Under the pieces are notes generated by a model. That model ran no database searches. It worked only from the letters and a program-made list of their open reading frames with translations, and had not been told where the DNA came from. Shown piece after piece: positions 1 through 64,000 of a DNA stretch of 64,000 nucleotides (the first letter of the stretch is position 1; every line of letters starts with the position of its first letter). The DNA lies in IMG/VR virus record IMGVR_UViG_3300023245_000013. One strand, written 5' to 3'. A program made the translations under genes and the position numbers. The stretch comes from a virus.

Positions 1-48
1 TTTTCTGAATTCTACCGTATATTGGAGGCACACTAAAAATGTCCCCTT

Positions 49-510
49 ATGTGGTTTAGAGAAATTTGGAAAGAAGACGAGCTTATAACATTAGACGCAC
101 AAAAGAATTCTATTAGTGCAGAGCTCGAAAATGCGCAGGAGTTTAGAATCGAACCCCACCACATCCAATTAGCATCAAGAATAGATATCACATTTGGAGC
201 AGACTACGACGTTTGCTACGAAGGTATATTCTGTACAGACGATAAGCGTCCGTTCGGAAATAAACCGTGGGACCAAGATATTGCAATAGAAATGGGAGAG
301 AAGACCCAGGAAGAGTTTTCAAAAATGGATTTAGAGGAATACAAAGCCTGGTACAAGGAGAATTATTTCCGAATGTATCGAGTATTTCAAGAGACGAAGA
401 TTGTGATGCAAATCGCATTAACAAACATGGCGTCTCCAATCAGATTTGGGACCACATACAAGAGAGGGTTAAATAGTAAAGTTTGGTCGGAAGTGCGCGA
501 CCCGTCATAG
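49..510 (+). CDS. hypothetical protein
   Basis: 153-aa ORF downstream of a CGTATA box at 16-21; no family recognised. Confidence 0.6.
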   Translation: MWFREIWKEDELITLDAQKNSISAELENAQEFRIEPHHIQLASRIDITFGADYDVCYEGIFCTDDKRPFGNKPWDQDIAIEMGEKTQEEFSKMDLEEYKAWYKENYFRMYRVFQETKIVMQIALTNMASPIRFGTTYKRGLNSKVWSEVRDPS

Positions 511-527
511 ATACAGAGTAGAGACTT

Positions 528-965
528 ATGGAAATAGATGATGCAGAATTAAAGAGTGCATGCGAACATTTGGGGGCGGACTTTGAAATACTTCGAGGAA
601 AGAAGTGTCCTTACTGCAAAGGCGAAACAAAATACGTGGATTCATCCCTTGTGTATGGTCGTAGTTATGGGATGATGTATTTATGCGAGCCCTGTGATGC
701 TTATGTTGGGGTTCACCATAAGACCTCAAAGGAGAGCTTAGGCAGTGTTGCCAAAGGAGAGCTTCGCAACTGGAGGAAGCAAGCCCACGCGGCTTTCGAC
801 CCCATTGCTTACGAGAGGAGAAAGAACTGGAACAGAAGAGAAGCCTACAGTTGGCTTAGAAAGAAAATGGGAATCCCCAAAGCATTGTGTCACATAGGCA
901 TGTTTTCTGTAAATAGATGCAAGAAGGTAATAGAAATTTGTAAAAAAACACCTTGGAATGAATAA
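528..965 (+). CDS. DUF3268-like zinc-finger protein
   Basis: CPYC...YLCEPCDAYVGVH...LRNWRKQAHAAFDP...CHIGMF pattern typical of the phage DUF3268 family. Confidence 0.7.
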   Translation: MEIDDAELKSACEHLGADFEILRGKKCPYCKGETKYVDSSLVYGRSYGMMYLCEPCDAYVGVHHKTSKESLGSVAKGELRNWRKQAHAAFDPIAYERRKNWNRREAYSWLRKKMGIPKALCHIGMFSVNRCKKVIEICKKTPWNE

Positions 966-1305
966 AATAATGGAGCTATGGGAGAAGTCAGGACTACTTA
1001 ACCATCTCAATGATTCGAAAAAAGTAGCATGCACAAGCAAGATGGAGGCGATGAAGAATTTTCTTCTATCTCCAGGCTATGAAAAAATGATTAAACAGGT
1101 GAAGTCGATAACAGTTAATCCTGCAATGGTGATGTTCCCAATCGTGCGACGGTTGTTCGACAAGGGCCAAGAGTTTGATTCAGCAAACCTGGTCAAAAAC
1201 TTTCTTGATTTTTGCGAAGAAAACCAGTTCAAAGCAAAATACGCAGCAGCGGAAGACCCAGAGCTTGAACTCACTTTTGATTTCTGCGATGAATACGCAG
1301 TATGA
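958..1305 (+). CDS. hypothetical protein
   Basis: 115-aa ORF coupled to both neighbours; N-terminus LWEKSGLLNHL resembles large-phage capsid leader segments (recalled). Confidence 0.6.
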   Translation: MNKIMELWEKSGLLNHLNDSKKVACTSKMEAMKNFLLSPGYEKMIKQVKSITVNPAMVMFPIVRRLFDKGQEFDSANLVKNFLDFCEENQFKAKYAAAEDPELELTFDFCDEYAV

Positions 1306-1751
1306 TGCCCCCAGTTAAAAAGTTTGTATCCGAATTTAAAAAGTTTGCTCTCAAAGCGAACTTCGTAGACATGGTCGTGGGAATCATAGTCGGAATGAAA
1401 TTCAGTGTCTTAATTAATTCTTTAGTCAAAGACATTATAATGCCTCCTTTCTCTTTGTTTACATCTTATGCAAATTTTGCTGATATGCAATTAACATTAA
1501 GGAATGAAACAAAACTAAATGGAGACGTCATAAAAGAAGCGGTGTCGATAAATTATGGACAGTTTATAGAGGTTGCAATTGACTTTTTAATTGTAGCTTT
1601 GGTAATGTATTTTGTAGTAAAAGGATATAACCTATATAAGGCTCGCCGAGAGGACCCAGACGACAAGACTGAGGAGACTCCAAAAGATATAGAATTACTC
1701 AAATCCATCGATGATGGTTTAAAGGAGCTCAACAATAACCTTACTAAATGA
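1302..1751 (+). CDS. mscL: large-conductance mechanosensitive channel MscL
   Basis: EFKKFALKANFVDMVVGIIVG, LVKDIIMPP, INYGQFIEVAIDFLIVA and C-terminal ELLKSIDD motifs. Confidence 0.9.
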   Translation: MMPPVKKFVSEFKKFALKANFVDMVVGIIVGMKFSVLINSLVKDIIMPPFSLFTSYANFADMQLTLRNETKLNGDVIKEAVSINYGQFIEVAIDFLIVALVMYFVVKGYNLYKARREDPDDKTEETPKDIELLKSIDDGLKELNNNLTK

Positions 1752-2830
1752 CGAAAATAAAACTCCAAAAGAAATTTTTAAAAGAATACCTGAACACATG
1801 CTCGCCTAGTGGGTTTGAAGTTCAGATGGGTGGACAGCAAGTGTGGGTAAAACACATTTCAGATTACGTGGATAATGTTTACCTGGACACATATGGAAGC
1901 GCCATAGCCGAAATGGGAGATATGGATTCCGATTACACAGTAATGATTGAGGCCCATGCTGACGAGATTGCTTGGTATGTTCAACAAGTTGACAGCCGAG
2001 GTTATCTTAAAGTGATTCGCAACGGAGGAAGCGATACTCAAATAGCCCCATCTATGCGAGTAGATGTATGGGGAACCAAAGGAAAAATTCAAGGAGTGTT
2101 CGGTCATCCAGCAATTCATGTAAAAGGGCGAGCGAAAGAATCGACATTGGAAAGCATCTTTGTGGACATCGGAGCAAAAAATAAGAAGGATGCCGAGAAA
2201 ATGGGAATCGAAGTAGGAACCATCATCACATTCCAAGCGGACTTCATGAGGCTCGGAAAAGATTACTTCACCGCAAAAGCTCTCGACAACAAGATTGGCG
2301 GATTTGCAATAGCGGAAGTCGCAAGACTCTTGAAGGAGAACAATGTGGAATTACCATTTAAGCTTTGTGTGGTGAACGCCGTACAAGAGGAGATTGGTTT
2401 GCGTGGAGCAGGTATGGTTGCGAAGCGAATAGAGCCCGATGTGGCGTTCGTAGTGGATGTTTGTCACGAAACCACGTCACCAGCATACAACTCGTCAAAA
2501 CAAGGCTTGTTTGAGGCTGGGCAAGGCGGTGTGTTGACTATCGCTCCAGCGGTTCAAAATAATCTTCTTAAAATGGTTCGAGAGGTTTGTGACAGCAACG
2601 CCATCCCGTATCAGTTAGCAGCGTCTTCTAACCACACTGGAACAGATACAGACGCAATTGCTTATGCTGGTGAAGGAACAGCATCTGTTCTAATGTCTTT
2701 CCCGCTAAAATACATGCACACAACAGTTGAGACTGTACATAAAGAAGATGTAAAAAGTGTTATCGCATCAATGTACGAGTTTTTAATTCAATTGAAAGCG
2801 GGCCACGACTTCAAATACAAGATGTCATAA
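1748..2830 (+). CDS. M42 family aminopeptidase
   Basis: EAHADEI, KALDNKIG, VQEEIGLRGA, VDVCH, GTDTD and YMHTTVE metal-binding motifs. Confidence 0.9.
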   Translation: MTKIKLQKKFLKEYLNTCSPSGFEVQMGGQQVWVKHISDYVDNVYLDTYGSAIAEMGDMDSDYTVMIEAHADEIAWYVQQVDSRGYLKVIRNGGSDTQIAPSMRVDVWGTKGKIQGVFGHPAIHVKGRAKESTLESIFVDIGAKNKKDAEKMGIEVGTIITFQADFMRLGKDYFTAKALDNKIGGFAIAEVARLLKENNVELPFKLCVVNAVQEEIGLRGAGMVAKRIEPDVAFVVDVCHETTSPAYNSSKQGLFEAGQGGVLTIAPAVQNNLLKMVREVCDSNAIPYQLAASSNHTGTDTDAIAYAGEGTASVLMSFPLKYMHTTVETVHKEDVKSVIASMYEFLIQLKAGHDFKYKMS

Positions 2831-3264
2831 TGGGAGATATAGAAAAATGTTTGACAGTTCAAATTTTCGGAGACACCGAGATTTCTGACTTAGATTTCGA
2901 AACCAGAGAGTCTCTCCCTGGCTGGAATGAGCCAGGCGCAGATTGCGTTTACTGTAAGCGTGAGATTCGCCTTGATAAAGATGGTGAGATTCTCAATAGA
3001 TACCTAACTGCAGGAGGGGCGTGGGTCTCTATTGAACAAATAGAAAAGCTTCTTGCTGACTTTAAATCCAAAGGAGCAACCCACGTAAAAATTGAACATC
3101 ATTCCGACCACAGTGGGTATATGTTTGACTATGGAGTGCTCCGATTATCTACTCAAGAGGATATTGCCACGGCAGATTTGCATGAAGAGAAGCATCAGCT
3201 TTCACGAAACGAATCCAGGATTAAACAATTAGAAAACGAATTGGCCATTCTAAAAGGAAAATAA
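2830..3264 (+). CDS. hypothetical protein
   Basis: 144-aa ORF, start overlaps upstream stop. Confidence 0.6.
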   Translation: MGDIEKCLTVQIFGDTEISDLDFETRESLPGWNEPGADCVYCKREIRLDKDGEILNRYLTAGGAWVSIEQIEKLLADFKSKGATHVKIEHHSDHSGYMFDYGVLRLSTQEDIATADLHEEKHQLSRNESRIKQLENELAILKGK

Positions 3265-3268
3265 GGAT

Positions 3269-3577
3269 ATGGGATTCAAAGTATACAAACGTCCGTGCAA
3301 AAACTGCTTGCTCACAAAAAACAGAATTGTCTCTCCAGAACGAGCTAGTGAAATCATTCAAACATGTGTAAAAGAGCAAACGTATTTCACTTGCCATAAA
3401 GACATGACAGGGGAAGGAAAAGAAGGGGTTTGTTGCAAAAAGTTCTACGATGACCTAGGGCACGTGAGTCAGATGATTAGAATTTCAGAACGTCTTAATA
3501 TGATTGAGATGGTGGACCAGCCAGATACAGAAAGGCTAATAACATGGGAAGAGATGGACGCTAACAAGAAAAGGTGA
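3269..3577 (+). CDS. hypothetical Cys-rich protein
   Basis: PCKNC, FTCHK and VCCKKF putative metal ligands. Confidence 0.6.
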   Translation: MGFKVYKRPCKNCLLTKNRIVSPERASEIIQTCVKEQTYFTCHKDMTGEGKEGVCCKKFYDDLGHVSQMIRISERLNMIEMVDQPDTERLITWEEMDANKKR

Positions 3578-3602
3578 AACTTTTTAAGCTGAGGCTCGTA
3601 TA
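3576..3602 (+). promoter_or_regulatory. phage promoter motif GWAAC-N16-CGTATA (representative of 17 copies)
   Basis: Exact 16-nt spacer in copies starting at 3576, 4957, 5948, 15243, 29181, 31116, 40304, 41551, 43061, 45297, 45878, 46484, 47724, 47797, 49670, 56064 and 59965; all lie upstream of + strand ORF starts. Confidence 0.85.
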
Positions 3603-3621
3603 TTGATAATAAATCAGTCTT

Positions 3622-4404
3622 ATGAGTTTATACAAAAAGTTTCAAAAGCGCATAGAAGATGAAATGAACCATCATTCAGATGCGCATGCGCATGACATAA
3701 TTGGTGTGTGGGGCACATTCATGAAAATGATGGGTGAGGCCAATTTCAATAAGATGCTCTCCTGTTACATGAAACCAGAACCAGGGCACTGGGAAAACTC
3801 AGAAGACGCATTTCAAGGCTTCCACAAAGGATTGCGCCAAGGAGATATTTTTAGCTGTTTTGTACGAACTAAAGAAGTTCCAGTTCCAGATGTGGAAGGG
3901 AAAAAGAAAGGAAGAACAAGAGCAGTCATTGACGAGCATATTGACGGCCACATCGAAAGCTTAATTTGGACAATGATTCACTTGGACCAAAACGACTCAT
4001 TTCAAAAAACCTTTAGGCTCTACTGGGACCTGCATCAACAAGAAGTTCCAATAGTGGACTTTGTTTTTGAGAGAAAATCAGATAAAGATTGGGATGATAA
4101 CTTCAACGGGTTAGTTGGAGTTAGGATTGAAGGCCAGGAGGAATTCTTGAGCAAAAAGCAGTTCGACGAGCTGTTCCCTAAGCTAGACACCATCTCGCTC
4201 AAGATTGAGCATGGAATCAAAAAATACAAATGGAACACTGGTCAAGAGGTGAAGCCTAAAGATGCAACCAACTATGCTGCGTTTGACTACCCACTTTACG
4301 AAGGAAGCAGAGACATAGGAGACATTATCTCTTGGGAATCGACAACCAACACCCCATTTAAATTCATTCAAACTATTGTTCTCCCTAAACCTCAGAAAGC
4401 ATAA
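3622..4404 (+). CDS. hypothetical protein
   Basis: 260-aa ORF behind promoter motif. Confidence 0.65.
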   Translation: MSLYKKFQKRIEDEMNHHSDAHAHDIIGVWGTFMKMMGEANFNKMLSCYMKPEPGHWENSEDAFQGFHKGLRQGDIFSCFVRTKEVPVPDVEGKKKGRTRAVIDEHIDGHIESLIWTMIHLDQNDSFQKTFRLYWDLHQQEVPIVDFVFERKSDKDWDDNFNGLVGVRIEGQEEFLSKKQFDELFPKLDTISLKIEHGIKKYKWNTGQEVKPKDATNYAAFDYPLYEGSRDIGDIISWESTTNTPFKFIQTIVLPKPQKA

Positions 4405-4955
4405 TGCGGATATTTTCAACAAAATGGTGGCGCGATAGGGCCCTGAAGAAAGTTCGCCCAGAGCGAAGCAAGTTGTTTTCCGATGGCTCCGTTATAAGAG
4501 CAACAAGAGGAGCGCCAAACAAAACTAAGAAGACCTGGATTCTAATCGTGGATAGAGTCGATAAGGACCAGTTGAGACTGTTAACGGATTACGGAATAAT
4601 CTGGTACAGAGTAGACGGAACGAGAGTAGTAGACCTCCCAGAAGGTGTAAAGACTGCTTGGAATTACATGTCTAACAATGACGTAAACGATTACGACCGA
4701 GAAAAGATTGTAGCAGAGCAACTTCAAGAAGCCAAAGGAGCCAACGGCTCAGACGTTTTGGAATTCGATATGTTTTGTATATTCCTTCCCGAACACCCTA
4801 AGTCTATCTATGCAGGATTTGCCTTAGAGGATGATTGCATGGGATTCCTAACGAAAATCAACATCACACGCCAGGCCCAGGATGAAAAATTAGCCTACTG
4901 GAAAAATCAGAAAGTGAGATATTTATTCACCACAGAGCATATCACAGAAGCCTAA
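4404..4955 (+). CDS. hypothetical protein
   Basis: 183-aa ORF, start overlaps upstream stop. Confidence 0.6.
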   Translation: MRIFSTKWWRDRALKKVRPERSKLFSDGSVIRATRGAPNKTKKTWILIVDRVDKDQLRLLTDYGIIWYRVDGTRVVDLPEGVKTAWNYMSNNDVNDYDREKIVAEQLQEAKGANGSDVLEFDMFCIFLPEHPKSIYAGFALEDDCMGFLTKINITRQAQDEKLAYWKNQKVRYLFTTEHITEA

Positions 4956-4985
4956 TGTAACCTTTTTAAATTCTCACCGTATACT

Positions 4986-5951
4986 GTGAATGAGCACTAT
5001 ATAAATATAATCATGGAAGAACAAGACTTAGCAGACCAATTAAAACCACAGTTGACGCCGTCTACCAAAGTGATAGACATTCCTTTACAAGTTTTTCTCA
5101 CAGAACACAATCTTCTTAATGATTTATTTTCGTTTGATGGAGGAATCGTTAAAGAGCAAGTGTATTTTGTAACTGGCTCCTCAGGGGCAGGCAAAACCAC
5201 ACTATTTACTCAACTACAATGTGAGCTTAAAAGCATGAAGTCCGCACAATATCAAAGAGAGTCTAGCGCAGGTAAAGTGCGCTCTCGTAATCAAAACATG
5301 GACTTCCATGCTAATGCTCATTTGGACGACGAGAGAAGCATTCCTACGCTTGTCTCTTTTTTGGAATTGACAAAAGAAAACAAAACAGAGTTCATCATTG
5401 TGGACTCACTTCAAACTGCTGCATCTGATATTCCAGGCGGAAAATTAGAGCGCGAAGTAGAGGCGGTTCGTATGCTTCTTAAATGGGCGAAAGAAACTGG
5501 GGGAACAGTGTTCGTTATTGGCATGGTAACCAAGGAAGAGGATTTTGCAGGTTCTCAAGAAGCAATGCAATTGGTTGATGCTCACTTGCACTTGACTTTC
5601 GATAAGAAAGCAAACGAACGCTACTTAGAATTCCAGCAAAAAAACCGAGATGGAGAGGTTTATAAGCGATTATACTACTCGTTCCGTGAAGACAGAAAAG
5701 GTGTCCAGTTTTGGTCACCCTCAGAATGGATGGTGCACAAACGAGGATATACTTTGGCTGATATGATTCAATCTGCAATGCAAGGCTACATTGATGCGTG
5801 GAGGAATCATGACAATTACGAGGATTTCAAGGCTGAAATGACTATTAGTCAAAACAAGCTAGTGAAAGAAGGGTTTGATAGCCAAGTTGAATACCAGTGT
5901 GGTTTGCTTATGATTTGTCAATCTTCAATGGAGACTCATTTTGGAATGTAA
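4986..5951 (+). CDS. RadA/Sms-like RecA-superfamily ATPase
   Basis: Walker A GSSGAGKTT, Walker B IIVDSLQT, GMVTKEEDFAGS and LVDAHLHL resemble the RadA/Sms ATPase core; no Zn finger or Lon-like domain. Confidence 0.7.
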   Translation: MNEHYINIIMEEQDLADQLKPQLTPSTKVIDIPLQVFLTEHNLLNDLFSFDGGIVKEQVYFVTGSSGAGKTTLFTQLQCELKSMKSAQYQRESSAGKVRSRNQNMDFHANAHLDDERSIPTLVSFLELTKENKTEFIIVDSLQTAASDIPGGKLEREVEAVRMLLKWAKETGGTVFVIGMVTKEEDFAGSQEAMQLVDAHLHLTFDKKANERYLEFQQKNRDGEVYKRLYYSFREDRKGVQFWSPSEWMVHKRGYTLADMIQSAMQGYIDAWRNHDNYEDFKAEMTISQNKLVKEGFDSQVEYQCGLLMICQSSMETHFGM

Positions 5952-5996
5952 CTTAATTCAATTTCTTGCGTATATTGAGCATTAAAAACAATAGCA

Positions 5997-6611
5997 ATGG
6001 GATGTGATATTCACATGTTTTCAGAGCGCAAGCCACAACGGCCAGCAATGGATGAAGACAAAGAAGTTTGGGAAAATTGTGACCTGTTCACGATGAATAA
6101 ATACTTCGAGAGAGATAACGAAGAAGGTGAAAGCCAGTTTAATGTTGTCGAGGTCTGCGGAGGAAGGAATTACGATTTGTTCGGAGTCTTGGCCAACGTC
6201 AGAAACGAAAGGGATAATAATTTTATATGCGAACCCAAAGGCATTCCTAGCGATTGTTGTGCGTACATCATGGAACAACAAGAGTATTGGGGCGGTGATG
6301 GTCATTCGCATTCCTGGTTAACTTTGGCAGAGCTAAAAGAATACAGAAAAAACCAGAAAGAGACTAAATACTCTGGGTTTATGTCGCCAGACGATGCAGC
6401 ACGAGTAGATGCGGGAGAAATGCCTAAATTTTGGTGGCACGGTGGAAACGCACCAAGCCAAATTTTTAGAAAGTGGGAATCTCAAAGAGATACTCTCAAA
6501 GGCCTGATTGAGGCGATGGAGCAAAGAAAAGAAGAAGTTTTTAGATACGATAATAGGTCAAATGAAAAAAAAGATTTGGAGTACCGAATTGTTTTCTGGT
6601 TTGACAACTAA
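5997..6611 (+). CDS. conserved phage hypothetical protein
   Basis: MGCDIH...RNYDLFGVLANVRN...GHSHSWLTLAEL...RIVFWFDN, a widespread phage family. Confidence 0.7.
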   Translation: MGCDIHMFSERKPQRPAMDEDKEVWENCDLFTMNKYFERDNEEGESQFNVVEVCGGRNYDLFGVLANVRNERDNNFICEPKGIPSDCCAYIMEQQEYWGGDGHSHSWLTLAELKEYRKNQKETKYSGFMSPDDAARVDAGEMPKFWWHGGNAPSQIFRKWESQRDTLKGLIEAMEQRKEEVFRYDNRSNEKKDLEYRIVFWFDN

Positions 6612-6622
6612 CATAAGCGAAC

Positions 6623-7249
6623 ATGAGTCAGTTTAAAAAAGGAATATTCGACCTCACACCAGAGCAAGAATCAATGTCAAAGATGTTTTACAATGGTAAA
6701 ATAATCAAATTCATCATCGTCCCATACTCTTCTTACAACGACCTAGAGAAGATGATTCCCATCACCAAGACGACATTCTTATTTCCAGAGAGAGAAATGA
6801 ATATGGAACAAATCAGAGGATTTGTATCTATGATTGTGGCTCAAGATACTCAAGAGGAAACAATCGTGTTCACTAAGGAACAGTCGATTATCTTAGATAT
6901 GATTGACGGCTGTGTGAGAGTCATGGACTACAAAGGGGAGCTTCACGATTGCCCTTGTAAGACAATGATGGCCAACATCCACACTATTCAGTATGACATT
7001 CTCCGAAACAAAGAGTTTGCTCCACCAGAAGGTTTTCGTGATTTAATGAGAGACGCCATCAACGTCCTAATTAAATCTGTCAATGACAAAAAGGAAGCTA
7101 AGGACCAATTTGAGATTGGTGAGTATAACTCACTCCAAATGAAGATTGAAAACATCGGGGAGCAGCTAATTAGAGTCAAACTCTTGGAAATGTTGAAAGA
7201 CGTTGGATATAAAGGGCAGACTACTCAAAACAAGATTGACTTTATCTAA
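6623..7249 (+). CDS. hypothetical protein
   Basis: 208-aa ORF. Confidence 0.6.
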   Translation: MSQFKKGIFDLTPEQESMSKMFYNGKIIKFIIVPYSSYNDLEKMIPITKTTFLFPEREMNMEQIRGFVSMIVAQDTQEETIVFTKEQSIILDMIDGCVRVMDYKGELHDCPCKTMMANIHTIQYDILRNKEFAPPEGFRDLMRDAINVLIKSVNDKKEAKDQFEIGEYNSLQMKIENIGEQLIRVKLLEMLKDVGYKGQTTQNKIDFI

Positions 7250-7267
7250 GCTGAAATAGACAGGCTA

Positions 7268-7295
7268 GAGGCGACTAAATAGAGGCGACTAAATA
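7268..7295 (+). repeat. 14-nt tandem duplication GAGGCGACTAAATA x2
   Basis: Direct read of intergenic sequence. Confidence 0.7.
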
Positions 7296-7312
7296 GGTTT
7301 TCGTGCCTATTT

Positions 7313-7714
7313 ATGGGAAACCAAATAGGCGTGAAATTAATCCGTTCCATAGTAAGAAGTGCTCTTTTTGAGAAATACGCAATTCATGAAAATGATGGGC
7401 AAGCCCATGTGTATGCGACAAACGACAAGGGTAAGTTTCCTTATGAAGGAAGGGAGGCGACACAGGTTCCTCAAGACGTAGACCCCGTAGCAGATTATCT
7501 GTGGGACTATGCTCAACTAGCTGACAATAAAGAGATTTATGAATTTCCAACAACGGAATTCAATCTCGGATTGAAAATCGAAAAACAGAGAAACCCAGAA
7601 TTTAACATCTTAGAAGTGGCCGACAAGGTGATTTCACAACTGAAAGGCAACCCTCAATTCTATTCTGAATTAAGGGAGAAATACCGCTTTGGCACAAAGC
7701 CAGTTCAGTGGTGA
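7313..7714 (+). CDS. hypothetical protein
   Basis: 133-aa ORF preceded by TATTTAT, a candidate late-promoter motif. Confidence 0.55.
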   Translation: MGNQIGVKLIRSIVRSALFEKYAIHENDGQAHVYATNDKGKFPYEGREATQVPQDVDPVADYLWDYAQLADNKEIYEFPTTEFNLGLKIEKQRNPEFNILEVADKVISQLKGNPQFYSELREKYRFGTKPVQW

Positions 7715-7734
7715 TAACTTTTAAAAAGGTGGTT

Positions 7735-7923
7735 ATGAAAATTATAACACGTAGTGTAAAGAAGATTGTTTTTGAAGCAACTGCAGACGAGCTAAGAAGA
7801 AGAGGTTTCGATTCTTTGTGGGATGAAATTCGAAAGAACTATCCTGAAAAAAAATTTGACCTTCATACAATTGAAGAAGAAGACAGCATTTATTTTGAAT
7901 TAAAGCCGTCACTGGTGGTATAG
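7735..7923 (+). CDS. hypothetical protein
   Basis: Short ORF; ATG at 7735 preferred over GTG at 7708. Confidence 0.5.
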   Translation: MKIITRSVKKIVFEATADELRRRGFDSLWDEIRKNYPEKKFDLHTIEEEDSIYFELKPSLVV

Positions 7924-7958
7924 TGAACTACCCACAAACGTAAAAACGATTTGTGGGC
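7924..7958 (-). mobile_element. IS200/IS605-like end remnant
   Basis: Reverse complement reads CCCACAAATCG...GTTTGTGGGTAGTTCAC: a hairpin followed by GGGTAGTTCAC, the same terminus as at 25931-25941. Confidence 0.45.
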
Positions 7959-8031
7959 ATCATGAATAAATTTGAATTTGTCCCATTTTATGTCTATTGT
8001 TGTACTACAATATAACAATAGACATAAAAAA

Positions 8032-10077
8032 ATGGCAGGACGAGCATTTTCTCAAGACCCTGATGACGATGAAAAAGGGATGGGCCCTTCTTTCACAGAG
8101 GGTTCCACGCAGGTATTAGAACATTTTGGTAGAGACCTAACGCTGCTAGCAGCAAAAGGAGAACTCGACCCTGTAATAGGGCGAGAAGAAGAAATCGACA
8201 TGATGGTCCAAATTCTCAACAAAAGAAAGAAGAATAACCCCATAATCGTAGGAGAGGCTGGAACAGGAAAAACAGCATTAGTCGAAGGGCTGGCTTTGCG
8301 AATCGTAAATCGCAAAACTGATAGATGGTTACTCAATAAAAGAATTATTGAATTAAATTTGTCCTCCTTGGTCGGAGGAACAAAGTACCGTGGCCAGTTC
8401 GAAGAGCGAATGAAGGCTATTATTGACGAAGCAGTAAAAAATGACGATGTTATCATATTTATTGATGAAATTCACAATCTCATGGGAGCTGGTGGTGCAT
8501 CTGGTTCAATGGATGCATCTCAAATCATTAAACCAGAGCTAGCTCGTGGTACAATGCGTGTTATTGGAGCAACAACTTTAGAGGAACACAAAAAAACAAT
8601 TGCTAATGACTCAGCGCTTGATAGAAGATTTCAGAAAGTCATGCTGTCGGTTCCAACTGCGAAGCAGACGGTTGAAATTCTAAAACAAATAAAGGAACGC
8701 TATGAAGATTATCACGGCGTATCATTTTCAGACGAAACATTAGAATTTATAGTTGAGCTGTCAGATAGATATATTAACTACAGGAATTTCCCAGATAAAG
8801 CAATAGATGTCTTAGATGAAGTCGGCTCAAAAGCAAAGCTTGGATTTAGAGAAATACCTAAAGACCTAAAAGATGCCGAAGAAGGTCTTCAAGAGATTGA
8901 ACAAGATAAGAAAAAAGCCGTAGCGAAGCAGCAATATGAAGTCGCAGCAAAACTTCGCGATAAAGAGCGAAGCACTAAGCAGAACATCCAGAATATGACT
9001 GAAAAATGGAAGCAGTCCTTAAAAGATGACAAACAACCTATCACAAAAAAAGACGTAGCAGCAATCATCGCATCCCACACAGGTATACCTGTGTCTAAGC
9101 TTACAGATAATGAAAGCAATAAGCTCTTGAAAATGCAAACATACCTTTCAGATAGAGTCATCGGACAGAAAGTAGCTATTGAAAAAATTTGTGAGGCAGT
9201 CCAAAGGTCTCGCGTAGGCATACAGGACCCAAACAAACCAATTGCATCTTTATTGTTTTTAGGTTCAACAGGAGTAGGTAAGACATACTTAAGCAAAATG
9301 CTAGCTGAGTACATGTTTGACCTCCCAGAGTCTTTCATTAGGTTTGATATGAGTGAATACATGGAGAAGATATCGGTCGCTAAGTTGATTGGGTCTCCCC
9401 CTGGTTACATTGGCCATGAAGACAAGGGTTTGTTGACTGAAAAAATTAAGAACCAACCTTACTCCATACTATTGTTTGATGAAATAGAGAAAGCGCATCC
9501 AGACGTATTCAATATTATGCTTCAAATTTTTGACGAAGGCAAACTGACGGATAATCATGGGCAAGAGATTAACTTTAAAAACACTGTCATCATTATGACA
9601 TCAAATATTGGAACTGATAAGCTGTTTAAGAATAAATCACTTGGATTTGCTGCAAAAGAAACAGAGCAAGAAGATATTGAGAAACTTATCATGGGAGAGC
9701 TTGGAAATTTTTTCAGACCAGAGCTAATCAACCGCATTGACGAGAAAATAATCTTCATGCCACTTACAAAGGACGAGATAATGGACATTGTTAGCTTGGA
9801 ACTACAAGTTGTTATAAGCAGAATTGAACAAAGAGGTTATAAGGTTAAAGTGTCAGACAGTGTGAAAGATTTCATAGCAGACGTAGGTTATGATAAGAAG
9901 TTTGGAGCAAGACCCCTTAAAAGAGCTATAACATCACATTTGGAGAACACTTTTGCGCAAGCTGTCCTCAAGGGCGAAATAAAAGAAGGAGCCTCAATAA
10001 CCTTCTCTTATAGAGAGAAAGATAAAAAGGTGTTTATCCAAAAAAGAAATACGAATGCTAAAAATAAAGCCGAATAA
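8032..10077 (+). CDS. ClpC/ClpA-like Hsp100 ATPase lacking the N-terminal Clp-N domain
   Basis: LDPVIGREEEI, GEAGTGKT, FIDEIH, UVR-like [41 protein letters not shown]; ATG 8032 preferred. Confidence 0.9.
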   Translation: MAGRAFSQDPDDDEKGMGPSFTEGSTQVLEHFGRDLTLLAAKGELDPVIGREEEIDMMVQILNKRKKNNPIIVGEAGTGKTALVEGLALRIVNRKTDRWLLNKRIIELNLSSLVGGTKYRGQFEERMKAIIDEAVKNDDVIIFIDEIHNLMGAGGASGSMDASQIIKPELARGTMRVIGATTLEEHKKTIANDSALDRRFQKVMLSVPTAKQTVEILKQIKERYEDYHGVSFSDETLEFIVELSDRYINYRNFPDKAIDVLDEVGSKAKLGFREIPKDLKDAEEGLQEIEQDKKKAVAKQQYEVAAKLRDKERSTKQNIQNMTEKWKQSLKDDKQPITKKDVAAIIASHTGIPVSKLTDNESNKLLKMQTYLSDRVIGQKVAIEKICEAVQRSRVGIQDPNKPIASLLFLGSTGVGKTYLSKMLAEYMFDLPESFIRFDMSEYMEKISVAKLIGSPPGYIGHEDKGLLTEKIKNQPYSILLFDEIEKAHPDVFNIMLQIFDEGKLTDNHGQEINFKNTVIIMTSNIGTDKLFKNKSLGFAAKETEQEDIEKLIMGELGNFFRPELINRIDEKIIFMPLTKDEIMDIVSLELQVVISRIEQRGYKVKVSDSVKDFIADVGYDKKFGARPLKRAITSHLENTFAQAVLKGEIKEGASITFSYREKDKKVFIQKRNTNAKNKAE

Positions 10078-10594
10078 CGTACTAGAGTTTGACGGGCAGA
10101 CAGTAAAGCTGGGTGGCGATGAGCTACCCAGCTTTTTACTGGCAAATCTATCAGAGAAAACATTTATCGACCCAGGAGTGACTGTAGCGGAGATAATGAA
10201 CTTAATGTTTCACATAAAGGACTTTATTGAAAATTATACTTGCGAGGATTACTATGTGGTGAACACCGTTTACTCCGCTATGGATATGTCTTTTTTTCAA
10301 GATGTTTCTAATATCACAGTCAGGAGAGAAATAGTTGTATCTCACGAAAATGAAGTAATAAATCCTTTTTTTGCAGACTTCACCCTCAAAGAAGGAGAAG
10401 AGCCTAGAAAGATGTTTCGAGACTTAACCTTAGATATAAACACGCGCTTTTCTATAAAGAACCACGACGGTGTCATTATTCTTTCAGACCTTAATCAGAG
10501 CTTTTCATTTTTAGAGTTGATAGTTTTCGTTTTCGATGAACTCTATTATACCGCAACGAGTAAGAGCGAAGATGCGACCCCAATAGAAATGTAA
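10055..10594 (+). CDS. hypothetical protein
   Basis: 179-aa ORF overlapping the clp stop. Confidence 0.55.
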   Translation: MLKIKPNNVLEFDGQTVKLGGDELPSFLLANLSEKTFIDPGVTVAEIMNLMFHIKDFIENYTCEDYYVVNTVYSAMDMSFFQDVSNITVRREIVVSHENEVINPFFADFTLKEGEEPRKMFRDLTLDINTRFSIKNHDGVIILSDLNQSFSFLELIVFVFDELYYTATSKSEDATPIEM

Positions 10595-11351
10595 ACACCA
10601 GACTCATAACCATCAACATTGTTGTTGGCAGATGGATAAAGTATCCTTTAAACAGTTCAAACGACTCGTGGCTATCGGCAGTTATTAGTAAGTAGTCAAA
10701 AGTCCCGTGATACATCATTCCTCCAAAAAAACCAATTAAGGGATAGAGAATCTTCCTAAACCCAGACTTAATGCTACCTACAGCAAAACCATAGCCCATA
10801 ATTAATCCTGCTATCATGTGTGAGGTGACTGAAAAAATACTACGTTGAGACATTAAATATTGAGTAGCAACATCTCCTTGAGCAGGAAGGAATCTCATGG
10901 CATAGGTAACATTTTCAAAAATTGCAAACCCCACAGCCACGCAACAACTATAAAACATGATTGCGAACAAAGAGTCCTTCTCTTTCCGTAGCTTGTGACG
11001 TCTAGGCAGTGAAGTAAGTTTAAAAGCTGCCCCCTTAATAATTTCTTCTAGCAAAGCAATTTGAATGAAAGCTAAACACACCCAACTCCACACGGTAGGA
11101 GAGTAGTTTACTTGCATTGTATTAAAATCAATCTCCACCAAATCTTTATTCACGAACATTAAGTCTTGAATATGTGGGAAAATAAACTGAATCATTTCTA
11201 CAAAAAAAATGGACACAAATCCGAAAAGGAGATATATGATAGATGATTTCCAGTTGATTAGTTTTCGACCAAAAAAGTAGATAAAACCCAAATAACTTAA
11301 CGCTGGGACAGTTGCTGCTAAAAACAAGTGTAGATTAGTATCTTCGAACAT
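10491..11351 (-). CDS. prsW: PrsW family intramembrane metalloprotease
   Basis: Multi-TM protein with ALLEEIIKG, AVGFAIFEN, HMIAG and HGTFD motifs. Confidence 0.8.
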   Translation of the reverse strand: MFEDTNLHLFLAATVPALSYLGFIYFFGRKLINWKSSIIYLLFGFVSIFFVEMIQFIFPHIQDLMFVNKDLVEIDFNTMQVNYSPTVWSWVCLAFIQIALLEEIIKGAAFKLTSLPRRHKLRKEKDSLFAIMFYSCCVAVGFAIFENVTYAMRFLPAQGDVATQYLMSQRSIFSVTSHMIAGLIMGYGFAVGSIKSGFRKILYPLIGFFGGMMYHGTFDYLLITADSHESFELFKGYFIHLPTTMLMVMSLVFTFLLGSHLRSYSLRYNRVHRKRKLSTLKMKSSD

Positions 11352-11354
11352 ACA

Positions 11355-11630
11355 TCAGTCTTGAAACTTTCTCAACTGAGCCACAAAAGCTTTTTCAACT
11401 TCTTTATCAACGCTTTCTGGAACAAACCCCTTGACAACGCCTGTCTTCTTTTTCCAATCATCGCCATCAATTTCAGACTCGTCTGTATAATAATCTAAAA
11501 TACTGTTGATAAGGCAAGCCATTTCAAGCATGCTTACTTCTCCCGATTCTTCTATTTGAAATTCCGTAGTCTGCGGAGTTTGTGGCGCATCAGGTGCGCT
11601 ATCTGGTTGTTCTTGCTTCTCGCTCATCAC
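11355..11630 (-). CDS. hypothetical acidic protein
   Basis: 91-aa ORF preceded by TATTTATA on its strand. Confidence 0.55.
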   Translation of the reverse strand: MMSEKQEQPDSAPDAPQTPQTTEFQIEESGEVSMLEMACLINSILDYYTDESEIDGDDWKKKTGVVKGFVPESVDKEVEKAFVAQLRKFQD

Positions 11631-11756
11631 TTTTCTTTTCTATAAATATGAATCTATAACGATAATATCTAAAGACTCATAAATTATTCCACCGCTGTAA
11701 TCTTTTAACCCTAATAGTCAGATAGTTATAAGAAAAGTATATTTTTTTTGCAATTA

Positions 11757-11790
11757 TGCTTGTGGTTTCCAAAAACATAATTATATTTGC
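11757..11790 (+). promoter_or_regulatory. Bacteroidota primary-sigma-type promoter
   Basis: TATATTTG (-7 box TAnnTTTG) with upstream TTG; precedes the ncRNA/Ro60 locus. Confidence 0.65.
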
Positions 11791-11894
11791 AGAGCGATTG
11801 AACGAGAGACGAGTTTCTAAAATTTGTCCCTATTTAATTTCACTGGTAGGAACAACGGTTCCGATTGCCATATTGAAATACAACTTAAGGTAAG

Positions 11895-11951
11895 AATGGT
11901 AAAGAGAGTTACTTCATTTCCACATTTAACAATTTTTTTCCAAAATATACC
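11895..11951 (+). ncRNA. GAGUUACUUC motif RNA copy 1 (degenerate)
   Basis: AGAGAGTTACTTC at 11903-11915, weak closing stem, ends ATATACC. Confidence 0.4.
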
Positions 11952-11968
11952 AAGAGTTTACGACTTTC

Positions 11969-12232
11969 AGAGTGTTGAGAGGTGTGAACGTTTTTGACGT
12001 TTCCTAGGGGTTACTTCAACTATAAACAAACAAGCAAACAGGCTTTTTTGGAATAGTCGAAAGACCGTTTCGAAAAGACCATAAACAGAAACCCAGACAC
12101 CAAGGATAGACTTGGATTTTCAGCCATTAATGAGCTGGTGACGGATTGGAACAGTACAATCACGATTACGGTAGACCGTATGACCGAAAGAGAAAGAACT
12201 TTCAACCTTATCACCCCCCTCTATTTTACCTC
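11969..12232 (+). ncRNA. GAGUUACUUC motif RNA copy 2 (long variable loop)
   Basis: AGTGTTGA-GAGG...GGGG-TTACTTC-(~195 nt)-CA-CCCCCCTC-TATTTTACC; GAGG/GGGG pair with CCCCCCTC. Confidence 0.65.
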
Positions 12233-12250
12233 GAACAGTTATTTGCCTTA

Positions 12251-12314
12251 CGGTGTTAAGGAGATGAGTTACTTCAACTACAAATAGAAAAACCACTCTC
12301 TCCAGGATTACCCG
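12251..12314 (+). ncRNA. GAGUUACUUC motif RNA copy 3 (candidate Y-like RNA)
   Basis: GGTGTTAA-GGAGATGAG-TTACTTC-loop-CA-CTCTCTCC-AGGATTACC directly upstream of the Ro60 gene. Confidence 0.7.
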
Positions 12315-12335
12315 ACCAAGGCATTATATTTTTCG

Positions 12336-12373
12336 AAAAAGCACCCTCTGCAAAGATGTGGTGCTTTTTTTTT
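12336..12373 (+). terminator. intrinsic terminator between the motif RNAs and Ro60
   Basis: AAAAAGCACC...GGTGCTTTTTTTTT. Confidence 0.6.
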
Positions 12374-12427
12374 ATGCGCCAAAAACAAAGAATTAATAGA
12401 ATAACAACAATTATAAACAACGACGAG

Positions 12428-13948
12428 ATGTCAAAATTTAACGAAAAATCAAAGGTAGAAATGACTACCAACAAAGCGGGAGGAGAGGCTTATAAGTCGA
12501 CTCCAGAGTTAGAGCTTGTGACGATTCTGTTGAACTCGTTTGTGTCTGATGACTTCTATTCGAAGGCAGGAGACCAAATAAAGGAGTTGACATCCGTTCT
12601 TAGCAAAGTGGACCCAGAGTTCGCAGCAAAGGCGGCTGTCTATGCCCGTAACGAGTTTGGAATGCGTTCTATCACCCACGTACTTGCGGGTGAAATCGCT
12701 AAGCACGCCTCAGGTAAGGCCTGGGCTAAAGAGTTTTACGCAGCTATTGTACGTCGTCCAGACGACATGACTGAGATTATGTCCTACTACTTCGGTAGAG
12801 AGGGTAAGAAAGCATCTTTGCCAAACGCGCTAAAGAAAGGTTTCAAGAAAGCTTTCGGAAAGTTCGATGCATACCAGCTTGCCAAGTACAGAGGAGACAA
12901 GAATGAAGTATCGCTTGTTGACGTTGTAAACTTGGTTCGTCCAAAAGGAACGGCTAGAAACGAGAAGGCACTTGCCGAGCTTGTTGCTGGAACCCTAAAG
13001 AGTGAAAACACTTTCGAGTCTAAGCTGTCCGCAGCTGGCCAGGGAGCGAAGACCTCTGAGGAGAAAGCCGCAAACAAAGCTGAGGCTTGGTCTGACTTGG
13101 TTATGTCAGGTAAGATTGGACAGTTTGCTCTTCTAAGAAACCTTAGAAACATCATCCAAGATGCTTCTGACGAGGTTCTTAACAAGGCATGCGAGCTGTT
13201 GACTACAGAGGCAAGAATTAAGAAGTCACTGATTCTTCCATTCAGATACATCACTGCACTCGACGAGATTACAGTGTTGACTGGAACAAAGTCTAAGAAA
13301 GTTCAAAGAGCGCTTAACACCGCCGTAGACCTAGCTTGTTCTAACATTCCAAAGTTTGATGGAAACACTGCAGTCGTAATTGACCTGTCAGGTTCTATGG
13401 ATTGCCCAATTGCTGGAGGTAAAACTTACAGGAATAAAGTGGCAGCTCTATTTGGAGCCATGATGGCCAAGGCTAGTGATGCTGATGTAATGTCGTTTGG
13501 AACACACGCAATGTACCTTCCAGTTAACGTGAATGACTCAGTAATGGGTATGGCAAACTGGATTGTTGATACAAACCAAGGCTACGGCAACGTTGGCAAG
13601 TACAGGGTTGGTCACGGAACGAACTTCCAAGACATCTTCGTTAAGATGAAGGCGAAATACGACCGTGTATTCATCTTCTCGGACATGCAAGCGTGGATGG
13701 AGTACAATACTCCAAAAACTCAGTTTGCAGCGTACAAGAAGAAGTACGGTGCTCAGGACTGTAAAGTTTACGAGTTCAACTTGGCTGCAAGCGGAAGCAT
13801 GCAGTTCCCAGAGAAGAACGTATTCGCGCTAAGAGGATTCTCTGAAAAGATTTTTGATGTCATTGACAATCTAGAAGTCGACAAAAGAGCGCTTATCAAC
13901 ACTATCAACAATTATGTTGATTTTGCTGAGCTTGCAACTAAGGAATAA
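12428..13948 (+). CDS. rsr: Ro60/Rsr TROVE-vWA RNA-binding protein
   Basis: NKAGGEAY, ARNEFGMRSI, YQLAKY, FALLRNLRNI, ILPFRYITA, vWA DLSGSM, GTNF and IFSDMQ; ATG 12428 preferred. Confidence 0.92.
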   Translation: MSKFNEKSKVEMTTNKAGGEAYKSTPELELVTILLNSFVSDDFYSKAGDQIKELTSVLSKVDPEFAAKAAVYARNEFGMRSITHVLAGEIAKHASGKAWAKEFYAAIVRRPDDMTEIMSYYFGREGKKASLPNALKKGFKKAFGKFDAYQLAKYRGDKNEVSLVDVVNLVRPKGTARNEKALAELVAGTLKSENTFESKLSAAGQGAKTSEEKAANKAEAWSDLVMSGKIGQFALLRNLRNIIQDASDEVLNKACELLTTEARIKKSLILPFRYITALDEITVLTGTKSKKVQRALNTAVDLACSNIPKFDGNTAVVIDLSGSMDCPIAGGKTYRNKVAALFGAMMAKASDADVMSFGTHAMYLPVNVNDSVMGMANWIVDTNQGYGNVGKYRVGHGTNFQDIFVKMKAKYDRVFIFSDMQAWMEYNTPKTQFAAYKKKYGAQDCKVYEFNLAASGSMQFPEKNVFALRGFSEKIFDVIDNLEVDKRALINTINNYVDFAELATKE

Positions 13949-14052
13949 GGGATAATAGTACTTGTGGCAAACGTGTATCCCCGAAAAACACATCGGTTCA
14001 CCTACGGGTGGATGCCAATCACTTAGGTCACACAAGGATTAAAAGCTTTTAG

Positions 14053-14086
14053 AAAACCCTGTCGATTAATTTTGGCAGGGTTTTCT
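14053..14086 (+). terminator. intrinsic terminator
   Basis: AAAACCCTGTC...GGCAGGGTTTT. Confidence 0.6.
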
Positions 14087-14119
14087 TTACTTTTACATCG
14101 ATGTAGAGTATTCTTCTTT

Positions 14120-14467
14120 ATGAGAAAAGGATATGTTTATCTAGTGCGACAAGGAGATACGGACCTATATAAAATAGGACACACATCTAACCACCCTAAA
14201 GCCAGGCTAGGAGAACTTCAAACTGGAAACCCAACCCAACTTCATCTAATAAACTACTATAGCACTTGTAATTACAAAGAGGTTGAGCAGTTGATGCATA
14301 TTTCAAAAACCGCCAATCATCATTGGAGAGAATGGTTTAGGTTTGACCTTTCAATAGAGGATGCTTTTTTAACTGAATGTAAAGAAAAAGAAGTTAGCGC
14401 CAACTTCTTAGTGGAGCGTAAAAAAGCCCAGTCGGATTGGGAAAAAACGCTTAGTAGAAAAATTTAA
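14120..14467 (+). CDS. GIY-YIG (T5orf172/MUG113-like) nuclease domain protein
   Basis: GYVYLV...YKIGHT...RLGELQTGNP...EWF. Confidence 0.8.
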   Translation: MRKGYVYLVRQGDTDLYKIGHTSNHPKARLGELQTGNPTQLHLINYYSTCNYKEVEQLMHISKTANHHWREWFRFDLSIEDAFLTECKEKEVSANFLVERKKAQSDWEKTLSRKI

Positions 14468-14916
14468 TCCACCTCTTCATCGTCCTGCGCATAATACTCG
14501 TCCTCATTAGGAGAGTCTGAATAATCATCGTGATATGTGTCAGCATCATCAAAGGTCGGCTTCCCTCCCCCAGGGTGCGAGTGGCCTCCATATGGCGGAT
14601 AATAACCTCCGCTAGGGTATTGAGCTTCGTGCTGGTAGTCATTTGATATTCCAGTTTGTTTATCCCTAAAAGCACCAATGCCTTTACCGCCAAGAACATA
14701 GAGTCCAAACGTACCTAAAGCCCATCTCAAGTTCTCAGACACCACAAGAAGTGTGTCTTTATCCTCTAGAGTATAATTCGTAATAGCACAAAATGCTAAA
14801 ATGACATTCAAGAGAAAAAAAACACCAAAGGAAACGAACAAGTAGATACGACCCTGGCTGTACTTTGTCCGCCCTTTACTGGTCTCAGTAAGCATGTCCT
14901 TTAGGATTCTGCTCAT
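14464..14916 (-). CDS. two-TM membrane protein with acidic tail (holin-like, unproven)
   Basis: Two hydrophobic segments followed by a Pro/Gly/Asp-rich C-terminus. Confidence 0.55.
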   Translation of the reverse strand: MSRILKDMLTETSKGRTKYSQGRIYLFVSFGVFFLLNVILAFCAITNYTLEDKDTLLVVSENLRWALGTFGLYVLGGKGIGAFRDKQTGISNDYQHEAQYPSGGYYPPYGGHSHPGGGKPTFDDADTYHDDYSDSPNEDEYYAQDDEEVD

Positions 14917-15182
14917 TTTTTATCTTGCGTTTTAAGCTTGTATGTAACCTTGTAATATGTGCTGTATAGCTGAGCAGCATTTAAAAACCACCAACCAACA
15001 GCTATTGCTGAGCCGCCTATTTTCCAACCAACACTTGGAAAATCTTTAATGCATGAGAAAATGGCATAAGTCACAAGTGCTGTAACAAGAACAAGTCTCC
15101 ATTTTTTAGACTTGCTCAAGAGTGTGAAGTCCCAGAAATCTTTTGTAAAAAGGTCTCGCCAGAATTGTTTAAAAGCTTTCAT
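14913..15182 (-). CDS. small membrane protein
   Basis: Two hydrophobic segments; coupled to the downstream gene. Confidence 0.55.
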   Translation of the reverse strand: MKAFKQFWRDLFTKDFWDFTLLSKSKKWRLVLVTALVTYAIFSCIKDFPSVGWKIGGSAIAVGWWFLNAAQLYSTYYKVTYKLKTQDKK

Positions 15183-15282
15183 GTATTTCGTTTTTAATAA
15201 ATAGCCTGTAAAGAAATAGTGGTTTCCAAACTATTGATTTATGTAACTTTTTTTATATATTACCGTATATATAAAAATCAAA

Positions 15283-15504
15283 ATGGAAAATCCAATTAAA
15301 GAAAACAGAATAATAAACGACAAAACATTTGCAAGACGACTTAAATCTCACTTACAAGAAACGAAAGCAAGCTGTGCAATGGGAGAAGAAGAAATTGAAT
15401 ATCTAAAAACAGTTGCGGAAAAACTATTAAGATATCAAATAGAAACTTCTCCGAAAGACGAGCAACAGTACCACTCAGACTGTGACGAAAAAACAAAATC
15501 TTAA
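15283..15504 (+). CDS. hypothetical protein
   Basis: Behind promoter motif at 15243. Confidence 0.6.
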   Translation: MENPIKENRIINDKTFARRLKSHLQETKASCAMGEEEIEYLKTVAEKLLRYQIETSPKDEQQYHSDCDEKTKS

Positions 15505-15558
15505 CTGTATCTTAGCATTTATTTTAAAGCTGCAATCAGCTAAAAACTTTTCCTCATT

Positions 15559-15768
15559 ATGAGAATAGAAAATATAAAAGAAGTTGAATCGGAAATAGAA
15601 AGATTTCTAAAAAGATTGAAAGAATTCAAAAAAAGTGATTCAAATAAACACCTTTTTGAAAAAAACCCCAAACATTCCTGGATTAGAGGAGACAAAACTT
15701 CTGGAGCCTTAAAAAGAGCGTCTTTAGACTTAACAAGGTCTTTATCTAAAATGAGAATCGATACCTAA
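15559..15768 (+). CDS. hypothetical protein
   Basis: 69-aa ORF, conserved-looking GALKRASLDLTRSL. Confidence 0.55.
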   Translation: MRIENIKEVESEIERFLKRLKEFKKSDSNKHLFEKNPKHSWIRGDKTSGALKRASLDLTRSLSKMRIDT

Positions 15769-15956
15769 CGCTGCATGACCAATAAAATTAAACAATTATT
15801 AATTGATTGTGCAAACTTCATACAGCCTTGGGATGATGGAGGCAATGAGGCTGAAAGATTAATAAAAAGAATAGACGAAGCCTTGAAGGAAGAGTAAAAT
15901 TACCAACAAACGCTATCTACCAGGAGCTCAAACCCTGGCAATGTGAATAAAATTAT

Positions 15957-16427
15957 ATGAAAAACTTAAGACCAATCATAGACATAGACATGGACCATTG
16001 TGCAGTTGATTTTGCGAAAGGTACATCAGAGTGGCGAAAAAGACATCCTGATGAACAGTTCCCACATTCACATTTGGATTTCTGGATTAATCTTGACCCT
16101 ATGTTTGGATTTATGGAGGCTTACGAAAAACTTAAAGACCACTACGACATTAAATTTCTGACAGCTCCTTCAATTCGAAACAATGCCTGTTGGACAGGAA
16201 AAGCAATGTGGGTCCAAAAACACTTTGGGGAATCATTTCTAAAAGAACTTACGATTACATCCTACAAAGGAAGACTCTCTGGAGCAGCGCTTGTTGATGA
16301 TGGAAACGAACACGGTCAGCCAGATTACGGTGGTGAACACATCCATTATGGCCACGATGAAAGATTTACAAACTGGAGTGACATAACATTACACCTACTA
16401 CAAAAAGCAAATGAGCGCAAAGAATAG
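15957..16427 (+). CDS. 5'(3')-deoxyribonucleotidase (NT5C/HAD family)
   Basis: IDIDMD, FWINLDPM, IKFLTAP, KAMWVQKHFG and LVDD motifs. Confidence 0.8.
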   Translation: MKNLRPIIDIDMDHCAVDFAKGTSEWRKRHPDEQFPHSHLDFWINLDPMFGFMEAYEKLKDHYDIKFLTAPSIRNNACWTGKAMWVQKHFGESFLKELTITSYKGRLSGAALVDDGNEHGQPDYGGEHIHYGHDERFTNWSDITLHLLQKANERKE

Positions 16428-16704
16428 ACCTAAATTCAAAGAGCTGGAATCAGCGTTGAATGAATTAAATCTCAAAACGGAGGCAACTACGGTTGTTGAT
16501 TTGAGGAAAAAAACCGCTGCGGCACTAGATGAAGCAGAAGCAAGCGCGAAAAACGACAAATCTTTCGCGGAAGTGTTAAAGAAAAACATAGTTCCTTTGG
16601 GGTTGATTGCAGGAGCAGTCGCTCTATACTCCCTAGATAAGAGTGGTGGTGGATGGTTGTTATTCTTCCTACTCCTTCACGGGGTAAGCAATTATGATTG
16701 GTAA
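16411..16704 (+). CDS. hypothetical membrane protein
   Basis: C-terminal hydrophobic segments ending GWLLFFLLLH. Confidence 0.55.
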   Translation: MSAKNRPKFKELESALNELNLKTEATTVVDLRKKTAAALDEAEASAKNDKSFAEVLKKNIVPLGLIAGAVALYSLDKSGGGWLLFFLLLHGVSNYDW

Positions 16705-16923
16705 AAAACAAAGACGCATTGCTGCCAGTATTGCAGCTTCCTTTGTCAGGTACTTGTTAGCGGACTAGGAGCAGACAACACTGACGAAAAGAGTCCGTTC
16801 CGAGTATAAAAAAAGAAGAGGAGTTGCAATAAATACAGAATTTGAGAGTAATGATGAAATCTCTGAAAACACAAAGGGAATGGACTTCTCAGGGCTGTCG
16901 GATGATTTATTTTCAAAAAAAGA

Positions 16924-16954
16924 TTGAAATAAGTGAAACTTTTTTATATCTTTG
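16924..16954 (+). promoter_or_regulatory. Bacteroidota-type promoter ahead of the pth2/tRNA cluster
   Basis: TATCTTTG at 16947-16954 with upstream TTG. Confidence 0.6.
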
Positions 16955-17063
16955 TCGTAGATTGTATTGAGAGCCAACTCTACAGCCTGACAAAATGACA
17001 TCTAATATCAGATGGCACGGAAGTTGAAGAAGTAGGTTCAGAAACAAACAAAAAATAAGAGTC

Positions 17064-17483
17064 ATGAAAAAAGCATTAGACAACCAGTAAGTACACCCTT
17101 CTACAGAGAAGAAAAACTTAAAGCTTTACATCGTCGTAAGACGAGACCTCGCTCCTGGAGCGCAGGCAACTCAAGGAATGCATTCATTCCACGTATTCAA
17201 TCAAGAATACACAGCCATTTATGAAAAATGGTTATCGAATCCATATTTAGGATTCTTATCAGTCAAAGACGAGCAAGAACTCATCGAGCTCCGAGACAAA
17301 CTCACGCAAAAAGGTATTAATTTCAGTTCCTTCCAGGAGCCTGACCTCGACAACCAGTTCACGTCTATTACCGTAGAACCAGGGAAAGAATCTGCCCGTT
17401 GGTTATCTAGTCTACCACTTGCTTTCAAAGAATTTACGAATCAACCAACTCTCAAGAGTTGTAATTGTAAAGAAGCCGCATGA
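17064..17483 (+). CDS. Pth2-like peptidyl-tRNA hydrolase with in-frame TAA at codon 9
   Basis: MKKALDNQ*VHPSTEKKNL-KLYIVVRRDLAPGAQATQGMH...VKDEQELIEL...FQEPDLDNQFTSI...LSSLPL; the Pth2 first strand lies upstream of the next ATG (17178), so only ATG 17064 covers the domain. Confidence 0.7.
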
Positions 17484-17504
17484 TGATGCAGGTTTCCATA
17501 TCAC

Positions 17505-17551
17505 GGTGCGAGAGCTTTTGGCTCATGGGACATTCGATTGTCCCCGCACCA
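17505..17551 (+). ncRNA. anticodon-less mini-tRNA, type A1
   Basis: GGTGCG/CGCACC acceptor, one hairpin GAGC/GCTC, T-like arm GGGAC-ATTCGATT-GTCCC. Confidence 0.65.
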
Positions 17552-17555
17552 CTAC

Positions 17556-17604
17556 GGCGGATGCATAAGCACCAGTTCAGGTTAAAGTCCTGAATCCGCC
17601 ACCA
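17556..17604 (+). ncRNA. anticodon-less mini-tRNA, type B1
   Basis: GGCGGAT/ATCCGCC acceptor plus ACCA, GCATAAGCAC linker, T-like arm TCAGG-TTAAAGT-CCTGA. Confidence 0.7.
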
Positions 17605-17678
17605 GACGGGATAGCTCAGCGGTTAGAGCACCAGGCCTTAAAAACCTGGGGACGAGAGTTCGAATCTTTCTCCTGTCA
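17605..17678 (+). tRNA. atypical tRNA with 9-nt anticodon loop CCUUAAAAA (UUA or UAA reading)
   Basis: Acceptor GACGGGA/TCCTGTC, canonical D arm, CCAGG/CCTGG stem, short variable loop, GTTCGAAT T loop. Confidence 0.8.
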
Positions 17679-17714
17679 CAACAAAAGTTCATTGACGTGT
17701 TGGAATTTAAAAAA

Positions 17715-17768
17715 GGCGTGAGAGTCCATTAGGGATTCGCGGGAGATTCGTTTCTTCCCACGCCACCA
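17715..17768 (+). ncRNA. anticodon-less mini-tRNA, type A2
   Basis: GGCGTG/CACGCC plus ACCA, hairpin GAGTCC/GGATTC, T-like arm GGGAG-ATTCGTTT-CTTCC. Confidence 0.7.
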
Positions 17769-17769
17769 C

Positions 17770-17815
17770 GGCCCCTGCATTAGCACTAGAGGAAGAGAAA
17801 GTCTTCCTGGGGCCT
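17770..17815 (+). ncRNA. anticodon-less mini-tRNA, type B2
   Basis: GGCCCC/GGGGCC, GCATTAGCACTAG linker, AGGAAG-AGAAAGT-CTTCCT. Confidence 0.65.
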
Positions 17816-17818
17816 CTT

Positions 17819-17898
17819 GGTGAGGTAGCTCAGTTGGTTCAGAGCACCAGGCTTTAAAACCCTGGAGGTCGAAGGTTCAAGTCCTTCCCTCACCACCA
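17819..17898 (+). tRNA. atypical tRNA with 9-nt anticodon loop CUUUAAAAC (UUA or UAA reading)
   Basis: GGTGAGG/CCTCACC plus ACCA, canonical D and T arms, CCAGG/CCTGG stem. Confidence 0.8.
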
Positions 17899-17899
17899 C

Positions 17900-17945
17900 G
17901 CCGCTTGCATTAGCACTAGAATAGGTGAGATTCCTGTTAGCGGCA
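17900..17945 (+). ncRNA. anticodon-less mini-tRNA, type B3
   Basis: GCCGCT/AGCGGC, GCATTAGCACTAG linker, AATAGG-TGAGATT-CCTGTT. Confidence 0.65.
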
Positions 17946-17948
17946 CTT

Positions 17949-18091
17949 CCTGGAGTAGCTCAGTTGGTTAGAGCACCACCCTGATAAATGAGGAAAAGGA
18001 TTGAAACGCAACCTGCGTGGCCACAAGGGTTGTGAAGTAGAGAATTGGAATCGAACGGTGGGGGTCGGGGGTTCGAGCCCTTCCTCCAGGA
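17949..18091 (+). tRNA. tRNA-Ile(GAU) with ~69-nt insertion at the 3' side of the anticodon loop
   Basis: CCTGGAG/CTCCAGG, D arm, CCACC-CTGATAA-[insert 17988-18056]-GGTGG, GGTTCGAGC T loop. Confidence 0.8.
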
Positions 18092-18097
18092 CAATTT

Positions 18098-18264
18098 CCT
18101 GCGATAGCTTAGATATGTTAAAGCACCACACTGATAATGTGGAAGACGAACCGAAAGGACTCAGTTCGGGATGCAAACACAAAAACTCACTTGCGTGGCC
18201 ACAAGAGTGAGTTAGTAGTTGATGTTGAAGAAATGATGGGGGGCAGAACCCTCTCGCGGGACCA
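18098..18264 (+). tRNA. tRNA-Ile(GAU) with ~89-nt insertion at the variable loop/T-stem junction
   Basis: CCTGCGA/TCGCGGG plus ACCA, CCACA-CTGATAA-TGTGG, insert ~18149-18237, non-canonical T loop GGCAGAA. Confidence 0.7.
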
Positions 18265-18324
18265 TTATAATGAGCAGTGAGATGCTTGGGGAGGCGCTGT
18301 TCTCATAAACAACTTCCCCCACAT

Positions 18325-18376
18325 GGCGTGAGAATCTGAAAGAAGATTCGCGTGAGATTCGTTTCTCCCCACGCCA
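18325..18376 (+). ncRNA. anticodon-less mini-tRNA, type A3
   Basis: GGCGTG/CACGCC, hairpin GAATCT/AGATTC, GTGAG-ATTCGTTT-CTCCC; clear paralogue of A2. Confidence 0.65.
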
Positions 18377-18433
18377 CAACATGGGCGGATTGCACCAAGA
18401 TTTTTAAGGAAATGTTCGAACGAGTACTTAAAA

Positions 18434-18508
18434 GGATGGAAGGCGCAAAACTAGATGGCTTAGCGGCCATAAGAAAAGTTGTAGGTTCGATTCCTATTCC
18501 GTTCACCA
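18434..18508 (+). tRNA. degenerate tRNA (UAG-containing 6-nt loop)
   Basis: GGATGGA/TCCGTTC plus ACCA, good T arm, poor D arm, ATGGC-TTAGCG-GCCAT. Confidence 0.5.
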
Positions 18509-18530
18509 AACAATAAAAAAAACGAAAGCT

Positions 18531-19043
18531 ATGGTAGAGACAAACAGAATTACACCCCAAGTGGTGATTGATGCTTTATGTGAGAGATTAAACCCGAAGC
18601 CTGGAGCGAGAATACTAGAACCATCTGCAGGCACAGGAGTATTGGCGGACGGGGTTCAAGAAAAATTCCAACAGTGTAAAATTGACTGTGTAGAACTTAA
18701 TCAAGAATGCCGAGTCACACTGAAAGAAAAAGAATATGAGTTGGTTGGCTCAGACTTCTTCCGATTCGAAGCCCAGACACCATATGATTACGTCATTGCC
18801 TGTCCTAACTTTCGAGACAATGTCGATTGCAAACACATCATGCACATGTATGACCAACTTGCACCAGGCGGAACAATCTCAAGCTTAACATCTCCTTTTT
18901 GGATGGTTGGAGAGACTTAACTGCACAAAGAATTCCGTGAGTGGCTTCAAGATAAGAACTACTCCGTGACAATGGTCCCAGATTATTCATTTGTTGAGGA
19001 TTACAAAACTGTACCCTCAGCTATAATCCGAATCAAGAAATGA
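18531..19043 (+). CDS. class I SAM-dependent (DNA adenine) methyltransferase with in-frame TAA at 18918-18920
   Basis: RILEPSAGTG, DCVELN, SDFF, VIACPNF; after the TAA the frame continues LHKEFREWL...DYSF...VPSAIIRIKK to TGA overlapping the next ATG. Confidence 0.65.
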
Positions 19044-19456
19044 AAAAGTTCAGACCAATTCAGTTCAGATGGAACGAAGCTTTAGGTGAAAAAAGTTGCC
19101 CGTATGCTTACAGATGGGTGTTCAATTTCTACTTATTTTCGTTCCGAGTTCACAACTTCATAAGAAGTGAACCAATCGCGCACCAGCATGACCATGCTTG
19201 GGATTTTATCACTTTCATACTGAAAGGAGGCTATTTAGACATAAGCCCAAATGGAATCGATAAGTTAAGACAAGGAAGCATTCGCTTTAGAAAAGCAGAA
19301 CATATACATAATGTAGTGCTTCCTAAAGATGTGTCTTGCTGGACATTTGTATTAGCGTTTAAGCCACGACGAAAATGGGGTTTTTGGATTAATGGAAAAT
19401 TGAAACGTCCATTAAAGTATTTTCATAAATATGGTCACTTGCCTTGCGAGGATTAA
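19040..19456 (+). CDS. cupin-like hypothetical protein
   Basis: HQHDHAWDFITFILKGGY...FRKAEHIHNV. Confidence 0.55.
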   Translation: MKKFRPIQFRWNEALGEKSCPYAYRWVFNFYLFSFRVHNFIRSEPIAHQHDHAWDFITFILKGGYLDISPNGIDKLRQGSIRFRKAEHIHNVVLPKDVSCWTFVLAFKPRRKWGFWINGKLKRPLKYFHKYGHLPCED

Positions 19457-20202
19457 AAACAAAAAAAATAATGGATTGGTTTAAAAAAGTAATGGATTAT
19501 AATGACAAGTTTGAGTGTGTGGATATTAATTTTGGCACCGAGTTGGGTGGTGAAATTAGTTTTGAAGTCCAATACTGGAATGGAGACAGAATGTCTTACA
19601 ACTTTGTACTGATGTACTACATGAGCCCAATGGCATCAAACTTCTTTGATATAATAGATGAGTTTTGTGAAAAAACAGATTTAATCTTCTCTGAGTATGG
19701 AGATGTGTTTAAAAAAATAGACCAATTAAATGCTAAAGAAGAATCAGCGCAAGAAATGGCAAGCAAAATATCAAAACAGACTTACATTGTAAAAGACACA
19801 GAGTTTAATCCAGAAAGAAATCCTTCGTGGATGAAATCCTTGTACAGTATCGGAGAATCTTTGTCCGTGGAAATATTCGAGTTAGAAAGTCCAGAGAAAT
19901 CAAAGTATGGTATACATATGTCAACAAACTGCAATGACGCCATTCCATGCTGCTCTTATTTTCCAACCATTGTATTGACGCATATTGATGAATCAAAAAC
20001 CATTGATGAAGAAATAGAGAGAACACTAGAATATGCGATATGGTACTTTAAAGAGAATCCAGGCATAATAGACTACATCTATGATAGAAAAAACAAAGAT
20101 AAAATCAACATAAAGTTAGCCAAACTAGAAAATTCTGTCCCAGGTAAGGTGAAAGAATTCATGACATTAAAAGAATGGTTGATAACTTCAAAACCTAGTT
20201 AG
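19444..20202 (+). CDS. hypothetical protein
   Basis: 252-aa ORF. Confidence 0.6.
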   Translation: MRGLKTKKIMDWFKKVMDYNDKFECVDINFGTELGGEISFEVQYWNGDRMSYNFVLMYYMSPMASNFFDIIDEFCEKTDLIFSEYGDVFKKIDQLNAKEESAQEMASKISKQTYIVKDTEFNPERNPSWMKSLYSIGESLSVEIFELESPEKSKYGIHMSTNCNDAIPCCSYFPTIVLTHIDESKTIDEEIERTLEYAIWYFKENPGIIDYIYDRKNKDKINIKLAKLENSVPGKVKEFMTLKEWLITSKPS

Positions 20203-20221
20203 TAACCACTATTTTAATGCT

Positions 20222-20425
20222 ATGGCTACTGTAGATAACACGAGATATTATATAGAATGGACTTCAAACTATACAGCTAAGCATCGCCCCAGGGTGGCTT
20301 GGACCAAATACTCTGGTCCATATTCCTCGTTACGAAGAGTTATGCAGGCTAAGAAAGATATTCTATCTTCACCGTATTGTGGAGACTGGCTGTATCGGAT
20401 AGCACATTACCACAAGGGGCGTTAG
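20222..20425 (+). CDS. hypothetical protein
   Basis: 67-aa ORF; stop overlaps the tRNA 5' end. Confidence 0.45.
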   Translation: MATVDNTRYYIEWTSNYTAKHRPRVAWTKYSGPYSSLRRVMQAKKDILSSPYCGDWLYRIAHYHKGR

Positions 20426-20487
20426 TTCAGAGGTAGAACATCAGGCTTTAACCCTGTACGTCAGGGGTTCGAACCCCCTACGCCCCT
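20416..20487 (+). tRNA. ochre suppressor tRNA (anticodon UUA)
   Basis: Canonical cloverleaf GGGGCGT/ACGCCCC, GTTC/GAAC D stem, TCAGG-CTTTAAC-CCTGT, AGGGG-TTCGAAC-CCCCT; anticodon TTA at 20448-20450. Confidence 0.85.
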
Positions 20488-20559
20488 CTTGAATTACAGA
20501 TAGAAAAAGGCCGCCCTTCGAACAGTTTTTATATTTGTAAAATTGATTACATTTGTAGA

Positions 20560-21249
20560 ATGCGAAACCCCACAAAGAAGTTTGAAAACGATAATATATC
20601 ATTTTATAGATACAGCTGGGGAAAACCAGTTGCTTTTCACTTAACTTACGAGTGCCACGGGTATTCTGATGATGAGAGACCCCAAATCCATATAGCATTC
20701 CTATTCTGGAGCCTGTTTTGGAGTATGCCCTGGTCACACAAGAGAAAGGATTACGGCGACTCAGAACAGTACGGCTGTTATTGGTATCAGGATGGTTGGC
20801 AGAGTCAGAGCTTTGTTATTCGTTACGGAAAGAAATCTAAATACATTAATATGCCCTGGAATCTCGACCACGTTCGCCACAGCATTAAACTGAAGGATGG
20901 AACATGGGTTCATTCAATAAAAGGCGACAAACAAGACTTTTATAAAGACGAATGGAAAGAGAAAATGTGGAGAACTAATATGCCGTATGTTGATAAGCAC
21001 ACTCCAAATGGAGAACTGAACGTGGTTAATGCCGATATATCCATCTCGGAGAGAGAATGGAGAATGAGATGGTTCAAACGAACAACTATGTTCAGCCAAG
21101 TGAGTCGTACAATTGACGTTGAATTCTCTTCAGAAGTAGGAAAGAGAAGAGGAAGCTGGAAAGGTGGAACCACTGGTTGTGGTGAAAGATTTGATAAACA
21201 CGAAACATGGAAGGACGGATTTGAGAGACTAACACAGAGAGTTTTTTAA
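20560..21249 (+). CDS. hypothetical protein
   Basis: 229-aa Trp-rich ORF. Confidence 0.6.
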   Translation: MRNPTKKFENDNISFYRYSWGKPVAFHLTYECHGYSDDERPQIHIAFLFWSLFWSMPWSHKRKDYGDSEQYGCYWYQDGWQSQSFVIRYGKKSKYINMPWNLDHVRHSIKLKDGTWVHSIKGDKQDFYKDEWKEKMWRTNMPYVDKHTPNGELNVVNADISISEREWRMRWFKRTTMFSQVSRTIDVEFSSEVGKRRGSWKGGTTGCGERFDKHETWKDGFERLTQRVF

Positions 21250-21304
21250 TGGACGATTTGACCCAAGTTCAAAGACCTGTTCTTGCAGCACTAAATTTAA
21301 AATT

Positions 21305-21550
21305 ATGAATAGAATTAAGCAATGTTTTTTATACAATGTTAGTTGCCGTTTTTCCTTACACTTTTGGGAGATAAGCAAATGGACTAGATTTAAAGATAAA
21401 AAATGTAAACAGATATACGAACAAGGATTTAGACGAGAGTGTAAGGTTTGCGATAAAAGCCAATATTTAGGAAAGCCAAAAAAGTATGACCCGACAGCTT
21501 ATGTTTGGTTAAACTCTAATGGCAACGCCCCTTGTATGGTGGCGTTGTGA
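21305..21550 (+). CDS. cassette ORF, Cys-rich hypothetical
   Basis: Start codon lies within the upstream attC half. Confidence 0.5.
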   Translation: MNRIKQCFLYNVSCRFSLHFWEISKWTRFKDKKCKQIYEQGFRRECKVCDKSQYLGKPKKYDPTAYVWLNSNGNAPCMVAL

Positions 21551-21615
21551 GGAACGAACTATGCACTATACAAAGTGCTGTGTGTAGTGCGGATTATTAA
21601 TTAAATAATATTGAA

Positions 21616-21798
21616 ATGGAAAGAAAGATAAATTGTAAATATAATAACAAAGGTGCTTGGTGTACCAATGAAAATATTAAACGCTCATTGTTTGGAATAG
21701 GCGCAAGATGTTGTAGTAAATTTTACGACAAAGAGTGTGACTTCCAAGAAATCAGAACCAAAAAATCTAAGCCACCGCCAAGACGTACAAAAGTGTAG
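21616..21798 (+). CDS. cassette ORF, Cys-rich hypothetical
   Basis: Fills cassette 2. Confidence 0.5.
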   Translation: MERKINCKYNNKGAWCTNENIKRSLFGIGARCCSKFYDKECDFQEIRTKKSKPPPRRTKV

Positions 21799-21929
21799 CA
21801 TTACACACAGCGTTAAATGTATGTTATCGGTTTTGTTTTTCACAAAACTGGAATATACATAGCGTTATGCTACGTGTTGAATTATTAAAGGATGATGTTT
21901 ATTTGAAACTATTTTTATATAAAGATACT

Positions 21930-22448
21930 ATGAGCGAAGATGTGAGAAAAATGATTGATAAAGTTAAGAACTTTAAGGAATTTGTAAATGAAAATCTTAA
22001 TAATTCCAAATATTTTCTAAGATGGACAAGCGATGCAGATGATGATACTAGACGTAATTTTAGTGGAAATATGCAAGCATGGTTTGAAACGGAGAAAGAT
22101 GCTATGGATGATTACAACGAGAGAGTTGGGGACGGTAAATATGTACCATATCCACCAAGAAAAGATGTTACAAATGGTATGTGGAATAGTGAACCCGAAT
22201 GGGGTTTATCAGGATATGGATTTGATGATGAAAAATCGTTCAATAAGGCTATTGAAGAAATTGAAGATATTTCTTGGCATCATAAAGATAGTCTACAACA
22301 AGAACTTGTAGTGTTTAAAAGTTCAAATTTTATACTTGGAGATGGATTTGATGGTGAAGATGTTTTTAAGGATGTAATTAATTATTACGATGTCGAACCT
22401 AATATGAATTATAGTGAAGTGATGAAAGAAATTAATAAACAGAGATAG
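21930..22448 (+). CDS. cassette ORF, hypothetical
   Basis: MSEDVRKMIDKVKNFKEFVNE N-terminal motif; fills cassette 3. Confidence 0.6.
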   Translation: MSEDVRKMIDKVKNFKEFVNENLNNSKYFLRWTSDADDDTRRNFSGNMQAWFETEKDAMDDYNERVGDGKYVPYPPRKDVTNGMWNSEPEWGLSGYGFDDEKSFNKAIEEIEDISWHHKDSLQQELVVFKSSNFILGDGFDGEDVFKDVINYYDVEPNMNYSEVMKEINKQR

Positions 22449-22651
22449 TCTTGAAAAATAAGGTGCGTTGGCAAAATTCTTTTTGTTTTTTATCACAAAT
22501 GTTAAATTGAAGAACTGAACTAAGGCATGGAGCATAACGTTAAATGTATGTTATCGGTTTTGTTTTTCACAAAACTGGAATATACATAGCGTTAGCACCA
22601 GTACGGTTTGTTTGTCAGAAATTTAATTTTGGAATATCTATATATAAAAGA

Positions 22652-23227
22652 ATGGAATTGAGAAAGTTTATAGTGACAACGATTAGAGAATATCTTAATG
22701 AGCAACTTATAGTAAATGATAATACTTGGTATCACGGTTCTAAAGAAAAATTCGATAAATTCAAGATAAAAAACGGAACTTTATTTGATATAAATTACAA
22801 ATCACCAATATTTTTAACATCAAATATTGAATTTGCTAAATACTATGCTGGTAATTATTCACCACATATTTACAAAATTCAAGTTTTAACTAATAATATT
22901 ATAGATTTTAGAAAGTTACCATCAACCTATGATTTATTAATGTATTATGAAAAAAGTAAAGTAAATGATAAAATTGGCGTAGAATATTATGTAATTGGTA
23001 AAAATCTTTTAGAATATATCGAGGATAAATTTCCTGATGATGACATTGATAGAAAGTATAATAATTTATTGGATGGTGATTATTCATCAATTGAGCAAAC
23101 TTGGGTATATGATTGGTTGAAACTTAATGGTTATGACGGAACATATATCATCGAAACAAAAGAATTAAATTTATTGATATTCGATGAAACTAAAATTAAA
23201 ATACTTTCAATCGAAGTACTTTCGTAG
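22652..23227 (+). CDS. cassette ORF, ADP-ribosyltransferase-like fold
   Basis: WYHGSKEKFDKF, IFLTSNIEFAKYYA, GYDG pattern of phage ART-like domains; ATG 22652. Confidence 0.5.
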   Translation: MELRKFIVTTIREYLNEQLIVNDNTWYHGSKEKFDKFKIKNGTLFDINYKSPIFLTSNIEFAKYYAGNYSPHIYKIQVLTNNIIDFRKLPSTYDLLMYYEKSKVNDKIGVEYYVIGKNLLEYIEDKFPDDDIDRKYNNLLDGDYSSIEQTWVYDWLKLNGYDGTYIIETKELNLLIFDETKIKILSIEVLS

Positions 23228-23286
23228 TATTGGTGCTAATGACTAGTATAAGAAACGTTGCGACTTGCAGCACTAAATTTAAAACT

Positions 23287-23487
23287 ATGAACCTAATTAA
23301 GCAATGTTATTTATACTTTGTTAGCAAACCGTTTGAGTACGGAGAGCTAAACGGTATAAAAGCAAGGAGAAATAAAATTACGAGAAATGTTTATATAAGG
23401 GTTTGGAAAAAAGGAGAGCAAGCCCACAAAGAAGACTTTTACCATATTTGCGGAGAAGGTAGAGAGGTGGATTTTAATGTTTGCTAA
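23287..23487 (+). CDS. cassette ORF, hypothetical
   Basis: MNLIKQCYLY start inside attC, paralleling MNRIKQCFLY at 21305. Confidence 0.45.
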   Translation: MNLIKQCYLYFVSKPFEYGELNGIKARRNKITRNVYIRVWKKGEQAHKEDFYHICGEGREVDFNVC

Positions 23488-23596
23488 TGCTTAGTATAAG
23501 TGGCGTTTTAATGCACTTTATACGTTGTTAGCATTAGCAGATGTAAAATTATCCCTTTTGAGCGTGGGATGCTCGTAAATATAAATTGAAACAAAA

Positions 23597-23803
23597 ATGA
23601 AAATCAAAGACGGGGGACAAACGGAAACACTGAAAACGAAGATTGAAACAATTCGTATCTATCATTCAACTGGTAGAAGGTCATTTGAACTATGGCTGAA
23701 TGAAGATAGTTTAAGTTACTTAACAATGGATGAATTGTTGGACTTGCGAGATGAAATAAATGTTGAACTACGAAAGGTTATTGATGGTGTGGTGGCTGGA
23801 TAA
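23597..23803 (+). CDS. cassette ORF, hypothetical
   Basis: Fills cassette 6. Confidence 0.55.
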   Translation: MKIKDGGQTETLKTKIETIRIYHSTGRRSFELWLNEDSLSYLTMDELLDLRDEINVELRKVIDGVVAG

Positions 23804-23989
23804 TTTTATTTCTGCTAACGTACATGTATAAGAAATGTTGCGTTTAGAAAGCACAGAATTAACGATTAGAAATAAAGTAAATTAATATTAACAGACCTTT
23901 GATATTGCACAATTTAGCAATGTTTTTTATACGGTGTTACCCACTTTTTAAAAAGCCGTGCGTGAGGTACGAGGGCAAATACATACAGA

Positions 23990-24508
23990 ATGGGAATAGA
24001 TAAAATTGGAAATAAAAACAACTCTTTTGAGAGTAAAAGCATTGAGTATAGTACACCTAAAACGATTGTACAACCTTTAATAAAAGAGTTTGCAATAACT
24101 ACTGATGTTTGTGCAAGTTCATTAAATCATAAATTACCAAAATACTGGACTAAAGAAGATAATTCTTTAAATAAAGATTGGATTGGTAATTGTTGGATGA
24201 ACCCTCCATTTGATAGAAATTTAAGTAAATGGGTTAAAAAAGCACATAACGAAGCGTTAATAAATGGTGGCACAAAAGTTTGCTTAATACCAGTAAGAAG
24301 TAATACAAAATGGTGGGCAGAAACTATGATTGATGCAGAAATACGTTTTATAAACGGTGAAGTAAATTTTAATGATGAACCACGAGGTTTATGGATGGGA
24401 ATGAGTATTATAATATTTGGCGAAAAAGCGAATAAAGGAACACATAACTTTATAGATTATAGAAGTATTAGAAAAAGAGAAAAAGAGTTGCTAAACATAC
24501 AGCCGTAA
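23990..24508 (+). CDS. phage Dam-like DNA N6-adenine methyltransferase
   Basis: YSTPK, TTDVCAS, WMNPPF, CLIPVRSNTKWW, IRFING. Confidence 0.8.
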   Translation: MGIDKIGNKNNSFESKSIEYSTPKTIVQPLIKEFAITTDVCASSLNHKLPKYWTKEDNSLNKDWIGNCWMNPPFDRNLSKWVKKAHNEALINGGTKVCLIPVRSNTKWWAETMIDAEIRFINGEVNFNDEPRGLWMGMSIIIFGEKANKGTHNFIDYRSIRKREKELLNIQP

Positions 24509-24711
24509 AGCTTGGCGGCTTTTTACATTGTGGGTAACGAATGGGTGTATGAGAAGGTTTGCTTAGATGAACTTTTAAATTACCACTGAACTTGATAGCA
24601 AACTTTATTATACACGTTGTTATGTGTGGGTGTGGTTAATTAAGGTAAAATGTTGATACGAAGAAATAAACAAAAATTTAAATTCTAAGTATTTATATAT
24701 AAAAGAAAACA

Positions 24712-25107
24712 ATGAAAGATTTGAGAGGATTTATTAAAACAACTATAAGAGAATTTTTGAATGAAGGTTTAGAAGATACATCTTGGACAAATAATGACAA
24801 CCAAACAGTTACGTTAGTTCAGATATTAGACCTTACAAAAAACATTAAAGTTCAAGAAATGGATACCAATAAACTAAAAAATATTGTATTAACTTGGGAC
24901 GGAAACACAGAAGAAATTGATAAAATAGAAAAATCCGACATACAATACCCAGTATTGATTTTGATGAATGATGATAAATCTATTAAATATATTCTTGATG
25001 GAAATCACAGGATTCAAAAATCAATTAGAAATAATTTACCAACAGTAAAATGTAAATTAATTAAATTTAGTAAATTACCTGATTGGGTTCAAAAAATATT
25101 GGGGTAA
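24712..25107 (+). CDS. ParB/Srx-like domain protein
   Basis: YPVLI...ILDGNHRIQK. Confidence 0.65.
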   Translation: MKDLRGFIKTTIREFLNEGLEDTSWTNNDNQTVTLVQILDLTKNIKVQEMDTNKLKNIVLTWDGNTEEIDKIEKSDIQYPVLILMNDDKSIKYILDGNHRIQKSIRNNLPTVKCKLIKFSKLPDWVQKILG

Positions 25108-25363
25108 ATTGTCTTTTAAATTTTTTAACCTAAATGTTGATTAGAACGATGAATGTAACACTTACACATAACAAGCGAATAAATTCAATACAGTGTACGG
25201 CATACACTAACAAACAACCAAGAAAATGAACAGACCAGTGAGTAAAGATATGAGAGAAATGATTGATAAAGTTAAGAACTTTAAGCAGTTTGTAAATGAG
25301 AATATTGGTGATAAAATTTTCACAAATGAAAAGTGGCGTTATACACAATACTACATTCGTGTT

Positions 25364-25681
25364 TTAATTATCTATATCTTCCCAACCTACCAACTGATTT
25401 AATTTAACCCCTATGGGTCTTAAACCGTGTGGTTCAGCATCTAATCCACTATCAAACGTATAACCTATTTTATAAACTGCATCGTGAAATTTCTTAATCA
25501 CATCATAACCTTTACGTTTATCTAATAAATTCAAATATTTATCTACAATTACCTTTAATTCTTTTGGTTGTTTTTCATAATATTCAAATAAATCATAATG
25601 TTGAATATTTTCATATTGTTCATTAAAAAACTCTATGATTGTAGTTTTAATGAAGTTCTTTAATTTTTTTTCTTGTTCCAT
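25364..25681 (-). CDS. cassette ORF, hypothetical (inverted)
   Basis: KLKNFIKTTIIEFFNEQ N-terminal motif. Confidence 0.6.
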   Translation of the reverse strand: MEQEKKLKNFIKTTIIEFFNEQYENIQHYDLFEYYEKQPKELKVIVDKYLNLLDKRKGYDVIKKFHDAVYKIGYTFDSGLDAEPHGLRPIGVKLNQLVGWEDIDN

Positions 25682-25759
25682 ATGATTTAGCGTGGGTGAG
25701 ATGTAAGCGTTTTTTATATATTTACAAATAAGTTCTTTTTCGTTGTTTGCATAAAATCA

Positions 25760-25941
25760 TAAGCGAAACAAAATATTAAGCTGTGGGTTGGGGCCAACTT
25801 CGCAGGATAAATAAAAAGGCGGTGAGGCGTTGCCAATGGGCAAGTCTACGAAACGCTGTAAATTCTGAATATGTATCTGCTCTTTGCATTTATATTTTTT
25901 TAGAAGCCCTTCCATCAGCTTGCTGTAGATGGGTAGTTCAC
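25760..25941 (+). mobile_element. IS200/IS605 (tnpB) right-end/omega-RNA-like remnant
   Basis: AATATTAAGCTGTGGGTTGG...GAAGCCC-hairpin-GGGTAGTTCAC; no tnpA or tnpB ORF. Confidence 0.5.
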
Positions 25942-26141
25942 ATATAAATATTCAGAATTAAAATTTTCACCGCACATTTTTAAAAAGTTTATTCTTTCTT
26001 CGTATCAAAATTCTACCTTAAATAACCGTACTGTGTATAACTAACAAGGTGTATAATAAAGTTTGCTATCAGCATTGTGCGTATGCACCGTTTTATTATT
26101 TGTTCCTTTCTTTTTTTTACGCTCATGCTCATATTAAAAGC

Positions 26142-27758
26142 ATGACTATCACATTGGATAAAAAGAAAAGAGAAGGCGAATTTTATACACCTCAAATATG
26201 GGTGGACGAAGCACATAGGCTGATTCAGGACAACTTGGGAAAAAACTGGAAACAAGAGTATGTGGTGTGGGACTGTGCTTCGGGCTTTATGAACCTTACC
26301 CAAGGATATGAATTTAAAGAATTGTATAGTTCAACTCTTCATAAAGCTGATATTGATAAGTGTGAAACAGTTTCAAATCAGCAAGCTTTTCAGTTTGACT
26401 TCCTTAATGATGACTCTGAAAAGCTAACGACTCAGTCGCCAGCTTTAAAACAAGCAATAAAAGATGACAAACCAATCGTCTTTTTAATAAATCCTCCATA
26501 CGCAACCGCTAACAATAAAGGAGCAACCTCAAGCCATAAATCAGGAACAGCCAAGACTTGGATTAATAATGAAATGCGAGAAAACGGTTGGGGAAAGTCA
26601 TCTCAACAGCTCTACGCTCAGTTTCTTTATCGCATCAATGCGATAAAAGAAGCATATGGTATTTCCAATGTTGTAATTGCCGTGTTTTCACCACCTCTTT
26701 TTTTAACTGGGTCAAGTTTTAAAACTTTTAGAGAAAGGATGTTTAAGAATTTTAGGGTCCAAGACGGTTTTTTGTTTCCAGCATCAGAATTCATGGAGGT
26801 AAAGTCAGACTGGGGAATAACCTTCACTTTGATGACCCCAGGATTAGATGAACGAACATCTTGGAGTTATGAAGTGATTGCAGACCCTCGCATCAAAGGA
26901 GTTCTTCCAAAACGTAAAGAATTATACAACACAGACCAAAGAGAAGCAGCATCTATCTGGGCAAGGGAAGAGACAAAAGGATTAAGGTCAAATAAAAACA
27001 TTCCTCAGTTCACAAGTGCATTAAAATGGAAAGTGGAAGGCAAAACAATGCGAGGAAGCCTTGTTGATGGAGCGATTGGATATTTTCTGAATGCATCAAA
27101 CAATATTTATGAAAACCCACAACAAGTAGCGCTATATAGCTGGGCTGCGTCAAAAGGAAACGGGTTCTCTATTATACCAGATAATCTAAAGAAGGTTTGT
27201 AGCTTGTTTGCGGCACGAAAGACTCACGTGGGACCGTATTCCACCTGGATTAACCAAAAAGACGAATACATGGCCCCAAACACCTCTGCTGAACTATGGA
27301 ATCAATACGCTGCAGACTCTTTAGTTTACTCTTTGTTCCATTCAGCGTCACATCAAAGTTCGATAGGCGGAATTGTTTTTAAAAAGCAGGAATATGATGT
27401 AAGAAACAGCTTTTTCTGGGGCGACCCATGTCTAATAGACATTGAACATAAACAAGACAGGTCAGCCACGATAATGAACAGTATGATTCAGAGCAATGTG
27501 AAACACATGTCTCAAGATGCAGTAGATGTGTTGGAGATAGCTAATAAAATGCTATATTGGAGCGGCCCAGAACGAATGGTTTATGCCAAAGCTCACCCAG
27601 AACTCCATTTGGACAGGTGGGATGCGGGTTATTCTCAACTAAAGGAGCATTGGAAAAAAGACAAGCCAGATTTATTTAAAAAACTAACGGTAGCCTATAA
27701 AATCCTTGAAGAAAAACTCAGATGGATGACTTATGAAGTTGGTTTCTTAGTTAAGTAA
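26142..27758 (+). CDS. large N6-adenine DNA methyltransferase (restriction-modification-like)
   Basis: GEFYTP, VVWDCASG, FDFLND, FLINPPY; ATG 26142. Confidence 0.75.
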   Translation: MTITLDKKKREGEFYTPQIWVDEAHRLIQDNLGKNWKQEYVVWDCASGFMNLTQGYEFKELYSSTLHKADIDKCETVSNQQAFQFDFLNDDSEKLTTQSPALKQAIKDDKPIVFLINPPYATANNKGATSSHKSGTAKTWINNEMRENGWGKSSQQLYAQFLYRINAIKEAYGISNVVIAVFSPPLFLTGSSFKTFRERMFKNFRVQDGFLFPASEFMEVKSDWGITFTLMTPGLDERTSWSYEVIADPRIKGVLPKRKELYNTDQREAASIWAREETKGLRSNKNIPQFTSALKWKVEGKTMRGSLVDGAIGYFLNASNNIYENPQQVALYSWAASKGNGFSIIPDNLKKVCSLFAARKTHVGPYSTWINQKDEYMAPNTSAELWNQYAADSLVYSLFHSASHQSSIGGIVFKKQEYDVRNSFFWGDPCLIDIEHKQDRSATIMNSMIQSNVKHMSQDAVDVLEIANKMLYWSGPERMVYAKAHPELHLDRWDAGYSQLKEHWKKDKPDLFKKLTVAYKILEEKLRWMTYEVGFLVK

Positions 27759-27776
27759 AAACATTGTATTTACAGC

Positions 27777-28190
27777 ATGATGTCAAATAGTAGCATAACA
27801 CCTTTTAAAGAGAGAGAACTCAATTACTCTCAGTCAGTCGACGTATATCGATGTTTAAATAGAAAAGGCACAGTTTTTAGCATTAAACAGAAAAGCCTGG
27901 TTGTGGCCCATGCGACTGAGCTAGAGATGAAAAACGTTAACTTTATTGTAAATCCAGCAGGAAAGAAAAAAGCTATAACGTCTAAAATTAAAAATGTGCA
28001 CGCCTTTATACGAGGAAAGATTGGGCGCCACGTTCAGGAAGAGGTTTTAATCTTATACCCTCTAGTTTACGACTCTTTTTCAGAAAAAGGTTTTATCATT
28101 GAAGGTGAAGAGGTTGGCTCAAGTCCAATGGTGACAATACGAACACATGGAATATACGCGATGAAGCCTTTGCAAAGCTTCCTTGCATAG
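27777..28190 (+). CDS. conserved phage hypothetical protein
   Basis: VDVYRCLN...FSI...VVAHA...KNVHAFIRG. Confidence 0.6.
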   Translation: MMSNSSITPFKERELNYSQSVDVYRCLNRKGTVFSIKQKSLVVAHATELEMKNVNFIVNPAGKKKAITSKIKNVHAFIRGKIGRHVQEEVLILYPLVYDSFSEKGFIIEGEEVGSSPMVTIRTHGIYAMKPLQSFLA

Positions 28191-28202
28191 AGAATACACC
28201 TG

Positions 28203-28559
28203 CTATTTGTACTCCTTTGCTTCGACAATTAAATCCCCAACAAGCTTTTCAGCCCTTATCTTGTTTCCGTGTTTATCGAAGTATATAACATAGGAAGACT
28301 TCTCAAGTGTTGAATATGTAATCCAAACTCCTACTCGAACTCCGTGCGAGAATTCTCCAACTCCAAGTATTTCTCCGCTTTTTCGGAACTCAACAAACTT
28401 TCCGTGAGCTCTTTCTTGACAATCAGCTGTTCCTTTAAATTTGACTTCACCACTTTCATAATAACTGAAACAGCTAAAAAGTGAGTCACATTCCAACTCC
28501 CCTTGAGCTGTAGTGGTGAGAGTACATAGTATAATAAGTAAAATTAATATCTTTTTCAT
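28203..28559 (-). CDS. secreted MORN-variant repeat protein
   Basis: Signal peptide; YYESGEVK, HGKFVEFRKSG, HGVRVGVWITY. Confidence 0.6.
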   Translation of the reverse strand: MKKILILLIILCTLTTTAQGELECDSLFSCFSYYESGEVKFKGTADCQERAHGKFVEFRKSGEILGVGEFSHGVRVGVWITYSTLEKSSYVIYFDKHGNKIRAEKLVGDLIVEAKEYK

Positions 28560-28742
28560 AATGTATGTTTTGTGCGATTACTCCAATAAATAGTTCATAA
28601 CATTAACTTAACATTGGAAACACAAATTTAACATAATAAAAAACAAACGCAAAGTAAAATGCTTTTTTCTGTATCTTTGGTAGCTAAACATGGGAATCAC
28701 GAAAAGCATAGACTTTAAAATTTAACGCTTAATAAGTATTTT

Positions 28743-29180
28743 TTGCAAAACACAAAAAGCATGACTTGGACAGATATAATTAACAAAGCCATTGATGAAG
28801 CTGAGAAAGGTGGACACAAAATAGACAGAACAAAAATACACTGGGGTCAGATGACTACTAACGGAGGCTATAACAGCTTAATCTTTAAGCATGAGTTCGC
28901 CGAAGCTATTTTTGGTAACGGAGAACATTATGATAGATTATTGGAAGTGGAAACACAGAACGCAGAAACAGCAGGAACAGAAATTGATTTTGATTTCCTG
29001 CCACTTCCAACTTGGAAAAAAATGCTTCAGCAGCTGGTAATTCAAGAAGAGCCTTTAGAGTGGTTGTCTAAAGCAATTGACAACAAGGCTAACCTGGAGA
29101 ACATAGGAAAAGGAGTCGTTGAGGGAACAAGAGATACCTCCGCAATCCGAGAGATGCTCAAAAAGCAATTCAACCAATAA
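28743..29180 (+). CDS. hypothetical protein
   Basis: Behind TATCTTTG at 28673. Confidence 0.6.
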   Translation: MQNTKSMTWTDIINKAIDEAEKGGHKIDRTKIHWGQMTTNGGYNSLIFKHEFAEAIFGNGEHYDRLLEVETQNAETAGTEIDFDFLPLPTWKKMLQQLVIQEEPLEWLSKAIDNKANLENIGKGVVEGTRDTSAIREMLKKQFNQ

Positions 29181-29215
29181 GAAACTTTTTCTTAATTTCT
29201 TCGTATATTCAAAAA

Positions 29216-29650
29216 ATGGGAACAAACTACTACGCAATCAGAATCGTGAGCAATGATGAAAAAGAGGTGCTCAAATCTCTTGTGGACCAAGAACGCTTAA
29301 AAGAGCTAAAAAAAGCTTTTTTTGATACGATAATCCACATTGGAAAGTCTTCTCATGGTTGGGAGTTTTGTTTCAACCACAATAATTGGATGCACTATGA
29401 TTCATTAGAGTCTCTGACAAAGTTTCTGTTGAATCATCAAATTTTAGACGAGTACGATACACCCATTACTGCAGATGATTTTTGGAAGCAGGTTAAAGCG
29501 AAACGAGGAGGCCTTACTGGTGATAAATATGCAGACCAGTGGGAAGAAATGCATCCAGAAATCTCAAAACCTTATTATATGGTGGATGGCACAAAGACTG
29601 ATAACAAGTGGTTTGGGTTGAGGTTTTCAACCTCAACAGAGTTTTCTTGA
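29216..29650 (+). CDS. conserved phage hypothetical protein
   Basis: MGTNYY...IHIGKSSHGWEF...ILDEYD...RFSTSTEFS. Confidence 0.65.
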   Translation: MGTNYYAIRIVSNDEKEVLKSLVDQERLKELKKAFFDTIIHIGKSSHGWEFCFNHNNWMHYDSLESLTKFLLNHQILDEYDTPITADDFWKQVKAKRGGLTGDKYADQWEEMHPEISKPYYMVDGTKTDNKWFGLRFSTSTEFS

Positions 29651-29704
29651 AACCCACATAAGGCTTATATCTAAAAAAAAAGAGAATCACTATACTTTTT
29701 TTAA

Positions 29705-30139
29705 ATGAACAAATTAATTAAATTATTTATGGCAATTTTTAGAATTGATTCAAATAAGTACGAAGGTAAAGTTGTTAATATTAGTGGAGACGGAGAAATT
29801 TACATCGATGGAGAACAAGTTCATGTTGGAGATAGCAAGCGGGTCGTGAATATTACTGTTGAAGGCGATGTAGAGCTGGTCCAAGGAGCCTTTGGAAATT
29901 TAAACGTCACAGGTAACTCAGGGCGAATAACCTCAGCAAGCGGAGACATTGAAGTAGGAGGAGATATTCGCGGAGACGTTCAAAGCGCTTCTGGTGATAT
30001 CGAAGTCGGAGGAAACATTGAAGGCAGCGTTAAAACAGCTTCTGGAGATGTTGATGTAAAAGGAGACATTGCTGGTTTGGTATCAACTAAAAGTGGAGAC
30101 ATTGATGCTAAGACAATTAGCGGAGGCATCAGTATGTAG
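29705..30139 (+). CDS. beta-helix repeat protein (DUF4097-like)
   Basis: Repeated TSASGDIEVGG units. Confidence 0.65.
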   Translation: MNKLIKLFMAIFRIDSNKYEGKVVNISGDGEIYIDGEQVHVGDSKRVVNITVEGDVELVQGAFGNLNVTGNSGRITSASGDIEVGGDIRGDVQSASGDIEVGGNIEGSVKTASGDVDVKGDIAGLVSTKSGDIDAKTISGGISM

Positions 30140-30235
30140 CTTTAACAGAAAGCATTAAATAGCCAGTAATACGGCAAAAAACAGCTGGTTTCAATATGGC
30201 TAGTTTTTGATTTTAGACCTGTATTTATTAATACA

Positions 30236-30493
30236 ATGAAAGGTCGAACAAACATAACCAGCGTAGATATTAAAATGTACAACTTACTTTTTGAAGCAGT
30301 AAGTGCACATCCAGGAACACTTGGAAAACTGATTCCCACTTTTCTAATAAATGAATCCATTTTCTTTTTTGAGAACGGTGAAGAGTATGAAAAGTGTGGC
30401 GCCCTCAAGAAGTTTTTTGACAAGCACCCAAGAAAACGCTTAATTATATCTAGAAAAGATTATCTAGATTTTGGATGGCAACTCATAGAATGA
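30236..30493 (+). CDS. hypothetical protein
   Basis: 85-aa ORF with EEYEKC motif. Confidence 0.55.
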   Translation: MKGRTNITSVDIKMYNLLFEAVSAHPGTLGKLIPTFLINESIFFFENGEEYEKCGALKKFFDKHPRKRLIISRKDYLDFGWQLIE

Positions 30494-30497
30494 ACAC

Positions 30498-31103
30498 ATG
30501 GAGATAGAGAATACAAAGTTTGAAGGAGTATACATTATAACACCTAAAGTTTTTAAAGATATACGAGGCTCATTTTTTGAATCATTCAATCACGAGAAGT
30601 TTGCATTAGCTACTGGAGCAGCCCCAGTGTTTATCCAAGATAACATATCTCACTCCACCAGAGGCACTCTAAGAGGGCTTCATTACCAGCTCCCACCACA
30701 TGCCCAAGCAAAGCTTGTTAGTGTAATACAGGGTAGCGTCACGGATTTTATCGTAGACTTGCGCCCATACTCAAAAACATTTACTCAGCACGCAGAGTTC
30801 GAATTGTCTGGAGACAATAAGAAACAGCTGTACATCCCCAAAGGATTTGCGCATGGTTTCTTTTGTTCATTAGATTGCATTATGCATTATAAAGTAGCAG
30901 GGAAGTACAACCCAAAAGTGGAGCGCACTTTAAGGTGGGATGAGCCCCAGTTTGGATTCAAGAATGCGGTCGAGTGCTGCGTAAACCCAGATGGTGTGAT
31001 TCAATCTTCGAAGGACCAAGTGGGAATAACCATGAAGGAATGTTTGGCGGAGATTAAAGAGATAGGTCGGGACCCAAAACAATTATCCATAGTAGAGTGG
31101 TAA
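30498..31103 (+). CDS. rfbC: dTDP-4-dehydrorhamnose 3,5-epimerase
   Basis: DIRGSFFESF, QDNISHS, LRGLHYQ, VDLRP, YIPKGFAHGF, SSKD. Confidence 0.92.
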   Translation: MEIENTKFEGVYIITPKVFKDIRGSFFESFNHEKFALATGAAPVFIQDNISHSTRGTLRGLHYQLPPHAQAKLVSVIQGSVTDFIVDLRPYSKTFTQHAEFELSGDNKKQLYIPKGFAHGFFCSLDCIMHYKVAGKYNPKVERTLRWDEPQFGFKNAVECCVNPDGVIQSSKDQVGITMKECLAEIKEIGRDPKQLSIVEW

Positions 31104-31176
31104 ACAACGTTAGTTGAAACTTTTTTATTAATTCATCGTATATTAAACCAAGGCTAATGAAAAAGTCTTTTTATTT

Positions 31177-33504
31177 ATGGATGAGTTATTAGCAAAAAGT
31201 ACTGGCGAAACCCTGATTGAGCACAGTCGAAAGGTTGCTGAGGTTGCGGAATATATTGCCGACTCAGTTATAGTTACCTCAGATACAGAAAAAAAACATT
31301 TTATATCAGTTATCCGCAAAGCGGCGCTTCTTCATGATATTGGAAAAGCCGAAACCGAGTTTCAAACTTTACTCCGAAACTCTTTAAATGGTAAATCCAC
31401 TAAAACAAAGAAAAAAGACATTATTTTTTCGCACAATGAAGTGGGATGGGCATTTGTAAGAATGTACATCAGCTTTGACTCAGAGGAGCTAAGACAAGTT
31501 GCTGAAGCAGTATACTGGCATCACGGCATTAACAATGTAATGGGCAAGCACACAGATGCGTCTATTCTTGAGTGGGTTCGGAAGAAGAAAGATAATTCTA
31601 TCGATAGAATGATTGAATTCGTCGAAGAATTATTTCCTGGCCAAGTCCTTGATAGGCCAAGAATAGCTGAAACATCAAGCCCTCATTACTATATTAGAGA
31701 TTTTAACGAGACGAGCGACCTCAACGTTGACAACACGATTATTCGCATGTGCGTGGTAAGAGCTGACCACTTAGTTAGTGAATTAGGAGATTTTACAGTT
31801 GATGAAATTAAAAAAACTATAAATGAACGACTGATTCAACAACACCGTTACGCTTTTACTAAATGCCCATATCCTGGACATGAAAAAAGATGGACACAAC
31901 AAGTTGCTTTAGCATCTAGGACGACCTCGTTTAAGACTGTTCAAATCAACGCCCCTGCTGGATACGGAAAAACACTTCTAGGTTTACTTTGGAGCACTGT
32001 CAACAATAAACGGCTTATTTGGGTGTGTCCAAGAAATGCTGTGGCACAATCAGTGTACCACAACATCTTAAGAGAGCTTAAAAATGCAGGAATTGAAACT
32101 TCAGTAGAATTATATTACGCTGGAAAACAACAGGCCTCAAATTCAGATTTAGGAATAAAGTTTTCAAGCGATATCATTGTAACCAACGTAGATAACTTTT
32201 TACGTCCGACAAAAGAGCATTGTAACGATATTGATTTATTAATGGTATCCGATGCAGATGTTGTATTTGATGAGTATCATGAGCTAGTGTCGGACGGGGC
32301 TTTACTGGCTGGTTTTATAAATCTAATGAAGGTAAGACATCAGATGACAAACGGACGCTCTTTACTGCTGTCCGCAACCCCACTTGATTTATCAGTTTAT
32401 TGGGATTCATTTGACAACTCAACAGCCCATTTGCCTGGAAAATTTGAACATGCTCCTGCTGTCCACAATAAATCATACAAACTCACTACAAAAGAGGGGC
32501 GTTCTAGAATATCTGAAAGTAAAAAAAGCCCTGTTCTTTTTATCTCTAATTCTATAGTTGAGTGTCAAAGAAATAAGCACAAACACAATGAAGATACTAT
32601 TTTGTTTCATGGAAAATTTGAGGACGACGACAATCAAGCGCGATTAAGCGTTATTCTTCAAAACTATGGAAAGCAATCCGACAGAAATATTGAAAAAGAA
32701 CACGTAATAGCGAGCCCAATAGCACAGGCATCTTTAGATGTTTCTTTTAGGCATTTGATTGAAAGTTGCCTGTCTCCAGAAGCTACTCTTCAAAGAGTAG
32801 GCCGTGTCGACAGGTGGGGAGATTATGATGACCAGTCTGAAATTCTAACATATCGAATCCCTTCAGATAATTCTGGACGAAGTGAGAATAGAGCCCGCGA
32901 AACAATGTACTCACGAGAACTGTCTGACTTATGGTTTAATTTTCTAACACAAAGTCAAGGGGAAACAACTTTAGATAACCTATATTCTTTGTATAATAAA
33001 CATTGTAAAGAAAATGAAGCCTTAAGAAGAATCTGGTTAAACACAAAATATCGACAAAGCCGCATGGATTTACATGAGAAAATTTATCCTAATAGGTTAA
33101 CGATTAAAAGTGAAAACTCGGAAGTCCATAAAATACAAGAAACTAGCTATAGAAGCAAAGGAAATGAAATCTTTTTTACTGCTAAAAAATGGGCAAAAAA
33201 AGAATGGACACAGCCTAAATCAACTCCTATTTATGATTCTATACCCGAAGACTTCCATGAAGACTCCAACGCACTAGCAAAAGTATTTAAGATAATTAAA
33301 CATCTTAACGATGAGCCAGATTGCGCTTTTGATTACACTAGATTTTTAAAAGTTCCAAAGCATAGCACAAATCTTGAATTATTGCGTATAATGGCGAAAT
33401 ACAAATCAATGCCGTATCCGAGGATGGATATGGAATATCATGACATTTACGGATATATTAAAAAAACTTTACTGGAAGAGTTTGACCAGCCAATTTACGA
33501 GTAA
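31177..33504 (+). CDS. cas3: Cas3 HD nuclease-helicase
   Basis: HD domain (EHS, LLHDIGK, HNE, WHHG, ADH), Walker A APAGYGKT, VFDEYH, LSAT, FHGKF, QASLDV, QRVGRVDR; next to a CRISPR array. Confidence 0.92.
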   Translation: MDELLAKSTGETLIEHSRKVAEVAEYIADSVIVTSDTEKKHFISVIRKAALLHDIGKAETEFQTLLRNSLNGKSTKTKKKDIIFSHNEVGWAFVRMYISFDSEELRQVAEAVYWHHGINNVMGKHTDASILEWVRKKKDNSIDRMIEFVEELFPGQVLDRPRIAETSSPHYYIRDFNETSDLNVDNTIIRMCVVRADHLVSELGDFTVDEIKKTINERLIQQHRYAFTKCPYPGHEKRWTQQVALASRTTSFKTVQINAPAGYGKTLLGLLWSTVNNKRLIWVCPRNAVAQSVYHNILRELKNAGIETSVELYYAGKQQASNSDLGIKFSSDIIVTNVDNFLRPTKEHCNDIDLLMVSDADVVFDEYHELVSDGALLAGFINLMKVRHQMTNGRSLLLSATPLDLSVYWDSFDNSTAHLPGKFEHAPAVHNKSYKLTTKEGRSRISESKKSPVLFISNSIVECQRNKHKHNEDTILFHGKFEDDDNQARLSVILQNYGKQSDRNIEKEHVIASPIAQASLDVSFRHLIESCLSPEATLQRVGRVDRWGDYDDQSEILTYRIPSDNSGRSENRARETMYSRELSDLWFNFLTQSQGETTLDNLYSLYNKHCKENEALRRIWLNTKYRQSRMDLHEKIYPNRLTIKSENSEVHKIQETSYRSKGNEIFFTAKKWAKKEWTQPKSTPIYDSIPEDFHEDSNALAKVFKIIKHLNDEPDCAFDYTRFLKVPKHSTNLELLRIMAKYKSMPYPRMDMEYHDIYGYIKKTLLEEFDQPIYE

Positions 33505-33546
33505 ACAATTCATAGAAATTACATATTAACCTTTAAACAGATTACC

Positions 33547-34629
33547 ATGAGCAAAGTAAAGTCAATTCTTTTTAAAATTGAAATTGAAGGCAATGGCGTT
33601 GTTAATTACGATAGCAATGAGCAACGGTTCCATATTGGAGAAAAATTCCCTTTCTTAAAATCATACCATAGCAACGTAATGTATGCAAAGAGAAACATTT
33701 ACAACGATGGAAAAGAGCCTCGTTACAAATTAGTTATTTCGCCTACCTGCATGAAGCATGCGATGTATGATAAAGTGTCTCAAACACCAAAGCTTACACA
33801 CAATAAAGATTTACTTTATGCAAACCTTGCCCATCCAGAAAGCATTCTTAATGGGCACTTGCATGCCATTAAAAACGATACGTTAAAAAGAAAAGGAGCC
33901 ATTACACTAGTAGCTGCCGAACAAACGTGCGATGCTCTTTCGCGTCTCGAATTCCATTCAAAGTCTGGTGAGAAAATCAGCTATGAAGCAGACGAAGAAA
34001 AAAGTGATAATTCTATCTACAAAAAAGAAACAATTGGGAAGATTAAGTATTCATCTCAAGGTGCTATAAACCTGAAAGAGCTTCAGTTTTACTCTTGTGA
34101 CGAAATCATGGGACGTTATGGTTTTAATCCCGACCATTTTGATTTATTCAAAAAGTACGCCGACATTCACTTTGGCTCATTTGATAATGAGCTTGGATTT
34201 TTCCAAATGAGAGGAAGTTCTGTAAACATTGCTGAGCGTGGATTCAAATTCACAGATGACCAGGTTCGTTTATTAGTTTCTGTATTTTTAGAAAAGCTTC
34301 TTACGTTGGACATCAGTCGAAGCAGTGCTTATGCACGCAAAGAGAAGCTGATGGTGAAACTGGTTTCCAATCCTTTGATTGACAGGTTTAACAGCGAAGA
34401 GGGTTGGGTCGAAATCAATTCAATAGAAAATATTCAAGCTCTGCAGTATGAAGTGTTTGAAGCATATACGGAAGATGTTACTGGAGATGCAAAAAAACTT
34501 CATGAAGAATTAAAGAAGTACGCGGAAGAAGAACGAGCAACTTTAAAAAAGAATAGCGTGGAAAAGAAAGCCAAAGCCGCAAAGCAAAAAGCAGAGAAAG
34601 TAAAGAAAACCGAAACCACCCCAGCATGA
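33547..34629 (+). CDS. cas7: Cas7 backbone subunit, Cas7fv (type I-F2)-like
   Basis: KSILFKIEIEGNGVVN, VISPTCMKH, KRKG, SIYKKETIG..Y...GAINLKELQFYSCD, ERGFKFTDDQV align with recalled Shewanella Cas7fv blocks. Confidence 0.75.
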   Translation: MSKVKSILFKIEIEGNGVVNYDSNEQRFHIGEKFPFLKSYHSNVMYAKRNIYNDGKEPRYKLVISPTCMKHAMYDKVSQTPKLTHNKDLLYANLAHPESILNGHLHAIKNDTLKRKGAITLVAAEQTCDALSRLEFHSKSGEKISYEADEEKSDNSIYKKETIGKIKYSSQGAINLKELQFYSCDEIMGRYGFNPDHFDLFKKYADIHFGSFDNELGFFQMRGSSVNIAERGFKFTDDQVRLLVSVFLEKLLTLDISRSSAYARKEKLMVKLVSNPLIDRFNSEEGWVEINSIENIQALQYEVFEAYTEDVTGDAKKLHEELKKYAEEERATLKKNSVEKKAKAAKQKAEKVKKTETTPA

Positions 34630-35507
34630 AAGAATTTATGGTTTTGAAGTTTAAAGATGCAGTTTTGTTTCGTAACCATAAAGACACGAAAGATAAATTG
34701 TTTCTTGGAAATAAAGACGCAGGTGAGATTCGAAAGGGGCTCCCTCAATTTGAGTCCTACTTAACACATCATCAGATTTCAAATGTCTTGCACGTGCTTT
34801 TTAATGAAAGACCAGTCCCTTTTTTTGGGGCCTGTGTCTATCAGAAGCAGGATAGATTGATTGAGAAGGCAAAAAACAGCTTCCTAAAGATTGAAGTGCC
34901 CACTTGGGTTACTAAAAAAGGGGATGTTCGAGAAATTAAAGAGATATGCCGCACAAGGAAAGCTTTTTGGAACTCAAACGCCAAAATAACAAACCTCACT
35001 TGGGATTTGATTGAAGCCTACCTAAAAGAGCATTATGGTGATTTCATCACAATGCTCATAGAGGCAACGGGCCACTCAAATATTAGAAAAGTTCCAGTAG
35101 AAGATGTGCCTGATATTTTTAAGCAATCTTTAAACTCAGCCTCTAAACAAGCTTTGCTCTCTCATTTTAGAGAACGTAAAGTTGGAAAAACGGGTGTCGT
35201 TAACTGGCTGAGAAATAAGACTCCTACTGATAAAAACGACCCTATGGAGATGGCTAAGGACTCTATCGCAAAAGGACTTATGCTGGTTGTTCCCAATGGC
35301 ATAGATAAAACGATTCGCTTGAGCGGAACCCTTATTGTGCCGCTTGATGAAGAAGACAAAGAAGTCCTTGAAAACTCAGCTGGTGTGGCAACTATATTGG
35401 ATGGAGGCTTGGTTTGGATTGAAAGAGTGGTATCGGGAAACAGGCTAAGCATTGAGGGTTATGATAGAGTAGGAGATATATCCACTAAACTTACAATAGA
35501 GTCATGA
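34626..35507 (+). CDS. cas5: Cas5-like subunit, Cas5fv-like
   Basis: Lies between cas7 and cas6; THHQISNVLHVL and RLSGTLIV...ENSAGV..LDGGLVWI resemble recalled Cas5fv. Confidence 0.6.
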   Translation: MKEFMVLKFKDAVLFRNHKDTKDKLFLGNKDAGEIRKGLPQFESYLTHHQISNVLHVLFNERPVPFFGACVYQKQDRLIEKAKNSFLKIEVPTWVTKKGDVREIKEICRTRKAFWNSNAKITNLTWDLIEAYLKEHYGDFITMLIEATGHSNIRKVPVEDVPDIFKQSLNSASKQALLSHFRERKVGKTGVVNWLRNKTPTDKNDPMEMAKDSIAKGLMLVVPNGIDKTIRLSGTLIVPLDEEDKEVLENSAGVATILDGGLVWIERVVSGNRLSIEGYDRVGDISTKLTIES

Positions 35508-36220
35508 GAATACAGTTAAAATTTAGCTCCGCAAAGGAGTTGGTTCCAAATAACCTTAAGCACGTTGTGAGTTACATTCATAAATGCTTAGGAAAAGATA
35601 ATCTCTATCACAATCAACCTTCTAACTATGTTATCTCTAGGATGATTGGAGGAACGATTACAGAAGGCGGAACATCCATTGAGTACGCTCATGGAGGCAG
35701 TTTGTTTATATCCTCTGGAGACGAGAGCTTTTTAAATAAACTTCTCGCAGGAGCAGGAGCAAATAAAGATTTTGGATTTGGAATGAAACTGACGGGCATT
35801 GAGTTCATCCAAGAAGACTTGTATGATGGTTTTACTGTTTTTAAAACCACTGAAACTGGCATTTTGCTAAAGAAAAAAAATGGAGGCCGTTATGAATTTC
35901 ACACCCTAAATGATGATGGGTTTGAAGAGGAGTTGTCTGAACAAACAAAAAGACGTTTGTCAAACATTGACAACACTTTAAAATTTGACGGCTTTAGAAT
36001 TGAAGTTCAGAAATCAAACCACAATAAGGTTAGAGATATTTTGATGAGTTCTTCTGGAGCCCCAAGTAAAACCAGTGTGAACAAAGCAAATGTATGCAGC
36101 GTTGTTGTACATTGCAACAAAAAGATTGCTCAAGCTATTCACGACTATGGTTTGGGACAATCTACAGGAATAGGGTTTGGAATGGTTATGGAGATTACAA
36201 ACTCAAAACTCTACATCTGA
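35504..36220 (+). CDS. cas6: Cas6 endoribonuclease
   Basis: G-rich C-terminal loop YGLGQSTGIGFG; YIHKCLG..N.YH resembles Bacteroidota Cas6. Confidence 0.85.
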   Translation: MRIQLKFSSAKELVPNNLKHVVSYIHKCLGKDNLYHNQPSNYVISRMIGGTITEGGTSIEYAHGGSLFISSGDESFLNKLLAGAGANKDFGFGMKLTGIEFIQEDLYDGFTVFKTTETGILLKKKNGGRYEFHTLNDDGFEEELSEQTKRRLSNIDNTLKFDGFRIEVQKSNHNKVRDILMSSSGAPSKTSVNKANVCSVVVHCNKKIAQAIHDYGLGQSTGIGFGMVMEITNSKLYI

Positions 36221-36306
36221 CTCCTTGTGCAAGCGCTCTTTGACGTCTTTTTTCCATCCAGTACATGTGGTTGTTGCTTGTTTATTAGCGCATTAGCCAC
36301 AGGTAC

Positions 36307-38318
36307 CCTGTTTATCATCTCATTCTGCAAGGGAATCACAACTCTTAGAATCAAGTTCGCCAACTTCAAACACCTGTTTATCATCTCATTCTGCAAGGGA
36401 ATCACAACGTGAACCTTTGATAATTAAAGCTTTGTGCACCTGTTTATCATCTCATTCTGCAAGGGAATCACAACATGCGCGGGTTATTTGGGTTGAGTGG
36501 TCCACCTGTTTATCATCTCATTCTGCAAGGGAATCACAACTTGGTTTGTTTTTTGCATTGTTTAAATAAACCTGTTTATCATCTCATTCTGCAAGGGAAT
36601 CACAACCTTTAGTCACAGCACCCAACATGAAATTGACCTGTTTATCATCTCATTCTGCAAGGGAATCACAACTTTAATGCGTTTATCATGAATTGGACTG
36701 CACCTGTTTATCATCTCATTCTGCAAGGGAATCACAACTGTATGTCTTTTTGGGTCAAGTTGAAGTAGCCTGTTTATCATCTCATTCTGCAAGGGAATCA
36801 CAACAGCGCAATGATATTTTGAATGCATACCGTCCCTGTTTATCATCTCATTCTGCAAGGGAATCACAACGATTGGTCTTGAAGACTAAGATTTAATCTA
36901 CCTGTTTATCATCTCATTCTGCAAGGGAATCACAACAAAAGGAACGTACTAAAGGAATTCGATTCCCCTGTTTATCATCTCATTCTGCAAGGGAATCACA
37001 ACTCGATTAGCGGAATTAGTTCCAAAAGCTTCCCTGTTTATCATCTCATTCTGCAAGGGAATCACAACAGACAAAAACCACCTCGAAACGAAGGTGAACC
37101 TGTTTATCATCTCATTCTGCAAGGGAATCACAACTACTCTCTTGCTTCCATTCGATGTTGCTTTGCCTGTTTATCATCTCATTCTGCAAGGGAATCACAA
37201 CTAATAGCTACACGCCCTTCTTATCCTTTGTCCTGTTTATCATCTCATTCTGCAAGGGAATCACAACTATATCTGCTTGCAAGCTCCCGACCTTTGCCTT
37301 GTTTATCATCTCATTCTGCAAGGGAATCACAACTCTTCCTCAAATCGGTATTCATTATAGTCTCCTGTTTATCATCTCATTCTGCAAGGGAATCACAACT
37401 GAACAGCAAAATTATTCAAGGCGATTGCCCCTGTTTATCATCTCATTCTGCAAGGGAATCACAACATAAAGGCTTTCTGATGTATCAATTCCCTCCTGTT
37501 TATCATCTCATTCTGCAAGGGAATCACAACATGGCAAGCAAATATGTTTCTGTTTTGGTACCTGTTTATCATCTCATTCTGCAAGGGAATCACAACACCA
37601 TCTTGGTAATTCTTTATTTGGCTGTGCCTGTTTATCATCTCATTCTGCAAGGGAATCACAACTGTTGGGTGCTGTGGCTAATCGTAATCCGCCTGTTTAT
37701 CATCTCATTCTGCAAGGGAATCACAACTACCTGCCATCTGTTTGAAATATTTTATCTCCTGTTTAAAACGGAATTTCTGCTGATTATTTTTTAGTTTAAG
37801 AAGGATGTCTTCGATTTGCTTTATATCTCTGAAATTCTTTGACTTTTGACAGCAGATTTTGGTGATTTCAGCAAGTGCAAGCCCTTTCAATGTGTTCTCT
37901 GTGTTTACAGCTGTTAAAAGATAATTTAGACGGTCGATTTCATTTTCCATTGTTGTTGTTTAATCTGAAATAGGCTGAAATTTATTCGAGATAAATTTTG
38001 TTTAGAGAATAATGCTCACCTGTTTATCATCTCATTCTGCAAGGGAATCACAACGGGATGCACGGGGCGCATTCAACTTTTAAACCTGTTTATCATCTCA
38101 TTCTGCAAGGGAATCACAACTTCGCCTAAGGTGGTTATTCCATCGTTAGACCTGTTTATCATCTCATTCTGCAAGGGAATCACAACAGCTTGTAGGTATT
38201 TGAAGTTGCTCCCTCCCCTGTTTATCATCTCATCCTGTAAGGGAATCACAACATTTTGCACTTCTTGGTTTGACATCATACCCCTGTTTATCACCTCATC
38301 CTGTAAAGGAATAATTTA
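36307..38318. CRISPR. CRISPR array: 27 repeats of 36 nt (CCTGTTTATCATCTCATTCTGCAAGGGAATCACAAC) plus one partial; spacers 29-31 nt
   Basis: 22 repeats 36307-37727, partial repeat 37758-37765, insertion, then 5 repeats 38019-38318 of which the last two are degenerate; transcription direction unresolved. Confidence 0.97.
37705..37950 (-). CDS. small ORF inserted in the CRISPR array
   Basis: ATG preceded by A-rich ATTAAACAACAACA; 81 aa, runs through a spacer into a repeat. Confidence 0.5.
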   Translation of the reverse strand: MENEIDRLNYLLTAVNTENTLKGLALAEITKICCQKSKNFRDIKQIEDILLKLKNNQQKFRFKQEIKYFKQMAGSCDSLAE

Positions 38319-38382
38319 CTACTATTTCACAATACACTAAAAATCAGTAAATTGTAAAATAATTTTTAAATATTTACATAAA

Positions 38383-38417
38383 AACTTGGAATAGATGCAA
38401 CTTATTGTATATCTTTG
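38383..38417 (+). promoter_or_regulatory. Bacteroidota-type promoter for the Ser/Arg/Trp tRNA operon
   Basis: TATCTTTG box with upstream TTG. Confidence 0.65.
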
Positions 38418-38520
38418 CGTCTCAATTATAGAACGAGAAAATATTTTTCCCAACTATATATTGACAACTAATTCCTTCTCGTCCCTGAGAAATAAAACTT
38501 GAAGGTAAAGAACAAAAACA

Positions 38521-38604
38521 ATGAAAACACTCCCAAACATAAATTGGTCGTCATCAAGATGGAGTTCTAGGAAAAACCTAGGGCCTGACCGAGTTATGCG
38601 TTAA
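38521..38604 (+). CDS. leader peptide MKTLPNINWSSSRWSSRKNLGPDRVMR
   Basis: A-rich upstream region; nine consecutive Trp/Ser/Arg codons at 38545-38571; followed by a terminator. Confidence 0.75.
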   Translation: MKTLPNINWSSSRWSSRKNLGPDRVMR

Positions 38605-38661
38605 TGTGAATTCATAAACGATATCAAGGAAAGCCCTAGGAGAAATCTTAGGGCTTTTTTT
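38567..38661 (+). promoter_or_regulatory. transcription attenuator (1:2, 2:3 and 3:4 helices)
   Basis: 1 CTAGG 38567-71; 2 CCTAGGGC 38577-84; 3 GCCCTAGG 38633-40; 4 CTTAGGGC 38647-54 followed by a T run. Confidence 0.75.
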
Positions 38662-38676
38662 GTGTCCAAAAAATAA

Positions 38677-38762
38677 GGAAGGTACCTCGCAAGTGGTGTG
38701 GAACAGGGCTTGAACCCCTGGGTGTCGTTTGCTCGGCAGGGGTTCGAACCCTCTATCTTCCT
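38677..38762 (+). tRNA. tRNA-Ser(UGA)
   Basis: CAGGG-CTTGAAC-CCCTG, long variable arm. Confidence 0.85.
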
Positions 38763-38794
38763 CAATACAGTTCTTTGACATGTTGGGTTTTTAT

Positions 38795-38882
38795 GGAAGT
38801 GACGCGAATGTTGTCATTGTCGCACCAGTCTTGAAAACTGGCTCACTTAATTGTGACGAGGGTTGGATTCCCTTCGCTTCCT
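38795..38882 (+). tRNA. tRNA-Ser(UGA)
   Basis: CCAGT-CTTGAAA-ACTGG, long variable arm. Confidence 0.85.
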
Positions 38883-38918
38883 CAAAGTCGTGACTCTCGA
38901 CTCAAACTAGAGCCATAT

Positions 38919-39008
38919 GGCGAGGTACTCAAATGGTAAAGAGGCCGCTTTGCTAAAGCGGTAGGGCAGTAAAATGTTACGTGGGTTCGACCCCCATCTT
39001 CGCCTCCA
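38919..39008 (+). tRNA. tRNA-Ser(GCU)
   Basis: CCGCT-TTGCTAA-AGCGG, encoded CCA. Confidence 0.9.
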
Positions 39009-39011
39009 TAT

Positions 39012-39096
39012 GGATAGATACTCAAATGGTAAAGAGGCTGTCTTGGAAAGGCAGTAGGCCCTTCGGGGTGCGAGAGTTCGAACCCCACTTCGTCCA
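39012..39096 (+). tRNA. tRNA-Ser(GGA), mismatched T stem
   Basis: CTGTC-TTGGAAA-GGCAG; T stem GAGAG/CCCAC has two mismatches. Confidence 0.7.
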
Positions 39097-39147
39097 CCCC
39101 TGGGCGGTTTTGTACTTTTTGAAGCTATGTATTAGAAATAATACACC

Positions 39148-39972
39148 ATGCCTAGAAAAGAAAAGAAGTTTCATTACATCTACAAAACCACTAATACCCT
39201 AACGGGTAGATATTATATTGGGATGCATTCCACCGATGTAGTTGAAGATGGATACCTGGGTTCAGGTAAGCGTCTTCGACGTTCTGTCAATAAGCATGGA
39301 GCTGAATGTCACTCCAGAGAGATACTTGAGTTTTGCAATTCTCGAAAGGAGTTGATTGATAAGGAAAAAGAGGTCGTGACATTGGAGGAAATTGCTAAGA
39401 ATGACTGTATGAATCTAATGCCAGGAGGCAGAGGGGGATTTATCAGTGATGAGCATCAGAGGCATAGGTCTATTTGTGCTGCTAAAGCAGCTAAGAAAAA
39501 AGCAGATGAAAACCCGAAGTTTAAAAAGAAATGGGAGGAAGCTAGGTTAAAAGGATTAAAAAAAGCCTACAAAGAGGGAAGAATACCAAACATTCAAGAC
39601 CATTATGATTGGTCAGGAAAAGAGCATACACCTGAGACAATTAAAAAGTTGAGAATAGTAAAGAAAGGAAAAGGAATTGGTAAATCTAATTCTCAATTTA
39701 ATACTTGCTGGATTAATAATGGAGTTGATTCTAAAAAAGTTAACAAACAGACTATTGAAGATTTCTTTAGTCAAGGGTGGGTAAAAGGTAGAAAGATGAA
39801 AGATGGGTTTAAAAACAAATTTAAGCTCTCACAGGAAGAAGTTAATAAAAGAAAAAACCTCATGTCTCATATTGATTTTAATAAAAGAGGTTGGGTGAAA
39901 CAAGCTTGCGAAGCTTTGAATATGAAGCCTGGGGGAGTTAAAAGATTTGTAAACACATATATAAGAAATTAA
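39148..39972 (+). CDS. GIY-YIG homing endonuclease
   Basis: HYIYKTTN...RYYIGMHST...GYLGSG, NUMOD3-like GKEHTPETIKKL; inside the tRNA cluster. Confidence 0.85.
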   Translation: MPRKEKKFHYIYKTTNTLTGRYYIGMHSTDVVEDGYLGSGKRLRRSVNKHGAECHSREILEFCNSRKELIDKEKEVVTLEEIAKNDCMNLMPGGRGGFISDEHQRHRSICAAKAAKKKADENPKFKKKWEEARLKGLKKAYKEGRIPNIQDHYDWSGKEHTPETIKKLRIVKKGKGIGKSNSQFNTCWINNGVDSKKVNKQTIEDFFSQGWVKGRKMKDGFKNKFKLSQEEVNKRKNLMSHIDFNKRGWVKQACEALNMKPGGVKRFVNTYIRN

Positions 39973-39974
39973 AT

Positions 39975-40048
39975 GGCTCCGTAATTCAATTGGACAGAAT
40001 ATCAGTTTTCTAAACTGAGGGTTCCGAGTTCGAATCTCGGCGGGGTCA
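39975..40048 (+). tRNA. tRNA-Arg(UCU)
   Basis: TCAGT-TTTCTAA-ACTGA, canonical arms. Confidence 0.9.
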
Positions 40049-40102
40049 CTTATGGTTTGTATCGACCAGGTCAGGATTAACCTGACCAAACAGATACGAT
40101 AC

Positions 40103-40185
40103 GCTGGTCCTACTTCATAGGTGAGAGAGACAGATTCCAACCCTGTCGCCTTCGGGATTTGTGGGTTCGACTCCTACGACCAGCG
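40103..40185 (+). tRNA. tRNA-Trp(CCA) with long variable arm
   Basis: GCTGGTC/GACCAGC, ACAGA-TTCCAAC-CCTGT, variable region CGCCTTCGGGATTT. Confidence 0.75.
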
Positions 40186-40211
40186 CTAAAATTACAACGT
40201 TAGAATTAATA

Positions 40212-40297
40212 CACGTCGGCTATTCATTGGTGAGACAGAGGGTCTCCAAAACCCTTGCCCGTAAGGGATGTGCAGATTCGACTTCTGCTCGGCGTGC
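40212..40297 (+). tRNA. tRNA-Trp(CCA) with long variable arm
   Basis: AGGGT-CTCCAAA-ACCCT, variable region TGCCCGTAAGGGATGT. Confidence 0.8.
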
Positions 40298-40339
40298 TTA
40301 TTTGAAACAAAACCCAATTGAATGCGTATATTTGCTTAC

Positions 40340-41341
40340 ATGAGAAAACTAGCAACCATTCGGAGAATAGAATCACTACATCCTATTAAAAAAGCTGACC
40401 GTATCGAACTTGCAAAAGTTGGTGGTTGGAGGTCAGTGGTCAAAAAAGGAGAATTCAATGTTGGCGACATGGTAGTTTATTGTGAGATAGATTCTTTATT
40501 GCCTGTGAAAGAAGAATTTGAGTTTCTTCGAAAATCTTGTTTTAGAGAATTGCCATATGGAGTTTCGGGGTTCCGATTAAGAACAATGAAACTTCGAGGT
40601 CAAATATCACAAGGCCTCATACTTCCTTTGTCAGTTCTTTCTTCAGGAGATTTTAAAATTGGAGAAGATGTAACTGAGCAGTTACAGATAATCAAGTACG
40701 ACCCACCTATTCCAAAAGAAATGATGGAAAGTGCAATTGGAGTTTTTCCGTCGTTTATTAAAAAGACAGAAGAGGAAAGAATTCAAAACTTAGATTCGGA
40801 GATAGAGCTTTTAAAGGGGCGAACTTTTTTCGTAACTGAAAAACTTAATGGACTCTCGATGACAGTTTTTCATAACGCAAACGAATTTGGCGTTTGTGGA
40901 AGAAACTATCAATATAAAAAACTTGAAAGCAATGCTTTGTGGTCTTCGGCGATAGAAGAAGGGCTAGAAGAGAAATTAAAAGCTTACGGTAAAAATATTG
41001 CTATTCAAGGCGAGTTGGTTGGGCCTGGAATCAGCGATAATCCATATGAGCTTGTGACAAAAGAATACCGAGTTTATAACATATTCAACATTGATGAATA
41101 CGCATACCTCTCGAAAAAAGATTGTCAAGAATTAGCCACTCAAATGAGCCTAAAGTTAGTTCCACTTGTCTCAGCGTCTATGGCATTGCCTGAATCTGTA
41201 GATGCCATCCTAGAAATGGCTGATGGACCAAGCCAGTTAAATCCAGAGACTCAGAAAGAAGGAGATGTTTGGGTAAGCGGCGATGGACAAGATAGAGTCT
41301 CTTTTAAAGTTATTTCGAATCATTTTTTATTGGAGGAATGA
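40340..41341 (+). CDS. ATP-dependent RNA ligase, DRB0094/Rnl2-like family
   Basis: RKLATIRRI, ADRIELA, VYCEIDSLLP, LRGQISQGL, motif I TEKLNG, IQGELVG, KEG, SFKVIS. Confidence 0.9.
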   Translation: MRKLATIRRIESLHPIKKADRIELAKVGGWRSVVKKGEFNVGDMVVYCEIDSLLPVKEEFEFLRKSCFRELPYGVSGFRLRTMKLRGQISQGLILPLSVLSSGDFKIGEDVTEQLQIIKYDPPIPKEMMESAIGVFPSFIKKTEEERIQNLDSEIELLKGRTFFVTEKLNGLSMTVFHNANEFGVCGRNYQYKKLESNALWSSAIEEGLEEKLKAYGKNIAIQGELVGPGISDNPYELVTKEYRVYNIFNIDEYAYLSKKDCQELATQMSLKLVPLVSASMALPESVDAILEMADGPSQLNPETQKEGDVWVSGDGQDRVSFKVISNHFLLEE

Positions 41342-41360
41342 TTTTCGTATATTTACATTT

Positions 41361-41432
41361 GGCCCCGTAGCTCAGTGGAAGAGCAATTCCCTTCTAAGGA
41401 ATCGGTCCCAGGTTCGAATCCTGGCGGGGTCA
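41361..41432 (+). tRNA. tRNA-Arg(UCU)
   Basis: ATTCC-CTTCTAA-GGAAT. Confidence 0.9.
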
Positions 41433-41608
41433 CTAAATGCAAGAATGGAGATTTATCTCCTGAGACGCCTAATGCTTTACACACCCTGGGTTCCTAGCCC
41501 AGGCAATGTGGTGCTAGTAAAGCTTCTTGTGTTTTTTAAAGACAGCAAATGAAACTTTTTTCGAAAAGCTCCGTATAATAGTAATATAAACAAAAACAAA
41601 TAACGCTT

Positions 41609-42019
41609 ATGAAATCTTACGCATCTATTATCATTGTATTTATTTCAATGTTTTTTCTGCCCTCTGCTTTTGCAGCAGAACCCGTCTATAACGACGAAGA
41701 ATCCATTGCCGTGTATGAACCCGTCGTTACAATCACTGCTCTAGGAGGAAATGAATATCAAGTTAAGATTGAGGTCTGGCTGCCAAAAAACACCACAGGA
41801 GGCGTTGTTTCTAATACTGTCAATGGTGACACACGCTCTATTGACATCGATATTGTTGGAGGAGTACCTATCAACGGGCCTCATCTTGAAACTTATAGTT
41901 TAGTTGTTACACGCCTTTCAGGGGAAAACGAAATACTTACAGAAGTTTTTGAGTTAACACAAGGTAAGCCTAAGAAGAAGAAAGGGCAGACTGTTGTGGT
42001 TTATTCAGGTGTAATTTAA
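41609..42019 (+). CDS. secreted hypothetical protein
   Basis: Signal peptide ending AFA; behind promoter motif at 41551. Confidence 0.6.
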   Translation: MKSYASIIIVFISMFFLPSAFAAEPVYNDEESIAVYEPVVTITALGGNEYQVKIEVWLPKNTTGGVVSNTVNGDTRSIDIDIVGGVPINGPHLETYSLVVTRLSGENEILTEVFELTQGKPKKKKGQTVVVYSGVI

Positions 42020-42020
42020 A

Positions 42021-42127
42021 AATACTTGGAATGTAGGCTTGGAAGCAGCCATCATCTAAAGAGTAGCGACGTGAGGTGTTAAAGGGACCATCTGAGAGCT
42101 TTTAGCGTAATAGCACACCGAGTATTT
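42021..42127 (+). ncRNA. 23S rRNA L11-binding domain (H42-H44) mimic with internal insertion
   Basis: ATGTAGGCTTGGAAGCAGCCATCATCTAAAGAG...AGCGTAATAGCACAC closed by AATACTTGG/CCGAGTATT; no flanking rRNA sequence. Confidence 0.8.
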
Positions 42128-42582
42128 TTGGTATTATTTTAACTGGCACTGAAAAGCCCATAACGGATGACAACTCCAAGGGTAGTTCCATCGAAAGATG
42201 GCGGTGTAGCGGGTGGAGATACAGTGACTCCGTAAAGAAATGGCACGATAGCTATGCGCCTCAGTTAAAGACCTTGTGTCGTCCTCTGCTCTGTTCCTCG
42301 GAACAGCAAGACGGTCCCGCTGGACAGAAGGCCTCTGATTCCAGCCGCTGACATTTAAGAAACGGGCCCTAATAAATATCCCCACAGGAGGCTAGTGTGT
42401 CGTCGCATGAATAGAAGTGGGTAGTGCCACAGAGATGGGTAGTTGATGCCGTATCACGAAATCAGACAGGAACGATTCCCTGACAACAAGCGTAGCTCTA
42501 ACCCTATTGTGGGGACATCTTAAAAGCAAGGCTCCTTCGGGAATGTGGAAGCATAAGTTCTTGTATTTGTTGGGTGAGATTT

Positions 42583-42666
42583 GGCCAGGTGGCAGAATGG
42601 ATATTGCGCCAACCTCCTAAGTTGGTGTCCGAAAGGCACTTGTGGGTTCGAATCCCTCCTTGGTCA
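42583..42666 (+). tRNA. tRNA-Arg(CCU) with long variable arm
   Basis: CCAAC-CTCCTAA-GTTGG, variable region TGTCCGAAAGGCACT. Confidence 0.8.
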
Positions 42667-42686
42667 CAAAAATTTTACCGTTTTGA

Positions 42687-42989
42687 ATGGAATACATAAT
42701 ACCTTTTCAAATAGTGCACATCAAAAGCAGGAGCTTCATTCATGAATATAAAAATCCGCCTGAATTAAGCGACCTGACTCCTGGAGATGTATTTTTGATA
42801 GAATCACAGTTGTCATCTATTGGGCCTCATAGTTTGCATCCTATAGTTTTTATGGGTGGAGTTAAGACTCGTTCTATAACGCGCTCAGGATTTAAACTTA
42901 CCACTTTCAAATATAAATTTCTAGGCACAGCAAGAGTAGAGGTTGGAAACATGATAATGACAAACATATATCTGGAGACATGGCCATAA
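42687..42989 (+). CDS. hypothetical protein
   Basis: 100-aa ORF. Confidence 0.4.
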   Translation: MEYIIPFQIVHIKSRSFIHEYKNPPELSDLTPGDVFLIESQLSSIGPHSLHPIVFMGGVKTRSITRSGFKLTTFKYKFLGTARVEVGNMIMTNIYLETWP

Positions 42990-43202
42990 TCGGAGCTACT
43001 TATAATAAAACGATTTGGAAGACTTCCCATATTGCGAGGATTACCCTGGCTGCGACGAGTGAAACTTTTTAAAGTTTTATACGTATATTACAAATAAAAA
43101 CTCCATGCCAAAGTTAAGATGGTTCATTCCCTTGGGGAATACAAAACTCATGTAACGAGCTGTGGTCGGAAGAAACCGACTGCGGCTGTAACCACATGAG
43201 TC

Positions 43203-43460
43203 ATGAAAAACACGAAGAGGGCGTATCGACGCAACAAGAAACGAGTGAAGTTCGAAAAGCGGCTTAACGACTGGTTCTCTCACTGGGGTGATACTCCCTG
43301 GAAGTACGAGAACATCGAGAAAGCTCGCTTGGGAGAAGACTGGACCTTTCTGCGCACTACTTGGAAATCATGCAGTTGTGATGGGTGTTCACCTAATTAT
43401 AAGCGGCCACCGAAGCCTAAAACCCAAAAAGAGATATGGGACGAATTATACGACTGCTGA
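43203..43460 (+). CDS. basic Zn-finger-like hypothetical protein
   Basis: RAYRR...WKSCSCDGC. Confidence 0.55.
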   Translation: MKNTKRAYRRNKKRVKFEKRLNDWFSHWGDTPWKYENIEKARLGEDWTFLRTTWKSCSCDGCSPNYKRPPKPKTQKEIWDELYDC

Positions 43461-43567
43461 TTGTAGCAGTTGTCCTAATAACAATGTCAGGCTGCGCGTC
43501 GAAGGAAAGATGCGCAGCGTATGACGATATTCATCTGCAAGAGTAACATTTGCGTCTATTTATAGGC

Positions 43568-43930
43568 ATGAATAAGCTTAGAAGTCAAATACGCAAGGCG
43601 CTACTGGAAATTGAATTTCCTAGCCAGGATTACTCTCAAGAGAATGAGTCTATGGGTACGCCAGTCATGATTGAGACTGAACCTCTTAAGGCGTTCTTGG
43701 ACCAAGAAGGAATTTTTGGCATGGAGTCAGAACTTATATCCATACTAGAGAAGCAGCCTACTCCAGAGGTTAAGTCAGCTTTGGAATCAGAGATTAAATT
43801 TAAACAATCCAACAAACAAGTTGAAACACTTTCCGTTGAGGAAATGTTAAACTTGTATTTGGAGTTGAATAATCTTCAACAATACTTTGGCGATATAATA
43901 TCTTTTGCACACAACAGCTACAACGTATAG
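43568..43930 (+). CDS. hypothetical protein
   Basis: MNKLRSQIRKALLE N-terminal motif; upstream TATTTATA. Confidence 0.6.
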   Translation: MNKLRSQIRKALLEIEFPSQDYSQENESMGTPVMIETEPLKAFLDQEGIFGMESELISILEKQPTPEVKSALESEIKFKQSNKQVETLSVEEMLNLYLELNNLQQYFGDIISFAHNSYNV

Positions 43931-43933
43931 CTT

Positions 43934-45055
43934 ATGAAAGAGATATCATTAGACCGTTCATTCAATCTTCCACACTACAATCGTTTAGACGAAAAAAGAA
44001 TGGAAGGACTAAGAAAAATAGTACGAAAGACACTTTTAGAAATCTCTTCGACTGAGTGCGATGGGTGTGCTTATTTTGATATGGATTCTATTTTAAAATA
44101 TGTAGAATTTGAGTATCCTCTATATTCAATTTTAGAAAAATGGAAAACTGCTAAACTTGTTTTTATTAGCCCTAAACAGTACATTTACAAAATTGCAAGC
44201 GGCTTTGGAGGCCTTAGTTATGATGATGCTATGGGACCAGCTGAGCTTGATGATAGAAAAAAAGTAAAGACGTATGCTGAGGCAATGAAACAAGGAGATA
44301 AGTTTCCTATTGGATTTTACACAAAAGGAAAAAGCAATCAAGAAGGACGACATAGAGCTATAGCAGCCATGTTGCTTGGGGCTAAATTAATCCCTGTCAT
44401 TGAAAAAGTTGATTTATCTGATAAAGATGTTTCTTTTTTAATAGAAAAATGGAAAAACATGGAGTTCGAAGAGCTTAATCAGCTTTTTATCAAAATGGGT
44501 TTTGATGAAGGCATTTCCAGTCTAGGATATAACTCTCTTAAAAGGAGAGTTGCGAATAAAAAGAAAGAGAAAGGTATTGACTTACATGAATCTTCAATGG
44601 ATTTTAGAACTTTTATTCACAAAGCAATTCACAGTGTAATTCATGGACGAGTTAAGAAAACTCACATGGTTATCGCTATGATAGAGGTTCATGACCCTAA
44701 AGAAGTGAACAAGCTAATAAAAGCCGCAAGAGAAGCCATGAGAGGCATGGGTGTCAAAGTTCCGTTCAAATGGAAGTTTCCACAAGGGTATCACATGACT
44801 GTTAAACTTGGTCAATTGCCTTTAGGCATTAAAATGCGTGGCGATGTAAACAAGGACATAGAGCTTAGCGTTGAAACACTAGGGATTAGCGATGACGCAA
44901 TTGCTTTTGGGGTAAAGGGGTACTTTAGTAAAAATGAAATCCAACATATAACGCTTAGATTTAAAGACGTGCCAAGCGCATCTAATAGTATTGAAAACTG
45001 GATTCCCCTGGCAAGTCCTTTTTCAGTAATAGGAACAGTAAAACAATTAACTTAA
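43934..45055 (+). CDS. ParB-like domain fused to 2H-phosphoesterase-like domain
   Basis: QEGRHRAIAA (ParB/Srx); C-terminal YHMTV and QHITL HxT pair. Confidence 0.6.
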   Translation: MKEISLDRSFNLPHYNRLDEKRMEGLRKIVRKTLLEISSTECDGCAYFDMDSILKYVEFEYPLYSILEKWKTAKLVFISPKQYIYKIASGFGGLSYDDAMGPAELDDRKKVKTYAEAMKQGDKFPIGFYTKGKSNQEGRHRAIAAMLLGAKLIPVIEKVDLSDKDVSFLIEKWKNMEFEELNQLFIKMGFDEGISSLGYNSLKRRVANKKKEKGIDLHESSMDFRTFIHKAIHSVIHGRVKKTHMVIAMIEVHDPKEVNKLIKAAREAMRGMGVKVPFKWKFPQGYHMTVKLGQLPLGIKMRGDVNKDIELSVETLGISDDAIAFGVKGYFSKNEIQHITLRFKDVPSASNSIENWIPLASPFSVIGTVKQLT

Positions 45056-45057
45056 TC

Positions 45058-45300
45058 ATGCACGACGGAAAACTAGACCACTCAAAAGACAATGAGGAGG
45101 TGACAGCAAGGTTCACTTTATCTCAAGAAGACCGAGAAGGTTTTCAAAAAATAAACTGTGACGGATGTTGCACAGGCATCAAGGTAAACGTAGACTCCTT
45201 CAATGCTCCCAAAGAGATGGTTAACCTTCTCACCACAGCTCAGCTAGTAAGAGCAATAGAGGAGCTTGTCGAATACCGTAACAGCGGACTTCGAGAGTAA
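45058..45300 (+). CDS. hypothetical protein
   Basis: 80-aa ORF. Confidence 0.5.
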   Translation: MHDGKLDHSKDNEEVTARFTLSQEDREGFQKINCDGCCTGIKVNVDSFNAPKEMVNLLTTAQLVRAIEELVEYRNSGLRE

Positions 45301-45329
45301 CCTTCTCCTACAATACCCGTATATAGGGC

Positions 45330-45881
45330 ATGAGTTATACAGAAATTTACAAGTTTAAGAAAGATGGTGACGCTGAGGAAATCGGCGAAGTCAAAAATGC
45401 TTTCAGAGGAGCTATGGCCATCTGGACCCATTTAGAAAAGAAATATCTCCCCAAGTTTATTCCAGAATGGGCGAAATCTATAGGCGAAGACCTAACTAAA
45501 GACTACTCTAGAATATCCTCAATGAAACAAGAGGACATGAAAGAGGTATGGGATATTATCAAACACCCATACATCACCGATACCCACAAGATAGCTATGA
45601 ACTCCACTTTCGACAATGTCGTTGTGAAGCGAGAGAATCTAGAGAAGCTAGTTTTGGCGTTCCGTGAGTTTGAGTTTGAAACATCGCTCAAAGAACAAGC
45701 AGATTTAATAGAGGAGGCTCTCAAAGATGACCCAGACCTGCTTGGATTGGGCTGGAATCAAACTTCTGTCAATGGAGACACTTGGGCAAACTCTGGTGAG
45801 TATAACGAGGAAACAGAGGAACATGCTTCTTATAATCTATTAAAAGAGAAGAAGCATTGGTTCATGTTTGACGACATGTAA
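45330..45881 (+). CDS. hypothetical protein
   Basis: Behind promoter motif at 45297. Confidence 0.65.
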   Translation: MSYTEIYKFKKDGDAEEIGEVKNAFRGAMAIWTHLEKKYLPKFIPEWAKSIGEDLTKDYSRISSMKQEDMKEVWDIIKHPYITDTHKIAMNSTFDNVVVKRENLEKLVLAFREFEFETSLKEQADLIEEALKDDPDLLGLGWNQTSVNGDTWANSGEYNEETEEHASYNLLKEKKHWFMFDDM

Positions 45882-45914
45882 CCAAAAAGTAGTATATTCG
45901 TATACTAAATTATA

Positions 45915-46121
45915 ATGTCACTGTCACGCAAATATGGCCGCAACGGCAAAACTTACCACGTAACTTTCTCTCCTGGAACAGATTCCACCGATAGAAAGAA
46001 CTGGAAGTTTTGGGATAACATCGTAAATGGTGTTGTGCAGGAGGATTATGCTGATACAAAATTGTTTAAGGATGTATTGGCTCAACCTCCCATAGAGACT
46101 ATTTTGGAGGCCAGCGTTTAA
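45915..46121 (+). CDS. hypothetical protein
   Basis: Behind promoter motif at 45878. Confidence 0.55.
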   Translation: MSLSRKYGRNGKTYHVTFSPGTDSTDRKNWKFWDNIVNGVVQEDYADTKLFKDVLAQPPIETILEASV

Positions 46122-46216
46122 ACGTTGGGAGCTAGAAGCGTTTGCTAATAAGAAGGGAATGACCCAAGAGCAATACCGCGAAGCAATTATTGGTCTAGAG
46201 GCAAAACGAGCTAATT

Positions 46217-46471
46217 ATGGCAAGAAAAAGAACGTTTGAAACCTGGTCTAAAAGCGAACAGTATAAAACTTTACTGAACTGCATTCAATTCGCAGCAGGC
46301 GAAGTTACAGACAACGCCTCTATTTTAAATAAGTTCAAAGACCACAAGCTTTTTCGTCTTGCCGCGCAGCACAATAAACACGTGCGCCACAAAGATTTCG
46401 AAATATTAAAAACTATTACTGTATTCGAGCTGGTCCAAAACATTATTTCTTCAGAGCTTAAAGAGTCGTAA
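46217..46471 (+). CDS. hypothetical protein
   Basis: 84-aa ORF. Confidence 0.5.
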   Translation: MARKRTFETWSKSEQYKTLLNCIQFAAGEVTDNASILNKFKDHKLFRLAAQHNKHVRHKDFEILKTITVFELVQNIISSELKES

Positions 46472-46665
46472 CCTTTCATAGTCGTAACCTTTCATAGTAA
46501 ACACCGTATATTACACTATGAACAGCATTGATAAACGTCATATTAAAATGGAAATTCAATACGGAATTATGGCAGCAGTCGGCTTAGAAAAAACAGACCC
46601 GACTTCTTCATGTCAAGCAAAGGAATCGGAGATGCCAGATTGGTGTCCCATTAAAGAAGAAGAAG

Positions 46666-47283
46666 ATGAAAGATAGACTCCAAAACCACAAGCGAGACAA
46701 CCCAGGACACGCAACTCCACTAACGCCGAGAAACATCATCCCTTGGGAGAGACTATTAAGAGACGCAAGAAGCATTTCACTCAGAGCGCACTTCATGCAA
46801 GACTGGAGCGGCTGGAACTACCAAGTTCATCTAGACCGAGTTGATGATGCAATCTGTGATTTCGGATTCGGAGACAAAACCATACCTGGCTACAGACGAA
46901 GAGTCGCAGCAATCTTTCATGATATGATTGAGGATTGTGGTTGGACCTACAATGATATTGTTGAGTTTGTCAACTCAACAATCGGAAGCTCATGGGGAGA
47001 CCCGAAAGTGATTGCAGACATATGCTACGCTTTGACTGATGAAAAAGGTCGCAACCGAAAAGAGAGAAAACCAGATAAGCTTTATGATGAAATGGCTATC
47101 GAACGAGATTACATCGTTGGAAAAAACGCTGACCGTATTGTCAACCGAGAACGCGCTGGAAAAGCGTCCCTTTACAACAAAGAATATCCTGAGTACAGGG
47201 CCAAGCTTTACACGAAAGGTCACTGCGATAATATGTGGACCTACATGGACGAGCTACATAGCTTTACTCCGCTGGTGGTGTAG
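46666..47283 (+). CDS. HD-domain (p)ppGpp hydrolase-like protein (Mesh1/SAH-like)
   Basis: YQVHLDRV, AAIFHDMIEDC, ALTDEKGRNRKERK, KNADRIVN. Confidence 0.75.
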   Translation: MKDRLQNHKRDNPGHATPLTPRNIIPWERLLRDARSISLRAHFMQDWSGWNYQVHLDRVDDAICDFGFGDKTIPGYRRRVAAIFHDMIEDCGWTYNDIVEFVNSTIGSSWGDPKVIADICYALTDEKGRNRKERKPDKLYDEMAIERDYIVGKNADRIVNRERAGKASLYNKEYPEYRAKLYTKGHCDNMWTYMDELHSFTPLVV

Positions 47284-47390
47284 TACATTGCTCCAAATAT
47301 AGCTATAAAAAGTATTTCACAAGCCCCGTTTTTTGGGGCTTTGTGCTTATTTATAATTGAAGAAACGTTCTTTGATTAATATTAATAGCT

Positions 47391-47705
47391 ATGGAAAAAA
47401 TGCAGAAAATGTATAGTCCACAAATGTTTCAATATGAGGCATTTGACGAGAGTCCTTTTTTGGGAATCCGCGAAATTAAAAAAGGCGATATCTTTTACGA
47501 ATGTGAAAGAGGCGTCAATGTTAAACTGGAAGCATTAAGCGACGCCAGGAAAACAGGAAGCGGGTGGCTCTGTAAAGTTAAAACAAACGAAAAAATTATG
47601 ACAATTTACAGCTCAACAACTAATATGTACGGGCCGAGTTTATATAGAATTCCGTACTATCTTACAACGAACGAAAAAAACCAACACGGATTTATCGTAG
47701 AATAA
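47391..47705 (+). CDS. hypothetical protein
   Basis: 104-aa ORF. Confidence 0.5.
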   Translation: MEKMQKMYSPQMFQYEAFDESPFLGIREIKKGDIFYECERGVNVKLEALSDARKTGSGWLCKVKTNEKIMTIYSSTTNMYGPSLYRIPYYLTTNEKNQHGFIVE

Positions 47706-47859
47706 GGAAAAATAAATATTTATGTAACCAAATTGCCTGTCCACCGTATACTGGTGTGACAGGCAATTTGCGTTTAAGACCTTTTTGCCGAACATTGTAA
47801 CCTTTTAATTTTGTATTCGTATATTTAAACCGTAACGCATTTAACGAAATAAATAAATC

Positions 47860-48573
47860 ATGGCAGAAAAGAGAAAATTGAGCTGGTTTGAATCCACTCT
47901 AATAAAAACGGGTCTTGCAAAATTAAGCGACCAAACTGTTCTCGGCGATAAAGCGCCGACGGGTATAGTGGAGCCAATTCCATCAGCGTCAACATTCCCT
48001 GCAGCAGATGGCGAAGTAAAAGGGATAGTTGACTCTGAGATTAGAAAAACACTCGATGAAGAGCTTTTAAACTTTAACAACACCGACCCTCGAACTAAAG
48101 GAATCGACTTTTTTGAATTCAAAGAGGGACTAAAAATTGCTACTGGCGCAACAGCTGAATCAAGGGCTGCAAATGCTTTTAAAACTGCTCAGGCGTATTC
48201 AGGTGGATTGCTCACTAAAGAGCGTTTGTTGAGCACTGCAAAATTGTATCGAGAAATCATTGAAGGAGAAGCTGATGGCTTTGAAGCTCATGTGAAAAAC
48301 TTGATTGGAGAAACAGTTGGACAACAAGAGAACGAAGCTCGTGAACTTGAGGAACAAAACAAATCAATCAGCAGCCAAATCGACGCGCTCAACACTGAAA
48401 AAAATAAGAACATTGAGCGATTAAACACTTTGAAAGGTGAAATCTTCACTGGACGTCGTAACATCGACCAAAAAGCAGCAAACTTTGAATCAACTCTGCT
48501 CGTCCTTGTAAACGAGCACAAACTAGCTGTTGAAGCAGTTGAATCACTACAAGATGCGGCTGCATCTGTTTAA
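47860..48573 (+). CDS. coiled-coil hypothetical protein
   Basis: First gene of the operon behind promoter motifs at 47724 and 47797. Confidence 0.65.
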   Translation: MAEKRKLSWFESTLIKTGLAKLSDQTVLGDKAPTGIVEPIPSASTFPAADGEVKGIVDSEIRKTLDEELLNFNNTDPRTKGIDFFEFKEGLKIATGATAESRAANAFKTAQAYSGGLLTKERLLSTAKLYREIIEGEADGFEAHVKNLIGETVGQQENEARELEEQNKSISSQIDALNTEKNKNIERLNTLKGEIFTGRRNIDQKAANFESTLLVLVNEHKLAVEAVESLQDAAASV

Positions 48574-48592
48574 CCACTAAAACCCGAAACAG

Positions 48593-49666
48593 ATGTTAGG
48601 AGAAGAAAATTACGAAGAAAGAAAAAAGTCGTTCTGGAAAAAACCAGAAGGGATAGGAGCGATAATTTTACTAGCAATAGGTGCCGTTGCTGCGGCGTTT
48701 TCAGCCTCAGCGATTATTGCTTTTGTGTCAAGCATTCTGGCCTCAGTGGTCGGAATTGTGGTTCTAGGATTCATTGCGGCTTTAATTATCTTCGCATGGA
48801 GAGATGAAAGATTAAAAACTTCCATCCGATACGTTATGAAGTCTTGGATGAAAAACCTTGCGGGAGCAGTTGGTGTGAAAACCAACCCGATAGCTATTCT
48901 TGAAGGCTACGTTGATGACCTTAAAAAGAAGAGAATAAAAATGGTTAAAGGGCGCAAGGTTATGATGCGTCAGATTTCCAATGTTGAAGGAAAGCGGCAA
49001 AAGCGCTCAGAGGAGTACGAAGAGTATAAAAGCTTAGCACTAGCGGCTCGAAAAAGAGGTGATAAAACTCTAGAAGGTAGAAATGCTGGAAGAGCTATAC
49101 AACTTGAGACTATAATCCAGAAGTACCAGGCGATGGTAGACAAGATGTCATTTTTGCTGAAAGTCATTAAGAGAATGGAGAAAGCCAGTGACACGATGAT
49201 TTCAGAAATTTCATTCAAGGTTGGACTTAAGAAAGAGGAGTACGAAATGATGAAGACTTCTCACGGAGTTATATCTGATGCATGGGCCATTGTTAAGGGC
49301 GGGACATCACAGAAGCAGCTTTATGACGAAGCTTGGGATTATGTCACTGAACAAACTGAGTTCCGAGTTATGGATATGGAGAACATGCTTCACGGAATGC
49401 AAGACTTCATGGATAATGTAGACCTTAAAAACGAAGCCTCTTTGGAAAAAGGCTTAATTAAACTTGACGAGTGGGAGAAGAGTTTAAACAACTCATTTGA
49501 TGAAGGATTCGACTTTTTAAATGCCACTGACAAGCCTGTCGAGTTCGCTAAGGCGCAACGAGAAAGCAAAGAGAGCGGTAGAGAAAAAGTGAAAATGCAA
49601 GCGCAAACACAATCTGCATCTAGCGAAGCTTCATCAGGAGGAAGCGGGAGTAAGTATTTTAACTAA
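48593..49666 (+). CDS. membrane-anchored PspA/IM30-like coiled-coil protein
   Basis: Two N-terminal TMs, then PIAILEGYVDDL and a long coiled coil. Confidence 0.55.
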   Translation: MLGEENYEERKKSFWKKPEGIGAIILLAIGAVAAAFSASAIIAFVSSILASVVGIVVLGFIAALIIFAWRDERLKTSIRYVMKSWMKNLAGAVGVKTNPIAILEGYVDDLKKKRIKMVKGRKVMMRQISNVEGKRQKRSEEYEEYKSLALAARKRGDKTLEGRNAGRAIQLETIIQKYQAMVDKMSFLLKVIKRMEKASDTMISEISFKVGLKKEEYEMMKTSHGVISDAWAIVKGGTSQKQLYDEAWDYVTEQTEFRVMDMENMLHGMQDFMDNVDLKNEASLEKGLIKLDEWEKSLNNSFDEGFDFLNATDKPVEFAKAQRESKESGREKVKMQAQTQSASSEASSGGSGSKYFN

Positions 49667-49757
49667 ATCGAAACCTTTACCGTTCATGCACGTATATTAA
49701 AGCATATTCAAACAATCATAAACCGCGCATAAGTGCACAATTTTAAAATCGAAAATC

Positions 49758-51374
49758 ATGGCAGTACAAGTCAGTAAAGGGCGTATCACGTCAATCCTCT
49801 TAGTGATTGCACTAATAGGGGGTCTCTACTTCGCATATAGCAATGGCTATATTGGACAAGGAGGAGACAATATTGTCGTCGCAGGAGACGACGAAACACA
49901 GATTTTAGAGCCAATGGCTCCAGTGTCTGAGGATGGAACTCAAGTGTTCCGAATTGGAGTTGTAACGTGGCCTGGCTACCTTGCAGCACAATACTGGAAC
50001 AACGGATTTTCTCCTAACTCTGGCTCAAGGTTCCGTTCAAACTATGGCTTTGATGTCCAGTTTGTTCTTCTTGAAGACCAATTAGCATCTCGTTCAGCTC
50101 TTATTGGGGATGAAGTGGACTTGCTCTGGTCAACAGTGGAAAGTTTTCCTGCGGAAGCGGCAGGACTAGCTAAGTCAGGAGTAGAGTATGTATGGCAATC
50201 AGATTTCTCACGTGGTGGAGATGCCTGTGTGGTTCGAACGGATGCTGGAATTAATTCAGCCCAGGACTTACGAGGAAAAACGATAGCCTACTCAGAGAGA
50301 ACACCATCACACGCATTTTTGATGTATGTATTAGAAGCAGGAGGACTGACATTGGATGACATCGTCCCAGCACCATGCCCAAGTGCTTTAGATGCAGCTC
50401 AAGTATTTAATTCAGGACAAGCGGATGCCGCAATTGTATGGGCACCAGACAACTTCAACTGTGTTGAGACAATCAACGCTAAGATGAAGGACTCAAATGC
50501 AGCAAGAGTGTTGATGGATACAAAAACCGCAACACATATTATCGCCGATGGATTCCTTGTGAAGAAAAGCTTTAAAGATGCAAACTTCGAAAACCTTGTA
50601 AACCTTTTCGAAGGATGGGCAATGGGAGCAGCTGAACTTCAAACCTCAGATGAAGCACGTCAAAAAGGAGCGCAAATTCTTGTAGACAATCTTGAAGGGT
50701 TTGTTACTTACGAAGATGCCTACGCTTCACTTAGCGATGTATACTACACATCAATAGCGGACAACGTTAACTTCTTTGGCCTTAACCGAGCATATGAAAA
50801 TGTAACCGCACAAGAGCTGTACGATGAAACTGGAAAACGATTTGTAAAATCAGGAGTGATTGCTTCATTCCCGAATTGGGGGCAGGTTTCTGACCGAAGC
50901 ATCGTCCAGGAAGTTGCTAAACGTATGGAGGAAAAAGGATTAATGAATAAGCCAGGTTATGTTGCTGAAAACACAGTGATTGAAAATGCGCCTTCACCAA
51001 CCTTTGCCAACACAGAGACTGTGGCAGCAATATCCTCTAAAGCACTTCAAGTGTACTTTAAAACAGGAAGCTCAAACCTAGATTTCAATGCAAAAAATTA
51101 CATTAAATCTGAATTTGGAACAGTTGCCCGAACAAACATGGGAGCGACCATTCGAATTGTAGGAAACACTGATGCACAAGGCTCGTCAATGATTAACGAG
51201 CGCCTTTCAAAGGAACGTGCCGAGTCAGTTAAAGACTATATGGTTACAGCGTGGAGCATCGACCCAAACAGAATAGTAGCTGTTGGCAATGGTCCAAAGA
51301 AAGCTGTTAAAGCAGGAGCTCAAGGAGCTAACCAGGCTTACAGAACGGTTGACTTCGAATTGATTACCCAGTAA
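49758..51374 (+). CDS. ABC substrate-binding (NMT1/SsuA-like) protein fused to OmpA-C domain
   Basis: VTWPGY, QSDFSRGGDA, DLRGKTIA, AAIVWAPD; C-terminal VYFKTGSS, VGNTDAQG..NERLSKERAESV, YRTVDF. Confidence 0.8.
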   Translation: MAVQVSKGRITSILLVIALIGGLYFAYSNGYIGQGGDNIVVAGDDETQILEPMAPVSEDGTQVFRIGVVTWPGYLAAQYWNNGFSPNSGSRFRSNYGFDVQFVLLEDQLASRSALIGDEVDLLWSTVESFPAEAAGLAKSGVEYVWQSDFSRGGDACVVRTDAGINSAQDLRGKTIAYSERTPSHAFLMYVLEAGGLTLDDIVPAPCPSALDAAQVFNSGQADAAIVWAPDNFNCVETINAKMKDSNAARVLMDTKTATHIIADGFLVKKSFKDANFENLVNLFEGWAMGAAELQTSDEARQKGAQILVDNLEGFVTYEDAYASLSDVYYTSIADNVNFFGLNRAYENVTAQELYDETGKRFVKSGVIASFPNWGQVSDRSIVQEVAKRMEEKGLMNKPGYVAENTVIENAPSPTFANTETVAAISSKALQVYFKTGSSNLDFNAKNYIKSEFGTVARTNMGATIRIVGNTDAQGSSMINERLSKERAESVKDYMVTAWSIDPNRIVAVGNGPKKAVKAGAQGANQAYRTVDFELITQ

Positions 51375-51461
51375 GGGAAAATAGTTCATAAACAAACTGC
51401 AAAGGGCGCAGAGGCTGAGTAGAAACACCAGAACTGCGCCCTTTTTATATCCAGTCACACC

Positions 51462-52295
51462 ATGAAAATATTCACTACAAAACACATCTGGAAGATAAAG
51501 GCTCAGTTGACAAAGCGAGAGAAAACCTTCATAGGATTCTTAGGGTTGCTTGTAATATTAGCAGGATGGTACCTACTAACTGAGTTCGGTGGAATACCAG
51601 AACAAATTCTTCCAAAGCCGCTAGATGTGCTAGGCGCATTTGACGGACTTATTGACCCTGAAGCAACAAGACAGAAAGGCTTATTGGAACACATCGAGAA
51701 AAGTCTTGTAAGGAACTTTTTAGGGTTTCTTGAGGCCGCAATCATCGCTATCCCATTAGGCTTCTTAATCGCTCTTAAATCACCTATAAGAGCAATTTTT
51801 GAAAAGTACATCCAGTCTGCTCGTTACTTACCAATTGCGGCATTGATTGCTCTCTTTATTATCTGGTTTGGAATCGGAGAGACAATGAAGATTCAATTTC
51901 TTGCATGTGGCATAATTGTTTACTTGCTTCCTGCGATGATTGCTAGAGTAGACGAAGTCAAAAAAATGTATGAGAACACAGCTAGAACACTTAATGCTTC
52001 TGAGTGGGAAATATTTAAAACAATCTATTTGCCAAAAGGCTTAGGGCTGGTATTTACGGATATCATCAATCTTACAGCAATTTCATGGACCTACATCATC
52101 ATTGCTGAGAACATTAATTCAGCGCAAGGCGGAGTTGGAGTGCTGTGTTGGCAAATGGCTCGACAGAGCGAATACGCAAGTGTATTCGCGGTGTTGTTTG
52201 TTATTTTCTTAATTGGATTCCTTCAGGATAAAATTCTAACTCTAATTGATAGAAAAATATTCCCTTGGAAGCATCAAAACAAATCTAACAAATGA
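51462..52295 (+). CDS. ABC transporter permease (SsuC/TauC-like)
   Basis: [28 protein letters not shown]-like loop, SWTYIIIAE. Confidence 0.85.
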
Positions 52296-53134
52296 GCAAT
52301 ATCTTAGAACTAAGAAACGTGTGCAAGTCATACGACAGCGGCGAGGTCAAAATCATTGAGAATCTGGATTTGGTCGTTCCTAAAAAAGAAAAAGGAAACC
52401 TGATTGTTATCCTGGGACCATCTGGTTGCGGAAAGAGTACACTTCTACGATTCATATCGGGACTAGATATTCCTACCTCTGGAACTGTAATGGTGAACGG
52501 AAAGCCAGCACAAGACAAGTCAAATAAAGTTGGACAAGTTTTTCAAAAGTATAGTTCATACGACTGGTATTCTGTGTTGAGAAATGTTCAACTGGGATTG
52601 GAGTATCGAAATAATGCTTTCATGGAGAGCCCGTTGCGGTTCGTAAAAGAAAGGCTTGGCAAATCAAGCGAAACCTATTTAAGCAAAGCTGAACGAAACA
52701 GGCAGGCTTTGGAGATTATTGAAAAGGTTGGACTTAAAGGTCATGAAAACAAATTTGCTCAGTATCCGCTTTTGAGTGGTGGTCAACTTCAGCGTGTTGC
52801 AATTGCCCGAAGCATCTTGGCGAACCCAAGCATCATGTTAATGGATGAGCCGTTTGGAGCCCTTGATGTTAAGACTCGTAACCAGATGCAACAACTGACG
52901 TTAAACCTATTTTATGAATACAAACCGACAATCCTTTTTATTACGCACGACATCCGCGAAGCTGTTTATTTGGCGGATGAAATCTATGTCATGGGGAACG
53001 CTCCTGCTAAGTTTGTGAAAAAAATTGATGTCACAGCTGAAATAGGATATGAACGACCAGTAGAGATTAAACAGTCAAAGAAATTCTACGACGTTTATAA
53101 CCTAGTTTATGATATCATGATGTCGATGGAGTAA
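52292..53134 (+). CDS. ABC transporter ATP-binding protein (TauB/SsuB-like)
   Basis: [32 protein letters not shown]. Confidence 0.92.
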
Positions 53135-53290
53135 GCCACCCTTAAAGCTTGTAAGATTTAGGCTCGTGTTTTTAAAGTAAAAAAACAAGACCATGATTTT
53201 CTACTGAAAAAACACAAGCCAAAAAGCCTCGTAATTAATTACGAGGCTTTTGTTGTTTTTATCATTATAATCCTTAGTTTTGTTATAGAA

Positions 53291-53953
53291 ATGAGAGAAA
53301 AAGCAAGTTTAGGCTCAATAATTAAAGAAAACTGGAAGTTGACTCTTCATAAGCTTTGGGTAGCCAGGTACATGTGGAAGGTTTGTCGGGCTCTAATGAA
53401 AAGAGCATGGAGACATGATTTTTCTAAATACTCAAAACACGAGGCACCTTACTTTGCTAAAGCGAGCTCTTTAAAGAAACTCAAGTATGGCACAGAAGAT
53501 TATAAAAAGAACTTAGAGTCAATTCAACCAGCTCTTGAACATCATTACAAGAACAATTCTCATCATCCACAGCACTACGCTAAAGGAATAATGACAATGT
53601 CAATACTTGATTGGTGTGAAATGCTTTGTGATTGGAAAGCAGCAACAAGAAGAACAAAATCAGGAAGCATAAAAGTCTCTTTGGAAGAGGGTCAAGAAAG
53701 ATATAAATACTCTAATGAGACCAAGAGTAAATTTTCTGACTTTCTTCGTGAAGTAGGCATCTGGAAACCATCTTATAATGTTTACAGAAAACCTAAAGGA
53801 GAAGGCGAATACGATTATACAATGATTCCTGATGATGCAGGATGGATTTACGAGCAGTGTGAAAAAGAATGTGAAATGATATTCTCATCAGAGAGTGAGA
53901 AACAAGTTAGAAGATATTTTGAAGCAGTCTCAGAACGAGCTATAAAACAATGA
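53291..53953 (+). CDS. DUF5662-like HD-related protein
   Basis: RHDFSKYS..E, ALEHHYKNNSHHPQHY, EMLCDWKAA. Confidence 0.65.
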   Translation: MREKASLGSIIKENWKLTLHKLWVARYMWKVCRALMKRAWRHDFSKYSKHEAPYFAKASSLKKLKYGTEDYKKNLESIQPALEHHYKNNSHHPQHYAKGIMTMSILDWCEMLCDWKAATRRTKSGSIKVSLEEGQERYKYSNETKSKFSDFLREVGIWKPSYNVYRKPKGEGEYDYTMIPDDAGWIYEQCEKECEMIFSSESEKQVRRYFEAVSERAIKQ

Positions 53954-54540
53954 GTAAACATAGACCATCAAACAATTTAACAGTGTTAGACCAGGATAAC
54001 TTTATCCTTGACGGTACACTTGTGGTTATTGACCAGTTAACTGGCGAACATAAAGACGCCAAACTTGACGAAAACAGCGTCAAGCAAACTGTTTTTGAAT
54101 ACAAGAGAACAATGATAGACCGAGGCCTTGCTTTTGGTGTCTTGGAAAAAAGCATGATTGCAGACAAGGAAGACGAAATAAGCGCTCAAGAGCTTTTGAA
54201 TGTCAATGACTTCGAAATAAAGCTTGCTCAAGACTGGGAGGAAGAAGAACTTAATGAAGACGATATCGCTTTCCAAATTATGGACATGATGTATGACGCT
54301 GAGGGAAGGAGGGTTGTTGGACGAATCCATCTTTTAGATACTCCTCAAGGTTTAATTGCTAGAGAAAACATAAGCAAAGGATTAAAGTGCTATATCAGCT
54401 CTAGCGGAGTAGAAGATGTAGTGACCAGAGATAAATCAGTACCACTAGAAGTAGATTTTGCGTTTTTACACAAACTGCAATCCTTTAAAGAGGGGTGGAA
54501 ATTATCTTTCATTGGACGTGGCGGAAAATATGGATTCTAA
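53950..54540 (+). CDS. hypothetical protein
   Basis: 196-aa ORF; RIHLLDTPQG resembles prohead-protease-like phage proteins (weak). Confidence 0.55.
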   Translation: MSKHRPSNNLTVLDQDNFILDGTLVVIDQLTGEHKDAKLDENSVKQTVFEYKRTMIDRGLAFGVLEKSMIADKEDEISAQELLNVNDFEIKLAQDWEEEELNEDDIAFQIMDMMYDAEGRRVVGRIHLLDTPQGLIARENISKGLKCYISSSGVEDVVTRDKSVPLEVDFAFLHKLQSFKEGWKLSFIGRGGKYGF

Positions 54541-54586
54541 TGGTGGAATTTAGGGCAAACAAAAGCATAACACAACACAGTAAAAA

Positions 54587-56014
54587 ATGGACGAAAAAAA
54601 ACAAACTCCACCAGCCTCTAGAGCTGATGAGTTAAGAGATGCAACTTTGGAATACTTTACGTCTCACGCAACTAAGACTAATACAGAGTTTAGAGAAGAG
54701 GATTTATTGGTGACACTAACCAATGAATATGAGCTAAATATGTTTATAGAACTCAAAAAAAGAACAGAAAAAACAAGAGGCAATAAGTTTAAAATAACAA
54801 ACATCACGCCGATTGAGCAGAGTTCAATTACGGACTACTGTTTTTCTCTAGCCACAAAAGACCATGACCAAGGCGGGCGAAAACTAAAGCAGAAGGAGCT
54901 TTATTTAGGAGATAGAATGGGTGCGTATAGAGTTGATTTTTCTGACGGAAGCTTTATGTGTTTTTCAAAATGGATGATTGGAGAAGGAAAAACTAAATGC
55001 TTAGAAGGTGTTTATGTAGCCACAAAAGAGACTTGGTTGAACTTTTTCGAAATCCTCTCTGAGGAGAATAAGAGAATCACCAGGCCTAAGAAAGGAGTCT
55101 TCCGTATTCGAGGTGGAGCTGGAGGGGAGCTTGAATATGAAAGAGTTAAGGAGTTAAAAGAGACACCAGTTGTCCACCCATCGACCTCAATTTTAAAAGA
55201 TGACATGGAATTCTTTTACAGCAACGTAACCATGTTTACGAAGTTCAATCAGCCAGGGACCAGAAAAGTAATGCTTGTCGGGCCTCCTGGAACAGGAAAG
55301 TCGTCCATTTCTATGCGCTTAGCCACAAGTCTAAGTAAAGAAAAATGTGTTGTTTTCTCCACAGACTTATCAGCAGTTGCGTATCATTTAGACAGATGCG
55401 CAAAGTATAAAATGTCAACATTTGTCATCTTGGAAGACGCAGAATCAACTTTAAGAGATGCTACATCTTCTATCTTAAATTTCTTAGATGGAATAGACCA
55501 GCCAATCAACAAAAGTGGAGCATACATTGTAATGACAACTAATCACCCAGACCGAATTGAGCCTAGAATTCTAAAGCGCCCAGGAAGAGTGGATAAAATA
55601 ATTCACTTTGGAGCTTTAAAAGGAATGGACGCATTGCTGTGTGCTGACATATACTTTGAAGACATCATCTTTTTCAAAGAGATGTCTAAAAAAGAAAAAG
55701 ACACCCTTCGAGAAGAGCTTCTACCAGTTGTTCACAACAAAGGTGAAGGAATGACAGGCGCAGAGATTAAGCAACTATCAGAAGCCACAATAGCTTACGC
55801 AGTGTCTAATCAAATTGAGAAAATCACTGTAAAAATTATAAGCGAGGTAAAAGAAAAGCTCTCAGAAGACCTTAAGAATGTCTATGAGCTAGCAGAGGAA
55901 GAAGGATTAGGTAAGTCAAGTTCTGGGAAACCAGTTTTCCATCCAAAATACAAAAAGGAACAAGAAAAACAATCCTTTGATTTTGACCCGTTAAGAAAGC
56001 AGGAAAGCTTCTAA
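54587..56014 (+). CDS. AAA+ ATPase
   Basis: GPPGTGKS, ILEDAES, LNFLDGID, MTTNHPDRIEPRILKRPGRVD, TGAEI. Confidence 0.88.
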   Translation: MDEKKQTPPASRADELRDATLEYFTSHATKTNTEFREEDLLVTLTNEYELNMFIELKKRTEKTRGNKFKITNITPIEQSSITDYCFSLATKDHDQGGRKLKQKELYLGDRMGAYRVDFSDGSFMCFSKWMIGEGKTKCLEGVYVATKETWLNFFEILSEENKRITRPKKGVFRIRGGAGGELEYERVKELKETPVVHPSTSILKDDMEFFYSNVTMFTKFNQPGTRKVMLVGPPGTGKSSISMRLATSLSKEKCVVFSTDLSAVAYHLDRCAKYKMSTFVILEDAESTLRDATSSILNFLDGIDQPINKSGAYIVMTTNHPDRIEPRILKRPGRVDKIIHFGALKGMDALLCADIYFEDIIFFKEMSKKEKDTLREELLPVVHNKGEGMTGAEIKQLSEATIAYAVSNQIEKITVKIISEVKEKLSEDLKNVYELAEEEGLGKSSSGKPVFHPKYKKEQEKQSFDFDPLRKQESF

Positions 56015-56136
56015 AACAGCTCAATACAAAAAGGCAACTTTCCTCAAAGTTGCCTTTTTTTTTGTAACCTTTTGACAAAGTGCTCGTATATTAAAAGAAA
56101 ACATTCAGAAACGCAGAACCTAAAAACAAAAGAATC

Positions 56137-58818
56137 TTGAATAACGAACAATTTTCCCCAGGGGCACATGATACGCTTGCAAGAGCACAGCGTCAAGCAA
56201 TGTCATTCTCTCACAAACAAGTTGAGCCAATACACGTTTTACGTGCTATACTGGTTGAACAAGATAATTTGGTTGCAATTATCCTAGATAAAGTAAACGA
56301 AGACAGCGGTAAGACATATACCATCGAAGAGATGAACACGTTGTCAAAGACTTTCTTAGAGAACACCAAAGTTGTTCAGTACGAAGGTCGTCCAGAGATG
56401 TCTGAGGTGATGAATCAACTTCTGGTAATAGCAATTGGGTTTGGAGAAAACGAACAAGGTGGAGAACAACTCTGCCAACCAAAACACTTGCTTCGAGCAT
56501 TTTTCCGTGTGAACTCCACTGCCACAAATGTACTTATCTCGATGGATATCGAAGAGAAGCACCTCGATTCAGCGCTTGAAGATATTCAAGGTGAGAATGA
56601 ATTCATCGCAGAAGGAGGAGAAAGCAAAACTCCCAACTTGGATGCATACGCCGTCAACTTAAACGAACGTGCGGAGCAAAACAAGCTTGACCCAGTTATT
56701 GGGCGAGACACGGAAATGCGTCGTGCCCTTCACATCCTTTCAAAACGCACCAAGAACAATCCAATTTTGATTGGAGAGGCAGGAGTTGGTAAAACAGCTA
56801 TTGTTGAAGGATTGGCACAAAGAATATTTAGCGGAGATGTCCCAGTCAATATGAAAGGGTGCACTTTGTTCTCTCTTGACATGGCTTCTCTAATTGCAGG
56901 GGCTTCATTTAAAGGAGAATTTGAACAACGTCTTAAAGGTGTTATCAAAGAAGTTGAGGACTCTAACAAAGAGTTCATTTTGTTCATTGACGAGATTCAC
57001 ACAATCTTGGACGCAGGTTCAGGTGGTGGAGCTTTGAGTGCAGGAGAGCTTTTGAAGCCCGCTTTGGCTCGTGGAGAAATGGCAACGGTTGGAGCAACAA
57101 CTCTGAACGAGTACCAGAAACACATCGAGAAAGATTCAGCTTTGGAGCGTAGATTTCAAAAAGTAATGGTCGAAGAACCAACTCCTGGAACAACAGTTGC
57201 AATATTACGCGGTCTTCAAAGTAGGTATGAAAACTTTCACAAGGTTCAGTTTTCAGATGATGCCTTGATTGCGGCAGTGAAGATGTCGGACAGATACATT
57301 ACCGATAGAAACCTTCCAGACAAAGCAATCGACCTGATTGATGAAGCTGCATCTAAAATTCGTTTGGAGATTAACTCCAAGCCAGAAGTGCTGGATGAAG
57401 TTGACAGAGAAATCACACAAATTCGAATTGAGCTCGCAGCAATGGGCTCAGATTCAAATGCATCTGAGAAGCGCAAGCGAGAGATGCTCGACAAATTGTC
57501 TGAGCTAATTGAGACGCAAGAAGATTTGAATGCGAAGTGGCTTCGTGAAAAGAAGTACATTGACGAGATTCAAGAACTCAAGCGAGCCCAAGAAGAATTG
57601 TCTTTCCAGGCGGAGCAGTTCACAAAGAACTCAGACCTTGAAGGAGCTGCAAAGCTCCTTCACGGTGAGTTGCCAGAGAACGAAAAGCAACAAGCAGTAG
57701 CTAGAGAGAAACTGATTGAGATTCAATCTCACCACAAGCTTCTAAAAGAAGTTGTGACTGAGTTAGAGATTGCAGAAGTTGTTTCGGCTTGGACTGGAAT
57801 TCCAGTCTCGAAAATGACAAAGAGTGATAATGAGAAACTTCTTTACATTGAAGATGAATTGCAAAAGCGAGTTATCGGACAAATAGAGGCTGTATCAGAA
57901 GTTGCGAAGTCAATCCGAGTGAATCGTGTCCCAGGTATTGGTGACCCAAAGAAGCCTATTGGTTCATTTCTATTCTTGGGAACAACGGGAGTTGGAAAAA
58001 CAGAGTTGGCAAAAGCGCTTGCTGAGTACCTATTTGATGACGAAACTCACATGATTCGAATTGACATGTCTGAGTACCAAGAGAAGCACACTGTTTCTCG
58101 ACTTGTAGGTTCGCCTCCAGGGTATATTGGATATGACGAAGGAGGTCAATTGACGGAGCCAGTCCGAAAGCGCCCATACAATGTTGTGTTGTTGGACGAG
58201 ATTGAGAAGGCTCACCCAGATGTGTTGAACGTGCTTCTGCAGGTTCTAGACGATGGACGTCTAACAGACAACAAAGGACGATTGGTGAACTTTAAGAACA
58301 CCATCATCATCATGACTTCAAACATTGGGTCCAGAGTTATCCAAGATGAATTCGAGGATTCAGGAAACGTAATAACGCCAGAGCTTGTCAAAGCAATCAA
58401 CGAGGACGTTATGGAAGAACTCAAGCAAACAATGCGCCCTGAGCTTCTTAACCGACTTGACGAGGTTGTTATTTTCAACCCGCTCGACCAAACCGCAATT
58501 AACCAGATTGTTGAATTGCAACTCAAATCTTTCAGAAAGAACATGGAAGAGGAAGAGTACGAGTTGAACTGGACCGCAGAGGCAGTGGAGTTGCTTGGAA
58601 TAAAAGGCTACGACCCACAGTTTGGAGCGAGACCAGTTAAAAGAGCGATTACGGAACTTGTCCGTGAGCCATTGAGTTTTGAGATTCTAGGCGGTAACGT
58701 TGGGAAGAAAACACCAATCCTTATCGGAAGAAAAGGAGAAGAGTTGTCTTTCAAAAACGAGAAGACTTTGAAGCCTAAGAAAGAGGTGAAAGAAATAAAA
58801 ACAGAAGTAGAAGCATGA
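56137..58818 (+). CDS. clpB: chaperone ClpB
   Basis: Clp-N repeats, [15 protein letters not shown]-domain [11 protein letters not shown]...[33 protein letters not shown]; TTG start. Confidence 0.92.
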
Positions 58819-59666
58819 GAATCTACGTAACAGACTTTGCAGGGAACGCCCACTTTAAAGGTGGCGGTGGAACGCAGATAGATACATCAAAAGAAGAGTT
58901 CGCCACACAGGTGAACTCTCTTTTGGATTCAGGTAAGGCCACAGTAAAACCTTCTCTGTATCCTTTTTGCAAGTACATCATCGTTCCTAATTTCACAACT
59001 GCGAAGCCTGGCACGGTTGAAATAACTCAAGACAATCAGAAGTATCTCCGTTGCGCCTGGAAGGCTAGACGAGAAGGAGAGCTTCCGTTCCTGTCTAAAA
59101 ATCTTTTGTTGCCACACAACTACAAACTGCCCACAGCCACTCATTTGGTTGTTATCGTTTACAGTCGTGAGCAATTAGAGAAAGAAGAGTCTGATTTTGA
59201 GACTGGAGAAACTGTCGCATCTGACTTTGGAGTGGTTGCCATCCAGGCAAACATGTATCCAGACGTAGAGCTAATGACTCCAGCCACAATGATTCGAAAC
59301 GCAATGGGCAAAGAGCTCGGAGGCAATGGAGAAGACATCGTGCAGGAGTACATTTTGGAGTCAGAAAAGTTCTGGGCCACTCACGCATCTGCAATGCTTC
59401 AAAAGCAACACCCAGAGTACATCGATAGATTTCAAGGTTCTGCTGAACAATTAGCAGAGGACATTGGAAATTTAAGGTATGATGCCTTATCGGAGTTCCT
59501 AGGCAAGCTTAGCACAAAGCTCAAGACGGATGCTAAAGCAGATGCCAAAGCAGGAAAGAAACTGCTGTCGGAGTTTCTTTCCAGAATGGGTGACGACATA
59601 AATAACGCAAAGTTTCAGAGCGATTCGGCATGGTTGATTAGTGAGCCACACATGAACCAAAAGTAA
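58815..59666 (+). CDS. DUF3228-like protein with C-terminal extension
   Basis: FCKYIIVPNFT, ARREGELPFL, IVYSREQL, MTPATMIRNAMGKELGGNG. Confidence 0.7.
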   Translation: MRIYVTDFAGNAHFKGGGGTQIDTSKEEFATQVNSLLDSGKATVKPSLYPFCKYIIVPNFTTAKPGTVEITQDNQKYLRCAWKARREGELPFLSKNLLLPHNYKLPTATHLVVIVYSREQLEKEESDFETGETVASDFGVVAIQANMYPDVELMTPATMIRNAMGKELGGNGEDIVQEYILESEKFWATHASAMLQKQHPEYIDRFQGSAEQLAEDIGNLRYDALSEFLGKLSTKLKTDAKADAKAGKKLLSEFLSRMGDDINNAKFQSDSAWLISEPHMNQK

Positions 59667-59678
59667 TATACTGTAACA

Positions 59679-59966
59679 ATGGATATCGATAAAAGCAAGC
59701 TTACCTTCACGGGCAGCATGAACTACATACTTCAAATTTTCTCTGAGAAGGATTCAGAGCAAGTAATTGTTGACCAATATCAACCTCGAAAGAATAAGGT
59801 CTGGACTGGCGAGATGACGAAAGAGGAATTAAAACCTCAAGTCGAAGAAACTATTGAGAGAATGAAGATAGCAATGATGCATCTTCAGGAGTATCTAGAC
59901 GGGAAGCGAGAAACAGTGTACTACTGGGAGTTCAAAGATGAGCAGCACACCCCTAAAGGTGAATGA
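59679..59966 (+). CDS. hypothetical protein
   Basis: 95-aa ORF. Confidence 0.55.
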   Translation: MDIDKSKLTFTGSMNYILQIFSEKDSEQVIVDQYQPRKNKVWTGEMTKEELKPQVEETIERMKIAMMHLQEYLDGKRETVYYWEFKDEQHTPKGE

Positions 59967-59998
59967 AACCTTATTTATAATCCTACGTATATTTAAGC

Positions 59999-60412
59999 AT
60001 GGAAAACTACACTCAAGAAGAAGCTCAAAACATCCTGAACCAGATTAGTTTCGCACCATCTGGAATCCAAATGCACGAAACAGGAAAACCTCAGTTCGAG
60101 ATACAGAAGACAGACGACATATTCTTGCTGAGATGTAGATTCTGGAGACCAGACACTTTAACTGGGGAAATGGGCACTGGCTTTGGCCGAGACTACACAG
60201 CTCCACTAGATACTAGCGAAAAAGGCTTAGTGATGACAGCGTGGCTTGCTTTCGAGCAAATCGTTAAGCATGAGATGATGGAGTCCTTTTTATATAAAGG
60301 AGTTCGCTTATTTAATCCACACAAATCACTAGAAGAACTTGCATATCCAGAGACAATACCAGACAAAAAGCGCTCGTGGTTCAAGAGACAGCTTAGGAAA
60401 ATCTCCGAATAA
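59999..60412 (+). CDS. hypothetical protein
   Basis: Behind promoter motif at 59965. Confidence 0.6.
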   Translation: MENYTQEEAQNILNQISFAPSGIQMHETGKPQFEIQKTDDIFLLRCRFWRPDTLTGEMGTGFGRDYTAPLDTSEKGLVMTAWLAFEQIVKHEMMESFLYKGVRLFNPHKSLEELAYPETIPDKKRSWFKRQLRKISE

Positions 60413-60539
60413 ACAGTTTACTTTACCCCTAAAATGAAGCACTTTTTACCAAAGACATATTTTTTTGAAAAAAACTTTTACTTTTAAAATGCTAACTATC
60501 ATTGAATTACATAATAAATTGAAAATAAACGAGAAAAAA

Positions 60540-60572
60540 CTTGTGAGTTCTAAGTAATCTTTCTATTTTTGC
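60540..60572 (+). promoter_or_regulatory. Bacteroidota-type promoter for the Pro/Asp/Ala/Tyr tRNA operon
   Basis: TATTTTTG box with upstream TTG. Confidence 0.6.
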
Positions 60573-60634
60573 CTCGTATTTATTACCAAGAGCAACTCTT
60601 TTGAGAAGCACTTTTAAAAAACAAAACACATTCA

Positions 60635-60760
60635 ATGTTCAACTTTACAGACATAGCGATTTCAAACCAACCGATGCCGATGGCAGCGACTGGCTGTGCG
60701 CCCGATTATAGCGGGAGCAAGCAGAATGACCTGGTTATGTCTAAACTGAACAACAGTTGA
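60635..60760 (+). CDS. leader peptide MFNFTDIAISNQPMPMAATGCAPDYSGSKQNDLVMSKLNNS
   Basis: A-rich upstream region; contains the antiterminator segment; followed by a terminator. Confidence 0.7.
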   Translation: MFNFTDIAISNQPMPMAATGCAPDYSGSKQNDLVMSKLNNS

Positions 60761-60831
60761 TGTAGAGACATAAACCATTAGGGAAAACCCCCAGGTCATT
60801 CAATCAAACGAATGACCTGGGGGTTTTTTTT
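60724..60831 (+). promoter_or_regulatory. transcription attenuator
   Basis: Terminator CCCCCAGGTCATTC/GAATGACCTGGGGG plus T8; leader GAATGACCTGG (60724-34) duplicates the 3' arm. Confidence 0.8.
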
Positions 60832-60877
60832 GTTTCTGGACTCAACGGAGCCAGAAGATTAATTGAAATATTAATAT

Positions 60878-60951
60878 CGGGAGGAAGTGCAGTCAGGTAG
60901 CACGGGGCATTTGGGATGCTCAGGTCGAGGGTTCAAATCCCTCTCTCCCGA
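60878..60951 (+). tRNA. tRNA-Pro(UGG)
   Basis: GGGCA-TTTGGGA-TGCTC. Confidence 0.9.
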
Positions 60952-61104
60952 CACAAAGTGTTAGTTTACAAGAGTTTCTAGTAAATGTCCACACGAGTAG
61001 GAGTTTTTGAAAACAATAAGAGTTCTTTGACATATTGATAATAAAGTTAATTAAAAAACCCAAGATATTACACCGATGTAATCGTCATAATATCTTGGGA
61101 AAAT

Positions 61105-61178
61105 GGTGGCGCATCATATTGGCGCATGTTGCCTCCCTGTCACGGAGGAGATTGAGGATTCGAATTCCTTCGTCACCG
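61105..61178 (+). tRNA. tRNA-Asp(GUC) copy 1
   Basis: CCTCC-CTGTCAC-GGAGG. Confidence 0.8.
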
Positions 61179-61208
61179 CTTTGGTGCATTAAAGTACCAC
61201 AATTTATT

Positions 61209-61330
61209 ATGGGGAGGAATAATTAATACTTTTTCGCTTTTTACCTGGCAACAGTGTTGATAGAAAGAGTTACTTCGAAAATTAGTATCATAAACTATAA
61301 TTGCAGATTAAGACCTGCCCTCCCCACCAT
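61209..61330 (+). ncRNA. GAGUUACUUC motif RNA copy 4, circularly permuted
   Basis: 3' half (CTTTTTC..TTACCTG), GCAA loop, 5' half (CAGTGTTGATAGAAAGAGTTACTTC), enclosed by GGGGAGG/CCTCCCC. Confidence 0.65.
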
Positions 61331-61341
61331 ATTTAAAAATT

Positions 61342-61409
61342 TTCAGTGTTGAAAGAAGAGTTACTTCGTTATAGGAACATAAAATCACTCTTCTTAGAAT
61401 TACCTGAAA
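61342..61409 (+). ncRNA. GAGUUACUUC motif RNA copy 5
   Basis: TTCAGTGTTGA-AAGAAGAG-TTACTTC-loop-CA-CTCTTCTT-AGAATTACCTGAA. Confidence 0.75.
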
Positions 61410-61413
61410 AAAT

Positions 61414-61487
61414 GGTGGCGCATCATATTGGCGCATGTTGCCTCCCTGTCACGGAGGAGATTGAGGATTCGAATTCCTTCGCTACCG
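61414..61487 (+). tRNA. tRNA-Asp(GUC) copy 2
   Basis: Near-identical to 61105-61178. Confidence 0.8.
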
Positions 61488-61534
61488 CCCTTGGTCATTT
61501 ACGCTTATGACCTTAATAAACAAAAAAACGACAC

Positions 61535-61610
61535 GGTGTGGAGGTGTTGATGGTAACATTTGTCCCTGTCACGGATGAGATTGTGGGTTCGACTCCCATG
61601 CACACCGCCA
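61535..61610 (+). tRNA. tRNA-Asp(GUC)
   Basis: TGTCC-CTGTCAC-GGATG, encoded CCA. Confidence 0.8.
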
Positions 61611-61734
61611 ATTCAATCTTAGGTGCCTTAGGTAGCCGAGTCGCTTCGTCAGCGAAAAAGGACTCACTGAGATGTAGGCGCATTGAGCGTCGCATTAAAG
61701 GCTTGGGGATGACGCCCTGAGATTGATTGTTTAT

Positions 61735-61809
61735 GGGGTTGAAGCATGTGCTGGCTAATGCATCTGTCTGGCAGACAGAAGACCGTGGGTTCAATTCCCA
61801 TCTTCTCCA
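61735..61809 (+). tRNA. tRNA-Ala(GGC), weak acceptor stem
   Basis: TCTGT-CTGGCAG-ACAGA; two U-U mismatches in the acceptor stem. Confidence 0.7.
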
Positions 61810-61902
61810 CAATAAAAGATTAAAGAAAACAGGATATGCGACGAGCGTCTGGTGGGTATTCCCCTCATCAGGTTAAGCCGTTGGGGAACATGTCCTGCTA
61901 AT

Positions 61903-61977
61903 GGGGATGTAGCTCAATTGGCTGAGCGGCTGCCTTGCACGTAGCGTCGTATGTGGGTTCGAGTCCCATCATCTCCA
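61903..61977 (+). tRNA. tRNA-Ala(UGC)
   Basis: GGGGATG/CATCTCC, GCTGC-CTTGCAC-GTAGC. Confidence 0.9.
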
Positions 61978-61980
61978 CAA

Positions 61981-62069
61981 ATTCCAAAACGGTTCGAATC
62001 CGTTGCAGAGAGAAGGCCTCTACTCTGCCCAGTTGTTCGCGACATGCTGGTCCTTGGTTGGTGAGGAAT
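61981..62069 (+). ncRNA. permuted tRNA-like element
   Basis: T arm AACGG-TTCGAAT-CCGTT precedes a loop-closed GCAGAG/CTCTGC stem; enclosed by ATTCC/GGAAT. Confidence 0.45.
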
Positions 62070-62081
62070 CAATTTTTAAAT

Positions 62082-62171
62082 GGGAGTGAGGCAACTATCG
62101 GTTGTGTTGTGCCAGGTTGTAACCCTGGTCCCTCTGGGTAAACGTTGGGGGTTCGAGTCCCTCCACTCTCA
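62082..62171 (+). tRNA. tRNA-Tyr(GUA)
   Basis: CCAGG-TTGTAAC-CCTGG. Confidence 0.85.
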
Positions 62172-62235
62172 CATGGCAGTCATGCCACTTTCTTCGGAAG
62201 TAACCTCAATAGGGGTTGTGAAAAATGACTATTAT

Positions 62236-62326
62236 GGAAGTGAGGTCGACTATCGGTTGTGTCGCACTAGACTGTAAATCTAGTCCCTTTGGGTAAACAA
62301 TGGGGGTTCGAGCCCCTCCGCTTCCA
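62236..62326 (+). tRNA. tRNA-Tyr(GUA)
   Basis: CTAGA-CTGTAAA-TCTAG. Confidence 0.9.
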
Positions 62327-62459
62327 CTTTGATTTCATAAACAAAAGTAACAGTTATGAAATCTTTGTTACTTTTGTAGTCTATTTATAGTAAATTAAAA
62401 ACTTGTGAGTAGAAAAGGAAAGGTTGACCTACAGTCAGTAAGTGATTTTAAAGTCATAG

Positions 62460-62684
62460 AACCAGGTTCAGAAGAAAGAAATCCCAGCTGTTATTAAAAA
62501 TATTGAAGCAAAAGACTTGATTCAAGCTGTAGTTGCAGTCAGAGATTGTAGCAACTCAGCAGCAAGAAGATTGATTTCAGAAGGAGGTGTTCAGGTGGAA
62601 GGAGGTGCGGTAACTGAAAACGGCCCAGTAGAGTCGGGTCAGGTTGTCAAAGTTGGCAAAAGAGAATTCGTTAAGATTTTATAA
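62460..62684 (+). pseudogene. S4 RNA-binding domain resembling the TyrRS C-terminus (no clean start)
   Basis: VQKKEIP...SNSAARRLISEGGVQVEG...VVKVGKREFVKI; in-frame TAG at 62457; upstream GTG 62405 is in another frame. Confidence 0.6.
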
Positions 62685-62687
62685 GTA

Positions 62688-63322
62688 TCAACCCCTCTGA
62701 TTTATTGACCTAATAAGAGCTGTAGAAACACCATTTATTGATTGAATTTGACTCGGAGTTCTTTGGCTTTTAGATTGAATACCAGATATTGGAGCTATTT
62801 CTTGACTATCGGTATAATAAACTTTCAATGCACAACCACGACTTGCAATTGCAATTGGTGTTCCCACAACAGAAGAGACTTCTATGTCAAATCCAAAATC
62901 TGCCTGGTCACCATCTGCCCAAGATAAGCCAGACAAGTCGTTGGGGCCTCCGAGTGTGCCGCCGTAGTAATCGTTCCCACCAACAAAAGTGTTTGTGTAA
63001 AGTATGTTTGAGTATGCTGTTCCATTATACAGGCGAATATTATAAGTTGCCTCTTCATTGGCTCCAGTGGAGCCAGCTGTCCCAATCGCATTAGATGACG
63101 TGCTTCCCGTTAAAACTAATTCTACGCCGTCTATGGTGGCGCCTTCTGGAATCTGAGAGGAATCAAAACAGTTATACCAAGTATTCCGTCTATTAGCTGA
63201 TACAGTAAAGGCAACAGAAGAACCCGCTTGATTTCTGTGTAAACGGATTGCTTGACCCCAAGAACTTGACCTCCCAGGCACAAAATTTGAAAGAGGTCCC
63301 AAAGTTAATGTCTCAGCCATGA
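62688..63322 (-). CDS. hypothetical, probably virion-associated beta-rich protein
   Basis: MAETLTLGP start; G/S/T-rich with IPEGATIDGVEL. Confidence 0.55.
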
Positions 63323-63870
63323 TGGGTATATTTAGGCATGTGATACTCCTTATGGTTAAAGTAATCATTCTGAGGAGGGTTCACATGCAGTGTTTCAAAC
63401 TCTACATTTTTAAACTTATGCTCATTCCAGTCTCTAGGAAGATTGTTCCACCAAGTCACTTTAGCTTGGTCATTGCATATTTTAGGAATCAATTTTTTAA
63501 AACTACTTGCCTTTGCATCAAGGTATGTATCAAAAAACACTCCATCATAAGCCTCAAGAAGCTCTCTATTCTCCCACCAACACCCAGTAATGATTTTAAC
63601 ATTTTCTCTATTATCTGCCCATTCTTCCAATAATGGAATTACTTCTGAATGAATCTCACATATAGTATGCGATTTAATGTGGTGCTGTTGTATAAAATTA
63701 GCTGATATTCCCATGCCAAATCCCATTTCTATTATATCACCTCCGTCTTGACAAACAAAATTTGCCACATGCTGCATGATAGGAGACTCCCATTCATGCA
63801 TAACAATGTTGCCTCCTTCAGTTTGAATGCTCTCTTTGTTAAATAATATTTTTGAGTCTTTATAAATCAT
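63313..63870 (-). CDS. GAMT/Rmt2-like SAM-dependent methyltransferase
   Basis: MHEWESPIM, IIEMGFGMGISA, HTICEIH, YDGVFFDTY. Confidence 0.75.
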   Translation of the reverse strand: MIYKDSKILFNKESIQTEGGNIVMHEWESPIMQHVANFVCQDGGDIIEMGFGMGISANFIQQHHIKSHTICEIHSEVIPLLEEWADNRENVKIITGCWWENRELLEAYDGVFFDTYLDAKASSFKKLIPKICNDQAKVTWWNNLPRDWNEHKFKNVEFETLHVNPPQNDYFNHKEYHMPKYTHHG

Positions 63871-64000
63871 GAAATAACAAAATAATCATGGCTTGGGTTA
63901 AAATAGATACTATAATAAGCGCTTCTGCCAGAAGAAAAGTCCTCTATAAAATGTCCAACCGCCCTAACAACGGCCCCAGATGTTGTTGGTGGAGCAAATG

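Follow-up and report, generated by a model that had tools for sequence, protein, structure and literature searches.

Organization of the locus

The window analysed here is the whole stretch of 64,000 nt taken from the 141-kb virus record IMGVR_UViG_3300023245_000013, a salt-lake phage; the completeness of the record was estimated at only 64%. Within the window, a promoter, a short leader ORF and an intrinsic terminator are followed by eight tRNA genes. The features of the leader region are listed below.

60540..60571, + strand: promoter, with TTG at about -33 (60541-43), a 20-nt spacer and TATTTTTG (60564-71), which corresponds to the Bacteroidota -7 box TAnnTTTG
60588..60613, + strand: small 5'-UTR hairpin upstream of the leader ORF, from predicted folds
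60635..60760, + strand: leader ORF of 41 codons, from ATG at 60635 to TGA at 60758-60760, peptide MFNFTDIAISNQPMPMAATGCAPDYSGSKQNDLVMSKLNNS
60643..60657, + strand: segment 1 (CTTTAC-AGACATAGC), putative anti-antiterminator, from minimum free energy (MFE) folds
60671..60718, + strand: putative regulatory codon run, CCG ATG CCG ATG GCA GCG ACT GGC TGT GCG CCC GAT TAT AGC GGG
60724..60742, + strand: segment 2 (GAATGACCTGG + TTATGTCT), 5' half of the antiterminator, within the ORF, from sequence, pairing and covariation
60766..60801, + strand: segment 3, composed of 3a (AGACATAAAC, 60766-75) and 3b (CCCCCAGGTCATTC, 60788-801), from folds and pairing
60788..60831, + strand: intrinsic terminator, with a 14-bp G+C-rich stem (60788-801/60810-823), an 8-nt loop and T8 (60824-31)

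Seven homologous leader DNAs from metagenomes were compared with the leader of the window, which gave a set of eight sequences; 10 distinct leader peptides were gathered from metagenomes. All of the homologs belong to a single lineage.

The TTG and TATTTTTG boxes are both retained in every relative that extends that far upstream. The TAnnTTTG consensus comes from the promoter literature on Bacteroides and Flavobacterium, and salt-lake Bacteroidota are the candidate hosts. A transcription start near 60578 is inferred from sequence alone, and no start site has been mapped; the leader ATG lies about 57 nt downstream of it. The small 5'-UTR hairpin occupies the same position in all relatives, and its sequence differs in L018 and L005. 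The stretch before the ATG is A-rich and G-poor and has no Shine-Dalgarno sequence, which is usual in this genome: a Shine-Dalgarno-like core was found in 6 of 121 long ORFs, against a background of 14%.

Conservation of the leader ORF

Comparison of the eight sequences showed that the leader ORF (40-43 codons) is the sole frame that remains open in all of them, read on the plus strand from a conserved ATG whose context is also conserved. An antisense ORF (60662-60799) was considered and rejected as a conserved feature, being broken or having lost its start in some homologs. The four indels within the leader ORF are all of 3 or 6 nt, and those in the flanking sequence are of 1, 2, 3 or 5 nt. 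Moreover, the stop codon sits in the antiterminator loop in all homologs. The ORF is called as a gene by gene callers in several metagenomes; no match to the peptide was found in Pfam.

The flanks of the peptide outside its core drift freely among relatives. Within segment 2, N-to-S and V-to-G replacements are accompanied by compensatory changes in segment 3, and segment 2 is therefore selected for RNA pairing and not for peptide sequence. The conservation of the ORF is shown by these data. That it is translated as a leader is likely as part of the attenuator reading below, and remains an inference since no translation has been measured.

Terminator, antiterminator and alternative folds

The terminator has a calculated energy of -33.6 kcal/mol, and was recovered independently by a pattern scan (20 pairs and the T run). 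It is present with its T run in 8/8 homologs, the stem being only 9 bp in L018, L020 and L021. The segment GAATGACCTGG at 60724-60734 is an exact 11-nt copy of the terminator 3' arm (60810-60820), and the pairing extends further, between GTTATGTCT (60734-42) and AGACATAA(A)C (60766-75). Segment 3 could pair with segment 2 to form an antiterminator, and 3b alternatively with segment 4 (the terminator 3' arm) to form the terminator. Standard pairs are found throughout both structures (19/19 and 14/14, respectively). The initial annotation had described a 41-aa leader carrying GCG CCC GAT TAT at 60698-60709, with the exact arm copy and the extended pairing, all of which held; its spacing of 15 nt between the TAT codon, where the codon run ends, and the copy at the start of segment 2 was a near miss, as 14 nt were counted.

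The antiterminator is 99.3% paired over the eight sequences, compared with 19-47% in slid controls. Two of its pairs are changed on both sides (A-U to G-C and U-A to G-C), and G-U intermediates also occur; the two compensatory changes co-occur in L005 and L020, where they probably represent one event each. In L018, L020 and L021 the terminator 3' arm lacks GAAT or GAGT, yet the bases of segment 3b that match segment 2 are retained. When the transcript was cut before segment 4, the antiterminator folded in every homolog, and its hairpin exceeds the terminator in stability in 4/8 homologs. These data show the sequence anatomy of the region as well as the alternative pairings, which covary.

A third pairing is predicted for the state without leader translation, in which both segment 2b and GTAGAG at 60762-67 are pairing partners of segment 1. 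Across the eight sequences its 9-bp core is 93% paired, with a single compensatory change (L021). Pairing drops to 69% in the outer 6 bp, which are poorly conserved, and shuffled sequences perform equally well. Segment 1 is located upstream of the putative stall codons, not beneath them. Equilibrium folds with a mask for the stalled ribosome still gave the 1:2 pairing and the terminator as the MFE structure, because segment 1 stays available under the mask. Thermodynamic support for the switch is therefore not claimed, only kinetic plausibility, and the model needs co-transcriptional kinetics or queued ribosomes.

The leader folds far more stably than its shuffles (z = -6.9). The 141-kb record contains 12 hairpins of the terminator type with a perfect stem, and this one alone has an exact upstream copy of at least 7 nt of its 3' arm; together with the fold score, this makes a chance origin unlikely. 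No match to leader or riboswitch families (including Trp_leader, His_leader, Thr_leader, Leu_leader and T-box) was found at the Rfam gathering score, and at E <= 5 over 60400-62700 there was only noise on the terminator hairpin.

The tRNA array and other downstream elements

The downstream features are listed below.

60834..60856, + strand: conserved hairpin TTCTGG-ACTCAACGGAG-CCAGAA between the terminator and tRNA-Pro, from sequence comparison
60878..60952, + strand: tRNA-Pro(UGG), ARAGORN and Rfam
61105..61179, + strand: tRNA-Asp(GUC), atypical copy 1, Rfam (35.8 bits) and relaxed-threshold ARAGORN
61413..61490, + strand: tRNA-Asp(GUC), atypical copy 2, Rfam (35.5 bits) and relaxed-threshold ARAGORN
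61535..61610, + strand: tRNA-Asp(GUC), default ARAGORN and Rfam
61735..61810, + strand: tRNA-Ala(GGC), ARAGORN and Rfam
61903..61978, + strand: tRNA-Ala(UGC), ARAGORN and Rfam
62082..62172, + strand: tRNA-Tyr(GUA), copy 1, ARAGORN and Rfam
62238..62325, + strand: tRNA-Tyr(GUA), copy 2, ARAGORN and Rfam (28.3 bits)
62341..62377, + strand: 11-bp hairpin (ACAAAAGTAAC / GTTACTTTTGT) past the last tRNA gene, read from the sequence

The array consists of eight tRNA genes (Pro, Asp x3, Ala x2 and Tyr x2) and no others, as the initial annotation had claimed. Default ARAGORN misses the two atypical Asp genes; with introns allowed and a low threshold it returned mostly false positives, and only intron-free calls with Rfam support were used. 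A search for Met, Thr, Gly and Cys tRNAs beyond the window had been proposed; no tRNA gene of any kind was found by ARAGORN or Rfam in the rest of the record, which is incomplete. The longer arrays of the relatives L002 and L018 contain exactly Pro, Asp, Ala, Tyr, Gly(UCC), Gly(GCC) and Met tRNAs. Neither the Gly nor the Met genes there are preceded by a second leader, and Met is followed by a terminator in L018.

The distance from the terminator to tRNA-Pro is 46 nt, and no promoter-like box was found in this interval. The loop ACTCAACGGAG of the hairpin within it is invariant in six aligned sequences, and the stem is changed on both sides in L005. No second copy of the motif occurs in the genome; among the relatives, L020 has a varied form and L021 lacks it. 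The hairpin could possibly be a processing signal. A conserved box, TTCTTTGACAT, is located after tRNA-Pro at 61023. It might be an internal promoter, in which case control by an attenuator would be limited to tRNA-Pro; the dependence of all eight tRNA genes on read-through is an inference. The hairpin at 62341..62377 may mark the end of the unit, as far as can be judged from the sequence alone. A second promoter-like box, AAACTTGTGAG, is found after this hairpin, at 62400.

Composition of the putative regulatory codon run

The codon run encodes P M P M A A T G C A P D Y S G. In the core of the window, 11/13 codons belong to the set {P,M,A,G,D,Y} (simulated P = 0.0013); the set of the window's own array {P,D,A,Y} accounts for 7-8/13 codons, which is a modest enrichment (P = 0.02-0.09). 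The cores of the relatives have from 13/16 to 16/16 codons from the six-amino-acid set, the latter in one relative. Over all cores, that of the window included, simulated P values range from 0.002 to below 5e-5 against a background of 28.5%; outside the core, the share of these codons is at or below the background. The Met and Gly codons of the window's run are explained by the L002 and L018 arrays, which carry Gly and Met tRNAs: the six-amino-acid set equals the tRNA identities of these arrays, beyond the four of the window. The stall run, taken in the initial annotation as A-P-D-Y, is refined to the whole PMPMAATGxAPDY(SG) core.

Across the relatives the core spans 13-19 codons and is composed almost purely of Pro, Met, Ala, Gly, Asp and Tyr, whereas its order and length are variable (AATG, AAAAG, ALAAG, AADAG and AGAYAG; DYSG, DYDYNG and AYDYDG). 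This is unlike the evolution of a functional peptide. In L021, the most distant leader, and likewise in L020, many core nucleotides have changed and the amino-acid class is retained. The conservation of core composition is shown by these comparisons. Among the five closest relatives the core nucleotides are nearly invariant; the core is G+C-rich and is also predicted to fold into hairpins, which enclose these nucleotides. Part of the nucleotide conservation among close relatives could thus be structural.

The run uses rare codons of the phage (CCG 0.11, CCC 0.07, GCG 0.14, GGC 0.16 and GGG 0.16). CCC, as well as CCG and GCG by wobble, are not the codons best read by the tRNAs of the array. None of the genomes compared has an array tRNA that matches the Thr or Cys codons, and the Cys position is variable (C/F/Y). 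The leader has not tracked the content of the array, because its Met, Gly, Thr and Cys codons have no tRNA in the record, incomplete as it is. Each amino acid occurs only 1-3 times in the run, so the sensitivity to any single tRNA may be low.

A second leader in the same genome

In another leader, at 38521, nine of nine consecutive codons are served by the Ser/Arg/Trp array that follows it, and the alternative folds are the same. The two leaders share the promoter type, the short ORF, the run of array-cognate codons and the terminator/antiterminator folds; no significant sequence similarity was found between them. In a swapped-array control, neither leader matched the array of the other (P = 0.64 and 0.44). 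The claim of an unrelated leader in which the same logic appears a second time therefore held. The leader at 38521 differs in having a shorter and purer run, the last regulatory codons of which fall inside its segment 1.

Proposed mechanism and alternative explanations

The locus is likely to be a multivalent leader-peptide transcription attenuator of the trp/ilv style that gates phage tRNA genes, although its function is untested by experiment. The attenuator interpretation of the initial annotation is supported by the comparative data, namely the open frame, the in-frame indels, the covariation and the stop position; the function itself is inferred, no experiment having been done. A relative that kept the terminator without the leader ORF would have spoken against it, and none was found among the eight sequences.

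In the proposed mechanism, a host-type promoter would start the transcript from about 60578, and ribosomes would move along the 41-codon leader while the RNA polymerase nears the terminator. With fast decoding, the ribosome would reach the TGA in the apical loop of the antiterminator and cover segments 2b and 3a; 3b would then pair with segment 4 and transcription would stop, leaving a terminated product of about 250 nt. With slow decoding, a ribosome stalled on the PMPMAATGCAPDY(SG) run would leave segment 2 free, the 2:3 pairing (19 bp) would form, no terminator would arise and the tRNA genes would be transcribed. Without translation, segment 2b would be sequestered by segment 1 and the terminator would form. 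Stalling and the direction of the switch are both inferred. The predicted stall codons are for the amino acids of the downstream tRNAs (Pro, Asp, Ala and Tyr here; Gly and Met in relatives), and the attenuator would therefore provide a demand-driven negative feedback on tRNA supply, in which a short supply of charged tRNA would give more tRNA transcripts.

A bolder reading, which the evidence favours by only a narrow margin, is that phages with large arrays use multivalent codon-matched leaders as sensors of the decoding capacity for the codons of their own tRNAs. Each block would be turned on only by a shortage of those tRNAs, for example through a mismatch in codon usage, phage-induced decay of host tRNAs or host anticodon-nuclease defences. 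Such a self-tuning supply would have evolved independently at least twice in this genome.

Three other explanations were weighed against the attenuator. A translation-coupled attenuator might sense general capacity (ribosome availability or the global elongation rate after infection) and not particular codons, the core composition being a by-product of G+C-rich hairpins. An identical anatomy would serve such a device, the core does form predicted hairpins and uses G+C-rich rare codons, and the run in the window keeps Met and Gly codons in the absence of tRNAs for either. However, the composition fits the array identities of the relatives (P down to below 5e-5) and survives the many core nucleotide changes in L021; the leader at 38521 has a different composition that fits its own array, and the cross-controls were negative. 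This explanation is considered unlikely.

The remaining two are somewhat less plausible still. In one, the terminator/antiterminator choice would be set by a protein, ligand or tRNA binding the conserved core of an untranslated RNA switch, and the ORF would be incidental. The near-invariant core nucleotides of the five closest relatives, lying within predicted hairpins, might suggest this; whereas the frame is open in 8/8 sequences with in-frame indels, a conserved ATG context and a stop in the antiterminator loop, no Rfam family (T-box and the known leaders included) was matched at E <= 5, and L020 and L021 alter many core nucleotides yet retain the amino-acid class. In the other, the ORF would simply encode a small protein and have a terminator of its own, promoters further downstream would drive the tRNAs, and the arm copy would be non-regulatory. 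The gene calls in metagenomes and the conserved TTCTTTGACAT box after tRNA-Pro are in its favour. Against it, the flanks evolve freely, replacements in segment 2 follow RNA pairing, Pfam gave no match, the antiterminator complementarity persists where the terminator no longer includes it, the 46 nt ahead of tRNA-Pro have no promoter-like box, and only 1/12 terminators has such an upstream copy.

Relation to known attenuators

Multivalent leader-peptide attenuators are known from the enterobacterial operons ilvGMEDA, ilvBN and thr, and related leaders include trpL, hisL, leuL and pheL. By analogy, the phage element resembles them in having a short leader after the promoter, a codon run for several amino acids, mutually exclusive 1:2, 2:3 and 3:4 helices, and an intrinsic terminator. 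The spacing in trpL is also similar: about 14 nt separate its stall codons from segment 2, and about 65-70 nt its stop codon from the T run. The enterobacterial attenuators regulate biosynthetic enzymes; whereas here the genes are for tRNAs, and the product is the sensed molecule itself. Their runs are long and devoted to one to three amino acids, not to six that occur 1-4 times each, and their segment 1 lies under the stall codons, not upstream of them. There is no sequence similarity, and the present element belongs to a phage with Bacteroidota-type signals.

In the Firmicutes, the synthetase gene hisS was reported to be under leader-peptide control (PMC2965389). The pheST and hisS attenuators are similar to the phage element in that their target is a component of the decoding apparatus and not a biosynthetic pathway; however, that target is a protein gene for a synthetase of one amino acid, whereas the phage element precedes arrayed RNA genes that together serve four to six amino acids. 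The T-box riboswitches also choose between terminator and antiterminator by the state of a specific tRNA pool, but they do so by direct binding of uncharged tRNA, with no translation involved, and their targets are synthetase, transport or biosynthesis genes; the element here has a conserved ORF and no T-box match. Known members regulate protein genes for biosynthesis or synthetases, a trait from which the eight downstream tRNA genes depart. The regulation of tRNA genes instead of proteins would therefore represent a new variant among ribosome-mediated attenuators. To our knowledge, leader-peptide attenuation is not known outside amino-acid biosynthesis and synthetase genes, and a search of the full-text literature found no description of leader-peptide attenuation of tRNA genes.

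If the attenuator reading is true, the regulated product is the molecule that the sensor measures, which would give a one-step homeostat of decoding capacity, and phage tRNA genes would be expressed on demand and not constitutively. This would bear on why phages carry tRNAs, for codon compensation or to replace degraded or cleaved host tRNAs. It would also offer an annotation rule for small "hypothetical" ORFs ahead of tRNA arrays, and compact natural sensors of codon-specific translation speed. More cases might be searched for by a codon run with conserved composition and free order and length, together with an antiterminator that is kept more strictly than the terminator.

Distribution of the leader

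A megablast search of the phage GenBank collection revealed no close relatives; tblastn with ClpB gave mostly bacterial matches, which were uninformative on relatives; and two protein-seeded scans and four pattern scans of IMG/VR found no relative. The sole 18-mer match (L006) was ruled out as an unrelated high-GC contig, and the hits of the metagenome and genome pattern scans (L007-L009 and L022-L026) were only chance matches. L016 and L017, with 48% identity on a neighbouring protein, come from a more distant phage without the leader-attenuator design. None of the RNA runs searched contained the leader sequence. Contigs from four salt-lake runs included no leader-internal variant, only contigs with the common promoter that then diverge. 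The contigs L001 and L003 stop within the promoter or the leader, and in L004 a CRISPR array is located at the place of the leader of L005.

Leader, terminator and tRNA genes

The tRNA array is preceded by what is probably a leader-peptide attenuator gating the tRNA genes, although translation, stalling and the direction of the switch are inferred from the sequence. The initial annotation had described a leader ORF, its Ala-Pro-Asp-Tyr codons and an upstream copy of the terminator 3' arm, and every one of its coordinates held in a sequence check:

60635-60760, + strand: leader ORF, 41 codons
60698-60709, + strand: GCG CCC GAT TAT, within the leader ORF
60724-34, + strand: GAATGACCTGG, identical to 60810-20 in the terminator 3' arm
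60788-801 paired with 60810-823, + strand: terminator, 14-bp stem, then T8

The pairing with the terminator 5' arm is extended by TTATGTCT / AGACATAA to a total of 19 standard pairs. The terminator was recovered independently by a pattern scan, and comparison of the leader fold with shuffles gave z = -6.9. The record has 12 strict terminator-like hairpins, and in no other is the 3' arm copied exactly upstream. Eight tRNA genes lie downstream: Pro(UGG), Asp(GUC) x3, Ala(GGC), Ala(UGC) and Tyr(GUA) x2. Two of the Asp genes are atypical and were detected solely by relaxed ARAGORN and Rfam (35.8 and 35.5 bits). The window represents bases 869-64868 (reverse strand) of one 141,051-base virus record, classed as linear with an estimated completeness of 64%, and no tRNA genes were found in the record beyond the window.

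A hairpin, TTCTGG-ACTCAACGGAG-CCAGAA (60834-60856), sits between the terminator and the tRNA-Pro. Its motif occurs once in the genome; the loop is identical in six sequences, and both stem sides are altered in the related contig L005. After the Tyr tRNAs, a 55-aa ORF (62517-62684) showed a weak match to the S4 RNA-binding domain (E = 2e-4, under the Pfam cut-off), and a second AAACTTGTGAG box lies ahead of it at 62400. The record also has a UUA-anticodon tRNA (20416-20488) and tRNA-Ile genes with introns (17949-18264).

Homologous leaders and the leader ORF

No relative was found in the phage GenBank collection or IMG/VR. The 137-aa gene immediately upstream, used as a protein query, revealed metagenomic relatives with 48-73% identity, and more were recovered using the leader peptide and then a leader profile. 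Seven homologous leader DNAs (L010, L018, L019, L002, L005, L020 and L021) were obtained from contigs fetched for matched proteins, and ten distinct leader peptides are available when protein matches are included. These homologs form a single lineage, whose peptides are 49-93% identical to that of the window.

In each of the eight sequences, the plus frame read from the conserved ATTCAATGTTCA context stays open over 40-43 codons. A 45-codon antisense ORF was ruled out as the conserved frame, being broken in some homologs, as are all other frames. The four indels within the ORF are of 3, 3, 3 and 6 nt; indels of 1, 2, 3 or 5 nt, or long ones, are seen in the 5' UTR and in the interval from stop codon to terminator. 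The N- and C-terminal parts of the peptide are free to change, and a Pfam search with the peptide gave no match. Within segment 2 (the antiterminator 5' half, 60724-42, inside the ORF), the replacements N to S (AAT to AGT) and V to G (GTT to GGT) are each offset by a pairing-restoring change in segment 3; selection there acts on the RNA rather than the peptide. The evolution of the ORF fits well with a leader peptide for which translation itself and the codon content count, translation being inferred from sequence.

Codon composition and tRNA identities

The core (60671-60718), the regulatory codon run of the ORF, is rich in P, M, A, G, D and Y. In the long ORFs of the genome these six amino acids account for 28.5%, and P, D, A and Y alone for 19.4%.

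Core runs of the window leader and of relatives' leaders (P0020 and P0022 are leader peptides)
Leader Core run From six-amino-acid set
Window PMPMAATGCAPDY 11/13
L018 PMPMAATGYAPDYSGG 14/16
P0020 PMPMAAAAGFAPDYDY 15/16
L020 PMPMALAAGFAPAYDYDG 16/18
P0022 PMPMAAAAGYAPDYDY 16/16
L021 MPQAGAYAGYAPDYDG 15/16

Best-segment simulation for the six-amino-acid core gave P from 0.002 to <5e-5, and outside the core these amino acids do not exceed background. Composition is kept among the leaders, while order and length are variable. Many core nucleotides differ in L021 and L020, including synonymous switches of isoacceptor class (GGC/GGA, GCG/GCT/GCA).

The furthest-readable arrays (L002 and L018) contain Pro, Asp, Ala, Tyr, Gly(UCC), Gly(GCC) and Met tRNAs, with no other well-supported identity and no second leader found before their Gly or Met genes; in L018 a terminator follows the Met pair. 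The initial annotation had asked whether Met, Thr, Gly and Cys tRNAs would match the remaining codons. Met and Gly are matched in the relatives, although the incomplete record studied here lacks such tRNAs; no tRNA matches Thr or Cys, and the Cys position is merely variable (C/F/Y).

Alternative folds and proposed mechanism

In predicted folds, a transcript truncated after segment 3 (3a, 60766-75; 3b, 60788-801) adopts the 2:3 antiterminator in every homolog, and the terminator forms when segment 4, its 3' arm, is included. The antiterminator pairing is 99.3% in the eight-sequence alignment, against 19-47% for a slid partner; both partners have been replaced at two positions (A-U to G-C and U-A to G-C), and G-U intermediates occur. 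Four of the eight homologs have an antiterminator hairpin of greater stability than the terminator, and in all homologs the stop codon lies in the apical loop of the antiterminator. In L018, L020 and L021, GAAT or GAGT is gone from the terminator 3' arm, which leaves a 9-bp stem, and segment 3b retains the bases complementary to segment 2. Since these bases were kept where the terminator arm diverged, the upstream copy is under selection of its own.

In the proposed mechanism, a ribosome that decodes quickly would reach the stop codon, within the antiterminator loop, and the terminator would form. The core ends 14 nt before segment 2, and its slow decoding would allow the antiterminator to form and the tRNA genes to be transcribed. 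Without translation, segment 1 (the anti-antiterminator, 60643-57) would hold segment 2b, the later part of segment 2, and lead to termination. Because the regulated product is tRNAs, negative feedback on decoding capacity would result.

Against the window's own four identities (8/13), enrichment reaches only P = 0.02-0.09, and the case therefore rests on the leader family rather than on a single sequence. The leader codons CCG, CCC, GCG, GGC and GGG are rare in the phage. Rare codons raise sensitivity in some classical leaders; here they might do likewise or merely reflect G+C-rich hairpins, and the present data do not separate these two readings. The untranslated predicted fold pairs segment 1 (AGACATAGC) with segment 2b; this pairing is 93% with one compensatory change (L021), and is statistically no better than shuffles. 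One caveat is that 1:2 plus the terminator remains the preferred equilibrium fold under a stalled-ribosome mask, since segment 1 sits behind the ribosome. The proposed switch therefore requires co-transcriptional folding or queued ribosomes over segment 1; the 24 codons before the last stall codon would offer space for two.

Sibling leader and known systems

The second leader, at 38521 before Ser/Arg/Trp tRNAs, has no sequence similarity to the 60635 leader and shows alternative folds like it. Nine codons in a row (W S S S R W S S R) are all cognate to its own array under strict wobble; each leader tested against the other's array fails (P = 0.64 and 0.44). The box TTCTTTGACAT occurs only twice in the 141-kb record, once per array, just 3' of the first tRNA behind a leader and terminator. 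The (G)TTCTTTGACAT box lies within 61023-61100 and at 38771 in the window, and is retained in relatives (L002:2917-2990, L020:5607-5690, L021:971-1000). An internal promoter and a processing site are both possible; the former would limit control in this array to the tRNA-Pro. In the long hairpin after the box (61058-61100), the L002/L020 sequence differs and pairing is preserved.

The pheST and hisS leaders and the enterobacterial multivalent attenuators (ilv, thr) share this logic. Stall codons, segment 2, stop codon and T run are also spaced similarly to those of trpL. The tRNA leader belongs to none of the curated Rfam leader and T-box families. Unlike the described leader-peptide attenuators, the phage leader would regulate tRNA genes: a broad survey of attenuators reported leader peptides solely before protein genes (PMC2965389), and a full-text literature search found no account of leader-peptide attenuation of tRNA genes.

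Probable host and relatives' arrays

Many salt-lake metagenome runs contain DNA near-identical to the window (G+C about 40%). Shine-Dalgarno-like cores before long ORFs are depleted (6/121 against a 14% background), the upstream regions are A-rich and G-poor, a TTG / TAnnTTTG pair precedes both tRNA leaders (60635 and 38521), and one relative encodes a Por_Secre_tail protein. TTG / TAnnTTTG is the promoter consensus of Bacteroidota. From these signals a Bacteroidota host is inferred as probable.

The content and spacing of the relatives' arrays are fluid, while the leader is retained. Homing-endonuclease-like ORFs interrupt two arrays (L019:811-1494 and L002:2095-2922), one with weak GIY-YIG/NUMOD3 matches and the other a 275-aa ORF. 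An extra tRNA-Pro(UGG) of 95-97 nt, about 20 nt over the usual length, lies directly 3' of the terminator in four relatives (L010:8418-8514, L018:321-415, L019:664-760, L020:5405-5501); the window has the 75-nt form only. At one array's end (L002:4640-6685), the Met tRNA pair lies between a low-molecular-weight phosphatase-like gene and RtcB (RNA ligase), an order that suggests a link between tRNA repair and the operon. In the relative L004, the space separating the 137-aa gene from the leader holds an inserted Cas12f/TnpB-like gene, next to a CRISPR array with 12 or more 36-nt repeats (L004:12090-12867); the sister contig has one repeat only, followed by the leader (L005:2911-2949). In salt-lake runs X21-X23, contigs match the window promoter (60543-60589) and diverge at 60589, one carrying 676 other letters in place of 661 nt. 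Co-occurring relatives in the same lake therefore appear to carry different leaders behind one shared promoter.
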